NCBI GenBank assembly: GCA_010093705.1
Contig: MU006089.1
Span: 154,875 to 218,874, forward strand
Source: Patellaria atrata CBS 101060
Lineage: Eukaryota
Length of the DNA stretch: 64,000 bases
Reading direction: 5' to 3'
Positions 1-64,000 of this stretch are shown piece by piece. Positions within the stretch are counted from its first letter, which is position 1, and each line of letters opens with the position of its first letter. The notes below the pieces were generated by a model. The model searched no databases and had not been told where the DNA came from. It was given only the letters and a program-made list of their open reading frames with translations. A program made the translations under genes and the position numbers.

Positions 1-505
1 GCTTGGGGACGAGCATCCTTCCACGCTGACCAGCATGGCTAACCTGGCGTCGACGTACAGGAATCAGGGTGTGAGCGGCCTCTAGTAATTGTGTTCCAAC
101 TATCTAGTCCAGATGCTATCTACAATCAAGATAAAGAAGAAGAGAAGAGTCTGAAGGCAGGTTTGAGGAAAATATTACTGGCTGATCTTCGGATGCAGGG
201 CGCGCTCATACCACTAGGCTCTAGCCTGTTACACAGGGGCGGTGGAAGGAAGCTGAAGAGCTGGAGGTGCAAGTGATGGAGACGAGCTCGAGGGTGCTTG
301 GGGACGAGCATCTTCCACGCTGACCAGCATGGCCAACCTCGCATTCACGTTAAAGTGTCAGGGCTCTTTAAGCAGAGCAATTTCCTTAATAGAGGACTGC
401 TATAAGCTTCAGACGGTAGTCTTAGGGCCTCAACATCCCTATACTATATCATCTCGCGAAACCCTCACAACATGGCGGCTAGAGGCTATGGAACTTAGCA
501 TGTAG
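1..505 (+). pseudogene. 3' end of a TPR-repeat (kinesin light chain-like TPR_10/TPR_12) gene typical of fungal NLR-like NB-ARC/NACHT-TPR proteins; disrupted
   Basis: From nt 2 it reads LGDEHPSTLTSMANLASTYRNQG, then after an insertion GRWKEAEELEVQVMETSSRVLGDEH..., and ends ...VLGPQHPYTISSRETLTTWRLEAMELSM* (TAG 503-505). It is interrupted by a solo LTR (70-233), and the second repeat has a 1-bp deletion (gagcatcttcc vs gagcatccttcc). The 5' part lies outside the window. Confidence 0.85.
70..233. mobile_element. Solo LTR (164 bp) inserted in the TPR gene
   Basis: Termini are TGTGAG...TGTTACA, flanked by a 5-bp target-site duplication CAGGG (65-69 and 234-238). Removing the insert plus one TSD restores AAT CAG GGG CGG TGG (N-Q-G-R-W). 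Confidence 0.85.
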
Positions 506-751
506 ATTTTCTTTAAAGCGGCGGGCTAGACGTGATACGAAAACAGCATAGCTAAGGCAGAGCAGTTCGCTTACCAATTATCGTGAGGTGTTATATATAT
601 AAGAATGGTACATTATATTGCCACTGCCACTAGGGAGAATGGGCGAACCGTTCCAGTCACAGTATACGCTTGCAACGGCGGCGTTCTGTGCAGGTTTTCG
701 ATCTTTGTACCATGCCCTCGTCCGCTGCCATGCCCACTATGCCCAGGCCAC

Positions 752-806
752 TGTCAAGGCTCAACCTCAGATGAAAGCTGAAAGCTGAAAGGTATATTGC
801 TATATG
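752..806. mobile_element. Truncated second copy of the solo-LTR family at 1798-3915
   Basis: TGTCAAGGCTCAACCTCAGATGA..AGCTGAAAGGTATATTGCT matches the start of the element at 1798. Confidence 0.7.
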
Positions 807-875
807 TTGTCAGATATATGAATAGCTGATAGATTGAAGAATGTCGCTTGATTCTACAAACGAGAGCTGCAGAGA

Positions 876-1283
876 AACAATGGCAAAGCTTTTTTGCACA
901 AAGTTAGGCAAACAGGTGTTATTCAAGTTTTTAGCAAAAACTCAAATCTCTACCGTCAGATGGTTAATACACGCAGGAGATATAGATAGAGTAGAAGCAT
1001 AGAGTCTACAGAAGATAACAAGATGTATAGCATAGAAATGGAAATTAGAAAAGAGATGGTGAAGAGGAAGAAAGACGGTTTTCCAACAATTTCCTTTATA
1101 TGGAGATTAAACGTAATGGCTTTCCTTTACATATGAATCACCAGTGGGTAAAACTACTGAAGACTTCACTAATCATATAAGGGCCCTGAAAAGGGATTTA
1201 TGTATGTAGGGAGTTGCGCCATAGCTTGAAGGCTGCATGCGCAGTATTGTAGATAATACAATATAATGGAATAAAAAAAAAAA
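876..1283 (+). mobile_element. Tad1-like LINE 3'-end fragment, copy 1 (end of ORF2, 3' UTR, poly(A))
   Basis: Colinear with 1586-1797 plus 3916-4117. It shares the 3' UTR ...gggccctgaaaagggatttatg...gttgcgccatagcttgaaggctgcatgc... and ends in an A-run at 1273-1283. A short extra tail-like unit follows at ~1286-1313. Confidence 0.75.
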
Positions 1284-1797
1284 GGTAATACAATACAACG
1301 GAACTAAAAAAAAGGGAAGCATTATATGCGCATCTGTAGAGACCCGGTGCATTTCTCACTTAGTATACCTAAGTCCAATTCACAGAAAAAGATCCAAGCG
1401 GCCTACATCCAACTTAAGAATGGTATTGGATTCTTTAAGTCTTACTCTAAAGTGATTGGAAAAGATGAGGAAGGGAAGTCCTTTGGAAACTGCCAATCAC
1501 TTCAAACACCAACACACCTTATCTTACGTTGCTCTAACTACTCTAGAGAACGTAAAGAAATGAGAAAACTACTCAGATCAGATCTAACAATGACAAAGCT
1601 TTTTGGCACAAAGTTAGGTAAATAAGTGTTACTAAAATATATAGAAAGAACTCAAATTTCTACTGCTAGATGGCTAATGCATGCAGGAGACGTAAATAGA
1701 GTAGAAGAGTAGATTCTACAAAAGATAACTAGATGTATGGCATAGAACTGGAAACCAAGAACCGATGGAAATGAGAAAGAATAGATGCTTCTACAAT

Positions 1798-3915
1798 TGT
1801 CAAGGCTCAACCTCAGATGAGAGCTGAAAGGTATATTGCTGTATGTACATGAAGCTTAAACTTAAGGAAAGAAAATAAAAGAGAGTATCAGAACAGCGTG
1901 AGCTGTTCTAACGTGCCGCATCGGTCAGTGGCCACTATGGTTATCAGTCAGTGGCCACACCCCACTAAACCAACCGCGCTTTTTAGCTAATAGCGCTATA
2001 ACAACAAAATTGATTAAGCTAGAAATTAAGATAGAGATTCCTTAGATAGTAGTACATTGACGCCTGTTATAACTTTGGATATAGCACTTTGAGCATGTTG
2101 GTGGTGCGCGCTGGCGCGTAGTAGAGCCCTCGCTCGCCACCACCTCTGGTACCACATTATCCAGCTGCTCTACTAGCTGCTAGCCTGCCTGCGCCTGTAA
2201 AGCTCCTCCGTGAGCAATATACCTACGGCGGATATCCTGCTTCTGTCTACGGCGGTAAGATGCAGCTCGTAGCTCAGTAACCTCTCTAGTAAGGAGCGCA
2301 GTCTGAGCTAGTGCCATATGGCAGCTTTTAATAACTTGGTTAACTGCCTAGCTTGTAGGGCTCTATAAGTTGCGCTGGAGAAGCTACTTAATAAGGTGAG
2401 CCTGTTGCTCAAGCTGAGTAGTAGTATGAGGTGTCTCTGCTGTCCAGGGCTCTCCGTGTGAGGTTGATGGAGTTGATGGAGTCTTGTTAATAACCGTTAG
2501 CGATGATAGTATACGCTGTGGATCAGCTGGCACGAGGCCTATAGCCTGGAAACCACTTCTAATTGTCTGCTCTATGAACACTATAGGCCGTGCCTCTCTA
2601 TAGAGTAGTAGGAAGTCGAGCTTGTCAATATAGTGGATACCCTGCCGAGCTAGCTCCTGTACACCCTGTCCGTATACTCGCTTGAGAGGAGAGAAGCAGC
2701 TGACGTCAAGCGGCTAGAGAAGGTGTGACGTATATACAGGCATATAAAGGGTAACTATCCTATTCTCTAGATAGAAGGTGTCGAATTCTGGTGTTATATG
2801 GCTACTATGGCCGTCAACGATAAGTAATCGATAGGTACCGACTATACGCGCCCTTGTAGAGCTATTAAAGTGCTGTAGCCAGGCGAAACCAAGCTGATCA
2901 GTCGTCTAGCCATTATCACTGACTGCTAGCATCCAGTTGGTAGGTAGGTCTTGGTACCAGCTTGCCTGGTGGACCTTGCCTGCGAAGATAATAAAGGGTG
3001 GAATCGCCCATCCAGACGCGTTAATACATTCAATAGCTGTGACCCACTCGCGATTGCCTGGCTGTATAACTGCTCGCCGACCTATTGTATCTGAGCTTGT
3101 AATGACTTTTGATGTTGCTATAACCCCCATCATAAACCCAGTCTCGTCGAAATTGTACGTATCTTCATCAAGAATGCCGTATAATAGGCGCGTTACCTTA
3201 ACACGCTTAAACCACGCGTTAATTGTCTCTAGATTCTCGCACCTGGCACGCTATGAGTGGAATCGACGATTCCACTTTGTCTGTAGCTCTGGCTGAGCCT
3301 TGATAAATCGATTGACCCAGCATTTCCCGACTGGCTGGGGGGGAGTTGTCTGGCCGCGCGCAGCTAGTAGATGATCTGCCATCCGCCGTACGTCGATTAT
3401 CTATGGTGGAAATCCGCGTCGGTCGAGCTCTAGTATCCACTGTACTAGAGACTGCTCCTCTAGTTGGTGTAGCTTTCGTTTCTGGGCATTGGTCGTAGCT
3501 TAGGGGAGGATACCATGGACGCGTCGGCGTAGCGTGGTTCGGGGGACGTTATATACTGCTGCAGCCTTTTTATAGCTTAAAATTTGCTTATTCTGAATTG
3601 CCTGCTTTGATAGAGCTAGACTACCTTCCTTCTGGAGCTGCTGGGCGCTGTGTTGTAGTGGCATCGCGGGTTTGGTGGAAGACGTGTCGCGATTTTGGTG
3701 GGGTGTGGCCACTGACTGATAGTGGCCACTGACCGATGCGGCACGTTATTAAAGTACAACATGACTAAGCTACTGGATCATGCATGGAGCTTAAATTTAA
3801 GGAAAGAAAGTAAGAGAAAGTGCCAGAACAGCGTAAGCTGTTCTATTAAAGTATAGCATAGCTAAGCCGCTGGATCATCCAAGGCACTTATACCTATCGG
3901 GTCTAACCCGTGACA
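1798..3915. mobile_element. Solo LTR (~280 bp once the Fot1 insert is removed) in the LINE 3' UTR
   Basis: Perfect TGTCA...TGACA termini and a 5-bp TSD ACAAT (1793-1797, 3916-3920). LINE copy 1 has the empty site (caacaatttcctttata). The element contains an internal ~95-bp diverged tandem duplication. Confidence 0.85.
1911..3746 (-). mobile_element. Full-length Fot1/pogo (Tc1-mariner superfamily) DNA transposon with an inactivated transposase (~3664 to 2042)
   Basis: TIRs ACGTGCCGCATCGGTCAGTGGCCACT... at both ends, TA TSD (1909-10, 3747-48), length 1836 bp. The protein shows an HTH (AAAVYNVPRTTLRRR), YNFDETGF, the DDE region and a decayed C-terminal knuckle (CSKCYIQSYNRRQC), with many in-frame TAG/TAA stops. 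Confidence 0.93.
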
Positions 3916-4117
3916 ACAATTTCCTTTATATGGATTTTAGAGGTCTTAGCTTTCCTTTGTAAATAATATTAGTGGACTAAGCCACTAGAGACTTCACTAA
4001 GCATATGAGGGCCCTGAAAAGGGATTTATGTATATAGGAAGTTGCGCCATAGCTTGAAGGCTGCATGCTCAGTATTGTAGATAATGCAATACAATGGAAT
4101 TAAAAAAAAAAAAAAAA

Positions 4118-5164
4118 GAAAAGAGAGATACATCAAGGGGTTGGAGCCTGTGGGTGGAATGAGCGGGGAAGTTTGCGAGTATAATACGATGATTGATACA
4201 ATAGTTGATAAATGGAAGAGTTAGGTGAGATCCGTGGCCATCAACGAGTAGTAATCTCCAGTCACGCCCGTTTCTAGCTTTTTGCTTTTGTCTGAGGCTC
4301 AAAAACGTTGGTTAACCACTCTATTCCAAGCTGATTATTTGTCCAGCCAGTGGGGGAGGAAGCAAAAGAACACTCGTCAACCAGGGGCTTATAATCTTGG
4401 AACCACGTATCTTGAAGATCTCCCGATACGGCTTCATAGATCAGGGCAAGTGGAAGGGCAGTTCCGTCAGCACATATAGTAGCAACGAGTGTAATCCACT
4501 CTCTGCTACCGTCTTGAATAACGTGCTTTAACCTCCCTGATTCCCACGATGCTTTTGAGAAATATCTCCACTGTTTTCCTAAAACTCCGATCATGAAGCC
4601 CTTCTCGTCCATATTATAGAAGTTGTGTTTTTGGATACTGTATTGCTTAATCATCGCGCTTAAGATGTTATAGAATGCATTCCAGTGCTTTTCTGACTCA
4701 GCTGACTTTCGTACGACGTCTATGGGGGTCAAATAGGCCGATTTTTATTAAAGCCCCAAGGTTGCCTTGGATCCAGCGGCTTGGCCATGAAAGTGACGGT
4801 AGCTTGCCTGCTATTTCGCCTGCGCAGATTCGTACCATTGCTGGAGTAGGCGCTAGACCACGGATAGAAACGTTATTTATATAATTGACGAGAAGCCTGC
4901 TCTAGATATTATTAAGAAATTGCTGATTTCCGTATGCGGTATCCCTAGACTGTGTTTTATTCCTATAGCGCCTTGACAGCGTGGTACGATTAACTCCATA
5001 TTCTTTAGCAATCCGAGTAATATTTGGATCATCTGAGATACGTAATGCAGCAAGCGCCTCGTCAATTGGAGCCATATTGGTGGAGATATTTAATTTTGAA
5101 GTAACCATATAGCTTTGTGGGAATGCCGTGCAACAGCCGATCCGTGCACGACACCGCACAGACT
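4118..5164 (-). mobile_element. Second pogo/Fot1-family transposon, 3'-truncated and degenerate
   Basis: MAPIDEALAALR...AKEYGVNRTTLSRRY (ATG 5075), FYNMDEKGF, REWITLVATICADG, GWTN, RLLLVDGHGSH, HSTHRLQPLDVSLF, cut at the LINE poly(A). A putative 5' TIR AGTCTGTGCGGTGTCGTGCACGG ends near 5164; the flanking TA is not intact. Confidence 0.88.
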
Positions 5165-5339
5165 TCTAAAGCTACATCAAGAAACATAAAAATGCGATGA
5201 TTCTAGCGGGGGTGTTGTGTGCGATGATGTGGTGTAGCAAAGAGGTCACGATGTTTCGAAAGTCACAGTAGCTCTGAAAATCTCCAACACGAACTCCTGG
5301 AGATCCTGACGATCTTCCAACATAAGGCTATCGGGGATC

Positions 5340-7144
5340 AGCCGGGTGATTATTACCAAGACTCGTTCCATGTCCACTGATTCTATGATCCCTTGGGAAC
5401 TTTGGCCGGAAATTGTGGCAGCAGCGGTGTTTATTAACAATCGGACACCTCATCGATCGCTTTACTGGAAGACACCCTTTCAAGTAGTAACAGGGCGAAA
5501 ACCGAATATATCTCACCTTAAAACATATGGTTGCCGAGCATACGTCCTAGATAAGCACATTCCACGTCTCTAAAAGCTCCAACCTAGAGCAATGATTGGA
5601 TATCTTGTAGGCTACGATTCCACAAACATCTACAAGATCTGGGTTCCTAGTAGGAAACAAGTGTTTCGTTCTAGAGATGTCACATTTGACGAAGAAAAAT
5701 TCTATGTTCCAGGCGAGTTAGATTTTGGCCACGTACTGCGAGAAAAGGCTGAGGAGATTATTATTATGCTTGAAGCACCCTATTCGATTACTCGGATTCA
5801 AAAAGTTGACGAACCTATGCTCCTTGAAGATATCGTGGACCCTGAGGCGACTCAAGCTTACAATCTGAAGCAAATGGGGCAAATAGCAGTTGGCAATACT
5901 AAAGATAGAAGGGTGGACCTGTCCGGAACATTCCCTACCCCTCCTCCAGATACACCTTCAATCTCAGAACAAGCACAGCCGCCAGCTAGGACAGCTAGAA
6001 ATGCAGACGAAGCGCAAGAAACGGGGTCCAGTGCTCCTATGCTGACAGTAAAGGGTTCAGCTGGTGCTACGGAAGACCCCGGGGCCGCGCCGCCCAGCTT
6101 CACACTCTCAGGTCATCCATGGCAGAGGCAATCGTCGTCTTTGGGGACTGACGAAGAAGGAGAGGTAATAGATGTGGAAAGCGGGCAAGATAAACCCACC
6201 CAGGAAGAGTTAGTGGAGTAGTATATTTAAAGCGAGCTCTATACCAGCCAGAATAGGGGTCCAGGGGTAAACACCCGTCGGAATCGGGCCCCACGGGCCA
6301 CAGAGATTTCCTCCCAGATGGCCGAAACTAACGTACTCCCAGAGGGCTCAAGACGGGCCCGAAAACCACGCAAATGCGACGATTCAGCTGTATTCCATAC
6401 TCAGCATATAGCAAAACAGTTGTTAGACCTGAAACCGGCTCATCAAGACGATCTGCCAAACCCACCCAAATACTACAAGGACGTTTTGAAGCACCCCTAT
6501 AGGGCTTAGTTCCTCGCCGCTATGGAGCTAGAGATGTCAGCGCTTCAAAGCCGTGGCACGTACGAGCCAGTCAGCTCGTAGGATAGTAATAGTACTAAGC
6601 AGATAGTGCTACTCATCTGGGTGTTCACGTACAAAACTAACGCAGAGGGATTCCTGACGAAGACAAACGCACGACTTTGTATTAGAGGCGGTTTACACGA
6701 AACAGAACTCGACACTTACATAGCTACCCTCGCCGTCCGTACAATCAGGGCCATACTAATCATAGCAGCCGCTTCTGGTCTCGAAGCTGTACAGCTAGAC
6801 GCAGCCAATGCCTTTGTCAACAGTGATCTAGACGAAGAAGTATACTGCAGATATCCGGACGGGTTCCACAAACCGGGGCTTGCCATGAAGCTTCGCAAAG
6901 CGTTATACGGACTGAAGAGATCGCCCAAGCTCTGGTATCAGTTATTTTCGAAAACACTATAAGAGCTAGGGATAATGCCGGTTCCTAGTGTCAATTGCTT
7001 ATTTACGGATGGTACATTATCAGTGTTTTTCTACGTGGACGACATGGCGCTATTAGCACGTTCTCGGTTTGCAACGAAGCTCCAAGAGTTTAAAAACAAG
7101 GTGATGGGAAAGTTTCCAATGCGAGATCTTAGAGATCTCCAGTA
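5340..7144 (+). mobile_element. Ty1/Copia pol fragment (integrase C-terminus to RT), inverted relative to the adjacent element
   Basis: LWPEIVAAAVFINNRTP, GCRAY, GYLVGY..NIYKIW..SRDVTFDE, QLDAANAFVN, LRKALYGLKRSP and FYVDD, with several stops. Confidence 0.92.
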
Positions 7145-9336
7145 GGCTTCCATTCTACGTTTATCCGGTCATGCTAAACCTCTTGCCTCAGCCAGAGGTG
7201 GTAGATATCCACGTACCGGAGCTTTGTTGATTGAGGATCAGGTGCCTTCAAGAGGCGTATCGTCTATTGATTGTCACACCATATCGAGCTCCGGTGTTCG
7301 GGATCAAATCCAACCGATTCAAAGAACCGATTCCATACTACCATCTCTCTGGTAGCGAAGCTCAGAGCCAGTAGCTCGGCTTTAGTGCTTGAGGTGGGGA
7401 CTATCTTCTACTTTGAAGCCTACTAGTCAATTGGGCCACCGAAAAGTGAGAATAGGAACCCCTGAGAGCTCCGTCTATTAGGGTTATCTGCAAATATTGC
7501 ATCAGAAGAGCTTGTAAACACCCTTCCAGTCGACGTTCCGTCGTACTGAATTGCAAGGTGCTTGTGGTGCTTCAGATAAGCTAACACCTGATTTGCACCC
7601 TTAAGGTTTTCGCTTAACGGATTCCTAAGAAATTCCACCAGTTTGCTGTGGGCTTTGGCGATGTCGGGTCTGGTTATATTGCTTAGCCAGCTGATAGAGC
7701 CGACCCGAGTGTTGTATACCGATATTCCGCTTGGTGGTGCCTCGTCCGACACGTTCTAAACGAACTCTTCGGTGAGAAGGGGTGTATGCCTCGCACGATA
7801 GTTCTGAAGCTCAAATCTGTTGACAATCTTGTCGATATAGGCGTCTTGACACAACCATATGGATTTCAAATTTGGCCTTTTGCGTATGATACGTATGCCC
7901 AAAAAATACTGGAGATCTCCAAGATCTCGCATTGGAAACTTTCCCATCACCTTGTCTTTAAACTCTTGGAGCTTCGTTGCAAACCGAGAACGTGCTAATA
8001 GCGCCATGTCGTCCACGTAGAAAAACACTGATAATGTACCATCCGTAAATAAGCAATTGACACCAGGAACCGGCATCATCCCCAGCTCTTACAGTGTTTT
8101 CGAAAACAACTGATACCAGAGCTTGGGCGATCTCTTCAGTCCGTATAACGCTTTGCGAAGCTTCATGGCAAGCCCCGGTTTATGGAACCCGTCCGGATAT
8201 CTGCAGTATACTTCTTCGTCTAGATCACTGTTGACAAAGGCATTGGCTGCGTCTAGCTGTACAGCTTCGAGACCAGAAGCGGCTGCTATAATTAGTATAG
8301 CCCTGATTGTACGGACGGCGAGGGTAGCTATGTAAGTGTCGAGTTCTGTTTCGTGTAAACCGCCTCTAATATAAAGTCGTGCGTTTGTCTTCGTCAGGAA
8401 TCCCTCTGCGTTAGTTTTGTACGTGAACACCCAGATGAGTAGCACTATCTGCTTAGTACTATTACTATCCTACGAGCTGACTGGCTCGTACGTGCCACGG
8501 CTTTGAAGCGCTGACATCTCTAGCTCCATAGCGGCGAGGAACTAAGCCCTATAGGGGTGCTTCAAAACGTCCTTGTAGTATTTGGGTGGGGTTGGCAGAT
8601 CGTCTTGATGAGCCGGTTTCAGGTCTAACAACTGTTTTGCTATATGCTGAGTATGGAATACAGCTGAATCGTCGCATTTGCGTGGTTTTCGGGCCCGTCT
8701 TGAGCCCTCTGGGAGTACGTTAGTTTCGGCCATCTGGGAGGAAATCTCTGTGGCCCGTGGGGCCCGATTCCGACGGGTGTTTACCCCTGGACCCCTATTC
8801 TGGCTGGTATAGAGCTCGCTTTAAATATACTACTCCACTAACTCTTCCTGGGTGGGTTTATCTTGCCCGCTTTCCACATCTATTACCTCTCCTTCTTCGT
8901 CAGTCCCCAAAGACGACGATTGCCTCTGCCATGGATGACCTGAGAGTGTGAAGCTGGGCGGCGCGGCCCCGGGGTCTTCCGTAGCACCAGCTGAACCCTT
9001 TACTGTCAGCATAGGAGCACTGGACCCCGTTTCTTGCGCTTCGTCTGCATTTCTAGCTGTCCTAGCTGGCGGCTGTGCTTGTTCTGAGATTGAAGGTGTA
9101 TCTGGAGGAGGGGTAGGGAATGTTCCGGACAGGTCCACCCTTCTATCTTTAGTATTGCCAACTGCTATTTGCCCCATTTGCTTCAGATTGTAAGCTTGAG
9201 TCGCCTCAGGGTCCACGATATCTTCAAGGAGCATAGGTTCGTCAACTTTTTGAATCCGAGTAATCGAATAGGGTGCTTCAAGCATAATAATAATCTCCTC
9301 AGCCTTTTCTCGCAGTACGTGGCCAAAATCTAACTC
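5715..9336. repeat. Long inverted repeat: arms 5715-7144 and 7907-9336 (1430 bp each, ~99% identical by eye), spacer 762 bp
   Basis: Identical or near-identical ORFs appear on opposite strands in the ORF track (6318-6509+ vs 8542-8733-; 6606-6962+ vs 8089-8445-). Arm ends were mapped at GAGTTAGATTTTGGCC and GATCTCCAGTA. Confidence 0.95.
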
Positions 9337-11895
9337 TCCTAGTTCATAGAAGTGATCTTCGTCGAATTTGACATCTCTTGACCTGAAAACCCTCTTTCTG
9401 CTGGGAACCCAGATCTTGTAGATGTTTGTGGAACGGTATCCGACGAGATAGCCAATTAAAGCTTTTGGTTGGAGCTTTTGTAAGCGTGGAATATGCTTGT
9501 CGAGTACATATGCCCTACAGCCGTACGTTTTGAGATGGCCAACGTCCGGCTTTCTTCCTGTCACAAGCTCAAAAAGAGTTTTCCAGTTGAGCGCTCGATG
9601 GGGAGTCCGGTTGCTTATGTACGCCACTGCTGCCACCACTTCTGGCCATAATTCCCACAGAATCAACGCATCCGTTGTCAACGTACGTGCCTTAGTTAGT
9701 ATAACCCTTTCAGAGCATTTAGCACCACTGTTTTGGCCCGGTGTATCTGGAGCTGAAGGCCCTACAACCGTTCCGGTCTCGTCTAACAGCTGTTGGTGTG
9801 TTTTTCCGAAGGACGTTTCGTTGTCACTATGGAATGTCTGAACTTTCTTTCCGAATTGAGTTTCCGTCCGTTTGAAGTACTTTCTGTTGCTTATATTCGC
9901 AACTTGCTTTGGACGTTTCTAGATCAATCCAGAAGGAGTAGATGGCCGTTGTTAGCCAGGAGGGAAAGATGATGTCAAAGGACACTCTTTGTAAGATACG
10001 TATTGCCGGATTCTCCAGCCCGCGTGGTCGTCTGCTTACAAATTCAGTTGCTTTTGAGACAGCACAGGCTTCACACTCAATAGTAGATGCACTCGACTAT
10101 CTATTTCAGCTCCGACCACTCCGGTTGCCAAATGCTGAATTGCTTCTGGATCAGCGTGGCCCATGATGCGGTGCCAAAATCGCGTTGTAGCACTGATTGG
10201 AGGTCTCGGATCCGTGGACTTGTAAGCCACAAGGATAGATCCGGTGGACTTCTTGACTTCTGCATAGCTCAGCAGATAGTAATCGCCCTTTTCCAGGACT
10301 TTGCACACCTCAGTGCAGTCGCTGAACTCAAGAAGGCCGTTCTGATGATTCTAGAAGATCCCCTTTTTTTTCAACTGCTTAAGGCCGACGACGGAGGTAC
10401 TGAACTCCGGACAAAGATATACTTCTGTTAACTGGAGATTCCGTTTTCCCACGGGACCGTCTACTTCTACAGTTCACCTACCTTTCGCTAAGAGTTGGTA
10501 TATCCCCCTTCCAGCCTGAATCCACCGTTCCGTACAATAACTTTCGATGATAAGCAGACATTGAGGCTAGATCCAGAATCCAAAAGAACGGAGTCGTGGA
10601 GCCAATAATTGCTATCTAACTCGAGAGTTGATAGAACTGATCCTACCGGGCCTGAAGCGATTCCTCCGACGAACGCAATAACATCCTCCTGCTTAGAGCC
10701 GGTTTTGTCGGTTTTGTCGGATTTGCCAGCTTTCTCAGCTCTTGCCTTAACTCGTCGGATAGCTGATTGGCCGAATAGACTAAGCTCTAGAATCTTCGTG
10801 TCTACCATTTTCTGCGTTGCTTCCGAATATCCCTTCGTCTTTAGCACCTTAGGATTGATATACTAACAGTTAGACCAGAGGTGTTCCTTTCCGCACGGGC
10901 AAGTCCCCATATTGTCCGGTTTGGATGACTTCTTGTCCGACGAAACTGACGTTTAGGTGGTTGTTTCGGTGGTGGATTTGCCTTGGAAGGTCGCCATAAC
11001 ACTTCCGGTTGGTTCTTTGAGGAGCTGTGCTTGGTGGAAGTTCCGGAAATGGGAGATCATATCAGAAACCTCGACTTTAACTCCAGCGAATAACTTTTCA
11101 TCCACGCTCACGGTTTTTGACATTGCCCACTGTGGATAAGCTTTTGAAATACAGCTTAGCACGTCTCTGATCAGCTGCTCTCCACTGAGCTCGGTCACTC
11201 TATACAACACGCATCTGTCGTAGAGATTCGAAAAGGTCGTACACCAGGTCTCTATATTCGTCTTTTCGGCCGTACGGAGATGATACTTATATCGGTTGTA
11301 AGCTTCATCCCTTACCGTCCAATCTGTGAGCTGAAAACGGTCTTTTAGCTTCTTGAGCAACGAGAAGGGCTCTTTCGTTTCTTCGCTTAGGGGTAGATTG
11401 TCTGCAGGTACTGTATTAACAATCAACGTGAACAGATCTTAGCTCTCTTCTAGTCTTGCTCCTATGCAATTGCTCTATGGGCGTTGTAGAACAGTGCTAT
11501 CGTCTGGCTCGTCTCTCCGTCTGGCGCCTTTCCACTGGTAATCCAGTCGGATATGTATTTTGGCGTCTCTTCCCCTGATGATAATACCGGCTTTGTTGGG
11601 AGATCCGGATCACAATACTTCCATATCTGGTCGAACTCGGCTTTTCCTCTGATGACTAAGAACCAGGCTTGCCCAGTCGGAGGCATCTCTCAAAAAGATG
11701 GATGATGTCGTAGAAGACGAGAAGTTTATTGAAGTCGACATAACTAATTGATAGCACAAGAGATTTTGAGGTTGATAAACAACGGTGAAGACAGTTCAAC
11801 TGTTCCTCAAAAGACACGAGTATAACGGATCAAAAGAAGAGTATAACCAGATTAGATTTAAGTAAGTTGTACGGCTTCAAAATAGCACAAAGGCC

Positions 11896-11906
11896 GGGCT
11901 CATAAC
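11896..11906 (-). other. Primer-binding site GTTATGAGCCC (half-tRNA-iMet type)
   Basis: Directly abuts the LTR end and matches the GGTTATG(A/G)GCCC type of PBS known from Ty5 and Drosophila copia. Confidence 0.7.
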
Positions 11907-12095
11907 TGTGAGAAAAACTGGATTTGCAGGTGCTCGGAGTATATCGCTTAATTGTGGAGGTTTAAGGCTACGGGATATATAAATGATGTTTCATCCACTA
12001 TGCAGTCAAATGGAAATAAAGTTATAATAATAAATTGTAATATCTTCTTTAGATTTCCATCTACTAAATATGAGTACCAGGACATTATTGTTACA
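11907..12095 (-). repeat. 5' LTR of the Copia element (189 bp)
   Basis: On the minus strand it reads TGTAACA...CTCACA and is immediately followed by a PBS-like sequence and gag. Confidence 0.8.
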
Positions 12096-12268
12096 GTACT
12101 TTAAGAAGGTAAGGTTGTGGAGGTACTGTACTCAGCAGGTGGTTGGTATACACGTAGTGCACGGAGTTCGGCGGGGGACAACTTTAGGTTTCTACTTGCA
12201 CAAAGTAGAAATATGAATCGTTACAATAACGAACTGGCACAAATTTACGATACTACACACCATTCTCC

Positions 12269-13772
12269 ATGGCAGGCTCGAGCTTGGAAGTACCCGAGAA
12301 ACTAGCCCTCATCAATGAGAACCTCGCTGAGATTCTCAATCCCGAGCTGATTGAGCGCGTCCTGGCTGAAGGGCGTAACCCAAGGATTTACTGGGGTGCG
12401 TTCAAATAATACATTTTCCACGACATTTCTATTTACGCAGCTCGTCACTAGCAAAAGAGGGACTAATAGTTGTTTTCTTCTAGGAACTGCAACGACAGGA
12501 CGGCCTCATTGTGGATACTTTGTTCCTGCTCTCAAGATTGCCCAATTCTTAGCTGCCGGATGCGAAGTTGTCGTGCTCCTAGCAGATATTCATGGATTTC
12601 TCGACAACCTCAAGGCTCCCCTCGAGCTTGTGGAAAAACGAGCTGAGTAAGAATCATCTGTTTAACTCTGTTCACAATTAGCTGAAAGAGAAAGGTTTTA
12701 TCGCTACACCATTGCATCTATCCTCAAAGCTGTCGGCGTGCCCACCGAGTTGAACAACCTCAAATTCATCCTTGGTAGCTCTTACCAAAAGAGCCCAGAA
12801 TATATTATGGATGTGTATAAGCTATCATCTTTAGTCTCGGAACATGATGCAAAAAAGGCAGGCGCCGAAATTGTAAAGCAATCGGAGAGTGCTCCCCTTA
12901 GCGGTCTGCTCTATCCGATCCTCCAGGTATTAGACGAACAGCACTTAGATGTTGACGCTCATTTTGGGGGTGCGTTGAATCTTGAGCTTGCACCATAAAG
13001 GGAGCCTGACTAATCTGAGACAGGGCTTGATCAGCGGAAGTTGTTCACAGCTGCAAAGGAGTGGTTACCCAAGATTGGATACAAAGAGGTATATCTATAT
13101 CTCCAGAATGTGTAACTCTCCCATTCTTGTGCTTATACATCTTTAGCGCGCACATCTCATGAACCCTATGGTTCCAGGGTTACATGGTGGAAAGTATGGC
13201 CGCCGGATCTCCTCGTTACCGACTCAAGCTAACCCGTCAATAGGATGTCTGCCAGTGATCCGGACAGCAAGATTGACCTTCTTGATCCTCCAGATCTTGT
13301 CACTAAGAAGATCCGTAAAGCAGTTGCTGCTCCGCAGATTGTGGAAGAGAACGGCCTTCTAGCCTTCATTGAATTCGTCTTACTCCCCGCTTCCGCTTTA
13401 AGTGGCCGTCGAGAGTTCCGTGTGGAGCGCGAAAGAGATGGTTTAGAGCCCCTGGTCTACGTCAATATTGGGCAGATGCACAATGATTATAGGAATGATA
13501 TTGTATGTTGGAGGAGCCGCTTTTTATGTTAGTTTCTAATGGCTTTGCAGTTAACACCGCAACTCTTAAAACCTGCCGTAGCAGCAGGCCTGAATAAGCT
13601 TTTAGCACCTATTCAGGAGGCATATCAAGCTTCAACTGAATGGCAAGAGATCGCCTTGAAAGCATATCCTCCACCACCTAGTCAGAAGAAGGAGAAGAAG
13701 GTCAAAAATAAAGGGTCTAAGTATCCTGGATCAAAGGACACCTCAGCTCCGGAGAACGCAAATCAAGTGTAA
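12269..13772 (+). CDS. TYS1: Cytoplasmic tyrosyl-tRNA synthetase (multi-exon)
   Basis: [18 protein letters not shown] (HIGH-type motif), [51 protein letters not shown] and [15 protein letters not shown] (KMSKS-type motif). About 6 GT-AG introns. Confidence 0.95.
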
Positions 13773-15296
13773 AATACTATCTCTAGTGATCAAAGTCCTC
13801 AGATTCCACACATACCGTTAGTCATTGAGACCATCCATAAATTCATAAAGCTTGCTCTTCGAACCGTTGTCCTCCATACTAGCAATCCGATCAGATAATA
13901 TGCCTCCTAAGACTTAAAGTCCACAACTCTCGTCGGATCGTCAACCTTCGCCCGATGTATTATTACCATCTCGAATCATCAACTCTTTCTTGTACACTCA
14001 CGGAATATCAATCAATTAACTTGCGTCTGGAAACCCCCAAGTATCTAGAGGAACGTATAGAATCTTACTTTATTCCTGAAAGGATCGACGGGAACTTGAG
14101 CCTAGATTTCTCCGACAGAGTGGTTTCGGTCTGATGGAAGTTCGGACTCTAAGGCCAGTTTACAACGATCAAATTCGTGTCCGCACGCCGTATTTCGTCA
14201 GAATACTCATAGAGCTCTGGGACTTTTTAGTGTGATCAATGAAAAAGAAAATTCCGAGCGTTTGAGGTCTGATTGAGACCAGAAGATTGTCCACTACAGA
14301 AGAGGCCCTTCCAGTCATTTTCATATGGAGCAACAAGTCTTGCATTCTATTTTCAGGCTATCCAACCCATTTATACGTTACTTCTTCACCCACCTTAAGG
14401 AGTACTTTTGACCGCTCGTGTTGCTGCTCACTGGTAAGAAACCTGGGTATCTGAAGCCTCTACTTTTGCGGAAATCGCGAGTACGTCATAAATCACCCCC
14501 AAAATACGTGGACATCATGCTCTCTTGTCAGACAATCTAATTTATTTTCCGGTAATGGCGTGAAAACATCGCCACATCTTTGTGAGATTTATGAGTGAAG
14601 CGACAAACAAAATCTCATCACATCACTCCAAAGTCTTCGATATCAATACCTGAATCTATTTTCTAGATTCTTCTTGTGAGGGATATGAAGATCAGAATAC
14701 GCTATTCATCTCAATACCCTCCAGACCCATAGAACTCGTGAAGGAGTGATAGTTAAGGCCTCAACTTTTCTACCCATGTGAGCGTATGTGAGCTAGAAAC
14801 CATAATATGGGCCTCGAATGACAACTGAGGATTTCCCCGTCGGAGTTGAACAGTTTTCGAGAAACAAAGTAGTGTATCAATCTTTCTTCTCGAACTCGGT
14901 TTCAAGGTTGTATCCACTTTGGCACATCGTCATCCACCTTCCAATACCCTACTCTGTTCCACCGATCAATTTACCAATATATCCTATTCCTATTTCCAGG
15001 GGGAAAACAAGGCTTTGCGGTATTTCATGGGTCTCCGAAGGTTTTTAACGGAGCAAAAGTACGAACCAATACAAGAATTTGAAAGGTGTCAAAAGACAAA
15101 GTCGGGCCAGTGTCAATCATCGGCAGATATATTCAGTAGTGATGATCATGTTCGGCTCTTACACAATCAGAATTCTAGTTTCATGAATCATATTCTCCGC
15201 ATAAGGATAATAATGGATAATATTACATGAACCTAGACAATACGAAGAGATTATTTCCAATGGTTGGTAATCTTTTTTTTGACTCCAAGCGGAATC

Positions 15297-17914
15297 TCAA
15301 GTTTTCGGATCAGTAATAGGACCTCTCCTCTCGATAGTCAAAAGTGCGCTATGCACAGCTGCGGCAACATCCACATGAAAGAACGGCCTGTTGATACCTA
15401 CCACTGGAGCTACCTTTGGCGAAAAGGCAGCAGTAACTTTTTCGTCTACCGCCTGTTGCCCCGTGGCCTTACATTCATGTACCTCCCCATCCTCAATGTC
15501 CGGAGTGCACCTCCGTTCTAGATCACCATCCTCTCGTGCGCCGCCTATATCAGCGACACTGTAAAGTGGCTCCCAATGGCCAAGCTTGTCAAGATTGGAT
15601 GCGGTTGGGTAGCCGAAACCAGCAGCCGCAAGGGCACGCTTCGTCCATCGATTAGTGATACAAGCGATATGCCAGTCGACAATCTCTGGCGCAGCATAAC
15701 GATCAAACTGGTTGCGGATGTCAATAAGACCCTGAATCGAAGTAACATCAACATTGTTGACAGATGAGAAATCAAGGATGACAGCGCGCAGGATCGGACG
15801 ACTATCATCAGTATCGATTCGCTGCCCGCGACGAAGACCAGGATCATTCCAGGGGCGGTCCTACAGCCCTGTTAGTGAAATGTATCTTATTATAAGATGA
15901 TAATTCTCCTTACTCCAATCTTTGTATAGTTAGTCAACTGCGTACGCCTAGTGTGCTTGAAAAGATGCTCTGTGAGCGCGTCTAAATAGTGAGCCTGGTT
16001 GACATATGTAAAACCTTCACTGAAACGGTAGATGAAAACTCCCGGATGGGGTTTCTGCACGTCGATGAGTGGGTTTGAGCCATCCTGATGTTCGATAGGG
16101 AGGAAAGCTTCGCGGGATGAGGTATTTTCAGTACTATCGTTGTGCTTATCTTCTCTTAGAAGCTCCTCCTTAGTGACATAGTGGATTTTAACGCGCCCAA
16201 GGACAAATGCTTTAGCCTTAGCAAGGCGGAAAAGTAAGAGTGCTGCTGAAGCTCCGACCGTCGCATAGATTCCGTTTTCTATGTTAGTAAATATAGTCAC
16301 GAAAATACCACCAAAAAAGATAACCACCTCCAAGGGTGATACCTCCCAAAATTTGTACACCACATTCGGAGGGGTTATCAAGTCGAAAACGGCGTGGATA
16401 ATCAAACCTGCCAGACTAGCCATCGGGATATAGTAGAACACGGAGGTTAGGGCGTACAAAGCGAGAAGGACCATGACAGCCGTAAAGATACCAGCAAGAG
16501 GGGTTCGTACACCAGCTTTAGATTTAATAGCTGTTCGAGAAAAGGAGCCCGTAGCTGGATAGCCGCCAAGGAAGGGCCCAAAAAGATTTGTGAACCCTAC
16601 TGCGACAAGTTCTTGACTAGGATTAATTGTGTAGTTATTGATTCTACCAAAAGATTTGGAGATGGCGATATGCTCGATCAGCAAAACAATAAGGGATGCA
16701 GGAAGATCGGGTGCAAACAGCTCGATAGTTCTCTTTCGGACAACTGGGACACCAGCATGCTGAAAACCTAAAAATGGTATGTCAATATCAAGAACAAGAA
16801 AGGGGAAGGTCATGCTAAAGTGACTCACCTCTTGGGACTGTCCCCAAAATCTTAAATCTCGCCTTCTTTGCGTCATCAATATTCTTGTTGACAAGCCAGC
16901 TGATCATGGTGTAGAGCAGAATGACGAAAACCATGCGAAGAGTGGAGACGAAGAACCAGAGTTTTTGTTTCTGAGGATGGATCCGAGACATCCAAGAGCA
17001 AAAGTACTTGATTCCGTAGAGCATAAACAATGCTGATAATCCCATGGTAGCGTCAATTTTAGTATCGCCGAGTTGTTTCAGCGTGTTAATGATAACGAGG
17101 TATGTTGCTTCCCGGGTCTTGATGCCCTTGATTCCCATCATGGCCGGTACTTGTCCAGCAGCAATGCTGATTGCGGCGCCAGTCATAAAAGAGGTGATTG
17201 CTGAAAGTGGGATGAATTCGACGATCCAGCCTAGACGCGCCAAACCGATAAAGAGTAGCACAGCACCACAGATGACGGACAGTGACCGGGCGATTTCTTC
17301 AGACGGTATATCTGGATCTTGATCCTGTACTCGAAGCACGATATTACCAACAAGTGTTGACATGACAGCGACGGTCTCCAACAACTGTCAGTACGTTGCC
17401 AAGGGAGGGTTTGAGTGGGGTTCAGAGAAGAACTTACTCCGATGGTGATGTCCTTGGACGTTGCGAAAGCCCAGTACAACAGAAAGCCGACAAAAGAGGT
17501 GTACAATCCGAATTCTGGGGGCAGTTGTGCGAGGAGGGCATAAGCCATACCCTGCGGGATCACTACGAAACCCACGGTGATTCCTTTTGCGATCATTGTT
17601 AGCAAATTCTCGTGATTGCCTTGTGCAGGAGAGTTTCAATTACCGGCAATCAAGTCTCCTATAAGCCATTGAACATTGTAGTGGAGAATCCAGTTGAGGA
17701 AGGGGAACAAGGTATGAAGATAATGCTTTGTGCCTGCAGTCGTAGGTTGAAAACGAGACAACCATTCCCCGGTGGTGGGCTCTTTTTCGTAATATGCTCC
17801 AATTGTAGAGCTCGAGGAAACTGAAATATGCTCTTTGGGCTCATCACGATAATCGACATCTATGCGAAGAACTTTCGCAATGACACGGCCGATACGCTCT
17901 CTTTTCGTAGTCAT
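15297..17914 (-). CDS. SulP/SLC26 sulfate permease with a STAS domain (SUL1/sB/cys-14 family)
   Basis: WLIGDLIAG|ITVGFVVIPQGMAYA, FATSKDITIG, EHIAISKSFGR, GGYPATGSFSRTAIKSKAGVRTP, STAS region LRAVILDFSSVNNVD and RPFFHVD. 4 introns; stop TGA at 15299-15297. Confidence 0.95.
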
Positions 17915-18689
17915 GTCAAGTGTGACTGGAAAGTCTGGTCCTCGACGGTTTTGGGGAGACGGATAGACAAGAAAAAGACGGAATACTGGGCAGCTTTATG
18001 CAATCAATTGCCTTCAAAGCCATGATAATGGTTTGCTGTTGTTTCTTGGAAAAAGGAATACTGGCATCGCTCAGCTTGATGCCCAGGCTCCGTCTCTGGT
18101 GGTGACATGAAGCCTTTTTTTTCTTCTTCCCCTTCTTCTCTCTGGATTTCTTGGTTGACATTCGATGTGTTGACCCGATAGCATATGTCAGGATTCATCG
18201 AGACTATGCTCCGTATCAACCTAAGCTTCATCCCACAATCCCGCTTCTGGCACTGCAGGGTACCTGAAATGTCGCCTATTTTCAGTCTTTTCAGTCTTTT
18301 CAGTCATTTCAGCATCTCTCATCGCCATTATTGGTGTATTCCAAGCCTGGAAGCTGCCTCCACCACCTTGGGATTGGACCTTTACGGAAGGCGACCTTTG
18401 GAACTATGGAAGTCGCGATGATGGGGCAGAATTTCGTCATCTACTTGGCTGTCTTGGCTATCCATCTAATCTGGACTTCACAACCTGGATTAAGGTAAGG
18501 TACCTTTATCCTACAAAGGTATCATTCACTTCACAATCACTATCATCACCGCCTATCATGTACTAATGTCTAAAATAATGTTGAAATATAATATAGTCCA
18601 AACGCAATTTTCAATCCTCTAATCGATGAAAATCATCTTATCCATCTCTGCATATCTTTCAGAGGCGCAATATCAGATGTTGTTCAGGC

Positions 18690-18699
18690 ATGGTATCAT
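18690..18699. promoter_or_regulatory. Candidate CYS3/MetR bZIP site ATGGTATCAT upstream of the sulfate permease
   Basis: Fits the ATGRYRYCAT consensus ~780 bp upstream of the ATG. It is a single degenerate match. Confidence 0.3.
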
Positions 18700-21023
18700 C
18701 ACAGGACGTTTTGGCGATATTTCAAAAATAAAGTCGTGTCTTTCATTCATTCTTCCTTGCGAATCTGGTCTTCGGCTTTACGCGAGAGGTCGAGAGGTCG
18801 AGAGGTCGAGAACTACCTGGCTTGATCAATTGACCGCACACGATGGGGAAATTGACGGACCTTAAAGTTAGCAGTGTCCCAATGGCATACAGGTAGATGA
18901 AAAATGTACAGTTCAAATGAACGATTACAGTTTGATGCCATTCGAAACCATATTCGCTCCATCAAACTCCTGATTGACCTTTCAAAGAACTCTATCGCTT
19001 TCGATTCGGAGGAGCAATCAGACGGGATTTGCATTCTTGGTTTCAACGCAGTCACTCTCTTTCTGCCAATATTATGACTTTATGCAGGAATTCATCACGT
19101 AAAATGTCTCCCACATGGCGGTTTCCAAAGCCGCAGTTAGCAACCCAAAAGCTGTCAAGCAATATGACCCATTATTGTTTGTTGCGTACGTGACAAGGGT
19201 ACATACGTTCTGGAATGCCTCTAGAGCCCTCTACAAATAGGAATCCGAAAGATACTGAATGATCCAAAGCTCTGGGATCCTAGGATGAGGAAGCCAAGGG
19301 GTAGGTCTCGAACGTCACGCACTCCAGTCTGCGTAAACCAAGTCCGTTGATCAGAAAGCTACATCTCACTTCAAATAATTTAAGTCATATTGCATCACTG
19401 CAATCATGCCGCAACCTAATAAGCTCCACAAAGTTCTATTCTCATTACATCTGAATACCTGCAGTGTGTGCTCAACCACCCTCCCACACTACAATTGGCT
19501 CTTATTGGAAGCGGACTACTCCACGTCGCGGAATACAATCCCTTCTCAAGAATTCAGGAGACTGTTTGATTAGTTCACGAGCTTGACACTTACCATCCTC
19601 CAACTCAGGCCATTTATTGTTGCCCCCACCCCCTTTTTGAGCCTTTTTAACCGTTGACAGTTTTCCTTATTTCACCCTAGAATTTGGTGGGTTTCTCCTT
19701 GCACCTGTCTTCAGTTCCCTCCGCATCGTCGATAGCACTGTGGCCTATCATTCCACTGGTTTAAATTGTTCAGAATCCACCGGCTCACCGGTGAATTTTA
19801 CGCACATCAGTACTCCTGTCCAAAGCTATTCGTTATCTCCAATTCACATCCCAACTAACATTTAGTTTCTTCCCTTCTAGCACGGTAGTTATACCGTGAT
19901 CGCTATTAATATGTTATGTGCAAGTTTGAGAACCCGCTACATGGAAATACTCGCAAATTTGCGACAATTACTATAACAAGATACACGTTCTATTTCGACA
20001 CCAATCTACCCTAAGACGTAGGTATCTGTTTAAGATAACATTGAGGCGGAAATTTCACATACACAGAAGCCTAGGCCTGATGCATGAGTGCTATCCTGGA
20101 ATCTCTCAGGTTTTACGTACAATAATATTCAAAATCACATTAATCTATGTTGCTTATTACTCGTCCCCTGTGTATCTTAGTGAATATCCTTTACACTCCA
20201 TAAACTTTTGATACACGCCACCGCTAAGAATCAACTTCGGCCGCTTCTAATACAAAAACAGTCCGTACAGCTAAGTCGGAAGGATTCTCGATGTAGATGT
20301 ACGCTAGCTAGGGCTGTTCTTAAGGTACGCTTCGTCCTGGTAGTATTCATCTTCAACATTGTACGTTAGTCATACGCACGAAGTGATTCAACTGTCGTTT
20401 GACCTTACAGTGCTTTTCTCTTAGGTGCTCAACGAAGTATCAAGATGTCGCTCATAATCAAACGCCATGTTGATAATAATTAATCCCGTCTCTGATATGA
20501 AAGCGCTTTGAACCCGGGCAGTACTAGATTCAATACAGAGTGTAATCATCCTCGTCATTAAAGCATGAACTATTAATACTAGCTAAAAGCCCAGGGAGAG
20601 TAGGTCTAAGGTCCTGCTTGCACCGACGAGGGCTATAGTTTAGATATGGTGGATTCGTATATGATCGATATAGTTGTCCAAGAAAATGATGTCCTCAATC
20701 AACATACCTTCGAATCGTTTGGTGTAAAAGGTCCCAATATTGAACATAGCATTTTAGAAATGTTGATAATAATCGGAGCAGATTCAAGTTCGAATCATAA
20801 GGATTGACTCTGGCTCATATGATCGAGTTAAAACAAAGGGGAATGCTGATAGGTTCTAACTACGAAAGTCAAGTTTCGATTCAGATTGCAACAATCTGGA
20901 ATGCCCATCATTTCTGGGTAGCGAAGTGCGTCGTCGTCAGTGAGGTGACAGCAGTACCCATCTTATGATATTTTCTACTTGAGACTATTATATCTACGAT
21001 TCATGAGGTATCACTTAATCAAC

Positions 21024-24000
21024 CTAGTTGTCAGCATCACCATCCTCCTCGCTTGCGTCCTCGCTTTCTTCATCAGCATCCTCGTCATCCTCAGACTCTT
21101 CATCTCCACTAGCTTCACCAGCTTTTAATCCATAATCATCTTGAAAATCCGTCAATGACTTGACTTTCGGTTTGAAACCAGCTTCTTCAAAGCTTTTCTT
21201 GAGACCCTCTTCCATTATAGTGGCGCATGTGACTACCAGGTTTGCGCTTTTGGGTTCGAATAACGGAAGTACAAACTCTTTTAGTGCATCCCTGATCTCC
21301 TCCACGCCAACTTGCTTGATCCTCTTCAGTATCTGCATAGACCAATCTTTCGGTATCCCCTTGATGACCTGATTAACGAAGGAAGCATTCGCAGCATCCA
21401 TCATTGTAGGCTCTGCGTCGGCAAATTGTACAACGATAAAGCTTATAGCTCCTTCAAGAGCCGGTTTTTCAAACTCAGTAGACCCATCGGCAAATGCGCT
21501 GATAACTCTACGTGCCTCCTGATACGCTTTGAATGCATCGGGTGACCTGTAAATGTGGAAGCCTACCAAGCCTATGTCGGTACTACGCGAGAAATTAGCA
21601 CCATATGCCAAACCTGTACCCCGAACTGCTACCCAGATAGGGCCCTCTACGGATTCGAGATACGCAAGCGCTACCATGAGAGCGGGTAGTTTAGGATGCG
21701 ATAATGAGTCTGGGCCGAGTGCGGTGAATTGTGCGTAACTTGAATCAATGGTTGGCATGGGCACAATATAAGCTAATCCACCAGGATTCAAGCCCTTTTC
21801 ACTAAGAACAGAACGACGGGAATCAAGAGGTAGTAGCGGAGACGACGTGTCCAGCCCGTCTATCAAAAATTTCCATGGAGAGACGGGATTCTCGAGTCCT
21901 TGAAGATTTGCAGTGACCGTTACACGGAAGTTGGAGAAATGAAAGAGAGACTTGCGAACAGTTTCAAACATCCCAACAACCTCTGTCGGGGAATCACTGA
22001 GGAGCCGATTAACGCGTTTAAGGTAGAGAGCTTTAACGAGAGTGTTACTACTGCGAGTTGTGCTTGACGGTGCGAAATGTATCATCGAATCGACGCTACT
22101 ACACATCTGAATTGTTTTAGCACAGTTTAGCCGAATGACTAATTTCAAAACACTTACTCGATAGCCGCTTCTCTTTTCATCGGGTATCTCCGCTAGCATT
22201 TTAATTATTGTTGTTTTCAACCTCTAGATGTGGAGTCAATCAATGTGATCGTAACCAACTCTTCCCGATTAGCTTACCTCTTCATCAAATACACTATCAA
22301 ACATCATTGTCCGCAACCAGTTAATCGCAGTCTGGTATTTCGCAGGCTCAACGATGAATTTTATACAACCAAGCTCAGAGTTTCCAACGCCAGAAGAACC
22401 TATAGAGTATTTGATTGTGTCCTGCTCGAGCTCCGTCACGACTTTCTCAAACTCAATACGCTGTCCGTCCCGAATTATTGGTGTGGTAAAAAAATTCGTA
22501 ACGGCTATAGGAAGTAGTGGCTTGAGCTGAAGTGGAATAGCTCCTGTGCTGAACACGAGTTTGATTTGCACGAAACTCGATGGTATATGTTCAAAATGGA
22601 TGAACAATGGCAAATCTGATCCCTTTTCATCAATGACCTTTTGGATGTCATTATCAAGCGGACCCATAGCTTTGGCAAGTCCAGATCGTGCGGTAGTAGT
22701 CTCATGGAAATGGACAGACTCCACATTCGGGATTGGCAAGTGTTCCAAAATTTCTCTCGGAATCTCTTTATCATTTTCAGCTCTAGCTTCCTCCAGTTTT
22801 TTAGCGAGTCTCTTGAGTCCTTCTTCGCCTAGACGTTCCTTTTGCTCTTTGACCCGTGCCTTTTCGTCTTCTTTAAGCTTTCTAGATAGTTTCTTAGATG
22901 GGGTGCCCAAGATAGAAACGTGTTTCGCATCCGCTAGCCAATAAGACAAGAATTCTCGCCATTGGTTATCGGTCCAAGTTTGCACCATGTCATAGTGTTT
23001 GATTGTGCTCATAGACTCAAATAGATCAGACCCATCTCGTTTGCCAAAGCAATGGTCTTCGATGATAGGGCCGGCGTAAATATCATTCCCCGACTCATAT
23101 GCTAGCTTAATTTGCCGTTTTATTCTTAAAATGCATTCTCTCATATAGTTCATGTCGAAAGGTTTAGAGGCCGTTTCTTTCAGAATTTCGAAGAATCTTC
23201 GCTCGACATGTGCAAGTTTCTCTGCTGCGACACTCGTGAGACCGAACCATATCATCATACTAGGGCGAGTCTCGTTTAAATACCAAACGCTACTCGCAAG
23301 TTGCTCCTTCTCCACAATCGTGTTTTCCAAAACAGATACGGAAGAGTCGGCGAGATAGGTCAGTAAGACTTCCATTGCAGCGTCTAATTAAGGGTCAGCG
23401 GCCGGTAATTAAGAGACACTGAAAGCAAATTACACACCTTGAAGTAGGTCCTCGCAACTGGGTCCAAGAAAACCAATACATATCTCGCCTGATGTCTCAT
23501 CTTCTTCAGGAAATTCGACCGTATCGATGATGGTCTCAGCAATGGGTGGCGTTGGTTTGGAGTCCACCCATGGTCTCTTGAATGGAGCGTCAAGCGAAGG
23601 AACGTCGGCCAAGATATCGTCCTCAAACTTGTCTAAAACTTCCAGAAGATGGTCATGAGCTACCTCTCCTATGACAATAACGCGAAGATTTTTTGGCTGA
23701 TACATGTCCCGGTGGAACTGCCGAATGCGATCTGCGGTGAGAATACGCAACGCCTCCATCATTCCGCCGGTTTCATACCGAAACCCATCGCCTTCGGGGT
23801 AAATCAGCCGGCGGGCTCGGAGTTGCATAAGCTCCTCCTGTGTATTTTGTACGCCTTGCATTTCGGAATACACCACACTGAGGTTATTAGAGATAGTGCT
23901 TGTACTTGGGATAGGTCAGGTACCCTGCGTCGTGACCGGTGCCATCTATATGATGGACTTCAGTATAACAACCAGCGTCCGTCAGGGTCGGTACAAGAAC

Positions 24001-24540
24001 ATGTTCGAGGTATATGGGAAGCTGTACGAGATCGTAAGTCTTTGATCCAGCGCAGAAAACTTAGAATATTTACAATTTGAGCAAACCCTTCCCACCCTGC
24101 CGTGTTCAACGTGTACGTTGTGTTATCCACGGCTGTCCAAGCATTCGTCTCGGAGTATGCCCTAGTAGCAAGTTTATCCAGTACTCCTTTATATTTAAAA
24201 CTCTTAGAGCCCTGATTTAGATGTCAACAAATCTACTTTCGTGTTGGATATCATTTTTTTGCTTACCATAAAGCAGAGGTGCTCTAATGTATGAGCTGTT
24301 TTTAGGTTAGTATTCAGCAACAGTCGATGGGCAAGAGTAAGTCATACGTGCTCCCGAGTCATCAAAGATCTCAGTAGCTAGAGTGAAGTAGCCTAGTACC
24401 TTCGGACCCTTCCTGTCTACAACGGCAACTCTCATGCCCGTTCTTTCGGATTCATACTGCGTAAATTCTGCTAAAGCGAACTCAGACTTGAAGTTTTGAA
24501 TTCTCTTGAAGATAGTTTTCCTCTCCTTCGCGGCACTCAT
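21024..24540 (-). CDS. M16-family (insulinase-like) zinc metallopeptidase, SDD3/YOL098C-like
   Basis: Inverted zinc motif HxxEH (DDSGA|PHTLEHLCFM|GS), TNAWTAVDNTTY, GVVYSEMQG, YRYETGG-like FRYETGG, WVAVRGTGLAYG and an acidic C-terminal tail. Multi-exon. Confidence 0.88.
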
Positions 24541-25396
24541 CTCAAATCAAATGATTTCCCTCGAACTACGTGATAAAGAGAAATTAGATTCCAAAGTCGA
24601 CCATGAGAGCAACGGAAATCAATGATACTCAAGCGTAAGAACACAGGGATAATCAAGTCACATGCCTATCCATTCACCAACTTACAATTTAAACAATGAA
24701 AAGCGAGAGCAACATCCACCGCAGGATGTAATGTCGTGTATGAAGTGCTACGACGGGGGATGATCAACTTTTCTATGTTCGTAAAATGCGGCGCCAGGCA
24801 GACACAGATCAGCTTTTTAACAGGCCGTGTCAGCAGTTGACCTCGTGTTGAGAAGGCGTGATGTTCCTCCGGTCTGGAAATAATAAGCGGTACGCTCACG
24901 CTGAAGCGGTCAAGTTCTGACCGGTCATGAACCAAAGCGTAGAGCAGGAACGAAGTAAAATAAATGGCCGTACTATTTAGTAAAAAGAATGGAAGAGAAG
25001 CTCTCTCCACAAGGGGGGAGTGTGAGTGAGGTGCCAGCTCTAATTTTCTTGTACTTATTTAGCACATCAAGCTATGAGATGACCTCGTAAAATCCGTATT
25101 CAGTTCCTAAAGGCGCAGGTGTACTCTTTTCGATCCGAGTAGCAGTATTAAAAATGCTATATGCTGTAAGGAGCACCCTCATTGAAGTAAAGTCGTCCTA
25201 AAAAAAAATTGGTACGGCAGGCTAGATAAGCCGATATTACAACTGGTAGTTCTACGGTACTCCTTATTTACCCTCTACGCAACCAACATAGTAGCCAATT
25301 CCAGAATGATGAAGCTGGATGATGTTAGGTAAATTACTCCACTACTTTTCAAACATTGCATAATTCCTTGCTCGGAATGCTTTCGTACCTTTTCTC

Positions 25397-28006
25397 ATGG
25401 CCTCTCTCACCTCCCCAGAGGAAATTCCCTCATCTATCTTGGAGTGCGTCCAAAATAAGACGTTCCCTGGATCTGATGACATAGCAGGAGCCGAAGTAGA
25501 CCTCTCTGTCTCTTTCTCATCTATTACAAGTATCGCAGTAGCTCGCGAGGATGTTAAAGTATGCGTGCCCTATATTACATTTAGGAACCCTTGCGCTAAT
25601 CACTTCAGATAGAGTCAGATCCGTGCCCTCAGTCGTGAAGTCGCACCAGATGTAGATAGTTGGATTTCGCAATCTCGACAAGTTCAAGCCGATATTCAGC
25701 GCTCTAAAGCGACAGCTCGTCAGATAATTCGAGACGCGGAAGTAGGGCGTTCATTACGGGCTGGGGTCGAAGATGGTAGCAACAAGGTAGGATTACTGGA
25801 GAGTGAGATCGAGTTCAACCATAGCTTAATCTCGGCTCTGGAAAATATCAAGAGTATCTCGGCATTATTGGACGCGTCACAGGAAGCAGCGCTCCAAGAC
25901 CAAATCACGCTGGCGCTCGAAAATCTAAACCAAGCGGAAGCTGCTATGGCAACTCTGGGAGATCTGCAAAATACAAGGTTGATCAATGTGTTGAGCAGAA
26001 GGACGGTAGAATTAAAAACAACAATAGCAGAAATAACGTTGGAACTCTGGAATCAACTCTTTATCGTAGATCGTGACACGGGGAAGATAACGATCAAGCA
26101 GGCAGTACAAAGTAAATGTCTACGCCATTCAAAACAGTTGATAGGTTTTTGACATGCTGTAGGAAAGCTCGCATTTGAATCCGACAATATCGTCGTCCTT
26201 TTATCCAAACTCGACACTTTACAGCATGTAGTTTCACGGTTTGCAACCGATTTCGACTCAACCATTCTCTCACCTCTGTTGCGGTCTGGTAAAACCGAAC
26301 ATTCCATGGATGTCGTTATCGAAGATGATATCATCCGTATTGTGAATAGAGGACACGGTATCAATACGATAGACTTGCTCGCTCAAGTACACCGTGCTTT
26401 AGAATATCTACACACCAGAGTTCCATCGTCAATTGAAGTGCTGCTAGCAGAGGAGATTGTGCCTGGTCTCGCGTCTCGAATAATTACAGGTTGGCTAGAA
26501 TCATCTATGGCCACCTCCTTGGAAGATGTGGCTGCATTCGGGGAGGTCGTTTCACGCATACAAGACCTATTGAGTTTCCTGGATGAGATCGGCTGGCCGG
26601 GTAGTCAAGTTTTGCTTGACTGGTTTGATGATATTCCCAGAAATTGGCTAGCCAAAAGACGCGCGACCACCCTCTCAGCTGTCAGAGCGCTATACTCACT
26701 CAACATTGGAGAACGAAGAATTGTAGAACGTGTGGAAACGCAAACCGTGTCACGAGATGACGATATTATGACTGGTACTGATGAAGCTCGAGACTATTCA
26801 TGGGATGCATGGAATGATGACGAAGAAGCGGAATCAAATCAGATACAACAAACCCAAATGATGCCGGAAAGTGATTCAGGAGGTGAGGATGCTAACGAAG
26901 GTACTGCAAGAGTGCCATCGAACTCGGCTGGGCACGGGGACGATGAGGAAGAAAGCTGGGGTTGGGATGATGGTGAGACCGATGCAAATGAAAATGATAT
27001 GCCGCCTGTACTGCCCGCTGAGACACGCTCCTCACGACTCCAAACAAATGGGGACAGATCATCGGATGCCCGCTCTACTAAACGCGAGATAATCTTAAAG
27101 GAGAGGTATACCGTCACTCTTATACCAGCTTCACTGATTGAGATTATCAATCTGGTGATATCGGATGCTGATCAACTGTCCGCCGGACCTTTGTCAAGTT
27201 CTTGCATCGCCCCTGCACGCGTAGGCCTTTATTCGATTCCCACACTATTATTAGGCATGTATCGCGCAACTGCTTCAACGTTCTACTCTAAAGATTCTGC
27301 TGGAACCATGCTCCTATACAACGACTGTACTAGAATTGCTGAGGAATTAACTCGGTATCAGGCAGACCAACCAACCGCTAGTAGACTACGTGTGGACACC
27401 GACGTTAAGGCAATAGAGGGCTTTGGCAGACGATCCTACGGGCAAGAGATGGAGGCGCAGAAAACTGTCCTCCGGGATCTCCTTGATGGCGCGCAGGGCT
27501 TCAGTAATTGCACTATCTCCCCATTTGCAGAGGCATGTGCAGATTCTGTGACTACGACGGTAGATCGAATCAAAACAGTGTATGGAATGTGGAAAGGCAT
27601 CCTGTCACATTCGGTATTCGTTCAGAGTCTGGGGTCATTGCTTGCAACTGTGACAAGTAAAATGATTGTTGAGATAGAGGATCTCTCTGACATATCTGAG
27701 GAAGAGTCGAAAACTCTGCACAGGCTTTGTGGATTGGTTCTTGAGCTCAAGAATCTCTTCCTACAACGTCACGGTGGTGAAGAGCGAGATATGACAGCCT
27801 TGTACTCGCCTAACTGGCTCAAATTCCAATATCTGTCTGAGATTTTAGAAAGCAGTCTCGCAGATATAACATATTTCTGGACTGATTCTGAACTGAGCTT
27901 GGAATTTGAGGTTGAGGAGGTGGTAGATTTGATCGAGGCATTGTTCGCAGAAAGCGACTACAGACGGAGGAGTATTGCTGAAATAAGACGGACTTCACGA
28001 CGATAA
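25397..28006 (+). CDS. DSL1: Dsl1/ZW10 retrograde vesicle tethering subunit
   Basis: The C-terminus PNWLKFQYLSEILESSLADI...EEVVDLIEALFAES resembles Dsl1_C. There is a central acidic Trp-containing loop (SWDAWNDDEE, SWGWDD) of the COPI-binding lasso type. 2 introns. Confidence 0.85.
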
Positions 28007-29290
28007 AGGAAGAACTGAGCATGACAACCCAGGCTGTGGTCATAGTACATTTTTATACCATGGATATGTTATGATATCCCGAACGACCAATATCCACAAT
28101 GTCTCAACCGGAAGTAATAGTTCTATGATAATCCTCTCCATGAATCTCATTCCTACAAAACCTTTACTGTGTATACCATCTACTCTTCTCTTGGTCTTGC
28201 TTTCAACTGCATCTCAGAAATCAGAGGACAATAAAGATAGCCGATCCATGCTTCCCACCTATTCTACTAGTATCAGGCTCCCTACCGAATTATGTGCAGG
28301 TCTTTACGTCTTACTCTTCACCATACGGAAATCTCGGTTTGAAGAAGATAGCCAACTGTCGACATAGCTTATCAATTCGTATGTTACTTCTTATTGCAGC
28401 CTTATATCTAGCTTCTGTACTATGAAGACTAAGGCAAAACCAGCTCTTTCTTCTATACTGTGCCATCAATCACAAAAGAAATAGATACGGGTAAATATTC
28501 ATGAAGTCAAAACGGAACCACGTCTCGTTATTGTCACCTCCTCGTCGAAATCTCTTAGAATTTGTGCCCATGTTCAGTTAACGATCCATCTAGAGATTGG
28601 GATTTAATTTTCTCTTCAACATCGGGTTCTTCCAAGTACATACTCATTACGTAGCTTACCTTGCATATGGGACAAAGGAATGAGACAGATGCTTATAGAA
28701 CAACTTAGAGCAACTTCCAACAATAAGGGAAGCTCGATTAATGGTGCGTGTCTGACTTAGCGTGCTTGTGAATCTTATAAGAGCACTCAACGCTAAATCT
28801 AATATCTACAGATTATGCTTTTCATGGGTGATTTTGGTAAAAGTTAACAAGTCATGAGCTTCTCGTTATCCACTAAGTTGAGCAAAGTCACAAAACTGGA
28901 TGTTATAATGCTTTGGAAACTAATGTAAGATTCATTGTCTCGCTCTACTCCTGACGTGAGCGCCATGTCGGACTTTGTGAGGCGGAGAACTGTCCTGTCA
29001 TAGAAGGTGACCCATTAACATCATACGCGCGCTCTGGGTCAGCAGGAATTGACCGTGCGTCATTCCAACGCTCTGATGGTGCTAGCAATAATGCAGTCTT
29101 TCACGTTTGCGGTTGCTCATGATACAGCACAACCTTAATGTATATTGGAGATGGTACTAATCGAACCGCTTACTGACAGTCAAACCTATGGTAACTATAA
29201 GTTAAAGAAGCTTGAAGAAAACAGGAGAATGTAGAGACTAGAGCTTTGATTCGAAAGGACCGAGGTTGATTATAGAATCACTCAGCTCCC

Positions 29291-30838
29291 TCAACGTTTC
29301 CGTCTCCTCCCCTTTCCTGCACCTAGTGGATTTCCACTGCTACTGGCAACCGATTTTCTCGGTATATCTGCGCTAGAAGCAACTTCCCTAGTATCATTAC
29401 TACCACTTTGGTCTCGTTCGCGCTCATTAACAAGATCCCTTTCCCGTACTTGGTCCACGGGCTCTGCTATGACGTTGGGTCTACTGATCCGAGCGTCATT
29501 TCCAGTATTAGAATTGGGTCCTGAGCCAGAAGCAGCGGTGGAGAGTGCGTGCGTCATTGTTGGATTAGAGTAACGGTCCGACAATCCCGCAGGTACTGTG
29601 ACTGGAGCTCTCTCGGGAAGCGGTACAGATGCCGAATTAACACTCGCTATTGAAGAACCTGTGCCTGTCGAAACGCGTCGGAGCAATTTTGAATATGCGA
29701 CCTCCGGAGGACCTGACCCAACTCTTCTCATCGACGGAGGAGTAAAGGCAACATTCGTGGAAAGGGCAAATGTAGAACCTATTGGGCTAGGAGGCCATGC
29801 ACCAGGCTGCTGAGCAACACTGTCACTTCTTCCCCTCCGACCTTCGAAATCGCTTTCATGGATAGAAGAGTGCCGTGAACCGGAACTTGGAGGCCGAAAT
29901 GAGTCGAACGATGGTCGAGGATACGTCGTGTAGCCCCCGCCGATCTGAGTAAGATCAAATTGTGTAGGTGGAGGGTTGGAGTAGCGGCGCGAATTATTGG
30001 TACTTGAGGATCTGGATCCCGGGCGAGAAGATCTCGGACGCGTACTAGTCTGCTGTTGTGGGGAGACGTATGGTCCTTGTGAGGATGCCACCACGCTTTC
30101 CGGGCTTTCAGTGACAAAGTTGGACGCCGCAGGCCCAGTTTCCCCATGGGTTTGTACGGGAGCGGCAACGGGATCAGTGGTGCGGCGCGGACTTGACTTC
30201 CTGCTCGCACTTTTGCTGTTTCTGGACCTCGGTGATGGGGAACCGAAGATGCTATTAATCGACATCTTTCTTTTTGATCGAATCTTATCTAAGGATGGGG
30301 CACGTTGTGCAGTAAGTCGCTCGTCAACGATGGAAGCAATTGGGACTAAAACCTCCGATTGTTGTCGTTGTTTCCTACGTTCCAGTGCTTCCAGCTCGGC
30401 AGTAGTAAGAACAACATTTGTTTTGCCTTCTTCTCTTGCTATGCGTATCTGCTCCATGGCCCGCGTTATTAAATGTTGATCAATGTCTTTTGCGGGAGTT
30501 GATGTATTAGAACCACTTCTCTCGCCGAGACTGTACATATCTTCAGCTCTGGGAAAGCCGTAATCTTCTCCAAACGCTGAAGCTTCGCTTCCTCCTTCCT
30601 CCCAAGAATCATTAAAATAAAGTCTATCGGGAACAAAACGCCTCTGTGAAAACCCAGGCTCAATAATAACACTATCCTGCTCGTTCTCTCCTTCACTATC
30701 ACCTGCATCTCTAAGTCTGAAAACATCATCATATCCTACTACTCCTCGTCTTCCCTGTTGCCTCCCTGACGGTCTTCCCCATGGGGGCAAAGCATATGGA
30801 GTTCGCGGCCGACCGCTTAGACCGCCTCCTCGGAAAAA
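29291..30838 (-). CDS. -1 frame extension of YIP3 (~515 codons; long isoform ~685 aa via programmed frameshift)
   Basis: A stop-free ORF overlaps the YIP3 3' end in the -1 frame and is entered at T TTT TCC (30838-30832). It has no ATG near the junction, is S/R/P-rich with a helical core ITRAMEQIRIAREEGKTNVVLTTAELEALERRK, and ends GKGRRRKR. Confidence 0.8.
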   Translation of the reverse strand, partial: FFRGGGLSGRPRTPYALPPWGRPSGRQQGRRGVVGYDDVFRLRDAGDSEGENEQDSVIIEPGFSQRRFVPDRLYFNDSWEEGGSEASAFGEDYGFPRAEDMYSLGERSGSNTSTPAKDIDQHLITRAMEQIRIAREEGKTNVVLTTAELEALERRKQRQQSEVLVPIASIVDERLTAQRAPSLDKIRSKRKMSINSIFGSPSPRSRNSKSASRKSSPRRTTDPVAAPVQTHGETGPAASNFVTESPESVVASSQGPYVSPQQQTSTRPRSSRPGSRSSSTNNSRRYSNPPPTQFDLTQIGGGYTTYPRPSFDSFRPPSSGSRHSSIHESDFEGRRGRSDSVAQQPGAWPPSPIGSTFALSTNVAFTPPSMRRVGSGPPEVAYSKLLRRVSTGTGSSIASVNSASVPLPERAPVTVPAGLSDRYSNPTMTHALSTAASGSGPNSNTGNDARISRPNVIAEPVDQVRERDLVNERERDQSGSNDTREVASSADIPRKSVASSSGNPLGAGKGRRRKR

Positions 30839-31347
30839 GCTGACTCTATTGGTTTGTCCATGAAGACGGCATGCCCGAGAATGCTCACAGCACTGGCACC
30901 GATAAGCCACATGAGGGCAGCAACGGGGCCGGCGTATATTCCAAGAGGGACACAAACAACGAGAAGGGTAGTATAGAGCTGAGATGTTGTCGCTCGCACA
31001 AAGCCGAGATCCAGGTCATTGCCGCCAAGCATCCCGATGCCATACATGCCAGCTACGAGGAGACAAATAACGAAAAGAAGTAGTAAATTCGTCAGTAGGC
31101 AGTAGATGCCTAACATGACGAATACAACCGAGTAATTGCTGGAGAAATAGCCTAGGTTGTAGTTGACTCTACTTTGCACCTCCCCAAAGTTCTGTGGCTT
31201 TGAAAGTCGTTTGAAATCGAAGAATTCGGATATAGGCTTGAGATTTGCGAATCTGGCGGCTATCGATTGCGAGCGCACGCTGTCGAAGCGACCGGAAAGG
31301 TTGAGACGAGACGTCAGCGCGTCTATAGGCAGGCTGATACGTGCCAT
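30817..31347 (-). CDS. YIP3: PRA1/Yip3 prenylated Rab acceptor (176 aa, short form)
   Basis: NLKPISEFFDFKRLSKP..SRVNYNLGYFSSNY, a hydrophobic core and the C-terminus GHAVFMDKPIESAFSEEAV*. Confidence 0.95.
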   Translation of the reverse strand: MARISLPIDALTSRLNLSGRFDSVRSQSIAARFANLKPISEFFDFKRLSKPQNFGEVQSRVNYNLGYFSSNYSVVFVMLGIYCLLTNLLLLFVICLLVAGMYGIGMLGGNDLDLGFVRATTSQLYTTLLVVCVPLGIYAGPVAALMWLIGASAVSILGHAVFMDKPIESAFSEEAV

Positions 31348-32281
31348 CTTTGCTGAGATCTATGTGGTATGAAGGTCTGAATGGGAGAGAAAAGCGTGGG
31401 TGTGGGCAAGCGGTGCGATTTAAGTTGGCGTGCAGAGTCTAGATTAGAACTATTGTGATACCTGGTCAGTTTCGGTAGAAATAATAATAAGCACCCAGGT
31501 TTCAGAGAGAAGCGATATAGCCGGCGATACGGGCTATGTCTCGAGTCTTCCTCTTCATCAGATGCTAAAGCAGGCGATATATAAAGGCTTACTTGGGATG
31601 GGATAACTGAATTGAAATGAGCCAGGAGAATACCGGAAAAGAAAATTCAAGTGACCGAATTTTATTTATTACTAGGAGAGAATTAACAGAAATTGAATGA
31701 TCAAAGAGAAGACGTTAAATATTTGCAATGGAATTTTTGGGGCTGACGCGACGACTTTAGGGACACGAAGCCCCTTTTTGCACCCATCTTCCCAAACAGG
31801 CGTAGCCCATTGTAAAGTAATTCTATCATACAGTAGCGAGCTTATCTCATGTTCTATACTTTGTATTATACGACAATCTTCGTCCCGGATTGGAGACGGT
31901 ACTCCTGTGGTAAGGTAAGGTACTTCGCCTTTCCTTTTACAACTTACTTTACCAGCGGAAAAGCAATGGAATCACCAGAATGTATATAAGTTGCCTAGTC
32001 TTACGAAAGAATATGTACGGTACTGCACCTGGTGTACAATTGTATAATAGAACTACATATAGTCCAACCTTTCATTGTAAGAGCTATATATTAGATTACC
32101 CCCAATTGTGAATTGTACAAGGTTGTTTACGGTAGGTTCGGCTTCAAAATGTTCGACCGTTTTCCCAGAGCTTCAGCTACGTAGCCCAAACCAAAAAGAT
32201 ATCGCATCGCCATTTTCTTATAATAGAGTAAGACCTTATTAGTTTGCGAATCTTCTTCCAAACAATTCTCATTGCATCGCA

Positions 32282-33717
32282 ATGAGGTCTAATATAGTAT
32301 ACTCTGTCTTGCTATTAGTGTTCGCTACATTTATTGCAGCTTGGACTTCTGAAGGTGCGTGCAACTTTCTCAAAGCCATAAGTTACCCCCGACGCTTGCT
32401 GGAATTATTTCCAACATGCAATCCTACCATTCCAGCGTTTCTACTTTAGCTTGCTAATAATATTATCCATCAGACCACGAAGTTTTCCGCCTCCGTGACG
32501 AAGTTGCATCTGCTGAAGGCGACAATGTAACATTCTACGACCTCCTTGGAATCAAACCTACGGCGACACAGGATGAGATCAACGCCGCTGTGCGTAAAAA
32601 GTCTCGGACCTTGCATCCCGACAAGGCTCGTCAATCATACCTAGCAACCTATTCCAAGACACAGTCATCCTCGAAATCCGATAACAAAAAGGGGAAGAAA
32701 CCGGGCGTGACTGTGCGGAAGAAGCCCACCCAGAAAGAGCTGGCCAAGTTCCAAAAAGAAGCTGAAGAGAGGTATAGGCGTATAACTATTGCGGGTGATG
32801 TGCTCAAAGGTCCTCAGAGAGAGCGTTACGACCATTTCCTCAAGAATGGCTTCCCTAAATGGCGTGGAACGGGCTATTACTATTCACGCGCCCGTCCTGG
32901 GCTCGGTACCGTCCTATTCGGCCTGTTCGTCATGGGTGGTGGAGCAGCCCATTATGGCCTTTTGTACCTAGATTGGACACGTAAGAAGCAAAGAGTTGAG
33001 AAGTACATTTCTGATGCCAGAAGGGTAGCTTGGGGAGATGCTGCGGGTATCCCCGGTCTCTCAGATACACTTGATGGAACCGGAAATGGCACCGCCACTC
33101 CTCCACCACAACGGGAAAACGAGGACAGTATGAATTGGAATCGACGTGCGAAAAGGGCTGCGGAGAGGGAAAATCGCAAAGCTGGCAAGAGCGGAAAAGC
33201 TGCTGCGAAAGCGAGAAACTCAGGTATCAGCACACCGGTAGAAGCTTCTCTGACATCTGGGCCGACAGGCGCGAAGAAGAGAGTTGTAGCAGAGAACGGA
33301 AAGGTGTTCATCGTTGATTCTGCTGGGAACGTGTTCCTAGAAGAGGAAAGTGAGGATGGAGTCGTGACCGAGTATCTGGTTGATGTGAGTATTCCGCTTC
33401 AAGAGTCAAGGTCCTCTACGTCAGGATCTTTTTGGTAGAGGTCAAACGTAATTTAACTTGTGATTCATCAGATCAACGAGGTCCCAAAACCAACCATCTA
33501 TGACACGCTCCTTTTCCGGTTACCACGTTTTGCGTACGACCAAACCCTCGGCCGCGTCACGAAGAAAAGAGCAATCACAGAGGTATATCTTACAGAGGAA
33601 GAGGTTAGCGGTGCTGCAGAGGATTCGGACGAGAAAATACTAACAGAAGCCACTGCGTTGAATCCCAACAGTGAAGCTAGAAAGCGAAAAATCAAGAGGG
33701 CCAAAACTGCAACATAG
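32282..33717 (+). CDS. ER-localised DnaJ-domain membrane protein (Erj5-like)
   Basis: Signal peptide (MRSNIVYSVLLLVFATFIAAWTSE|DHEVFRLRDEV), J-domain TFYDLLGI...LHPDK, RERYDHFLKNGFPKWRGTGYYYSRARPG and a transmembrane helix. 2 introns. Confidence 0.88.
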
Positions 33718-34782
33718 TGATTAAAAGTCATACAGGTGCTTTGAGATAAGGATATGGTGCGCCGCAATAGAGGAGAAACCAAGCTAGAATTTGTCATGTC
33801 TGAGTCCAAAAGCAAATGCAATTTAATTTTGAGATCAGGTACTGCCAGGTCTGTCTAAACACTTGAGAGATCCCGTTCTGATATACACTTCAGGGAGTGT
33901 TGCCGGATGTTACTTTTATACAGGTCTCAAAGATCTATACCCTCGTCAGCTACCCTCAAGCTAAAACTTTGCACTGTACTACCAACGTATAATTTCCGTT
34001 CTTAGTTCTACCTTACAGTATGCGCCTGCCTGGTGGAATGACTTACGGCTATGTTGTTCATGCAGGTGCGGTACACGTCTCAGTCACCGATGGGTCTTAG
34101 GTAATCCAATGCTATCGTCTGATGGGTGGAAATCTACATGAATCTGTATTCTAAGTGCTCATACCTCGTACCTACAATTTTATACTCGACTATCACAACT
34201 TTTTACATGTGGCAAGTGACAACTAGTAGTACGTAAGGTACCGTAGCGTTTAACAAGCAATTTTACTTATCTTGTCATCTACTCCTTGTACTGTACTCCG
34301 TACCTTATTTCTATACGATGTCTGCTTAGGACCACTCAGAGCTACCTCAATTCGTTATGTATAGCTATATTCAAGTATGAAGAAAACGGTACTCAGACAC
34401 GAAGGGAAGTCTTTAGAATACATCGTGCTGGAGTAGAAAGTAATAACGGCAATAAAAAAGGACATCGGCACCGACTGGAGAGCCGGTTGCCGATGGAGGT
34501 CGCCTCAAGCTTTTGTCAAAGAGATCTGTGATCATCCGTCAGAGCTGCCAGACCAATCAAAACGGGAATAATCCCTATCTCCGACTCTCTAGTCTGCGGC
34601 TAGTCCTCTTCCGCCGGGGAAATACTGCAATACTTGCTGTCCTGCTCCGCTTGATTATTCATTTACGACACGACGCCCAACCCTGCTGCCTCGTCTCTCC
34701 AGTCAGGATATATTGCCTTGTAGCTCGAAGCATATCATGGCAACCGATCCTACAATTAACCCATCAACTCTCGAAAAGTATC

Positions 34783-37700
34783 ATGTCTACCGACGGAGAC
34801 GAGAAGAAACGGCAGGCCAATGATCAAATAGCAGCTTCCCAGCCGGTGATAAATGCAGAACCCGTCGCGATAGAGCCGCTACCTGAAGCCATATCCAAAA
34901 AGGAATTGGGAGACGAGGTCGGGAGTGAAGATAGCGATGATGAGCTGGGAGATCGAATTGAGCCATTTCGCACAGCGAGTCGATATACACAGGCCACTAG
35001 CCTTGCTTCCGAGGTTAGAAGCATTAAGGGCCTTGAAAGACAGAAAAAATGGCATGACCGAATCAATCCTCTCAAGAGGACGTTGAAACCACCGATTCCA
35101 AAAGAGCGTGCGGTTTCTAGGGAGTACAATGCGAGCTTCTTCAGCAGACTCACATTTCAATGGATGGCTCCGATCATGGCGGTAAGTATTTTACTTCGCT
35201 TTTTTGAAAGGTCTAAAACTTAATCTTACCGCAGGTCGGCTACCAGCGACCCCTCGAAGTCAACGATATCTGGTCAGTAAACCCGAAGAGAACAGTTCAG
35301 TCATTGGAAGAGAGGCTTACCCAATCCTTCAAGAGAAGAACGGATCGTGGGGACGAGAAGCCACTTCTCGGGGCGATCTGGGACACTTTCAAGAAGGAAA
35401 TAATAATTGCCGGCATTTGTCAGCTTACCGCGTCCATCATACAGGTTCTTGCTCCGTTTACTTTGAAATACCTTATCGCATTCGCTACCAGGGCTTATAT
35501 CGCCGACGTAACAGGCCGTCCAGAGCCGAGTGTTGGGGAAGGGTTAGGGTTGGTTTTCGGAATCACCGCCATGCAGATGATTTCGAGTCTTTGTACCAAC
35601 CATTTCCTTTATAACGGTATGATGGTGGGGGGACAAGCTCGTGCTGTTCTCATATCCGTCATATTCGAGAAGTCAATGAGAATATCCGGAAGGGCCAAAG
35701 CAGGAGGAACAAAAGTAACGGCACCACCTAAAGATATCAAAGCGGGAAGCGAAGCGGAGAAACAATGGTACACGAACCTTCTCAGGAGGAGTAAAAATGG
35801 AAAGAAGAAAGGCTCGAAGAAGAATAAAGATTCAAGTGCCGACGGCCAAGGATGGGGCAACGGTAGAATTGTGAATCTCATGTCAACAGACACTTACCGT
35901 GTCGATCAAGCGTCGGGTATGTTTCACGTGGTATGGACTTCGCCGGTTGCTATCCTTCTTACCCTCGCTCTTCTACTCGTGAATATCACCTACAGTGCAC
36001 TCGCAGGCTTTGGCCTTTTGGTGGTCTCGATGCCTTTATTAGGTAGAGCTATTCGCAGCCTCTTCAAACGGCGTGCTAGGATTAATAAAATCACTGATCA
36101 AAGAGTCAGTCTTACCCAAGAGATCCTCCAGGGAATACGATTTGTGAAGTTCTTTGGATGGGAGACCGCATTCCTGGAGCGCATCGAAGCCATCCGGCGA
36201 AGAGAAATTCGAGCAATACAGTTTTTGCTGGCTATTCGTAATGGTATCAATGCTATATCCATGTCGATGCCGGTATTCGCGTCAATGCTGGCATTCATAA
36301 CGTACTCTTTGACAAACCACGCTCTCGATCCAGCGCCCATCTTTTCGTCTTTAGCGCTCTTCAATTCCATGCGGTTACCACTAAATCTTCTGCCTCTTGT
36401 TCTTGGACAGGCCATTGATGCATACGCTTCTATTAAACGTATACAAGAGTTTCTTATGGCAGAGGAAGCTAGTGATGAAGTAAACTGGGACTTCAACAGC
36501 ACAGATGCAGTCAGGTTAACTGGAGCCTCTTTTACATGGGAACGTACCACAACCCAGGACAGAGAGAAACCGCAGGATAGTCACAACGCTTCCCAGCGTA
36601 AGGTGAAAGACAGCAAGAACGGGGCCAAATCTAATGACAAGAGTTCGAAACCTCAAATTGAATCTAAACTTTCTGGTGATGATATGGACACATCAAGCAC
36701 ATTGACCGAAGAAGAGCCGTTCAGCATTCATGATATCAACTTGTCAGTAGGACGTAAAGAACTGGTTGCTGTCATTGGCAGTGTGGGATCAGGGAAAAGC
36801 TCCTTGCTTGCAGCCCTCGCCGGAGATATGCGACGAACCAAGGGAAGTGTTACCATTGGCGCTTCTCGTGCATTTTGCCCGCAGTACCCGTGGATCCAAA
36901 ACGCCACTGTTCGCGAGAATATTATATTCGGGAGGCCATACGATAGGGATTGGTATAATCGGGTCATTGATGCTTGTGCTCTAAAGCCTGATTTGGAGAT
37001 GCTTCCAAATGGTGACATGACGGAAATAGGGGAACGAGGTATTACCGTCTCCGGGGGTCAAAAGCAACGGCTCAATATTGCACGTGCAATCTATTTCAAT
37101 GCAGATATCATTCTTATGGATGATCCTCTGTCGGCAGTTGATGCTCATGTAGGCCGTCACATCATGGACAATGCAATCACCGGCCTACTCAATGACAAGT
37201 GTCGGATATTAGCAACACACCAATTGCATGTTTTGAACAGGTGTGACCGTATTATATGGATCCAAGAAGGTCGGGTCGAAGCTGTGGATTCCTTTGATAA
37301 TCTTATGAATACTAACGAGCGATTCGCTAAGATGATGGTATCAACTGTTGCTGAGGAGAAAACAGAGGAAGATGAATTAATCGATGAAGTCGATGGCGAA
37401 GAGAAGAAAGCACCAAAGCGAAAGGACGGCAAGGCATCCTCCAGCGCACTCATGCAAGTTGAAGAGCGTGCTGTGAATAGTGTCTCCTGGGGGGTATGGG
37501 AAGCTTATGTGAAAGCGTCTGGAGGTCTCTTCATTGCTCCTCTTGTTATGGGTATCTTGATTCTATCACAGGGTGCGAATATAGTCTCAGGTTTGTGGCT
37601 ATCATGGTGGACGTCTGACAAATTTGGCTTTCAAACCGGCACATATGTGAGTTCTTTGCCTCTATCCTCAACTTGATGAGAGATTGTACTGACGAAGAGT

Positions 37701-39297
37701 GTAGATTGGCGTCTACGCAGCACTCGGTGCCGTCCAAGCATTGCTCATGTTTCTATACTCTGTTGCGCTCTCCGTTTTTGGTACAAATGCGTCCAAAGTT
37801 ATGTTGCATCGGGCCATCAACCGCGTTCTACGAGCACCTATGTCTTTTTTCGACACTACACCTCTCGGGCGCATCATGAACAGGTTTTCGAAAGATATTG
37901 ATACCATGGATAACACTCTTACCGATTCTATGAGGATGTACTTCCTGACAATGGCAATGATCATCTCCGTCTTTGCACTCATCATCAGCTACTTCCACTA
38001 CTTTGCTATTGCCCTTGGACCACTATTCGTCATGTTCATATTCTCAGCCGGATATTATCGAGCTTCCGCGCGAGAGATTAAGCGTCATGAATCTGTCCTT
38101 CGAAGCCATGTGTTCTCTCGCTTTTCCGAAGGCATTTCCGGCACGGCTACAGTGAGAGCATACGGCCTGCAGAAACAATTCGCACAGTCTGTTAGGGATT
38201 CAATTGATAATATGAATAGCGCGTACTACCTTACGTTCGCAAACCAACGTTGGCTCAGCGTCAGACTAGATGTCATCGGTAATCTCCTAGTGTTTACGAC
38301 GGGTATCTTAGTTGTCACTTCTAGATTCAATGTTTCACCCAGCATATCCGGATTGGTACTATCGTATATCCTTTCCATCGTGATGATGCTTCAGTGGACC
38401 GTTCGACAACTCGCGGAAATGGAAAATAACATGAACGCCACTGAGCGTATACACTACTATGGCACCGAACTGGAACAAGAGGCTCCGCTAAAACTTGGAG
38501 AGGTACCAGAACAGTGGCCTGCGAAGGGGAAGATCGTTTTCAATGATGTGCAAATGCGCTACCGTGACGGTCTGCCACTTGTCCTTCGCGGCCTTTCCAT
38601 GCATGTCGCTGCTGGCGAGCGCATCGGAGTTGTCGGCCGTACAGGTGCAGGTAAATCCAGTATCATGGGCACGTTATTCCGTCTAACGGAACTTTCGGGC
38701 GGTAGCATCACCATTGATGGTATCGATATCAGCAAGATAGGTCTCCATGATCTTAGATCGAAGCTCGCGATCATCCCTCAAGACCCTACCCTCTTCCGCG
38801 GTACGATCCGGTCCAATCTTGACCCGTTCAACGAGCACACCGACTTGGAGCTGTGGTCTGCACTGCGTCAGGCTGACCTTGTCGATGTGGATGTCTCCAT
38901 GGACGAGAAATCTGGTCGCATCCATCTCGACAGCATTGTTGAAGAGGAAGGGCTGAATTTCTCTCTGGGGCAACGACAACTCATGGCACTCGCACGGGCG
39001 CTGGTTAGAGGGGCGCAGATCATCGTTTGCGACGAAGCGACCTCTTCAGTGGACATGGAGACGGATCAAAAGATCCAGAGGACGATCGTCGAGGCTTTCA
39101 AAGGAAAGACGCTGCTCTGCATCGCGCATAGGTTGAGAACGATCATAGGATACGATCGTATATGTGTGATGGATCAGGGCGGAATAGCGGAATTAGACAC
39201 GCCTTTGAGACTGTATGACCTAGGCGGGATATTCAGAGGCATGTGCGAGCGTAGTGGCATCAGACGAGAGGATTTTGAAGCGGCAAAAGATCAATAA
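34783..39297 (+). CDS. YOR1: ABCC/MRP-type ABC transporter (YOR1-like)
   Basis: TMD-NBD-TMD-NBD layout, Walker A GSVGSGKS and GRTGAGKS, signatures VSGGQKQR and FSLGQRQL, and SFFDTTPLGRIMNRFSKD. 2 introns. Confidence 0.9.
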
Positions 39298-40566
39298 TGG
39301 GATCTTTGAGGTATAATAGGCATACACTTCTCCGATACTGAGATGATGTTGAACATAACCTGGAAATTTCCGGCATGGTAATAAATATTGCGATGTGCTT
39401 CGGAAGGTTCGTTGGCAGGTCCATTTGCTGTTGGGCTGCATGGGAGGGCATTGCTGTACCAAAGAGGCTGGTGGATAGATAGTTGGGTACCTAAACCTAA
39501 GGTACATACCGTCCACGTAGCTTAAAGAGAGTAATCTAAGGTACCGTACCTACATAAGGTACCTTTTACTTTAGTACCTTAAGGCACTGTACCTGTTAGT
39601 AAAGTGCGACCCGAACGCCTTGAGGTGGGCTGGACAAACGAAAAGTCCGAAACAGGTACTCACGACTTTTAAGTTTTGGCAGGCACACACAAGACTTTTT
39701 AGCAATTGGGCAAGAGCACAGGAATCAAGGATTCACAAATTCAGGAACCCGAAGAAATGCCGCCCAGGAATACATACCTAAGGTACAGTACGGAGTATCT
39801 GAGAACCAATTATTCTGATAAAAATCAGGTGTGAACTTAAGATCGCTGTACAGTGCAATCATCAGGAAGATGACCTAACTACTGTACCTGGATTTCGTGA
39901 CTTTTAAATACGCCTCCCGTGATCCTTTCGGCTTCTGTATTGTTGCCACCATGAAGTATTTTACAAGCAAATTGATAGTGCGAACGTGCACGGCTCCTAA
40001 ACCTAAATCAGGCACAAGTCCACTATCCGTAAGTGATATAGTCTGAAAGCACAGGGCAGACAATTCAATCGATTTGACACCCAGGACGCCCCTCGAATGT
40101 CCTCTTTTTATCATCTCCATCTTCTTCTTCTTCTATCCCCATTGATCGAAAATCCCGTCGCATCTACTCAACGGTTTTCAACCTGGTATCCTATTCTATC
40201 ACTGCGCGAGCGAGTACGTTTTGCTACACTTTCAGCTTCTTTCCCCGAAGTGTCGGGTACGGAGTACGGTAAGGCATAGATCTCAGAGCGTACGGGTAGT
40301 CTCTATCAGTCCTTCGCGTCGTCATTTCCCTCCTCCCCATACGCGAATTCGCCCAGTAATATAGGCATACCGTCCATTCCTTTACCAATTTTTTTTTCGC
40401 TCATTCATTCAGCAATTATCGTTCTGTTGAACCCATCCATCGATATCTTACCCCTTCCTCAGCAGAGAAACAGGAGTAGGAGGAATTGCTTTACCTGCGT
40501 CGGTTTCGAAACACCGAGAGACCCTCTTATCTCTCCCCTATTTCGTCCTCCTACCCCTCTGTTATA

Positions 40567-41163
40567 ATGGCGTATCTTCCGGAAACGACTTTCGGTGCCA
40601 GCGTAGTCCAACCAATCTCGACGTCGACACCCCCAAAGTCTCATCTCAATCTATCGATAGTAGACAGTCCCCAGCATCCCCGTTCCTCGGATGTCGAGAC
40701 TTCACATTCTCGTGCCACAACGCCCAATGAACTCATCGACTCGAAATCGTCATCGAAAAACCCATTCTCCGCATTCTACGCTCATGGAGACGCTCGGCGA
40801 TCATTGGACGAGTCAAGAAATCCCAGCAAGTCACATCTAGATGTTGATGTTGAAGCGGCTTCGGCACCTATATCGGCTGTCTCCACGCAAGTCCCCAAGG
40901 CTAGCGTCGATGGACGAGTGAAGGAGTGCACCGTCTGGCCGTCAAAGGCTGCATTGGAAGAGAAGGAAAGGCGGAGGAAAAAGGAAAGGATGTGGTGGGA
41001 TCCAATGCGAAACCTAAACAAACGACAGAAACTCTGGGTCAAGATACTCATTGCTCTGTTCATCGTCGCTGCTGCCGTTGGGATCGGAATTGGAATCTCG
41101 CGCGCCGTAGGGGGTGGTGTCTGGGCTGGAAAGGGCGAGACTCACGCGATTCCAGACTCGTAG
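40567..41163 (+). CDS. Hypothetical single-pass membrane protein (~198 aa; disordered N-terminus, C-terminal TM helix)
   Basis: Clean ORF from ATG 40567 containing KECTVWPSK, a basic stretch and then LWVKILIALFIVAAAVGIGIGISRAVGGGVW. Confidence 0.75.
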   Translation: MAYLPETTFGASVVQPISTSTPPKSHLNLSIVDSPQHPRSSDVETSHSRATTPNELIDSKSSSKNPFSAFYAHGDARRSLDESRNPSKSHLDVDVEAASAPISAVSTQVPKASVDGRVKECTVWPSKAALEEKERRRKKERMWWDPMRNLNKRQKLWVKILIALFIVAAAVGIGIGISRAVGGGVWAGKGETHAIPDS

Positions 41164-43040
41164 TTTTGAACGTGAGCACCCTTAGCTATGTCTTTTTGTT
41201 TCTTGTTAGGGTTACTAACAGAATGTCCAGAATCCCGCCCTCAAAAAGTCTAGCATACCGCGATTGTACGCCTTTACGTTACCTTTCGATCATCACATCC
41301 CGTACACTTTTGTTTCGTTCCGATCAGGATTGCTGCCTCTCGCACCTACACGGTTTGGATCACTTAATTTAGAAACTTAAGTCTCACGACTGCCTTGCTA
41401 TGGCCCTCGGATTCTTCGATTCTTCATGTGTGTTCCTGTTCGTAACTTCTCATGTCTCTATATTTCTTTATACCCCATTTTCGTTATTTCATCGCTGAAA
41501 GCACCAACATCTATTATTTGCATTACTTTACCAGGTTTTGGCGGGGCGTTAGGTTTCCAGTACGTTCATTGGTTAGGACCGTTTTATGTGTTATGCTTGT
41601 ACCTTTCGTTCGAGACGTACTCTTACAGTAAACATCAGGTTACACGCGGAAGAATTGTTTTGTATACACGTTGAAAGCACCATAAGCGGAATAATGCATA
41701 TATTTCAAGCAAAGGCTGGGAAACTTTTTGACTCTACTTGTCATGTACATGTAATCCCAAGTTAATCAGTCGTGTCAGTACACACAATATAATGTAGACT
41801 TGTACATCATCTATAGTGATGATATATTCATGCTGCTCTAAGAATAATTCCACGGCGGTAAAGAACTTGAAAGAACGACTGAGGTGAGGAGTTAGAAATA
41901 TGACATGATTATTTCAGACATGTTACCAGGTCAACCTTACCGATAACAGTTATTGAGTTGTGGTCAAACATTTGTGAGGTGATATAGCATTTTTTGATCG
42001 GTGTTCACATAGTGTTGCACAGATAGGCCCAAATTCGAACCACCCGCAAAGGGCATCTCCGTTAAGAATTCAAACCAATAGCTCTACCAAGAAAGACAGG
42101 TCCTTACTCCTTACAATGAGTTTATTTAAACCTTCAACCATCGCTGACCAACATAGACTGATACACCTGAATTATACATTTCCTCTAACAACATACTTTT
42201 AAGCAACGGCTTCCCAGTCACGAAGTATTTCAGTACATGAGCATACGTGACCAGTTGCTGCTGGAAAGTTTTACTGGGAAAGGGTAATGAAATTATTCAA
42301 ATACATGGTATGAAATCTCTCTATCCAGCTTGTCCCGCTTAACCTATGGCAACCCTCTCATGGTAATTGATGGGGAGCCTCAAACATACGGATAATTTGT
42401 TCTCGCAAGTATAACGATATTATCATATCGTCTTGACATTCAGTACCATGGGATATGAAGTACTAAAACTGTCTTTTTTTGCTTCGGGTATATTCGGAGA
42501 GTATTTTTCTCTCTGGGCGTTTGTGAACATACAACAATGGCTGCTCTTTCGTGTTATTGGGCCTCAAAGGTTTTGGCAGATTTGATAAAATTGCGTACCG
42601 CACTTGAAATAATAGACTCAGAAGCGACGGTCAGTACCCTCGACAGAAGCATCACTGGAATTACTAAGCAATGCTCACTGAGGAAGAAACTGAAATTTTG
42701 TCGGGGAATCGCAAGGGGAAACAACAACAAAAGAGATCGCCTTTACTTTCTCACCTTTTCATGATCTTCATTGCGGACTTCAGCATCGTCCTGAGCTTGT
42801 TTATAACAGAAATTGAACTCACCAATTCATCCAGTAACGCAAGTTGATGATCTAAGTTACCTAAAAAGGGGTCTCCATCAAAGCGTGGCCTCGAGCGCAT
42901 ACACCTTTAAACCGCAAGTCTCGGCAGAGAAGGGTGGATGAGGACAGACTGTATAAAATAGCTACAGTAACGTAGCTCTTAGGGTTCTCGATATCGGAAG
43001 GTCAAAAGGATCATAAAATCTCGTTTCTCGGCAATCGCAG

Positions 43041-43897
43041 CTAAAATGGCCTCGTTTTCTCCCCTTTCCAGAAACCCATAACCTCCCCAGTCTCTCCGAC
43101 CCATTCTCTAACCCCATTCACAACTGCTTTTGCCATCCCCGCGTTCGTGCCGCTCCTTGCCCTTCTCTTTCGTTCATTTGCGCCTCCAGTATCCGGCACC
43201 CTACCTGGGCTGACGAAGCTACTTCCCTCGCCTGTTGCATATTCGCTGCCTATACTGGGTAGGACATTTTCAGCCGCCGAAAGTGAAACAAATAAGGCAA
43301 AGGGAATCAACCACACGCATAGCCCAAAATACGACGCTATCTCTGTGAAGCTTGGATTCGCAGCTGGGGAAGAGTTGGAGGAATATAGATAAGTAGGCGG
43401 TGGTCGAGAAGGAGGAGCAGAGAAATGGAGAAACCATAAGTAGTGGTTCAAGAGCACAAGAGCTGCAGTGGAGCCGTATCAGCATTGATTACGGGGTAAT
43501 TGATAATTGTGAGAACAAACCACAGGATAGAATAAATAATGGATCTGTAAGCTTGACAACTGGAAATCTACGCAGGTTCTGGGCATAAATGATGTGAGAA
43601 AACACGCTTAATGCGCTGAGAGTGATTGGAAATCCGTCAAAAAGCCATAGCAGAGCCTGCACAGCAATTACAGCGTAAATCATCCGAGTGAGGAGTTTTT
43701 TCGCGAACACAGTGTGCTCTTCGACCAGTTCGGACAAGTAATATAGACCAGAAGCTGATGAATATATCAGTTTACTGTCGAAGATATATGACCTACAAAT
43801 CTATTGAGCGGAGGAGCAGACGCTTACCAATGGCCAAGGTTAAGAAGCCAAAACCAAGGATGACCCCTAAGTACCCTATGAGAGGAAGAATCCACAT
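43041..43897 (-). CDS. SVP26: Svp26/Erv26/TEX261 transmembrane cargo adaptor
   Basis: MWILPLIGYLG..FLTLAI|ASGLYYLSELVEEHTV, NHYLWFLHF and SFTEIASYFGLCVWLIPFALFVSLSAAENVLP. 2 introns. Confidence 0.92.
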
Positions 43898-44229
43898 GTT
43901 GATATTGATGGAGCAAAAGATCTGCTCAACACAAGAAAGTACATCGGAAACCTGGAGGAGAGGTCGCAGATTGACGCAAGGTGTTGAGATTCTGGTCGGC
44001 TGAATCTCGGTGACGAAGAATTCTCTAAAAGTAACATTCTTTATCGATAAGCAAGACGAGAACAATTTTGATGGAGAAACAATAAGGTAGTATAGAAGTA
44101 CATCCACTGAACTATGCTCGTAATTCTACGATCTTACAGTTTTATGCAAGGAATACAGTACTAGAACGCAGCTATTAGAATTTAGTCTGTACCAATTCAC
44201 CTGAGGAGTTTTACAAGCCTCTCGACTCA

Positions 44230-45122
44230 ATGTCTCGTCCTGAGGATACTCTGTACCCACTTCCTGACCCTTTGCAATTCTATGTTTTCTCACTCATTTG
44301 CTCTGTAGTCCCCCAGACCTGTTCTACAATGACACGGAGTCACGAAAATATACAACGTCCTCTCGCATACGACATATACAGGCTACGATGACAAATCGCG
44401 CACTTGAGCTGTTGGACCTCCGATCTCCCTCGCTCGTTCTGGATGTCGGTTGCGGCTCAGGACTTTCGGGCGAAATACTTTCTTCTATTAGCCCTTCTGA
44501 GGGCGGTCCTCATACCTGGATCGGTTTAGATATATCAGCGTCAATGCTTGGCGTGGCGTTGGAAAAGGATGTCGATGGAGACCTCTTTCTCGCAGATGCC
44601 GGACAAGGCGTGCCATTTCGTCCGGGAACATTTGATGCTGCCATTAGTATCAGTGCCGTACAGTGGTTGTGCAATGCAGAGAGCAGTGAGGAGACTGCTC
44701 AGGGTCGCTTGGGGCGCTTCTTCAATGGGCTGTATGCAAGCTTAAGAAGAGGCGGCAGGGCGGTTTGCCAATTCTACCCCAAAAATGATGATCAGAAACG
44801 TATGATTAGTTCGTCGGCAATTCGTGCAGGCTTTGGTGCAGGTCTACTGGAGGACGATCCCGGAACGAAGAGTGCAAAAGTTTATCTGGTTTTGACTGTC
44901 GGGGGTGGAGATCTTTCGGGAGACATTACTGGTGTTGTGAGTGGGATGGAAGGAGTGGATGTTATGGATAGCAGGAGAAAAGGAAAGAGTCAAATAAAAC
45001 ATGGAGAACAGAAAGGAAGCAAAGCGTGGATTGTGAAGAAAAAAGAGCAAATGGAACGGAAAGGGAAGATCATAAAAGCAAACTCAAAATACACAGGCCG
45101 TAAGCGGAGACCTAATTTTTAG
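44230..45122 (+). CDS. BUD23: 18S rRNA m7G methyltransferase Bud23/WBSCR22
   Basis: MSRPEDTL|PPDLFYNDTESRKYT, LDVGCGSGLSG, GQGVPFRPGTFDAAISISAVQWLCNA and C-terminal SKYTGRKRR. Confidence 0.96.
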
Positions 45123-45423
45123 GCACAATCTTATTTATGAAGTGACGACAGCGGAATACCCCCAGGGCATATTCGAGCGGCATTGAAGGAGTTATGAATC
45201 GATCATTTAGGGGGGTTGTATGATACGGTCCTTATTGGGATCTCTATGAAACAGAATTTTCAATGTCCAGTAACTTCTTTTGGGATCAATTCGCCTTGGT
45301 GGTATTCGAATAGTTTTCGAATCTGTAACCCGCAGGTGTATGTATTCCTTATACTCGACAGCTAAAGTACACAATATTTCACAAAGTCTAGAGGATATCT
45401 AACAGGCTTCCACCACCGTTCTT

Positions 45424-46545
45424 TCATGACCCTGCCTCCATCTGGTTCAAAATAGCTCGTGTGAACTCGTGCGTGGTGCTATTGCCGCCCATATCGCGAG
45501 TTCTAGTCTTGCCAGCTTGGATGACATCATATACAGCCTTGGAAATACGGTTGGCATGGTCATCGAGACCCAAATGCCTAAGCATCATACAGCCGGAAAG
45601 CAGAAGGGCTGTTGGATTTGCCTGATCTTTCCCTTTGATATCCAACCCAACATGTCGACAACCCGGCTCAAAAACAGCCACCTCCCTACCGATGTTGCAT
45701 CCCGGAACAACACCAGGTCCTCCAACCAGACCAGCTGCGATGTTTGAAAGAATACCACCGTAGAGATTCGGCATAACCATGACGTCAAACTGCTGTGGTT
45801 TTGAGACACATTGCATGGAAGCGTTGTCCACAATCATGTCGTTGGTTTCCAAGGTAGGGTAGTCTTCGGCGACCTTCTTGAACGTGTTCCTGAAAAGACC
45901 GTCTGCTAGCTTCATGATGTTTGCCTTGTGTATGCAAGTGACCTTCTTCCTGTTGTTTGCCAACGCGAACGCAAATGCGAACTTTGCGATACGCTCAGAC
46001 TTAGCGCGAGTAATAATCTTGAGAGATTCCACAACCCCCGCGACCGACTGATGCTCCAGACCAGAGTATTCTCCTTCAGTGTTCTCCCGAATGATACAAA
46101 GGTCGACATTCTTGTGGCGTGTCTCGTACCCAGGTATGTTCTTAACTAGAACTATTGAAGCGTAGATGTCGAGTTCTTGACGTAGCGCAACGTTGAACGA
46201 CTGGTGGCCTGAGCGTTCGACTGGAGTATGAAGGATGCCTTTGAGGCCTAGCTGATTGCGCTTTAGAGAAGCAATGGATTCGCGAAAGAGCTCCTCAGAG
46301 TGTTTGTCTCCCGTCTCGATACCAGATACATCGACCTGCTCCCACTCAATCGGAACATTATCCGCCTTGAAGATCTCTCGTACGGACTCAGAGACCTCAG
46401 CGCCGATACCATCACCTGGAATCAGTGTCACTGTATACTTTCCGCCAAACTTTGTTGGTTTGAAAATGTCCGAGGCCGTTGCCATCGTGCGCCGGCTGGT
46501 AAGGCCATTGGCCTTCGCCAACACTCTCGATCCACGGCTTAGCAT
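45424..46545 (-). CDS. IDH1: Mitochondrial NAD-dependent isocitrate dehydrogenase subunit 1
   Basis: Presequence MLSRGSRV..., KYTVTLIPGDGIG, IRENTEGEYSGLEH, HKANIMKLADGLF and FEPGCRHVGLDIKG. Single uninterrupted ORF. Confidence 0.96.
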   Translation of the reverse strand: MLSRGSRVLAKANGLTSRRTMATASDIFKPTKFGGKYTVTLIPGDGIGAEVSESVREIFKADNVPIEWEQVDVSGIETGDKHSEELFRESIASLKRNQLGLKGILHTPVERSGHQSFNVALRQELDIYASIVLVKNIPGYETRHKNVDLCIIRENTEGEYSGLEHQSVAGVVESLKIITRAKSERIAKFAFAFALANNRKKVTCIHKANIMKLADGLFRNTFKKVAEDYPTLETNDMIVDNASMQCVSKPQQFDVMVMPNLYGGILSNIAAGLVGGPGVVPGCNIGREVAVFEPGCRHVGLDIKGKDQANPTALLLSGCMMLRHLGLDDHANRISKAVYDVIQAGKTRTRDMGGNSTTHEFTRAILNQMEAGS

Positions 46546-46874
46546 CGCTAGGTACTGATAGTGAATTTGAGCAGAGGTTTGGGGGGCAAGAAGTGGATGA
46601 TTGAGGATATTCAAGCTCAAGGTAGCTTGGTAGGAGGGGTCCTTGAGGTTGGTGTTTTGCAGGATGAGCGGAAACTTGAATGCTTTTTGTCGCTCATGGT
46701 CCGTGCGGACAGCTTTAAAATAAAGAAACTTCTCTCAGTACTTTATTATCACGTCTGGGTACCACCTACTAAACAGTATTGATCCCGCAAACTATCCAAG
46801 ATATACTGATAGGCTATCTTAGATACATAATAAGTCTGGAATCTGGGCATTCTCTCAGATCCCCTTCAAGAAGA

Positions 46875-47446
46875 ATGTCAGAGAGTAGCGCGAACGACCA
46901 TATTGAGATCCTTATCAAGACCGCAACAGAGAGTAGGTCCTGAACTCGCCATCTTGAACCAAACTACAGCCGTTATTAACAAGATCCAAAGCTGCTGAGA
47001 GCTTCGTTGATGCATATTATACCGCTCTTCAGGCATCTCGACCTACTATATCCTCCTATTATGTCCCCCGTGAAACGCTCCCTGATGGCAAAATTGTCCC
47101 TATCATTGTATGGAACGGAAATTCAATTGAAACCGCTGCAGCATTTCAAGAAATGTTTGAAAAAGAAATGCCATTCATGCACTATGAGGTTCAGGCTCTC
47201 GACTGTCATGTGATGAATCCAGGTGATAGCGCGGTAGACGACACCAGTAAAGCAGCAGAAAAGAAAATCTCCATCATCGTAGCTATCAATGGCTTTGTCA
47301 GATTAGCGGAAGCCCGAGAAGGCCCTACGAAAGGTTTTAGTGAAAGCATTGTTCTGGCTCCGAATCCTGAAAAGGCCCTCAAGGGACCAAAAGCGGCTAC
47401 TAGAGCCTGGTTAATACAGTCCCAGGTCTTCAGATATGTAGTCTGA
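46875..47446 (+). CDS. NXT1: NTF2-like export factor (NXT1/p15-like)
   Basis: After one intron: AESFVDAYYTAL..IVWNGN..HYEVQALDCHV..GFSESIVLAPN..WLIQSQVFRYVV*, an NTF2-fold pattern. Confidence 0.78.
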
Positions 47447-48212
47447 AGCTTAGAGCTCGGATTACCTCAGGCAGTTTGAAAAGAATTTGAATGGTCTCGG
47501 GACCAGGTCTTGTTCCTGCTATCCATCTTTCTTCTCCCTCTAGTACATGGTAAGTAGTAAGTAGTGCACACTCTCGTCCTTTGAAGTTCCCCCGAGAATC
47601 AAACTCTCCAATCTCGTCTTAGGGTTGTATCTGATTTGTGTTAGCTGTCCACGATCCTAAGATTGGTTGTGCATGTATTTAGTCTAGATAGGATTTGACG
47701 TTGAGTCCATATCATATTAAAGCGAACCTAAAATTCTCCAACGTAAGATTATTCTCAGCCCCAAGGTGTCTGTATTTATACATGGATTTTCATAATTCAA
47801 CCACACGCGTGGCTTCTTTTCACTGTGGAGACATTAGATGTGAGAAGCGAAATAAAACGCTCCCGTTTGCACCCTCTTGGACAATAGTCACACTGGACAA
47901 TCAACTTTTCCACTGCTCTTCAAATCACAATAGATCTTGATCTGAGTCACCTCATGGAGACTCTTAGGAAAGTTGTCCACCATAACTCAAATTTGCAGTT
48001 TGCATCTATTACATCTCTCTTTCCTCCTTACTCAACCGTCAAACGTCTTCTCTAAACACGAAAAGTCTCACATCTTACTTTGCTTCCTTATATCTTTACG
48101 CACGCGTCAATTCTTCTCCAAATTCGAATACCTTGCATCTCACTTCCCTACTCAAACGCCAACACAAACAGGTCGACTTCAACCGTCGATCCCTTCCACA
48201 AATTCAGAAACC

Positions 48213-50321
48213 ATGAAGTGTTACGAAGTTGGAACAAATAAGCACGCAGAGGTATCTGTCAAGGCTGACGAAGTCACTTGTACTGAGTACAATGATTATG
48301 TCGATGCAAATGGCGCTATTTGCTGCTGGATACCACTTGAAGATGGCAAGAAGATTACTATCTTCTGTAAAATTTTTAGCACCTCATCAGCTCTTTACTT
48401 GGATCTTATGATGGATGGGATATTGCGTAATTCAAAAACGTTCAACTCCAAAGGCGACAAACCTTTGAATAGGAAGCACACCTTCGATTTCGTCTACTAC
48501 AAGCATTCGAAGCTCTTGAAGAAGGCTGAGGCCTATGCTTCTAAATTCGATCATCCAGTGAATATGGCAGAAGGAGAGCATGAAAGCGTGGGTGTCATTG
48601 AAGTTCGAGTGTCACTCACCTCCGACAGCAAAGATGTCCATAAAGTCACGGACGTTAACACTTTCAACGAGGTAGAGACATGGAATGAGCAATATCAGAG
48701 ACCTAATTATATGCCTGGATTTCATCACGTCCAACCCACGCAAGAGATTCGATTCCGGGACATTGACGATTCTGTTTTGACCGTAAGTCAACGTTCAACC
48801 CTTTTGAAGAATATTAAAGAGCCTCGTCCTGGGGCGGAACCTTGGGCTATCTTTCGTTTCCATTATCGTCCGCAGGCCCTTCTAGCTGAGTTCCAAAGGG
48901 TCACCAACGAGGAACATGCACTCGGGCTTTCTATGGCAACTAACGCCGAAGACCACCCCAAAGCTAACGGCACACCGAACTCGCTCGGCCACGCTGACCT
49001 AACGGATATTATTGTACCCCCTACCCGTTCTGCGACGGAAGATACTCAATGTTTCAAACTGAACAATGGATCAGTAAAGAATAACGACGAGTCAGCTACG
49101 AGGCGCGCAGCATCAGAATTCGAACCTACATCACTTCGCACTTTGCAGGGCCAACCCAATGCTGAGGTCAAGAAACGCGCAACACAGGCGAAGAACAAGG
49201 GGTGGAAAGAATCTATTGGAATGGACATTGCTAGCAATACCCTAACTGCAAAGGCTCAGAAAGTTCGTGGTCGTTCGAACAAGCAAAGTATGCCTACGGC
49301 ATCGCCTCGCCACAGCCTCGGGTCCAGCACATCGCAACCAAACGAGACTCAAAAGCGCGGTCAGATGTCAGAAAGCATTACCTCGAGCACTCATCCTACC
49401 GACTGTGTTGTCCAAACTCATGGCGAAAAGGAGGCGACTGAATTGATGGCAGAGTCCAGTGACCATTCCATAGTGGAGCAAGAGGCCGAGTCCATTAGAA
49501 ATGGTCAGGTAAAAGTGGTCAAGCTAAGCTCCCCTAAGCCTGACGCAAACGGCGGTGTCCTGGTGAGTCAAGCTCCTGAGACTAATGGAGTTGAATTCGA
49601 CCTGAATATATTTGGAATCGACGACCTTTTTTCTCCCACATCTGTCTGTAGCAACGTCACACTGGACAATATTGTCGTGAAGATGCCGGAGTCTATTGGA
49701 GACCTAGAAGGCCCTCTCCTCGATCCTTCAACACCTAGCCCGTCCAGCACCCAGAAGATAGATACCGTTACTACGCCTACGCTAACTCTCGAGCAAGACA
49801 ACTCATCTAAGGATATCATGATGACTCCACCCCCAACCAATGGCAAGCGTTCCTCGCTTTGTGACGATACTACACCAACCCAAAGGAAGAACAAAAAGGT
49901 CAAGGTCGAAAGTTCACTTACCGAGCTAGAGCGCCAGATTGCTGAACGGAAACGAATTCTAGAAGAGAAGAAAGCAAAGACGGCTGCGATGAAGAAGCTT
50001 GCTGCTGAGGCGAAGGTATGAACACTCTATGCATGTTCTTTCAATCCGGTCGCTGACCTGAGTGGTAGGCGAAACGAGAAGCAAAGATGGAATCAGTTCG
50101 TGTAAAGCAGCTAGAGGAGTTGCAAAAACTAGACGAAGCAATCGAGGAGGAAGAGCGTATGGCTGCAGAAGCAGAGGTTCGTATCGTGCAACACCGTCAG
50201 CGGTATGATGAAATAACAATGACACTAGGCAGAACGTATTCAGAATGAGGAAGCTTATCTCTCTGATGATGTCGACATCGAGGACGATAGTGACCACGAC
50301 CATGAAGGTAGCAAGAACTAG
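48213..50321 (+). CDS. Hypothetical fungal protein (folded N-terminal domain, long S/T-rich linker, C-terminal coiled coil)
   Basis: Long ORF from ATG 48213 with motifs GVIEVRV and EPWAIFRFHYR. Two short inferred 3' introns lead to an acidic tail ending at TAG 50321. Confidence 0.7.
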
Positions 50322-51082
50322 CCCTAGCGATTTACGTTGTACAGGAGTGAATCTGCGCCATGATCATGAACTCGTGATATCAGTTTAACTATCTGTTAGG
50401 CGATGATATCTAGGGTAAGAAGGGGAACTATTAGTTGCCTCCTGGCGGAATGTCTGGTGCAAGTTTGGTCTGATCTCTTCTTATGGATTTGATATATTAC
50501 TCCTCTAGCATCAAGGTTGATTTGTGCATGGTGATCTTGAGGGAATGGACCCTCTGGCTCCAGGCATGGTATGGCTTTCGATTCTGGTTTTGGGTTTCTA
50601 CAAAGCCTACCGCTTTTATGGTGCAAGAAGCATATCACTTGAATTACGGGGGAAAAAAGATACCTTATGGGGCATGATGATTCCTCTTTGGACTTAGGTA
50701 GTTCTAGTGTACAGTAGTTTTATAGCAGGACTAGGATTACTTTCTCTACACCTTAGACCGACTATAAAATTGAATTACTAGCATCAGACTCCATAGTAGG
50801 AAATAGAACAAAAGTTACTGCGAGCACCAACAGTCAAAGGGTTCGTAAATCGGAATTCAAAAACAACCTGGAAGGAAGATAGTGGAAGTACAGGGCAGTA
50901 CATCTGGTAAAATACGGAGATTCATCGGATGATGGGGTTTACCCGTTCTCTCTCTTCTTCTTTTAGACTACCTTAAGTGTACTCGAACAATATCACGGCA
51001 TTCAACGAAGATCTCATCCCTGGAATTTAACTCTACGTCTATATTTTCCGCAATCGTAACGATCTCAAAACTTGTGGTGATC

Positions 51083-51973
<891 letters not shown>

Positions 51974-53049
51974 GAGCCGGATCTTGGGTGTATATTATGA
52001 GGACAATATAGAAATGACAGTATAATATCTACCTCTGAAGAGCGAGAGGTAGATTGGCGAGTACGGACGAAATTCTTCCGAAAATTGCCATGTCCAGTGC
52101 TACGTGCGTCCTATGACTCCCTTTCTCTCTTCCTGCGGATACTGGAAACGATTAATTATCATGGTCCGTATTGAATGTGCAATTCATTAGAGATTGTCGC
52201 TCAATTGGAATTTTTCGAAGCTCCGGTCGATATCGCTCATATGACGGAGGGTGGAGCGGATTGTCCGGCTCTATCCAGCGCGTCCCGCTCCGCTCCACTC
52301 CGCTATGCCCAGCAATGCTCGATTATTCACGTGAGAGCGGAATGCGGCCGTCCGAAGATGGGGACAAAAGAAATGTTTTTACGATATGCGGGAGATTATT
52401 GGGATTGCATTCCTCCCAATTACTGACATACCAAACGTGGTGACGGAAGGGATGATTGCTAACTAAATTAATCAATATTAAAAAAAAAGCCGGCCGGCAG
52501 AAATTGGGATGTTGAGTTGTTCGACAACCGAAGTCGCCCCCTAAAACTGGGCGCATAGGTCCCCCCTTGGTCGTGTTAGGTACCCGCGTTAGGCTGAAGG
52601 TGTACCCGTAGCTTTTAGGAATTCAGGAGGGCAAAGCGATGGAACCTGAAGCGACGGGATCACCTCACCGGGCTTCGAAATCGAAATGCCAACCTTGGAA
52701 ACCTTCAACCTCCACCCATTAACATCCAACAACAACCGACAAACTCAAACCGATCCGACTTCTTTCTTTGTCACCGTTTCCTTATCTTCTACCTCACACT
52801 GTCAACCTCTATCCTTCACCACCTTTTTGACCCTCTACTCCTCATCCCTCCCGTCTTCATACCCTCATTGCCTGCCTCTCGTGCCTCGTTCGCGTTGCGG
52901 CTCCTCTGCTCCCCACATCACCGCGTTTCTGACCGTCGAACTCCTGCAAGTTCCCTTTGTCGCAACACGCGCCTCGCCCAACCTTCAAATTCTACACCAT
53001 ATCGCTCACTCTTAGGTGGAGATGGTGAGGTGAAAGTGGTAGCTGTATT

Positions 53050-56000
53050 ATGTCGCGCGCTTCGGCGTTCGAGGCCTTCTTCCCTAATGCTGCCCCTTCC
53101 GTCTTGCAGCAAAAGAGGAAAAGGCTTCAAGAACAAGAGCGCTGGCATGAGAAGACCAAGGGTAGTCCGGCGCATCAGGAAAACTATCAATCCAACACCA
53201 CCTCTCGCGAAGATGACGACCCTCCGAAAAGCGAGTCTGGTGACTTGTTGAACGGTGTCGGTTCTGCCAGCTCTCTTGCGAGCACTGTTTCCTCTGTCTT
53301 CAGCAGCGGCGGTCACAGCGCCCCCAATATGTCTTCCTACCCTGGCGCAACTGCTAATGTGCATGCGTTGACTCCTCTTACGAATAACGATTTCTCTCCT
53401 CCGGGCAAGACATCAAGTCCGCACACAATCAAACCTCACAATGACGCTATGTACATTGATAATACGTTATCTCAGGACATCGCTACCGCGAACCGGTCGC
53501 ACTCCACTTCCAATGCCATTACCCCCATCCACACTCCCCCCGAGCCAAATTTGCAGGCCCGACCCGGTCCTGGCGAAGTTAAAGGCTTTCGACTAACCTA
53601 TGATCCAGAGCTGGATGAAAAACTTCCCCCCAAGGATCGACGGAAGGTCAAGGCCCGATATAAAACTTTTGGTGAAGCGGTACGTTCTCAATCCAAACAC
53701 TCAATATTTCTTCGGTTATTCACTCTCGCGACATAACTTATGTCCAAATGTTAACGGTTTATTTTGACATAGGAGGACCCTGCGCCCCCTCCCGATCCCC
53801 GGTTGGCGATTGCCGGATATACCGCTGGACTATATCACCCGCAGAACAGGCCGGCCAAGATGAAGCTTCGACCTGCACCCTACTGTTTGAAGCGCTTCTC
53901 CAAAGACTCACATACAGTCGGCCCTGGTCCGGCGACAAAGATTGTTGTTACTGGTTACGATCCATTCGTAAGCGGCGAACCGCAGCTCAGGGCTCTTTTT
54001 GGCAGTTTTGGAGCAATTGCCGAGCTCGACAATAAAATTGATAGTAATACAGGTAGTTTCCTGGGCATATGTCTAATAACTTATAGAGACTCTCACTCTG
54101 CTCGTGGCGCCGTTCTCGTACCTGCTCCGGTAGCTGCGAAGAAAGCCGAAAAGGAGGCCAATTCTCATCGCATGCACCAGAAAACCATTAGGGTAGAACG
54201 AGACCGAGAAGGTAACAAATGTCGACGTTTTGTTGAAGCCGTAATGAAGCGCAACGCCGAGAAGAGGGCACAGTCTAAACCTATCGAAAGTCTAAGACAA
54301 ACCCAAACCCCTATAACGCCTGTTAACGTTACCCCCGGTCCACCACCGGATGCACCCAAGGGACCTTCGGGGAGGAAACCGCCAGAAGGACCTCGAATAC
54401 AAATCCCACCTCGTCCCCAAGCCCATAGCCTTGTCGAGCAGGAGTCAGTATTGCTTAGTATCAAACGAGAACCTTACATATTCATCGCGCACTGTTATGT
54501 TCCAGTTCTGGGCACCACGATTGAGCACCTGAAGAAGCGAATGCGGATGTATGATTGGGAGCATGTTAGAGTTGACCAAACTGGATACTTCATAATTTTC
54601 AAGAATCATAAACATGGGGAAGAGGAGTGCGTCAAATGCTATGCAGAATGCCATATGCAACCCCTCTTCACGTACGTGATGAACATGGAATGCCAGCGAT
54701 ATGGGAATCCACATTATGAGCGTAGTCCGAGCCCGGAGACAAAGGCGCTTGAGAATAAAAAGAAGATGGAGGAAGATAGATTGCGAAGGTGGGAAGATGA
54801 AGATTGGGAAACGGAGAAATCTGAACGGGCGAGACACCTTGATCCAGTGTGCGCGGCAACTGAGAAACTGAAGATCGAGCTCGGTGAAAAGTTAATGAGC
54901 GAAGTTAAGAGTCGTATAGTTGGAACTACATTGTACGATTGTCTAGACCCGGATCGTCATGTTGCGAAACGCCGCAAGTTAGGCATCAACGATCCAACCA
55001 GTCAAGAAAACAAACCCCCTACTTTCTTCCTATTGCGGGGCGACGACACTCCACCATTCGGTAGCTCTAACACTCGAGCCGGATTCTCGAAGTTCCAACG
55101 GAGGCCCCTGTCCAACTACGATCACAACTCCCGCTCAAGAAAGTTTACACAGTCCAAGCCTATCAACGTATTTGCTGATGAGCGACGCAAAAGGCCCCCC
55201 CCTAAACGCGTCAGTGTTAGACCTCTTCATCAACGTCTCCAGGACTTCTACGAGGAAGACGAAGAGTCTTCAGACGAGCAGGCAACTTCTATCACTAGAG
55301 ATGCGGAAGAGCAGGAAAGTAGGCCCCTGAGCCGAATGAGTCTTGAATCTCCTGCCGCGTTCGATTTAGAGGAAGAGTATGAACTCCCCAGGCGTAAGCG
55401 GCGAAGGATGGATCAAGAAGATTTAGGATGGGGTGATGATTTAGCATATGCTGACACACAGGCACGTGAACTTGTGGGACATCTTCTTGATAAAGATCCC
55501 GACCTCATGGCAGATCGAGAACTCGAGCAACTCATTTGCACGTTGCCTAAGTCTTCCGCTCTCTATAAACGTGCGAAGGGTGTCATCAAATATCGCACTA
55601 TGATTCGAGAAGGAGAGGAGATATTTGGAATCAAGTCCGAGGAAGACAATACTGATCTCGCAGGTATGGCAGTACCTACAATTGATGTCACGTTGAACGA
55701 TACCGTCGACGAGAACCTTGAGGAGCCCCAGCCCGCGCTGAAGAAGAAGACGAAGACGAAGAGGAAAACCAAGAAGCAGCTTCTTGAAGAACAGGAGGCC
55801 CTCCGGAAACAGGCCAGGACTGCCGAAGAAGTACTGGGTGCCGAAGCAGTCCCAGTTGTTCAGGAAATCGAGGCTCAAGTCCAACAACTGGAAGAGCCAC
55901 AGCTTGATGAAGCTCGCGCAGAAGTCGAATGGGGAGTATCTGCGGATATACCAAGACGGACCGTAGAGGATGATCCTGATGTCGTTCTCGATGTAGATGG

Positions 56001-56990
56001 CTGGCAACATTTGCTGAAGGACGATGAGGATCTACAATTCATCAAGACTGTTCTTAAGAATGAGAAAACTGCAAACATTCGGGATATCAAACTCTGGTCC
56101 TGGAATCAAAAGCAGCTCAAGTTGCTCAATAACAATGGCGTACACGGACTTACCCGTATTCAGGAGAGGATAAGTGGCTATTATGTGCCAAACCAGACCG
56201 GATCCGCTCGAACGGAAGGTGTGAAGCCGATTTCACAAGAAGAGAAATCGAAATACCTTCCACATCGCATTCGAGTCCAGAAAGAGCGCGAGGCACGTGA
56301 AGCTCGCGAACTGCAAGCCGGTAAAGACAACTCTGCGGCAACGGCGGAAGCAGCTAGGTTAGCAGCTGCCGCAAAAACAGCTACAACAACCATCTCTCGA
56401 TCTAATCGTGCTAATAATCGTCGGCTTCAAAACGAGATCAACACGCAGAAACAAACGCTTAGTAACGATATCGAAGTTCGTTTCAACCAATTGAAGAAGC
56501 GAAAGAAGCTTGTCAAGTTCGATCGGTCTGCTATCCACGGCTGGGGTCTGTATGCTGAGCAAGATATTGCCGCCAACGACATGATTATCGAATATGTTGG
56601 TGAGAAGGTCCGGCAGAAGGTTGCTGATCTCCGTGAGATCAGGTATACCAAGCAAGGCATGGGTAGCAGTTATTTGTTCCGCATTGACGATGATACAATC
56701 ATTGATGCGACTAAGAAAGGTGGCATTGCACGGTTCATTAACCATAGTTGCTCACCCAGCTGTACTGCTAAGATCATCAAGGTGGACGGGACTAAGCGCA
56801 TCGTCATCTACGCGCTGCGGGACATACAAAGAAGTAAGTTCAATGGATGGCATGATAGGTGATACAATACTGACAGATCTGTTCAGACGAAGAACTCACG
56901 TACGATTACAAATTCGAACGAGAGATTGGGAGTGATGATCGTATTCCTTGTCTTTGCGGTTCTGCGAATTGCAAAGGCTTCCTTAATTGA
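53050..56990 (+). CDS. SET1: Histone H3K4 methyltransferase Set1
   Basis: RRM region, n-SET (GSARTEG), [40 protein letters not shown] and post-[24 protein letters not shown]. 2 introns. Confidence 0.97.
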
Positions 56991-58064
56991 GCGCTGCATT
57001 TTGGGTACGGCGTTCTGTATCATTCATCGGGGGCACTTTCTTTTCCAGAAAACAGATTCCTTCGACTACTCTATTGGAGATCTTTGGTGATGCATAATTT
57101 TCTTATTTCTTGTGATTCAACCGTTCAGTAGACGATTGAGCTGCATGTGGCGGGAACTTCTGGCGTGTCTTTGCTCTTAGGCTTGTGTGGTTACATTCGG
57201 CGGGGGAAGAGGATGGAGACTCATTGGACGCATCTACGTTCAACTCAGTTTACATCATGGGTGATCCAGTGAGCCTAGTCAGAAGTCGTAGCGATCTTCG
57301 GGAAATAGTTGGGGACAGACTCGTCGATGGGTTCTGAAAGGGGGAAGTATGGAACCCCTAGAAAATGAAGCTATCTATGCATGGTACAGACCGAACGACC
57401 GAGAAAGCAAATTATCAGTCCTCCACCGTGCCGTACTTTAGAAGCATGCAATTTCGCCGCATGGTATCTGAATATGACGGTAACATGTTAATAACTACAT
57501 GAAGTGACGTGGCCACTTGAATATCTTAAACTTCTACACGATATCTATGCCACCATGTCTCCTTTTGAGAAGTCGGCATAATTAAGTTGATAGTATTACT
57601 TCGATGAGGTTATTCCACCAGTGTACAGTTACTACCATACTGTGCTTCTGGAGATGCATGCACGCAAAGCCCATTGCACCCCCTTTTGCCACAACTGAGG
57701 TATGACTGGGGATATTCCTATGCCCCTGACGGGACATTCACGAAAAATCCATATACTGAGCCTTGAAAACCAAATCTACTCTAATTCACTATAAGGTAGG
57801 TCAGGTACCTTAGGTTAGACGGGATTCAGGGGCGACGGGAGGTCCCGAGATCGGGGTTCAGGACCACAGCCACCACAGCCACTTTTGGGGCGGTGGCAGA
57901 ATTCTTGAAAGACGCGTGCCAAGATTTTGAAAGCGCACGCCCTGTCGCATACGGAACCCTACGTTAAACTTTTGAGATTGATGAAGTTCAAAGACGTCTA
58001 AACATACGGAAAACAACTGCAACGTGGTGTGAACCAGCACTACCGTACTTCCTCAGATTTCAAA

Positions 58065-59435
58065 ATGCCTGGTCATGTAAATAGCCTCCTCATCGAAGGT
58101 TCATTTGAGGAGCTGGTCGATGAGCTTGCTATATACTTGGACAATTTGAAAAAGACCCAAGGCGATGAGAGCTCAGCTGTACAGTCGGAAACAGAGGCGT
58201 TGTTGAAGGACAACAAGAAAGATGAAGTGCTCAAGAAGCTTGTCACAGCCAGTGCGGTTCTAAACTCTGCGCCTGAGAAAGGTACCACTGTGTTCTCGTA
58301 ACGTATCTTGTCCTCTTTGACAGCGATTAACGTTGTTATAGAGTTCATTGCGGCTTACAATCTCCTCATACATCTTGTGCGGCAATCCCCGAATATCAAC
58401 ATGTTCCTTCCTAAAATATGTCAAAACCTTTCGACCCCAATCACCTCCTCTCCGGCGAACGGCGGTGGGCTCGCCCTCTCAGTACTCAGCACGATCTTTA
58501 ACATCCTTCAATCCGACAATGATACGAGATATCATGTTCTAATTGCAATATTGCGTGTCGTACGCGGAACCTCGAACTTCGAAACCATAAAACCGCAGCT
58601 GAAGAACCTTGACGCTTGGCTTAGCTCGTGGGAGTCTGACGAGGAGGAAGCGCGCAGCTTATATCTCGCAATTTCGGATGCGGCCAAAGAGGCTGGCGAG
58701 GAAGAACAAGCATATCAGTACCTCGTCAAAGCACTCCGTACCATCACATCCGACGAAGTCGACAGTGACGAAGCACGGCAACTCTCTCTGCGTGCATTAA
58801 GATCCGCATTGAGTTACCCCTCACACTACGACTTTCAAGATCTCACCGCTCTCGACTCGATCCAAGCGCTACGAAAATCAGACCCCACCCACTTTGAGCT
58901 ATTGGAGCTTTTCAATGCCGAACTCCTGGACGACTTCAACGATTTCAATGATTCTCATGACGGCTTCTTAGCCACTGAAGGACTTGATATGGCAGCTCTG
59001 ACCCGCAAAATGCGCCTTCTGACACTCGCTTCACTTGCTGCGACGACGCCTATCCGGTCCTTGCCGTACGCGTCCATTGCCAAAGCACTACAAATTCCGG
59101 CCGGAGACGTCGAGATGTGGGTCATTGATGTGATTCGTGCCGGACTCGTTGAAGGCAAATTGTCGCAGCAAACCCAGCAATTTCTCATCCATCGTAGCAC
59201 GTATAGAGTGTTCGGCGAAAACCAGTGGAAAGAAGTTGCAGCCCGTCTCGACATGTGGAGAAATAGTCTACAGGGTGTACTAAGCGTTATCAGGGCAGAG
59301 AAGGAGGAGTTCCTTAGGGTAAAGGAGTCGGAGACTAAGGATATTGAAAACAGGGTAAACGGGACTATTGGGGGAGGGGGGAAAAGGCAGGGGAGGGCAC
59401 AGCAGCAATCAACTGTGGAGGTTGATTTGGACTAA
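58065..59435 (+). CDS. Translation initiation factor eIF3 subunit M (PCI domain)
   Basis: LLIEGSFEEL, APEK|EFIAAYNLL, RKMRLLTLASLA and VEMWVIDVIRAGLVEGKLSQ. 1 intron. Confidence 0.92.
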
Positions 59436-59670
59436 TGAAGAGTGCATTTGATGCTCCCTTCGAATTATATCATGGGATGGGTAAGCATTTGCAAAGTGGT
59501 TGTAGATTGAAAGACCATAATGGTCTTACATGCGCACGGATCATGAAAAATAAAAACAAAAACAACATGAATCATTGACTATTGTCCGCTTGTGCCGTTT
59601 AAAACCGTTCAGTCAAGTCGTAGGATACATTCAGTTCATCCCGAAGATCGAGAAATGGCTTGCCAACCGA

Positions 59671-60497
<827 letters not shown>

Positions 60498-60506
60498 CTA
60501 AACTAT

Positions 60507-60833
60507 CTATTTGGTACCTGCGCGGGGAGCCGCAGAGAGTTGACGGTTGGCGTTAGCTGGAGCAGTACCCTGGCGGGACTTCACGATCTGCGTAAACAAG
60601 TACGAGCCGATTGCAAAGATGGCTACGAACGGCCAAACCTTCAGAGGTGAGGAGTTTGGAGAGCGATGTTGTTGGAGCGTAGGTGAGGGATTATGATTCG
60701 ATGTAACTGCCTTTTGCTCCAGGAGAATTTTATTTGTGGATAGGAATCGATTGATTTCTGCTCGATTAAAGGTAAAGGAATAGATGTATGGCCTAGTACG
60801 GACGGAAGAAGATAGAGACTTGGTGAATGACAT
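60507..60833 (-). CDS. Putative 108-aa mitochondrial single-TM protein or N-terminal module, in frame upstream of URA6
   Basis: The N-terminus is S/R/T-rich and poor in acidic residues, followed by KVWPFVAIFAIGSYLFTQIVKSRQG. It ends 33 nt before the URA6 ATG in the same frame. Confidence 0.6.
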   Translation of the reverse strand: MSFTKSLSSSVRTRPYIYSFTFNRAEINRFLSTNKILLEQKAVTSNHNPSPTLQQHRSPNSSPLKVWPFVAIFAIGSYLFTQIVKSRQGTAPANANRQLSAAPRAGTK

Positions 60834-61145
60834 CGTAGAGTAGGAGGTCGAGGAGATTAGGCATGACGATGGTAAGAGCTGTGAGCTTGAATGCCCTGCT
60901 GCATTCTCGGCCAATTTAGCTTAGCGTACAAGGTATGTTGAGAATATAATACCATATCCTGCTTATTTAACCTGTATCCTATGTCTTCTATTAAGGTTAC
61001 ACCTCAGCGCACCTCAGTACCTTACCTACCTTACCTACACCTCTACTTACCTTTTCCTCACAATCATCTCGAACACTGTCCAGTACACCCTACAAACCTC
61101 AAATACTAAGCCAGGGCGATAAACGGATATCCTAGTCGTAGTGCT

Positions 61146-63759
61146 ATGGATTCTTTACTTCCTCCCCCTCCCTCTCCTCCACCTCCACCACCGTCTGATC
61201 TTTTAGAGCCTCCGCCTCCGCCTCCGCCAGAATCATTTGCACCTCCCCCTCCGCCAGAAGATGTACCTCCTCCGCCAGAAGATGTACCTCCTCCGCCAGA
61301 AGATGTACCTCCCCCGCCACCACCACCCTTAGATAGCTCAAGACCTGAACCTCCTCTAGAAACGATAAAGAAGAGACCCGTCGCTCCCAAAGTCCCGAAA
61401 AAAGAGCCACTTAGTATTGAAGAGATTCTCAAGAAAAAGCGCGAAGCCGATGCGGCGGCTGCGAAAGTAAGTACCTCCATTACCTCGAAATCAAGCTTCT
61501 TTGTGTTTACGCCAACGATTCTAGTGCATGTCGAACATGGCTAACTTGTTTCTCCCTCTTCTAGCCCAAATTTCTATCGAAAGCGCAGCGAGAGAGACTC
61601 GCATTAGAAAAGCGGCAGAAGGATGTGGAAGAGCAGAGGCGAACGGCCGACGCAGCAAGAGCTGGGCGAGATGAGCCCCATGGTATATCACGGAATGGGA
61701 CGGCTGTAAATGGCTCTCCCGCAATATCTATGAATGGTCACCGCTCAGAGTCGAGATCGGCGGTACCAACGGGTCCAAGAGCGTTACGCCAAGGCGAAAT
61801 ACCTACTGGGCCAGCATCTATGCGGCAACCAAGTAAGAGTAACGATCTTCAGCCCGCAGTATCTAAACCTGGACCTACTGGAACTAAGCGGATGACCACG
61901 GAGGAGGCTGAAGCTGCTCTGATTCGCGAACGATATATGGGCGCAGAAAATGTAGAATCTAAATTCTCAGCAAAGAAAAAGCGGAGACGAACAACAGAGA
62001 AGAAGTTCAATTTTGAGTGGAATGCCGAAGAGGATACCAGTACCGATTACAATCCAATCTACCAGCAACGTGCGGAAGTTCGTTTCTTTGGACGCGGCCG
62101 ACTAGGTGGCTTTGCGGATGACCTGAATGGTGCTTCTCAGCAATATGCTCAAGCAGTTGCGGAAATGGATCATGAAAGGGGTAGTGACAGAGCTAGAGAA
62201 ATTATGGAAATGGAACGACGACGGCGAGAAGAAGGCAGCAGAACCGGTCTCGATTTACACTGGAGTAAAAAGAAACTGGAACACATGCGGGAGCGTGATT
62301 GGCGCATTTTCAAGGAAGATTTCAATATCAGTACAAAGGGTGGATCTATCCCCAATCCTATGCGTTCATGGAAAGAATCCCGTCTGCCAAAGCGTATTTT
62401 GGACATTGTGGAACAAGTTGGCTACACGGAACCGTCCGCTGTCCAACGTGCTGCTATTCCGATTGCCCTCCAATCTCGAGATCTCATTGGCGTTGCCGTC
62501 ACTGGTTCCGGTAAGACCGCTGCATTTCTCTTACCCCTTCTCGTCTATATATCCGAGCTGCCTACTCTCAACGAATTTACCAAAAACGATGGACCGTATG
62601 CGATCATTTTAGCTCCAACCCGCGAGTTGGCGCAGCAAATTGAAATCGAAGCAAAGAAATTTGCCACTCCACTTGGTTTTACCTGTGTAAGTATCGTGGG
62701 TGGCCATAGTATCGAGGAACAGGCCTACAATATGAGAGACGGTGCCGAGATTATCATTGCAACACCTGGTCGTCTCGTTGACTGCATTGAGCGACGTGTT
62801 CTAGTTCTCAGTCAATGCTGTTACATCATAATGGATGAAGCAGATCGGATGATAGATCTAGGGTTCGAAGAGCCTGTCAATAAAATCCTTGATGCTTTAC
62901 CGGTGAGTAATGAGAAGCCAGACAACGATGAAGCGGAAAATGCAGCTGCCATGAGCAGACATTTGGGCGGCAAAGACAGATATCGCCAAACAATGATGTA
63001 CACAGCAACCATGCCTGCGGCCGTTGAGCGGATAGCACGCAAATACCTCCGTCGCCCTGCAATAGTCACGATTGGTAATGTGGGCGAAGCAGTGGAGACG
63101 GTTGAGCAGCGTGTTGAATTCGTTGCCGGCGAGGACAAGCGCAAGAAGCGCCTGCAAGAGATTCTACTCTCCCGTGAATTTGCTCCGCCGATCATCGTGT
63201 TCGTCAACATCAAACGTAACTGTGATGCTGTTGCAAGGGATATCAAGCAGATGGGTTTCACATCGGTCACGTTGCACGGTAGCAAGACGCAAGAACAGCG
63301 TGAAGCTGCCTTGGCCAGTTTGCGAAATGGCTCGACAGACGTACTTGTGGCAACAGATTTGGCGGGCAGAGGTATTGATGTGCAGGATGTCAGTTTGGTG
63401 GTCAACTTCAACATGGCGATGAGTATCGAGAGCTACACCCACAGGATCGGTAGAACCGGTCGCGCCGGGAAAAGTGGAGTGGCAATCACTTTCTTGGGCA
63501 ATGAGGATGCTGATGTGATGTATGTCTCCTCTACTTTCTTTTCTTTTCTTTTCTTTCTGTAGCCACAGTCAGAACCAGATTCACTAACCATTTCAATAGG
63601 TACGACCTCAAGCAAATGCTTATGAAGAGCTCCATATCGAGAGTGCCTGAGGAGCTGAGGAGACATGAAGCGGCGCAGCAAAAGAGTCAGAAGGGAGGCG
63701 GGCAAAAGAAGATTGAAGACAGTGGCGGCTTTGGAGGCAAAGGAGCTGCCGCTTGGTAG
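61146..63759 (+). CDS. PRP28: Pre-mRNA splicing DEAD-box helicase Prp28/DDX23
   Basis: KKFNFEWN, MRERDWRIFKEDFNI, AVTGSGKT, LAPTRELAQQI, DEADRM, YTATMP and HRIGRTGRAG. 2 introns. Confidence 0.96.
61248..61310 (+). repeat. Coding minisatellite, 3 perfect copies of a 21-bp unit (PPPEDVP)
   Basis: CCTCCGCCAGAAGATGTACCT x3 in PRP28 exon 1. Confidence 0.9.
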
Positions 63760-64000
63760 ACCCGGCCTCTTGGGATCTCGTCGTTGAGAGTGATAGAGAG
63801 GATCGGGATCGAATTCTGGGGATTAATGCGCAACATAATTAGTACGGCCGTCCTTAGCCTGACCTTCCAATTCCCTGGCTGTGATTTCGTCTCCCTTATA
63901 ACTAAACTTCAGTGCAGTCGGAAGTTGTTGATGTCGGAACACACACCTATCTTGCTACCGGTGATATTCGTGTAGTCTTGACCCAGGGCTACATGGGACC

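Follow-up and report, generated by a model that had tools for sequence, protein, structure and literature searches.

A YIP3/PRA1 orthologue in Patellaria atrata, probably decoded by programmed -1 ribosomal frameshifting

The locus described here is very probably a YIP3/PRA1 orthologue, decoded with the programmed -1 ribosomal frameshift that is known for this gene. It lies on the minus strand of the window, the 64,000-nt stretch of Patellaria atrata DNA that was analysed. The original prediction had read it as YIP3 with a long extension reached by a -1 shift at U UUU UCC; both the anatomy of the locus and its conservation support that reading. The anatomy, conservation, covariation, and purifying selection in relatives on which we rely below were all observed in this analysis. 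The proposed course of decoding is as follows: most ribosomes would stop at UAA after 176 codons, yielding an ordinary Rab-acceptor membrane protein, and a small fraction would slip back one base while decoding U UUU UCC. An RNA structure located 2 nt downstream would promote the slip: a G+C-rich 10-bp stem with a 3-nt bulge, the remainder of whose loop would pair with a segment 23 nt past stem 1 to form a pseudoknot. Once Phe or Ser had been re-read, slipped ribosomes would go through 513 more codons and reach a total of about 685 aa. This long form would combine the PRA1 domain with a mostly disordered tail that carries one helical hairpin and a basic C-terminus. The features are listed below by position in the window.

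30817..31347, minus strand: YIP3/PRA1 short ORF, 176 codons plus TAA (from translation, Pfam, and identity to PRA1 proteins)
30832..30838, minus strand: shift site T TTT TCC (heptamer as in Podospora anserina; phase shared by 73 of 80 loci)
30830..30831, minus strand: spacer GA, 2 nt, between shift site and stem 1
30798..30829, minus strand: stem 1, 10 bp (5' arm 30829-30820; 3' arm 30810-30805 plus 30801-30798)
30804-30802, minus strand: stem 1 bulge GAA, 3 nt, in the 3' arm
30769..30816, minus strand: proposed pseudoknot stem 2, 6 pairs including one G-U (loop 30816-30811 with 30774-30769)
30787-30784 with 30780-30777, minus strand: mini hairpin CCCC/GGGG inside the pseudoknot
29291..30838, minus strand: -1 frame extension ORF, 515 codons plus TGA (open frame and homologous Pezizomycotina extensions)
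30317..30493, minus strand: predicted helical hairpin, extension residues 116-174 (AlphaFold2; the sole predicted folded element)
29294..29317, minus strand: C-terminal Gly-rich and basic tail GKGRRRKR (a Gly-rich, then Arg/Lys-rich end recurs among aligned extensions)

The YIP3 ORF begins with an ATG at 31347 and ends at a TAA at 30819-30817, its 3' end reading GCT TTT TCC GAG GAG GCG GTC TAA. Over the shift site the zero frame is GC-U UUU UCC, encoding Ala170, Phe171, and Ser172, with the stop five codons later. The ORF matched the Pfam family PRA1 (PF03208) at E 4.3e-40 across profile positions 2-142 of 143. It had 1448 homologues; those listed were Pezizomycotina PRA1 proteins, 73-81% identical and mostly 176 aa long, and among the matches listed the best named one was from Trichoglossum hirsutum (80% identity).

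In the -1 frame the sequence reads FFRGGGLSGRPR... and continues to a TGA at 29293-29291. This frame is open for 574 codons from stop to stop (31015-29291), and the other two frames of the extension stretch hold 14 and 40 stops. The probability of 515 open codons, calculated from base composition, was 1.6e-11, and none of 20000 shuffles of the extension stretch was stop-free (longest open run, 207 codons); chance therefore does not account for the open frame. There is no ATG in the -1 frame from 31015 to 30538, where the first one encodes extension residue 101, which agrees with the earlier claim that no ATG lies nearby. Re-reading the frames returned the same coordinates throughout as the original prediction; its sizes of 176 aa and about 685 aa follow correctly from the ORF lengths, and the GKGRRRKR ending that it had given for the extension is present in the translation.

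Conservation of the arrangement was surveyed in 80 metagenome YIP3 loci, kept from 185 relatives. No poly(A) tails, sought to spot RNA-derived contigs, were found at the ends of these 80 loci. In 73 loci TTTTTCN stood 19 nt ahead of the stop, in the phase seen in the window; the other seven were of the published +1 type. Among the 72 loci that could be read past the site, 48 had complete -1 ORFs of 381-524 codons, 23 had a -1 frame open to the contig end, and one had a -1 ORF ending at 219 codons. An alignment check on TTTTTCC and the -1 ORF had been suggested with the original prediction, and these counts bear out their conservation. The seventh base of the heptamer was C in 62 of these 72 loci, A in seven, and U in three. 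These 80 loci independently replicate both the conservation and the covariation of the pseudoknot, which is described next.

The minimum free energy (MFE) fold gave the bulged 10-bp stem 1 directly after the GA spacer, with the YIP3 stop codon (30819-30817) in the stem 1 loop. The pairing of stem 2 was proposed from the alignment of loci and then counted on it. The proposed structure as a whole was 98.5% paired over 1050 cells, as compared to 35-58% when slid, and both-sided changes were seen at four pairs. Across 50 distinct sequences stem 1 was 100% paired and stem 2 (helix 4) 99% paired; at two of the six pairs of stem 2 both partners vary (GC/GU/AU/CG and UA/CG/UG). In the mini hairpin pairing was 96-100%, but changes were one-sided only. 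One pair of stem 1 showed a GC-to-AU double change in five rows; these five rows may represent a single event. In locus L061 the AU change replaces two residues of the -1 peptide that are invariant elsewhere (G to S and P to L), an indication that selection acts here on the RNA and not on the peptide.

Conserved residues are encoded in two frames across stem 1 and its loop, and for this reason sequence conservation there is partly not independent evidence for structure. The MFE z-score of the 106-nt stretch was unremarkable (-0.60); the structure is thus not singled out by thermodynamic stability alone, and the case for it rests on covariation. A search of Rfam returned no match at E <= 1 within 30650-30950 on either strand, and Rfam appears to hold no model of the YIP3 frameshift element.

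Homologues of the extension were recovered as 11 matches in one search and 41 representatives in another, including gene models of Coccidioides, Dendryphion, Sarea, Phialocephala, and Xylariaceae; four of the matches listed in the first search were fused gene models that also contain PF03208. The extension is 37-38% identical to the nearest sequences found. For the -1 ORF, dN/dS had been put forward earlier as a check, and in 11 pairs of related loci it was 0.09-0.30 (0.09-0.26 in the 8 pairs with extension identity of at least 70%), with YIP3 itself at 0.02-0.12 in the same 11 pairs. These figures describe pairs of relatives' loci, dS between the window and every relative being saturated. These substitution ratios show purifying selection on the extension when close relatives are compared.

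The extension in the window was aligned with 21 locus-derived extensions. From an alignment, AlphaFold2 predicted helices at residues 116-137 and 146-174, with pLDDT of 94-97 at residues 121-160, and the remainder of the extension was mostly below pLDDT 50. The disordered tail of the original prediction is thus mostly borne out by the model, save for this one confident helical hairpin, which is also the best-conserved internal block of the extension. Of the 21 aligned extensions, 20 end in a Gly-rich and then an Arg/Lys-rich stretch; the exception is L061. Compared with 48161 PDB representatives, the extension model reached a best Z of 4.6; we assign no fold, because all matches were generic helical hairpins covering residues about 105-181. 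The only Pfam match of the extension, to Roughex (E 0.043; 13 bits, with the cut-off at 25), was sub-threshold and was set aside as noise.

The annotation of the locus invites other explanations of its two frames. The gene call in the window (P0003, 388 aa) starts at extension residue 128, Met101 is an alternative start, and many database models of relatives begin at a Met at extension residue 17, all as would be expected of two genes, the extension being translated separately from an internal ATG. Residue 17 is Leu in the window, however, and its codon in relatives is ATG, GTG, TTG, ACG, TCG, or AAG, and Met101 lies downstream of the extension's most conserved blocks (residues 1-25 and about 63-75). 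The YIP3 and extension ORFs overlap and leave no room for a promoter, as had been noted from the outset. A long fusion protein has moreover been seen in P. anserina (PMC3777964), and we give separate translation a very low probability. Other database models of relatives are fused (P0006, P0008, P0009, P0010), which would suit a frame-joining 3n+2 intron with its start ahead of the YIP3 stop. At the locus, 319 GT..AG pairs fall in the length class required, yet none of the 319 has both an acceptable donor and a branch motif, and the fused models disagree at the junction, as forced introns would. A joining intron would also cut out two conserved parts, the C-terminus of YIP3 and the start of the extension. 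One locus (L065) is equivalent to two others (L057/L058) minus a genuine-looking intron, and the frameshift is still needed; in P. anserina the reported cDNAs are unspliced at the site (PMC3777964). Splicing is accordingly a highly improbable account of the locus.

The shift site is itself a homopolymer, and homopolymers are error-prone on some sequencing platforms, so that the T run could hide a sequencing or assembly error that has split what is truly one in-frame ORF. A sequencing indel here had been named with the original prediction as grounds for abandoning it. Contigs of two runs from one sample, probably of DNA, cover the T5 run with 0 differences and 0 gaps, at word depths of about 320 and 460; these runs do not count as independent support, since they are possibly the source data of the window. 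Among the sequencing runs listed for the locus none was recorded as RNA, and the three that were compared with it are contigs and probably DNA. The same out-of-frame layout recurs in 72 related loci from many assemblies, and the likelihood of an error is close to negligible. The run could alternatively act at transcription, RNA polymerase II adding an extra U to the U5 run in a few transcripts, although five U is short for polymerase slippage. The product of such slippage (…AFFRGGG…) would match that of a P-site slip. The 12 unaltered cDNAs reported from P. anserina (PMC3777964) are too few to reveal a 1% event. Against polymerase slippage, the conserved, covarying pseudoknot exactly 2 nt downstream would have no role in it, and loci of the +1 type have UUUCU, without a run, and yet keep the long ORF. 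We regard it as improbable.

Under ribosomal frameshifting, the slip would probably be mainly by P-site tRNA-Phe rather than tandem. A P-site slip is supported because the A-site codon varies (UCC, UCU, UCA) with the -1 ORF kept, in 10 of the 72 loci; the free seventh base of the shift site thus bears on the question of P-site versus tandem slippage. A fuller version of the mechanism is possible, though we hold it only tentatively and think it somewhat more likely wrong than right: a pure P-site slip, with tRNA-Phe on C UUU U and a three-part structure as the driver, and an extension that works via its hairpin and basic C-terminus. The three parts would be the bulged stem 1, the pseudoknot stem 2, and the conserved mini hairpin CCCC/GGGG of the long connecting loop, and the structure would begin inside the entry channel of the ribosome. 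With the zero-frame stop in loop 1, termination and slipping would on this P-site reading compete on one folded RNA. If true, the extension would not be filler but, for example, a partner- or membrane-binding module or a tissue-specific degradation signal.

The YIP3 -1 frameshift system is already known, published, and reviewed. The original prediction had referred to a frameshifted YIP3 from Podospora and the Pezizomycotina, and Malagnac et al. (2013, PLoS One, PMC3777964) describe just that: P. anserina has U UUU UCC as its shift site, followed 2 nt downstream by a pseudoknot with a 3-nt bulge, and the system is reported as conserved across the Pezizomycotina, for about 400 million years, with a 3' ORF found only in that group. 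By the account of its authors, YIP3 was the first cellular, non-retroviral gene in which a protein is lengthened by -1 frameshifting (PMC3777964), and the system is summarised in the review of Atkins et al. (2016, PMC5009743). The same report gives a frameshift of about 1% in a yeast reporter against a background of 0.3%, possibly higher in the native host, and a P. anserina long form of 61.6 kDa that a GFP western revealed and that failed to complement the deletion; the 12 P. anserina cDNAs over the shift site were unspliced and unaltered (PMC3777964). By analogy with P. anserina, the mRNA of the present fungus would be unspliced and the long protein would exist in it; sequence conservation likewise suggests that the long form is expressed. 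Annotation has not kept pace with the published system: P0003 splits the locus, and the database models of relatives either contain forced introns or have their start in a wrong frame. Such recurrent misannotation means that Pezizomycotina annotation pipelines should treat YIP3 as a recoded gene.

Among known recoding systems, the 1a/1b signal of IBV (U UUA AAC plus pseudoknot) resembles the window in having a slip site followed by an H-type pseudoknot with a G+C-rich base to stem 1, and with canonical viral signals in general it would share the low, fixed ratio at which a C-terminally extended product is made. The window departs from the pattern X XXY YYZ, since U UUU UCC has UC at YY, and its spacer is 2 nt as compared to a canonical 5-9 nt (the norm as given in PMC3777964); in swap experiments the YIP3 pseudoknot is reported to drive the IBV site poorly (PMC3777964). 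The mammalian genes PEG10/Edr and Ma3 (PNMA) are likewise cellular genes that extend a protein by -1 frameshifting, and the Edr pseudoknot also has a 3-nt bulge (PMC3777964). Unlike YIP3, which the same source describes as without retroelement ancestry (PMC3777964), they are retroelement-derived and use canonical heptamers. The +1 variant of Capnodiales and Ophiostomatales (PMC3777964) belongs to the same gene and extension family as the window, but has UUUCU in place of UUUUU and its extension in the +1 frame, whereas the window is of the -1 type. An intron was also noted inside the +1-type site. The closest counterpart is P. anserina YIP3 itself, which shares an orthologous PRA1/YIP3 5' ORF, a U UUU UCC site at about codon 170 with the stop five codons on, a structure that starts 2 nt further down and combines a G+C-rich bulged stem 1 with a pseudoknot, and a long, poorly conserved -1 ORF confined to the Pezizomycotina. 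The stem 2 proposed here is presumably the published P. anserina stem 2. The extension in the window is longer (515 codons, about 685 aa in total) than that of the 61.6-kDa form, and its identity to the nearest sequences found is only 37-38%. The locus fits as an ordinary orthologue within a rare recoding system that is already known, and differs from it in nothing of kind.

The YIP3/PRA1 gene lies on the minus strand of the window, and its ORF ends in GCT TTT TCC GAG GAG GCG GTC TAA. The original prediction placed a -1 programmed frameshift at T TTT TCC, opening into a long extension. Translation bore out all of its coordinates and sizes, including the products of 176 and ~685 aa and the GKGRRRKR end of the latter.

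Reading frames and shift site (window coordinates)
31347-30817, minus strand: YIP3/PRA1 short ORF, 176 residues (translation)
30838-30832, minus strand: heptamer T TTT TCC (sequence)
30819-30817, minus strand: YIP3 stop codon TAA (sequence)
30838-29291, minus strand: -1 frame extension, 515 open codons from the heptamer to TGA at 29293-29291 (translation)

The short product matched nearly the full Pfam PRA1 profile (PF03208, E 4.3e-40), and its best named match was 80% identical. From stop to stop the -1 frame spans 574 codons, beginning at 31015. Base composition gives 515 open codons a probability of 1.6e-11; the stretch did not stay open in any of 20000 shuffles (maximum open run 207 codons), and its other two frames hold 14 and 40 stops. 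The frame was also predicted to have no nearby ATG; the first occurs at 30538, extension residue 101 counted from the heptamer, with none from 31015 down to that point. Third-codon-position G+C was 0.39 in the extension (29294-30838) vs 0.56 in YIP3 (30820-31347), and thus the two parts of one mRNA are clearly unlike in codon-position composition. The adjoining divergent ORF (32461-33438, plus strand) has by eye a J-domain-like start (…YDLLGI…HPDK…).

The conserved -1 frameshift mentioned in the original prediction for Podospora and Pezizomycotina is indeed in print. According to the available text of Malagnac et al. (2013; PMC3777964), the PaYIP3 mRNA carries a YIP3-like 5' ORF and a larger, Pezizomycotina-only 3' ORF, with a stem-loop or pseudoknot whose start is 2 nt downstream and whose stem 1 contains a conserved 3-nt bulge. 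The long form was detected with a GFP tag, the yeast reporter gave an efficiency of ~1% vs 0.3% in the out-of-frame control, and the long form alone did not complement the deletion. The arrangement was kept in all examined Pezizomycotina but two species; Capnodiales and Ophiostomatales have a +1 configuration. The available text of the review by Atkins et al. (2016; PMC5009743) restates these points, and a literature search on YIP3 frameshifting or Pezizomycotina ribosomal frameshifting found no later primary study. Twelve PaYIP3 cDNAs showed no difference from the gene other than a 173-bp 5'-UTR intron (PMC3777964, available text). A candidate 5'-UTR intron seen by eye ahead of the YIP3 ATG of the window (31439-31592, minus strand) would parallel it; its donor would be GTAAGC at 31592, its branch-like motif CTGAC at 31469-31465, and its acceptor at 31462 or 31439 (131 or 154 nt).

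Relatives were collected by scanning metagenome contigs with an alignment of the window YIP3 and four database proteins, and the best 80 of 185 were kept; loci picked in this way skew the sample to similar Pezizomycotina. The expected conservation was found: TTTTTCN occurred in 73 of the 80, its first T closing a GCU codon and the stop lying 19 nt on. One of these (L059) ends with its contig just past the site, leaving 72 readable loci, with C (62), A (7) or T (3) as seventh base. The -1 ORF was complete in 48 (381-524 codons) and open to the contig end in 23. It closed early in one (L071:743-1400), after 219 codons, with contig sequence for another 272 codons beyond; a truncated allele, an intron or a contig error could account for this.

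The other seven of the 80 loci carry TCTTTCTC in place of TTTTTCN and are of the published +1 type. One, L065, has a +1 ORF of 479 codons. Excision of a 61-nt intron from L070 (3526-3586) brings back the familiar …SEEAV stop ending, with a +1 ORF of 522 codons remaining. A GTGAGT…YAG intron immediately 3' of the stop codon was found in the remaining five (regions L036:3507-3600, L057:2907-3000, L058:3507-3600, L050:1491-1590 and L053:1237-1315). The UUUCU loci hold a ~50-60-nt intron within the stimulatory stem-loop, one codon earlier in L070 than in these five; L065 (874-960) matches L057/L058 with the intron precisely deleted and still requires a +1 shift into its 479-codon ORF. No mention of this intron was found in the available text of PMC3777964.

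Downstream of the heptamer, the mRNA can form the following elements.

Proposed stimulatory structure (window coordinates)
30831-30830, minus strand: GA spacer, 2 nt (sequence)
30829-30820 with 30810-30805 and 30801-30798, minus strand: stem 1, 10 bp, 5' arm and two-part 3' arm (MFE fold)
30804-30802, minus strand: GAA bulge in the 3' arm of stem 1 (MFE fold)
30816-30811 with 30774-30769, minus strand: proposed stem 2 of an H-type pseudoknot (possible pairing of remaining loop bases)
30787-30784 with 30780-30777, minus strand: CCCC/GGGG mini hairpin in the connecting loop

By folding energy the 106-nt stretch does not stand out (z = -0.60); the case for structure depends on comparative data. 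We counted pairs in the three helices across 50 distinct 99-nt segments (window and 49 loci), a region that codes in two frames. Standard pairs filled 98.5% of 1050 cells vs 34.7-58.5% with partners slid by 1-3 columns, a comparison in which the structure has an advantage because it was derived from the same 50 sequences. Two-sided changes occurred in 17 cells (equalled in 0 of 500 shuffles) and at 4 of 21 pairs (equalled in 37 of 500); nine of the 21 pairs were invariant, among them the four outer pairs of stem 1. At one stem 1 pair, 45 rows have GC and five have AU, although these five come from similar loci and may be a single event. One stem 2 pair is GC in 26 rows, GU in 14, AU in 7, CG in 1 and other in 2; the next is UA in 44, CG in 3 (the type of the window), UG in 2 and other in 1. 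The stem 1 double change converts the otherwise invariant -1 peptide FFRGGGLGGRPR to FFRGGSLGGRLR (L061), as selection on the RNA, not on the peptide, would predict. The YIP3 stop (30817-30819) lies inside the stem 1 loop, and in the segment alignment (columns 29-31) the short loop that separates stem 1 from the stem 2 arm invariably holds the zero-frame stop, which is TAA in the window and either TAG or TGA in relatives; termination would therefore take place on the folded element.

Database searches returned 11 extension homologues by word index and 41 representatives exhaustively (E <= 0.001), only six at E <= 1e-10, with a top identity to the window of 37-38%. Named matches were "prenylated Rab acceptor" or "PRA1 family" models from Coccidioides, Dendryphion, Sarea, Phialocephala and a Xylariaceae species. 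Public gene models of the locus disagree: some bridge the frames by forced junctions that differ (P0006, P0008, P0009, P0010), as a fusing intron; some start inside YIP3 in the -1 frame (P0004, P0005, P0012, P0013); still others initiate from an internal Met. P0003, the window's own call (29291-30457), begins at extension residue 128 and holds only the last 388 codons. An alignment of the window with 21 locus-derived extensions (<75% mutual identity, from 48) revealed as common blocks an N-terminal motif, FFRGGGL-GRPR-P…GRP, an acidic stretch, F-x-x-D-x-L-x-F, a helical block, RR-x-x-SGP…Y-S, and a C-terminus that is first Gly-rich and then basic; in the window every common block is present but PPG…DG…YAP, which is diverged. 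The predicted disordered tail agrees with a mean AlphaFold2 pLDDT of 49 on this alignment, except for one confident element, a helical hairpin (residues 116-137 and 146-174; pLDDT 94-97 over 121-160). A fold search against 48161 PDB representatives gave no match above Z 4.6. Nei-Gojobori dN/dS over 11 pairs of loci indicates purifying selection among close relatives: 0.09-0.26 in the extension for eight pairs with at least 70% extension identity and up to 0.30 for three more divergent pairs, with 0.02-0.12 in YIP3 where computable. For the window itself dS is saturated (pN 0.47-0.48 vs pS 0.73-0.79).

Could the two frames be reconciled otherwise? An indel in the T run is excluded as far as reads allow, since contigs from two probable DNA runs of one sample (word depth ~320 and ~460) showed 0 differences and 0 gaps at the shift site. 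These runs may be the window's own assembly data, and recurrence of the out-of-frame layout in many independent assemblies is thus the stronger argument. Within the extension ORF, at 29933, a minor contig of run X2 (depth 22.8 of 218.6) reads C for G, possibly as a low-frequency variant, possibly in error. Conserved extension blocks upstream of the first ATG contradict a separate downstream gene, and the Met at residue 17, the start in many gene models, is also not conserved (Leu in the window). No support was found for a frame-joining intron: among 319 GT..AG pairs in the appropriate length class, not one combined a good donor with a branch motif, and every candidate pair would remove conserved sequence. 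Transcriptional slippage at the U run is unlikely on only five bases and would leave the covarying pseudoknot without explanation.

The preferred reading is ribosomal frameshifting. Since the seventh base varies freely (UCC, UCU or UCA) around a fixed C UUU UUC, and since codon-anticodon rules suggest poorer A-site re-pairing on UUC with UCA, a single P-site slip is favoured; the ribosome would slip by one tRNA-Phe move, as Malagnac et al. suggested (PMC3777964, available text). With a spacer of 2 nt, it would encounter the structure sooner than in viral frameshift signals. The finding is real and its interpretation correct, in a system already known; in practical terms it is of value for annotation and for an independent 80-locus survey. 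This Pezizomycotina locus represents a typical orthologue of the published recoding system, and shares with the PaYIP3 structure the 2-nt spacing, the G+C-rich stem base and the 3-nt bulge.
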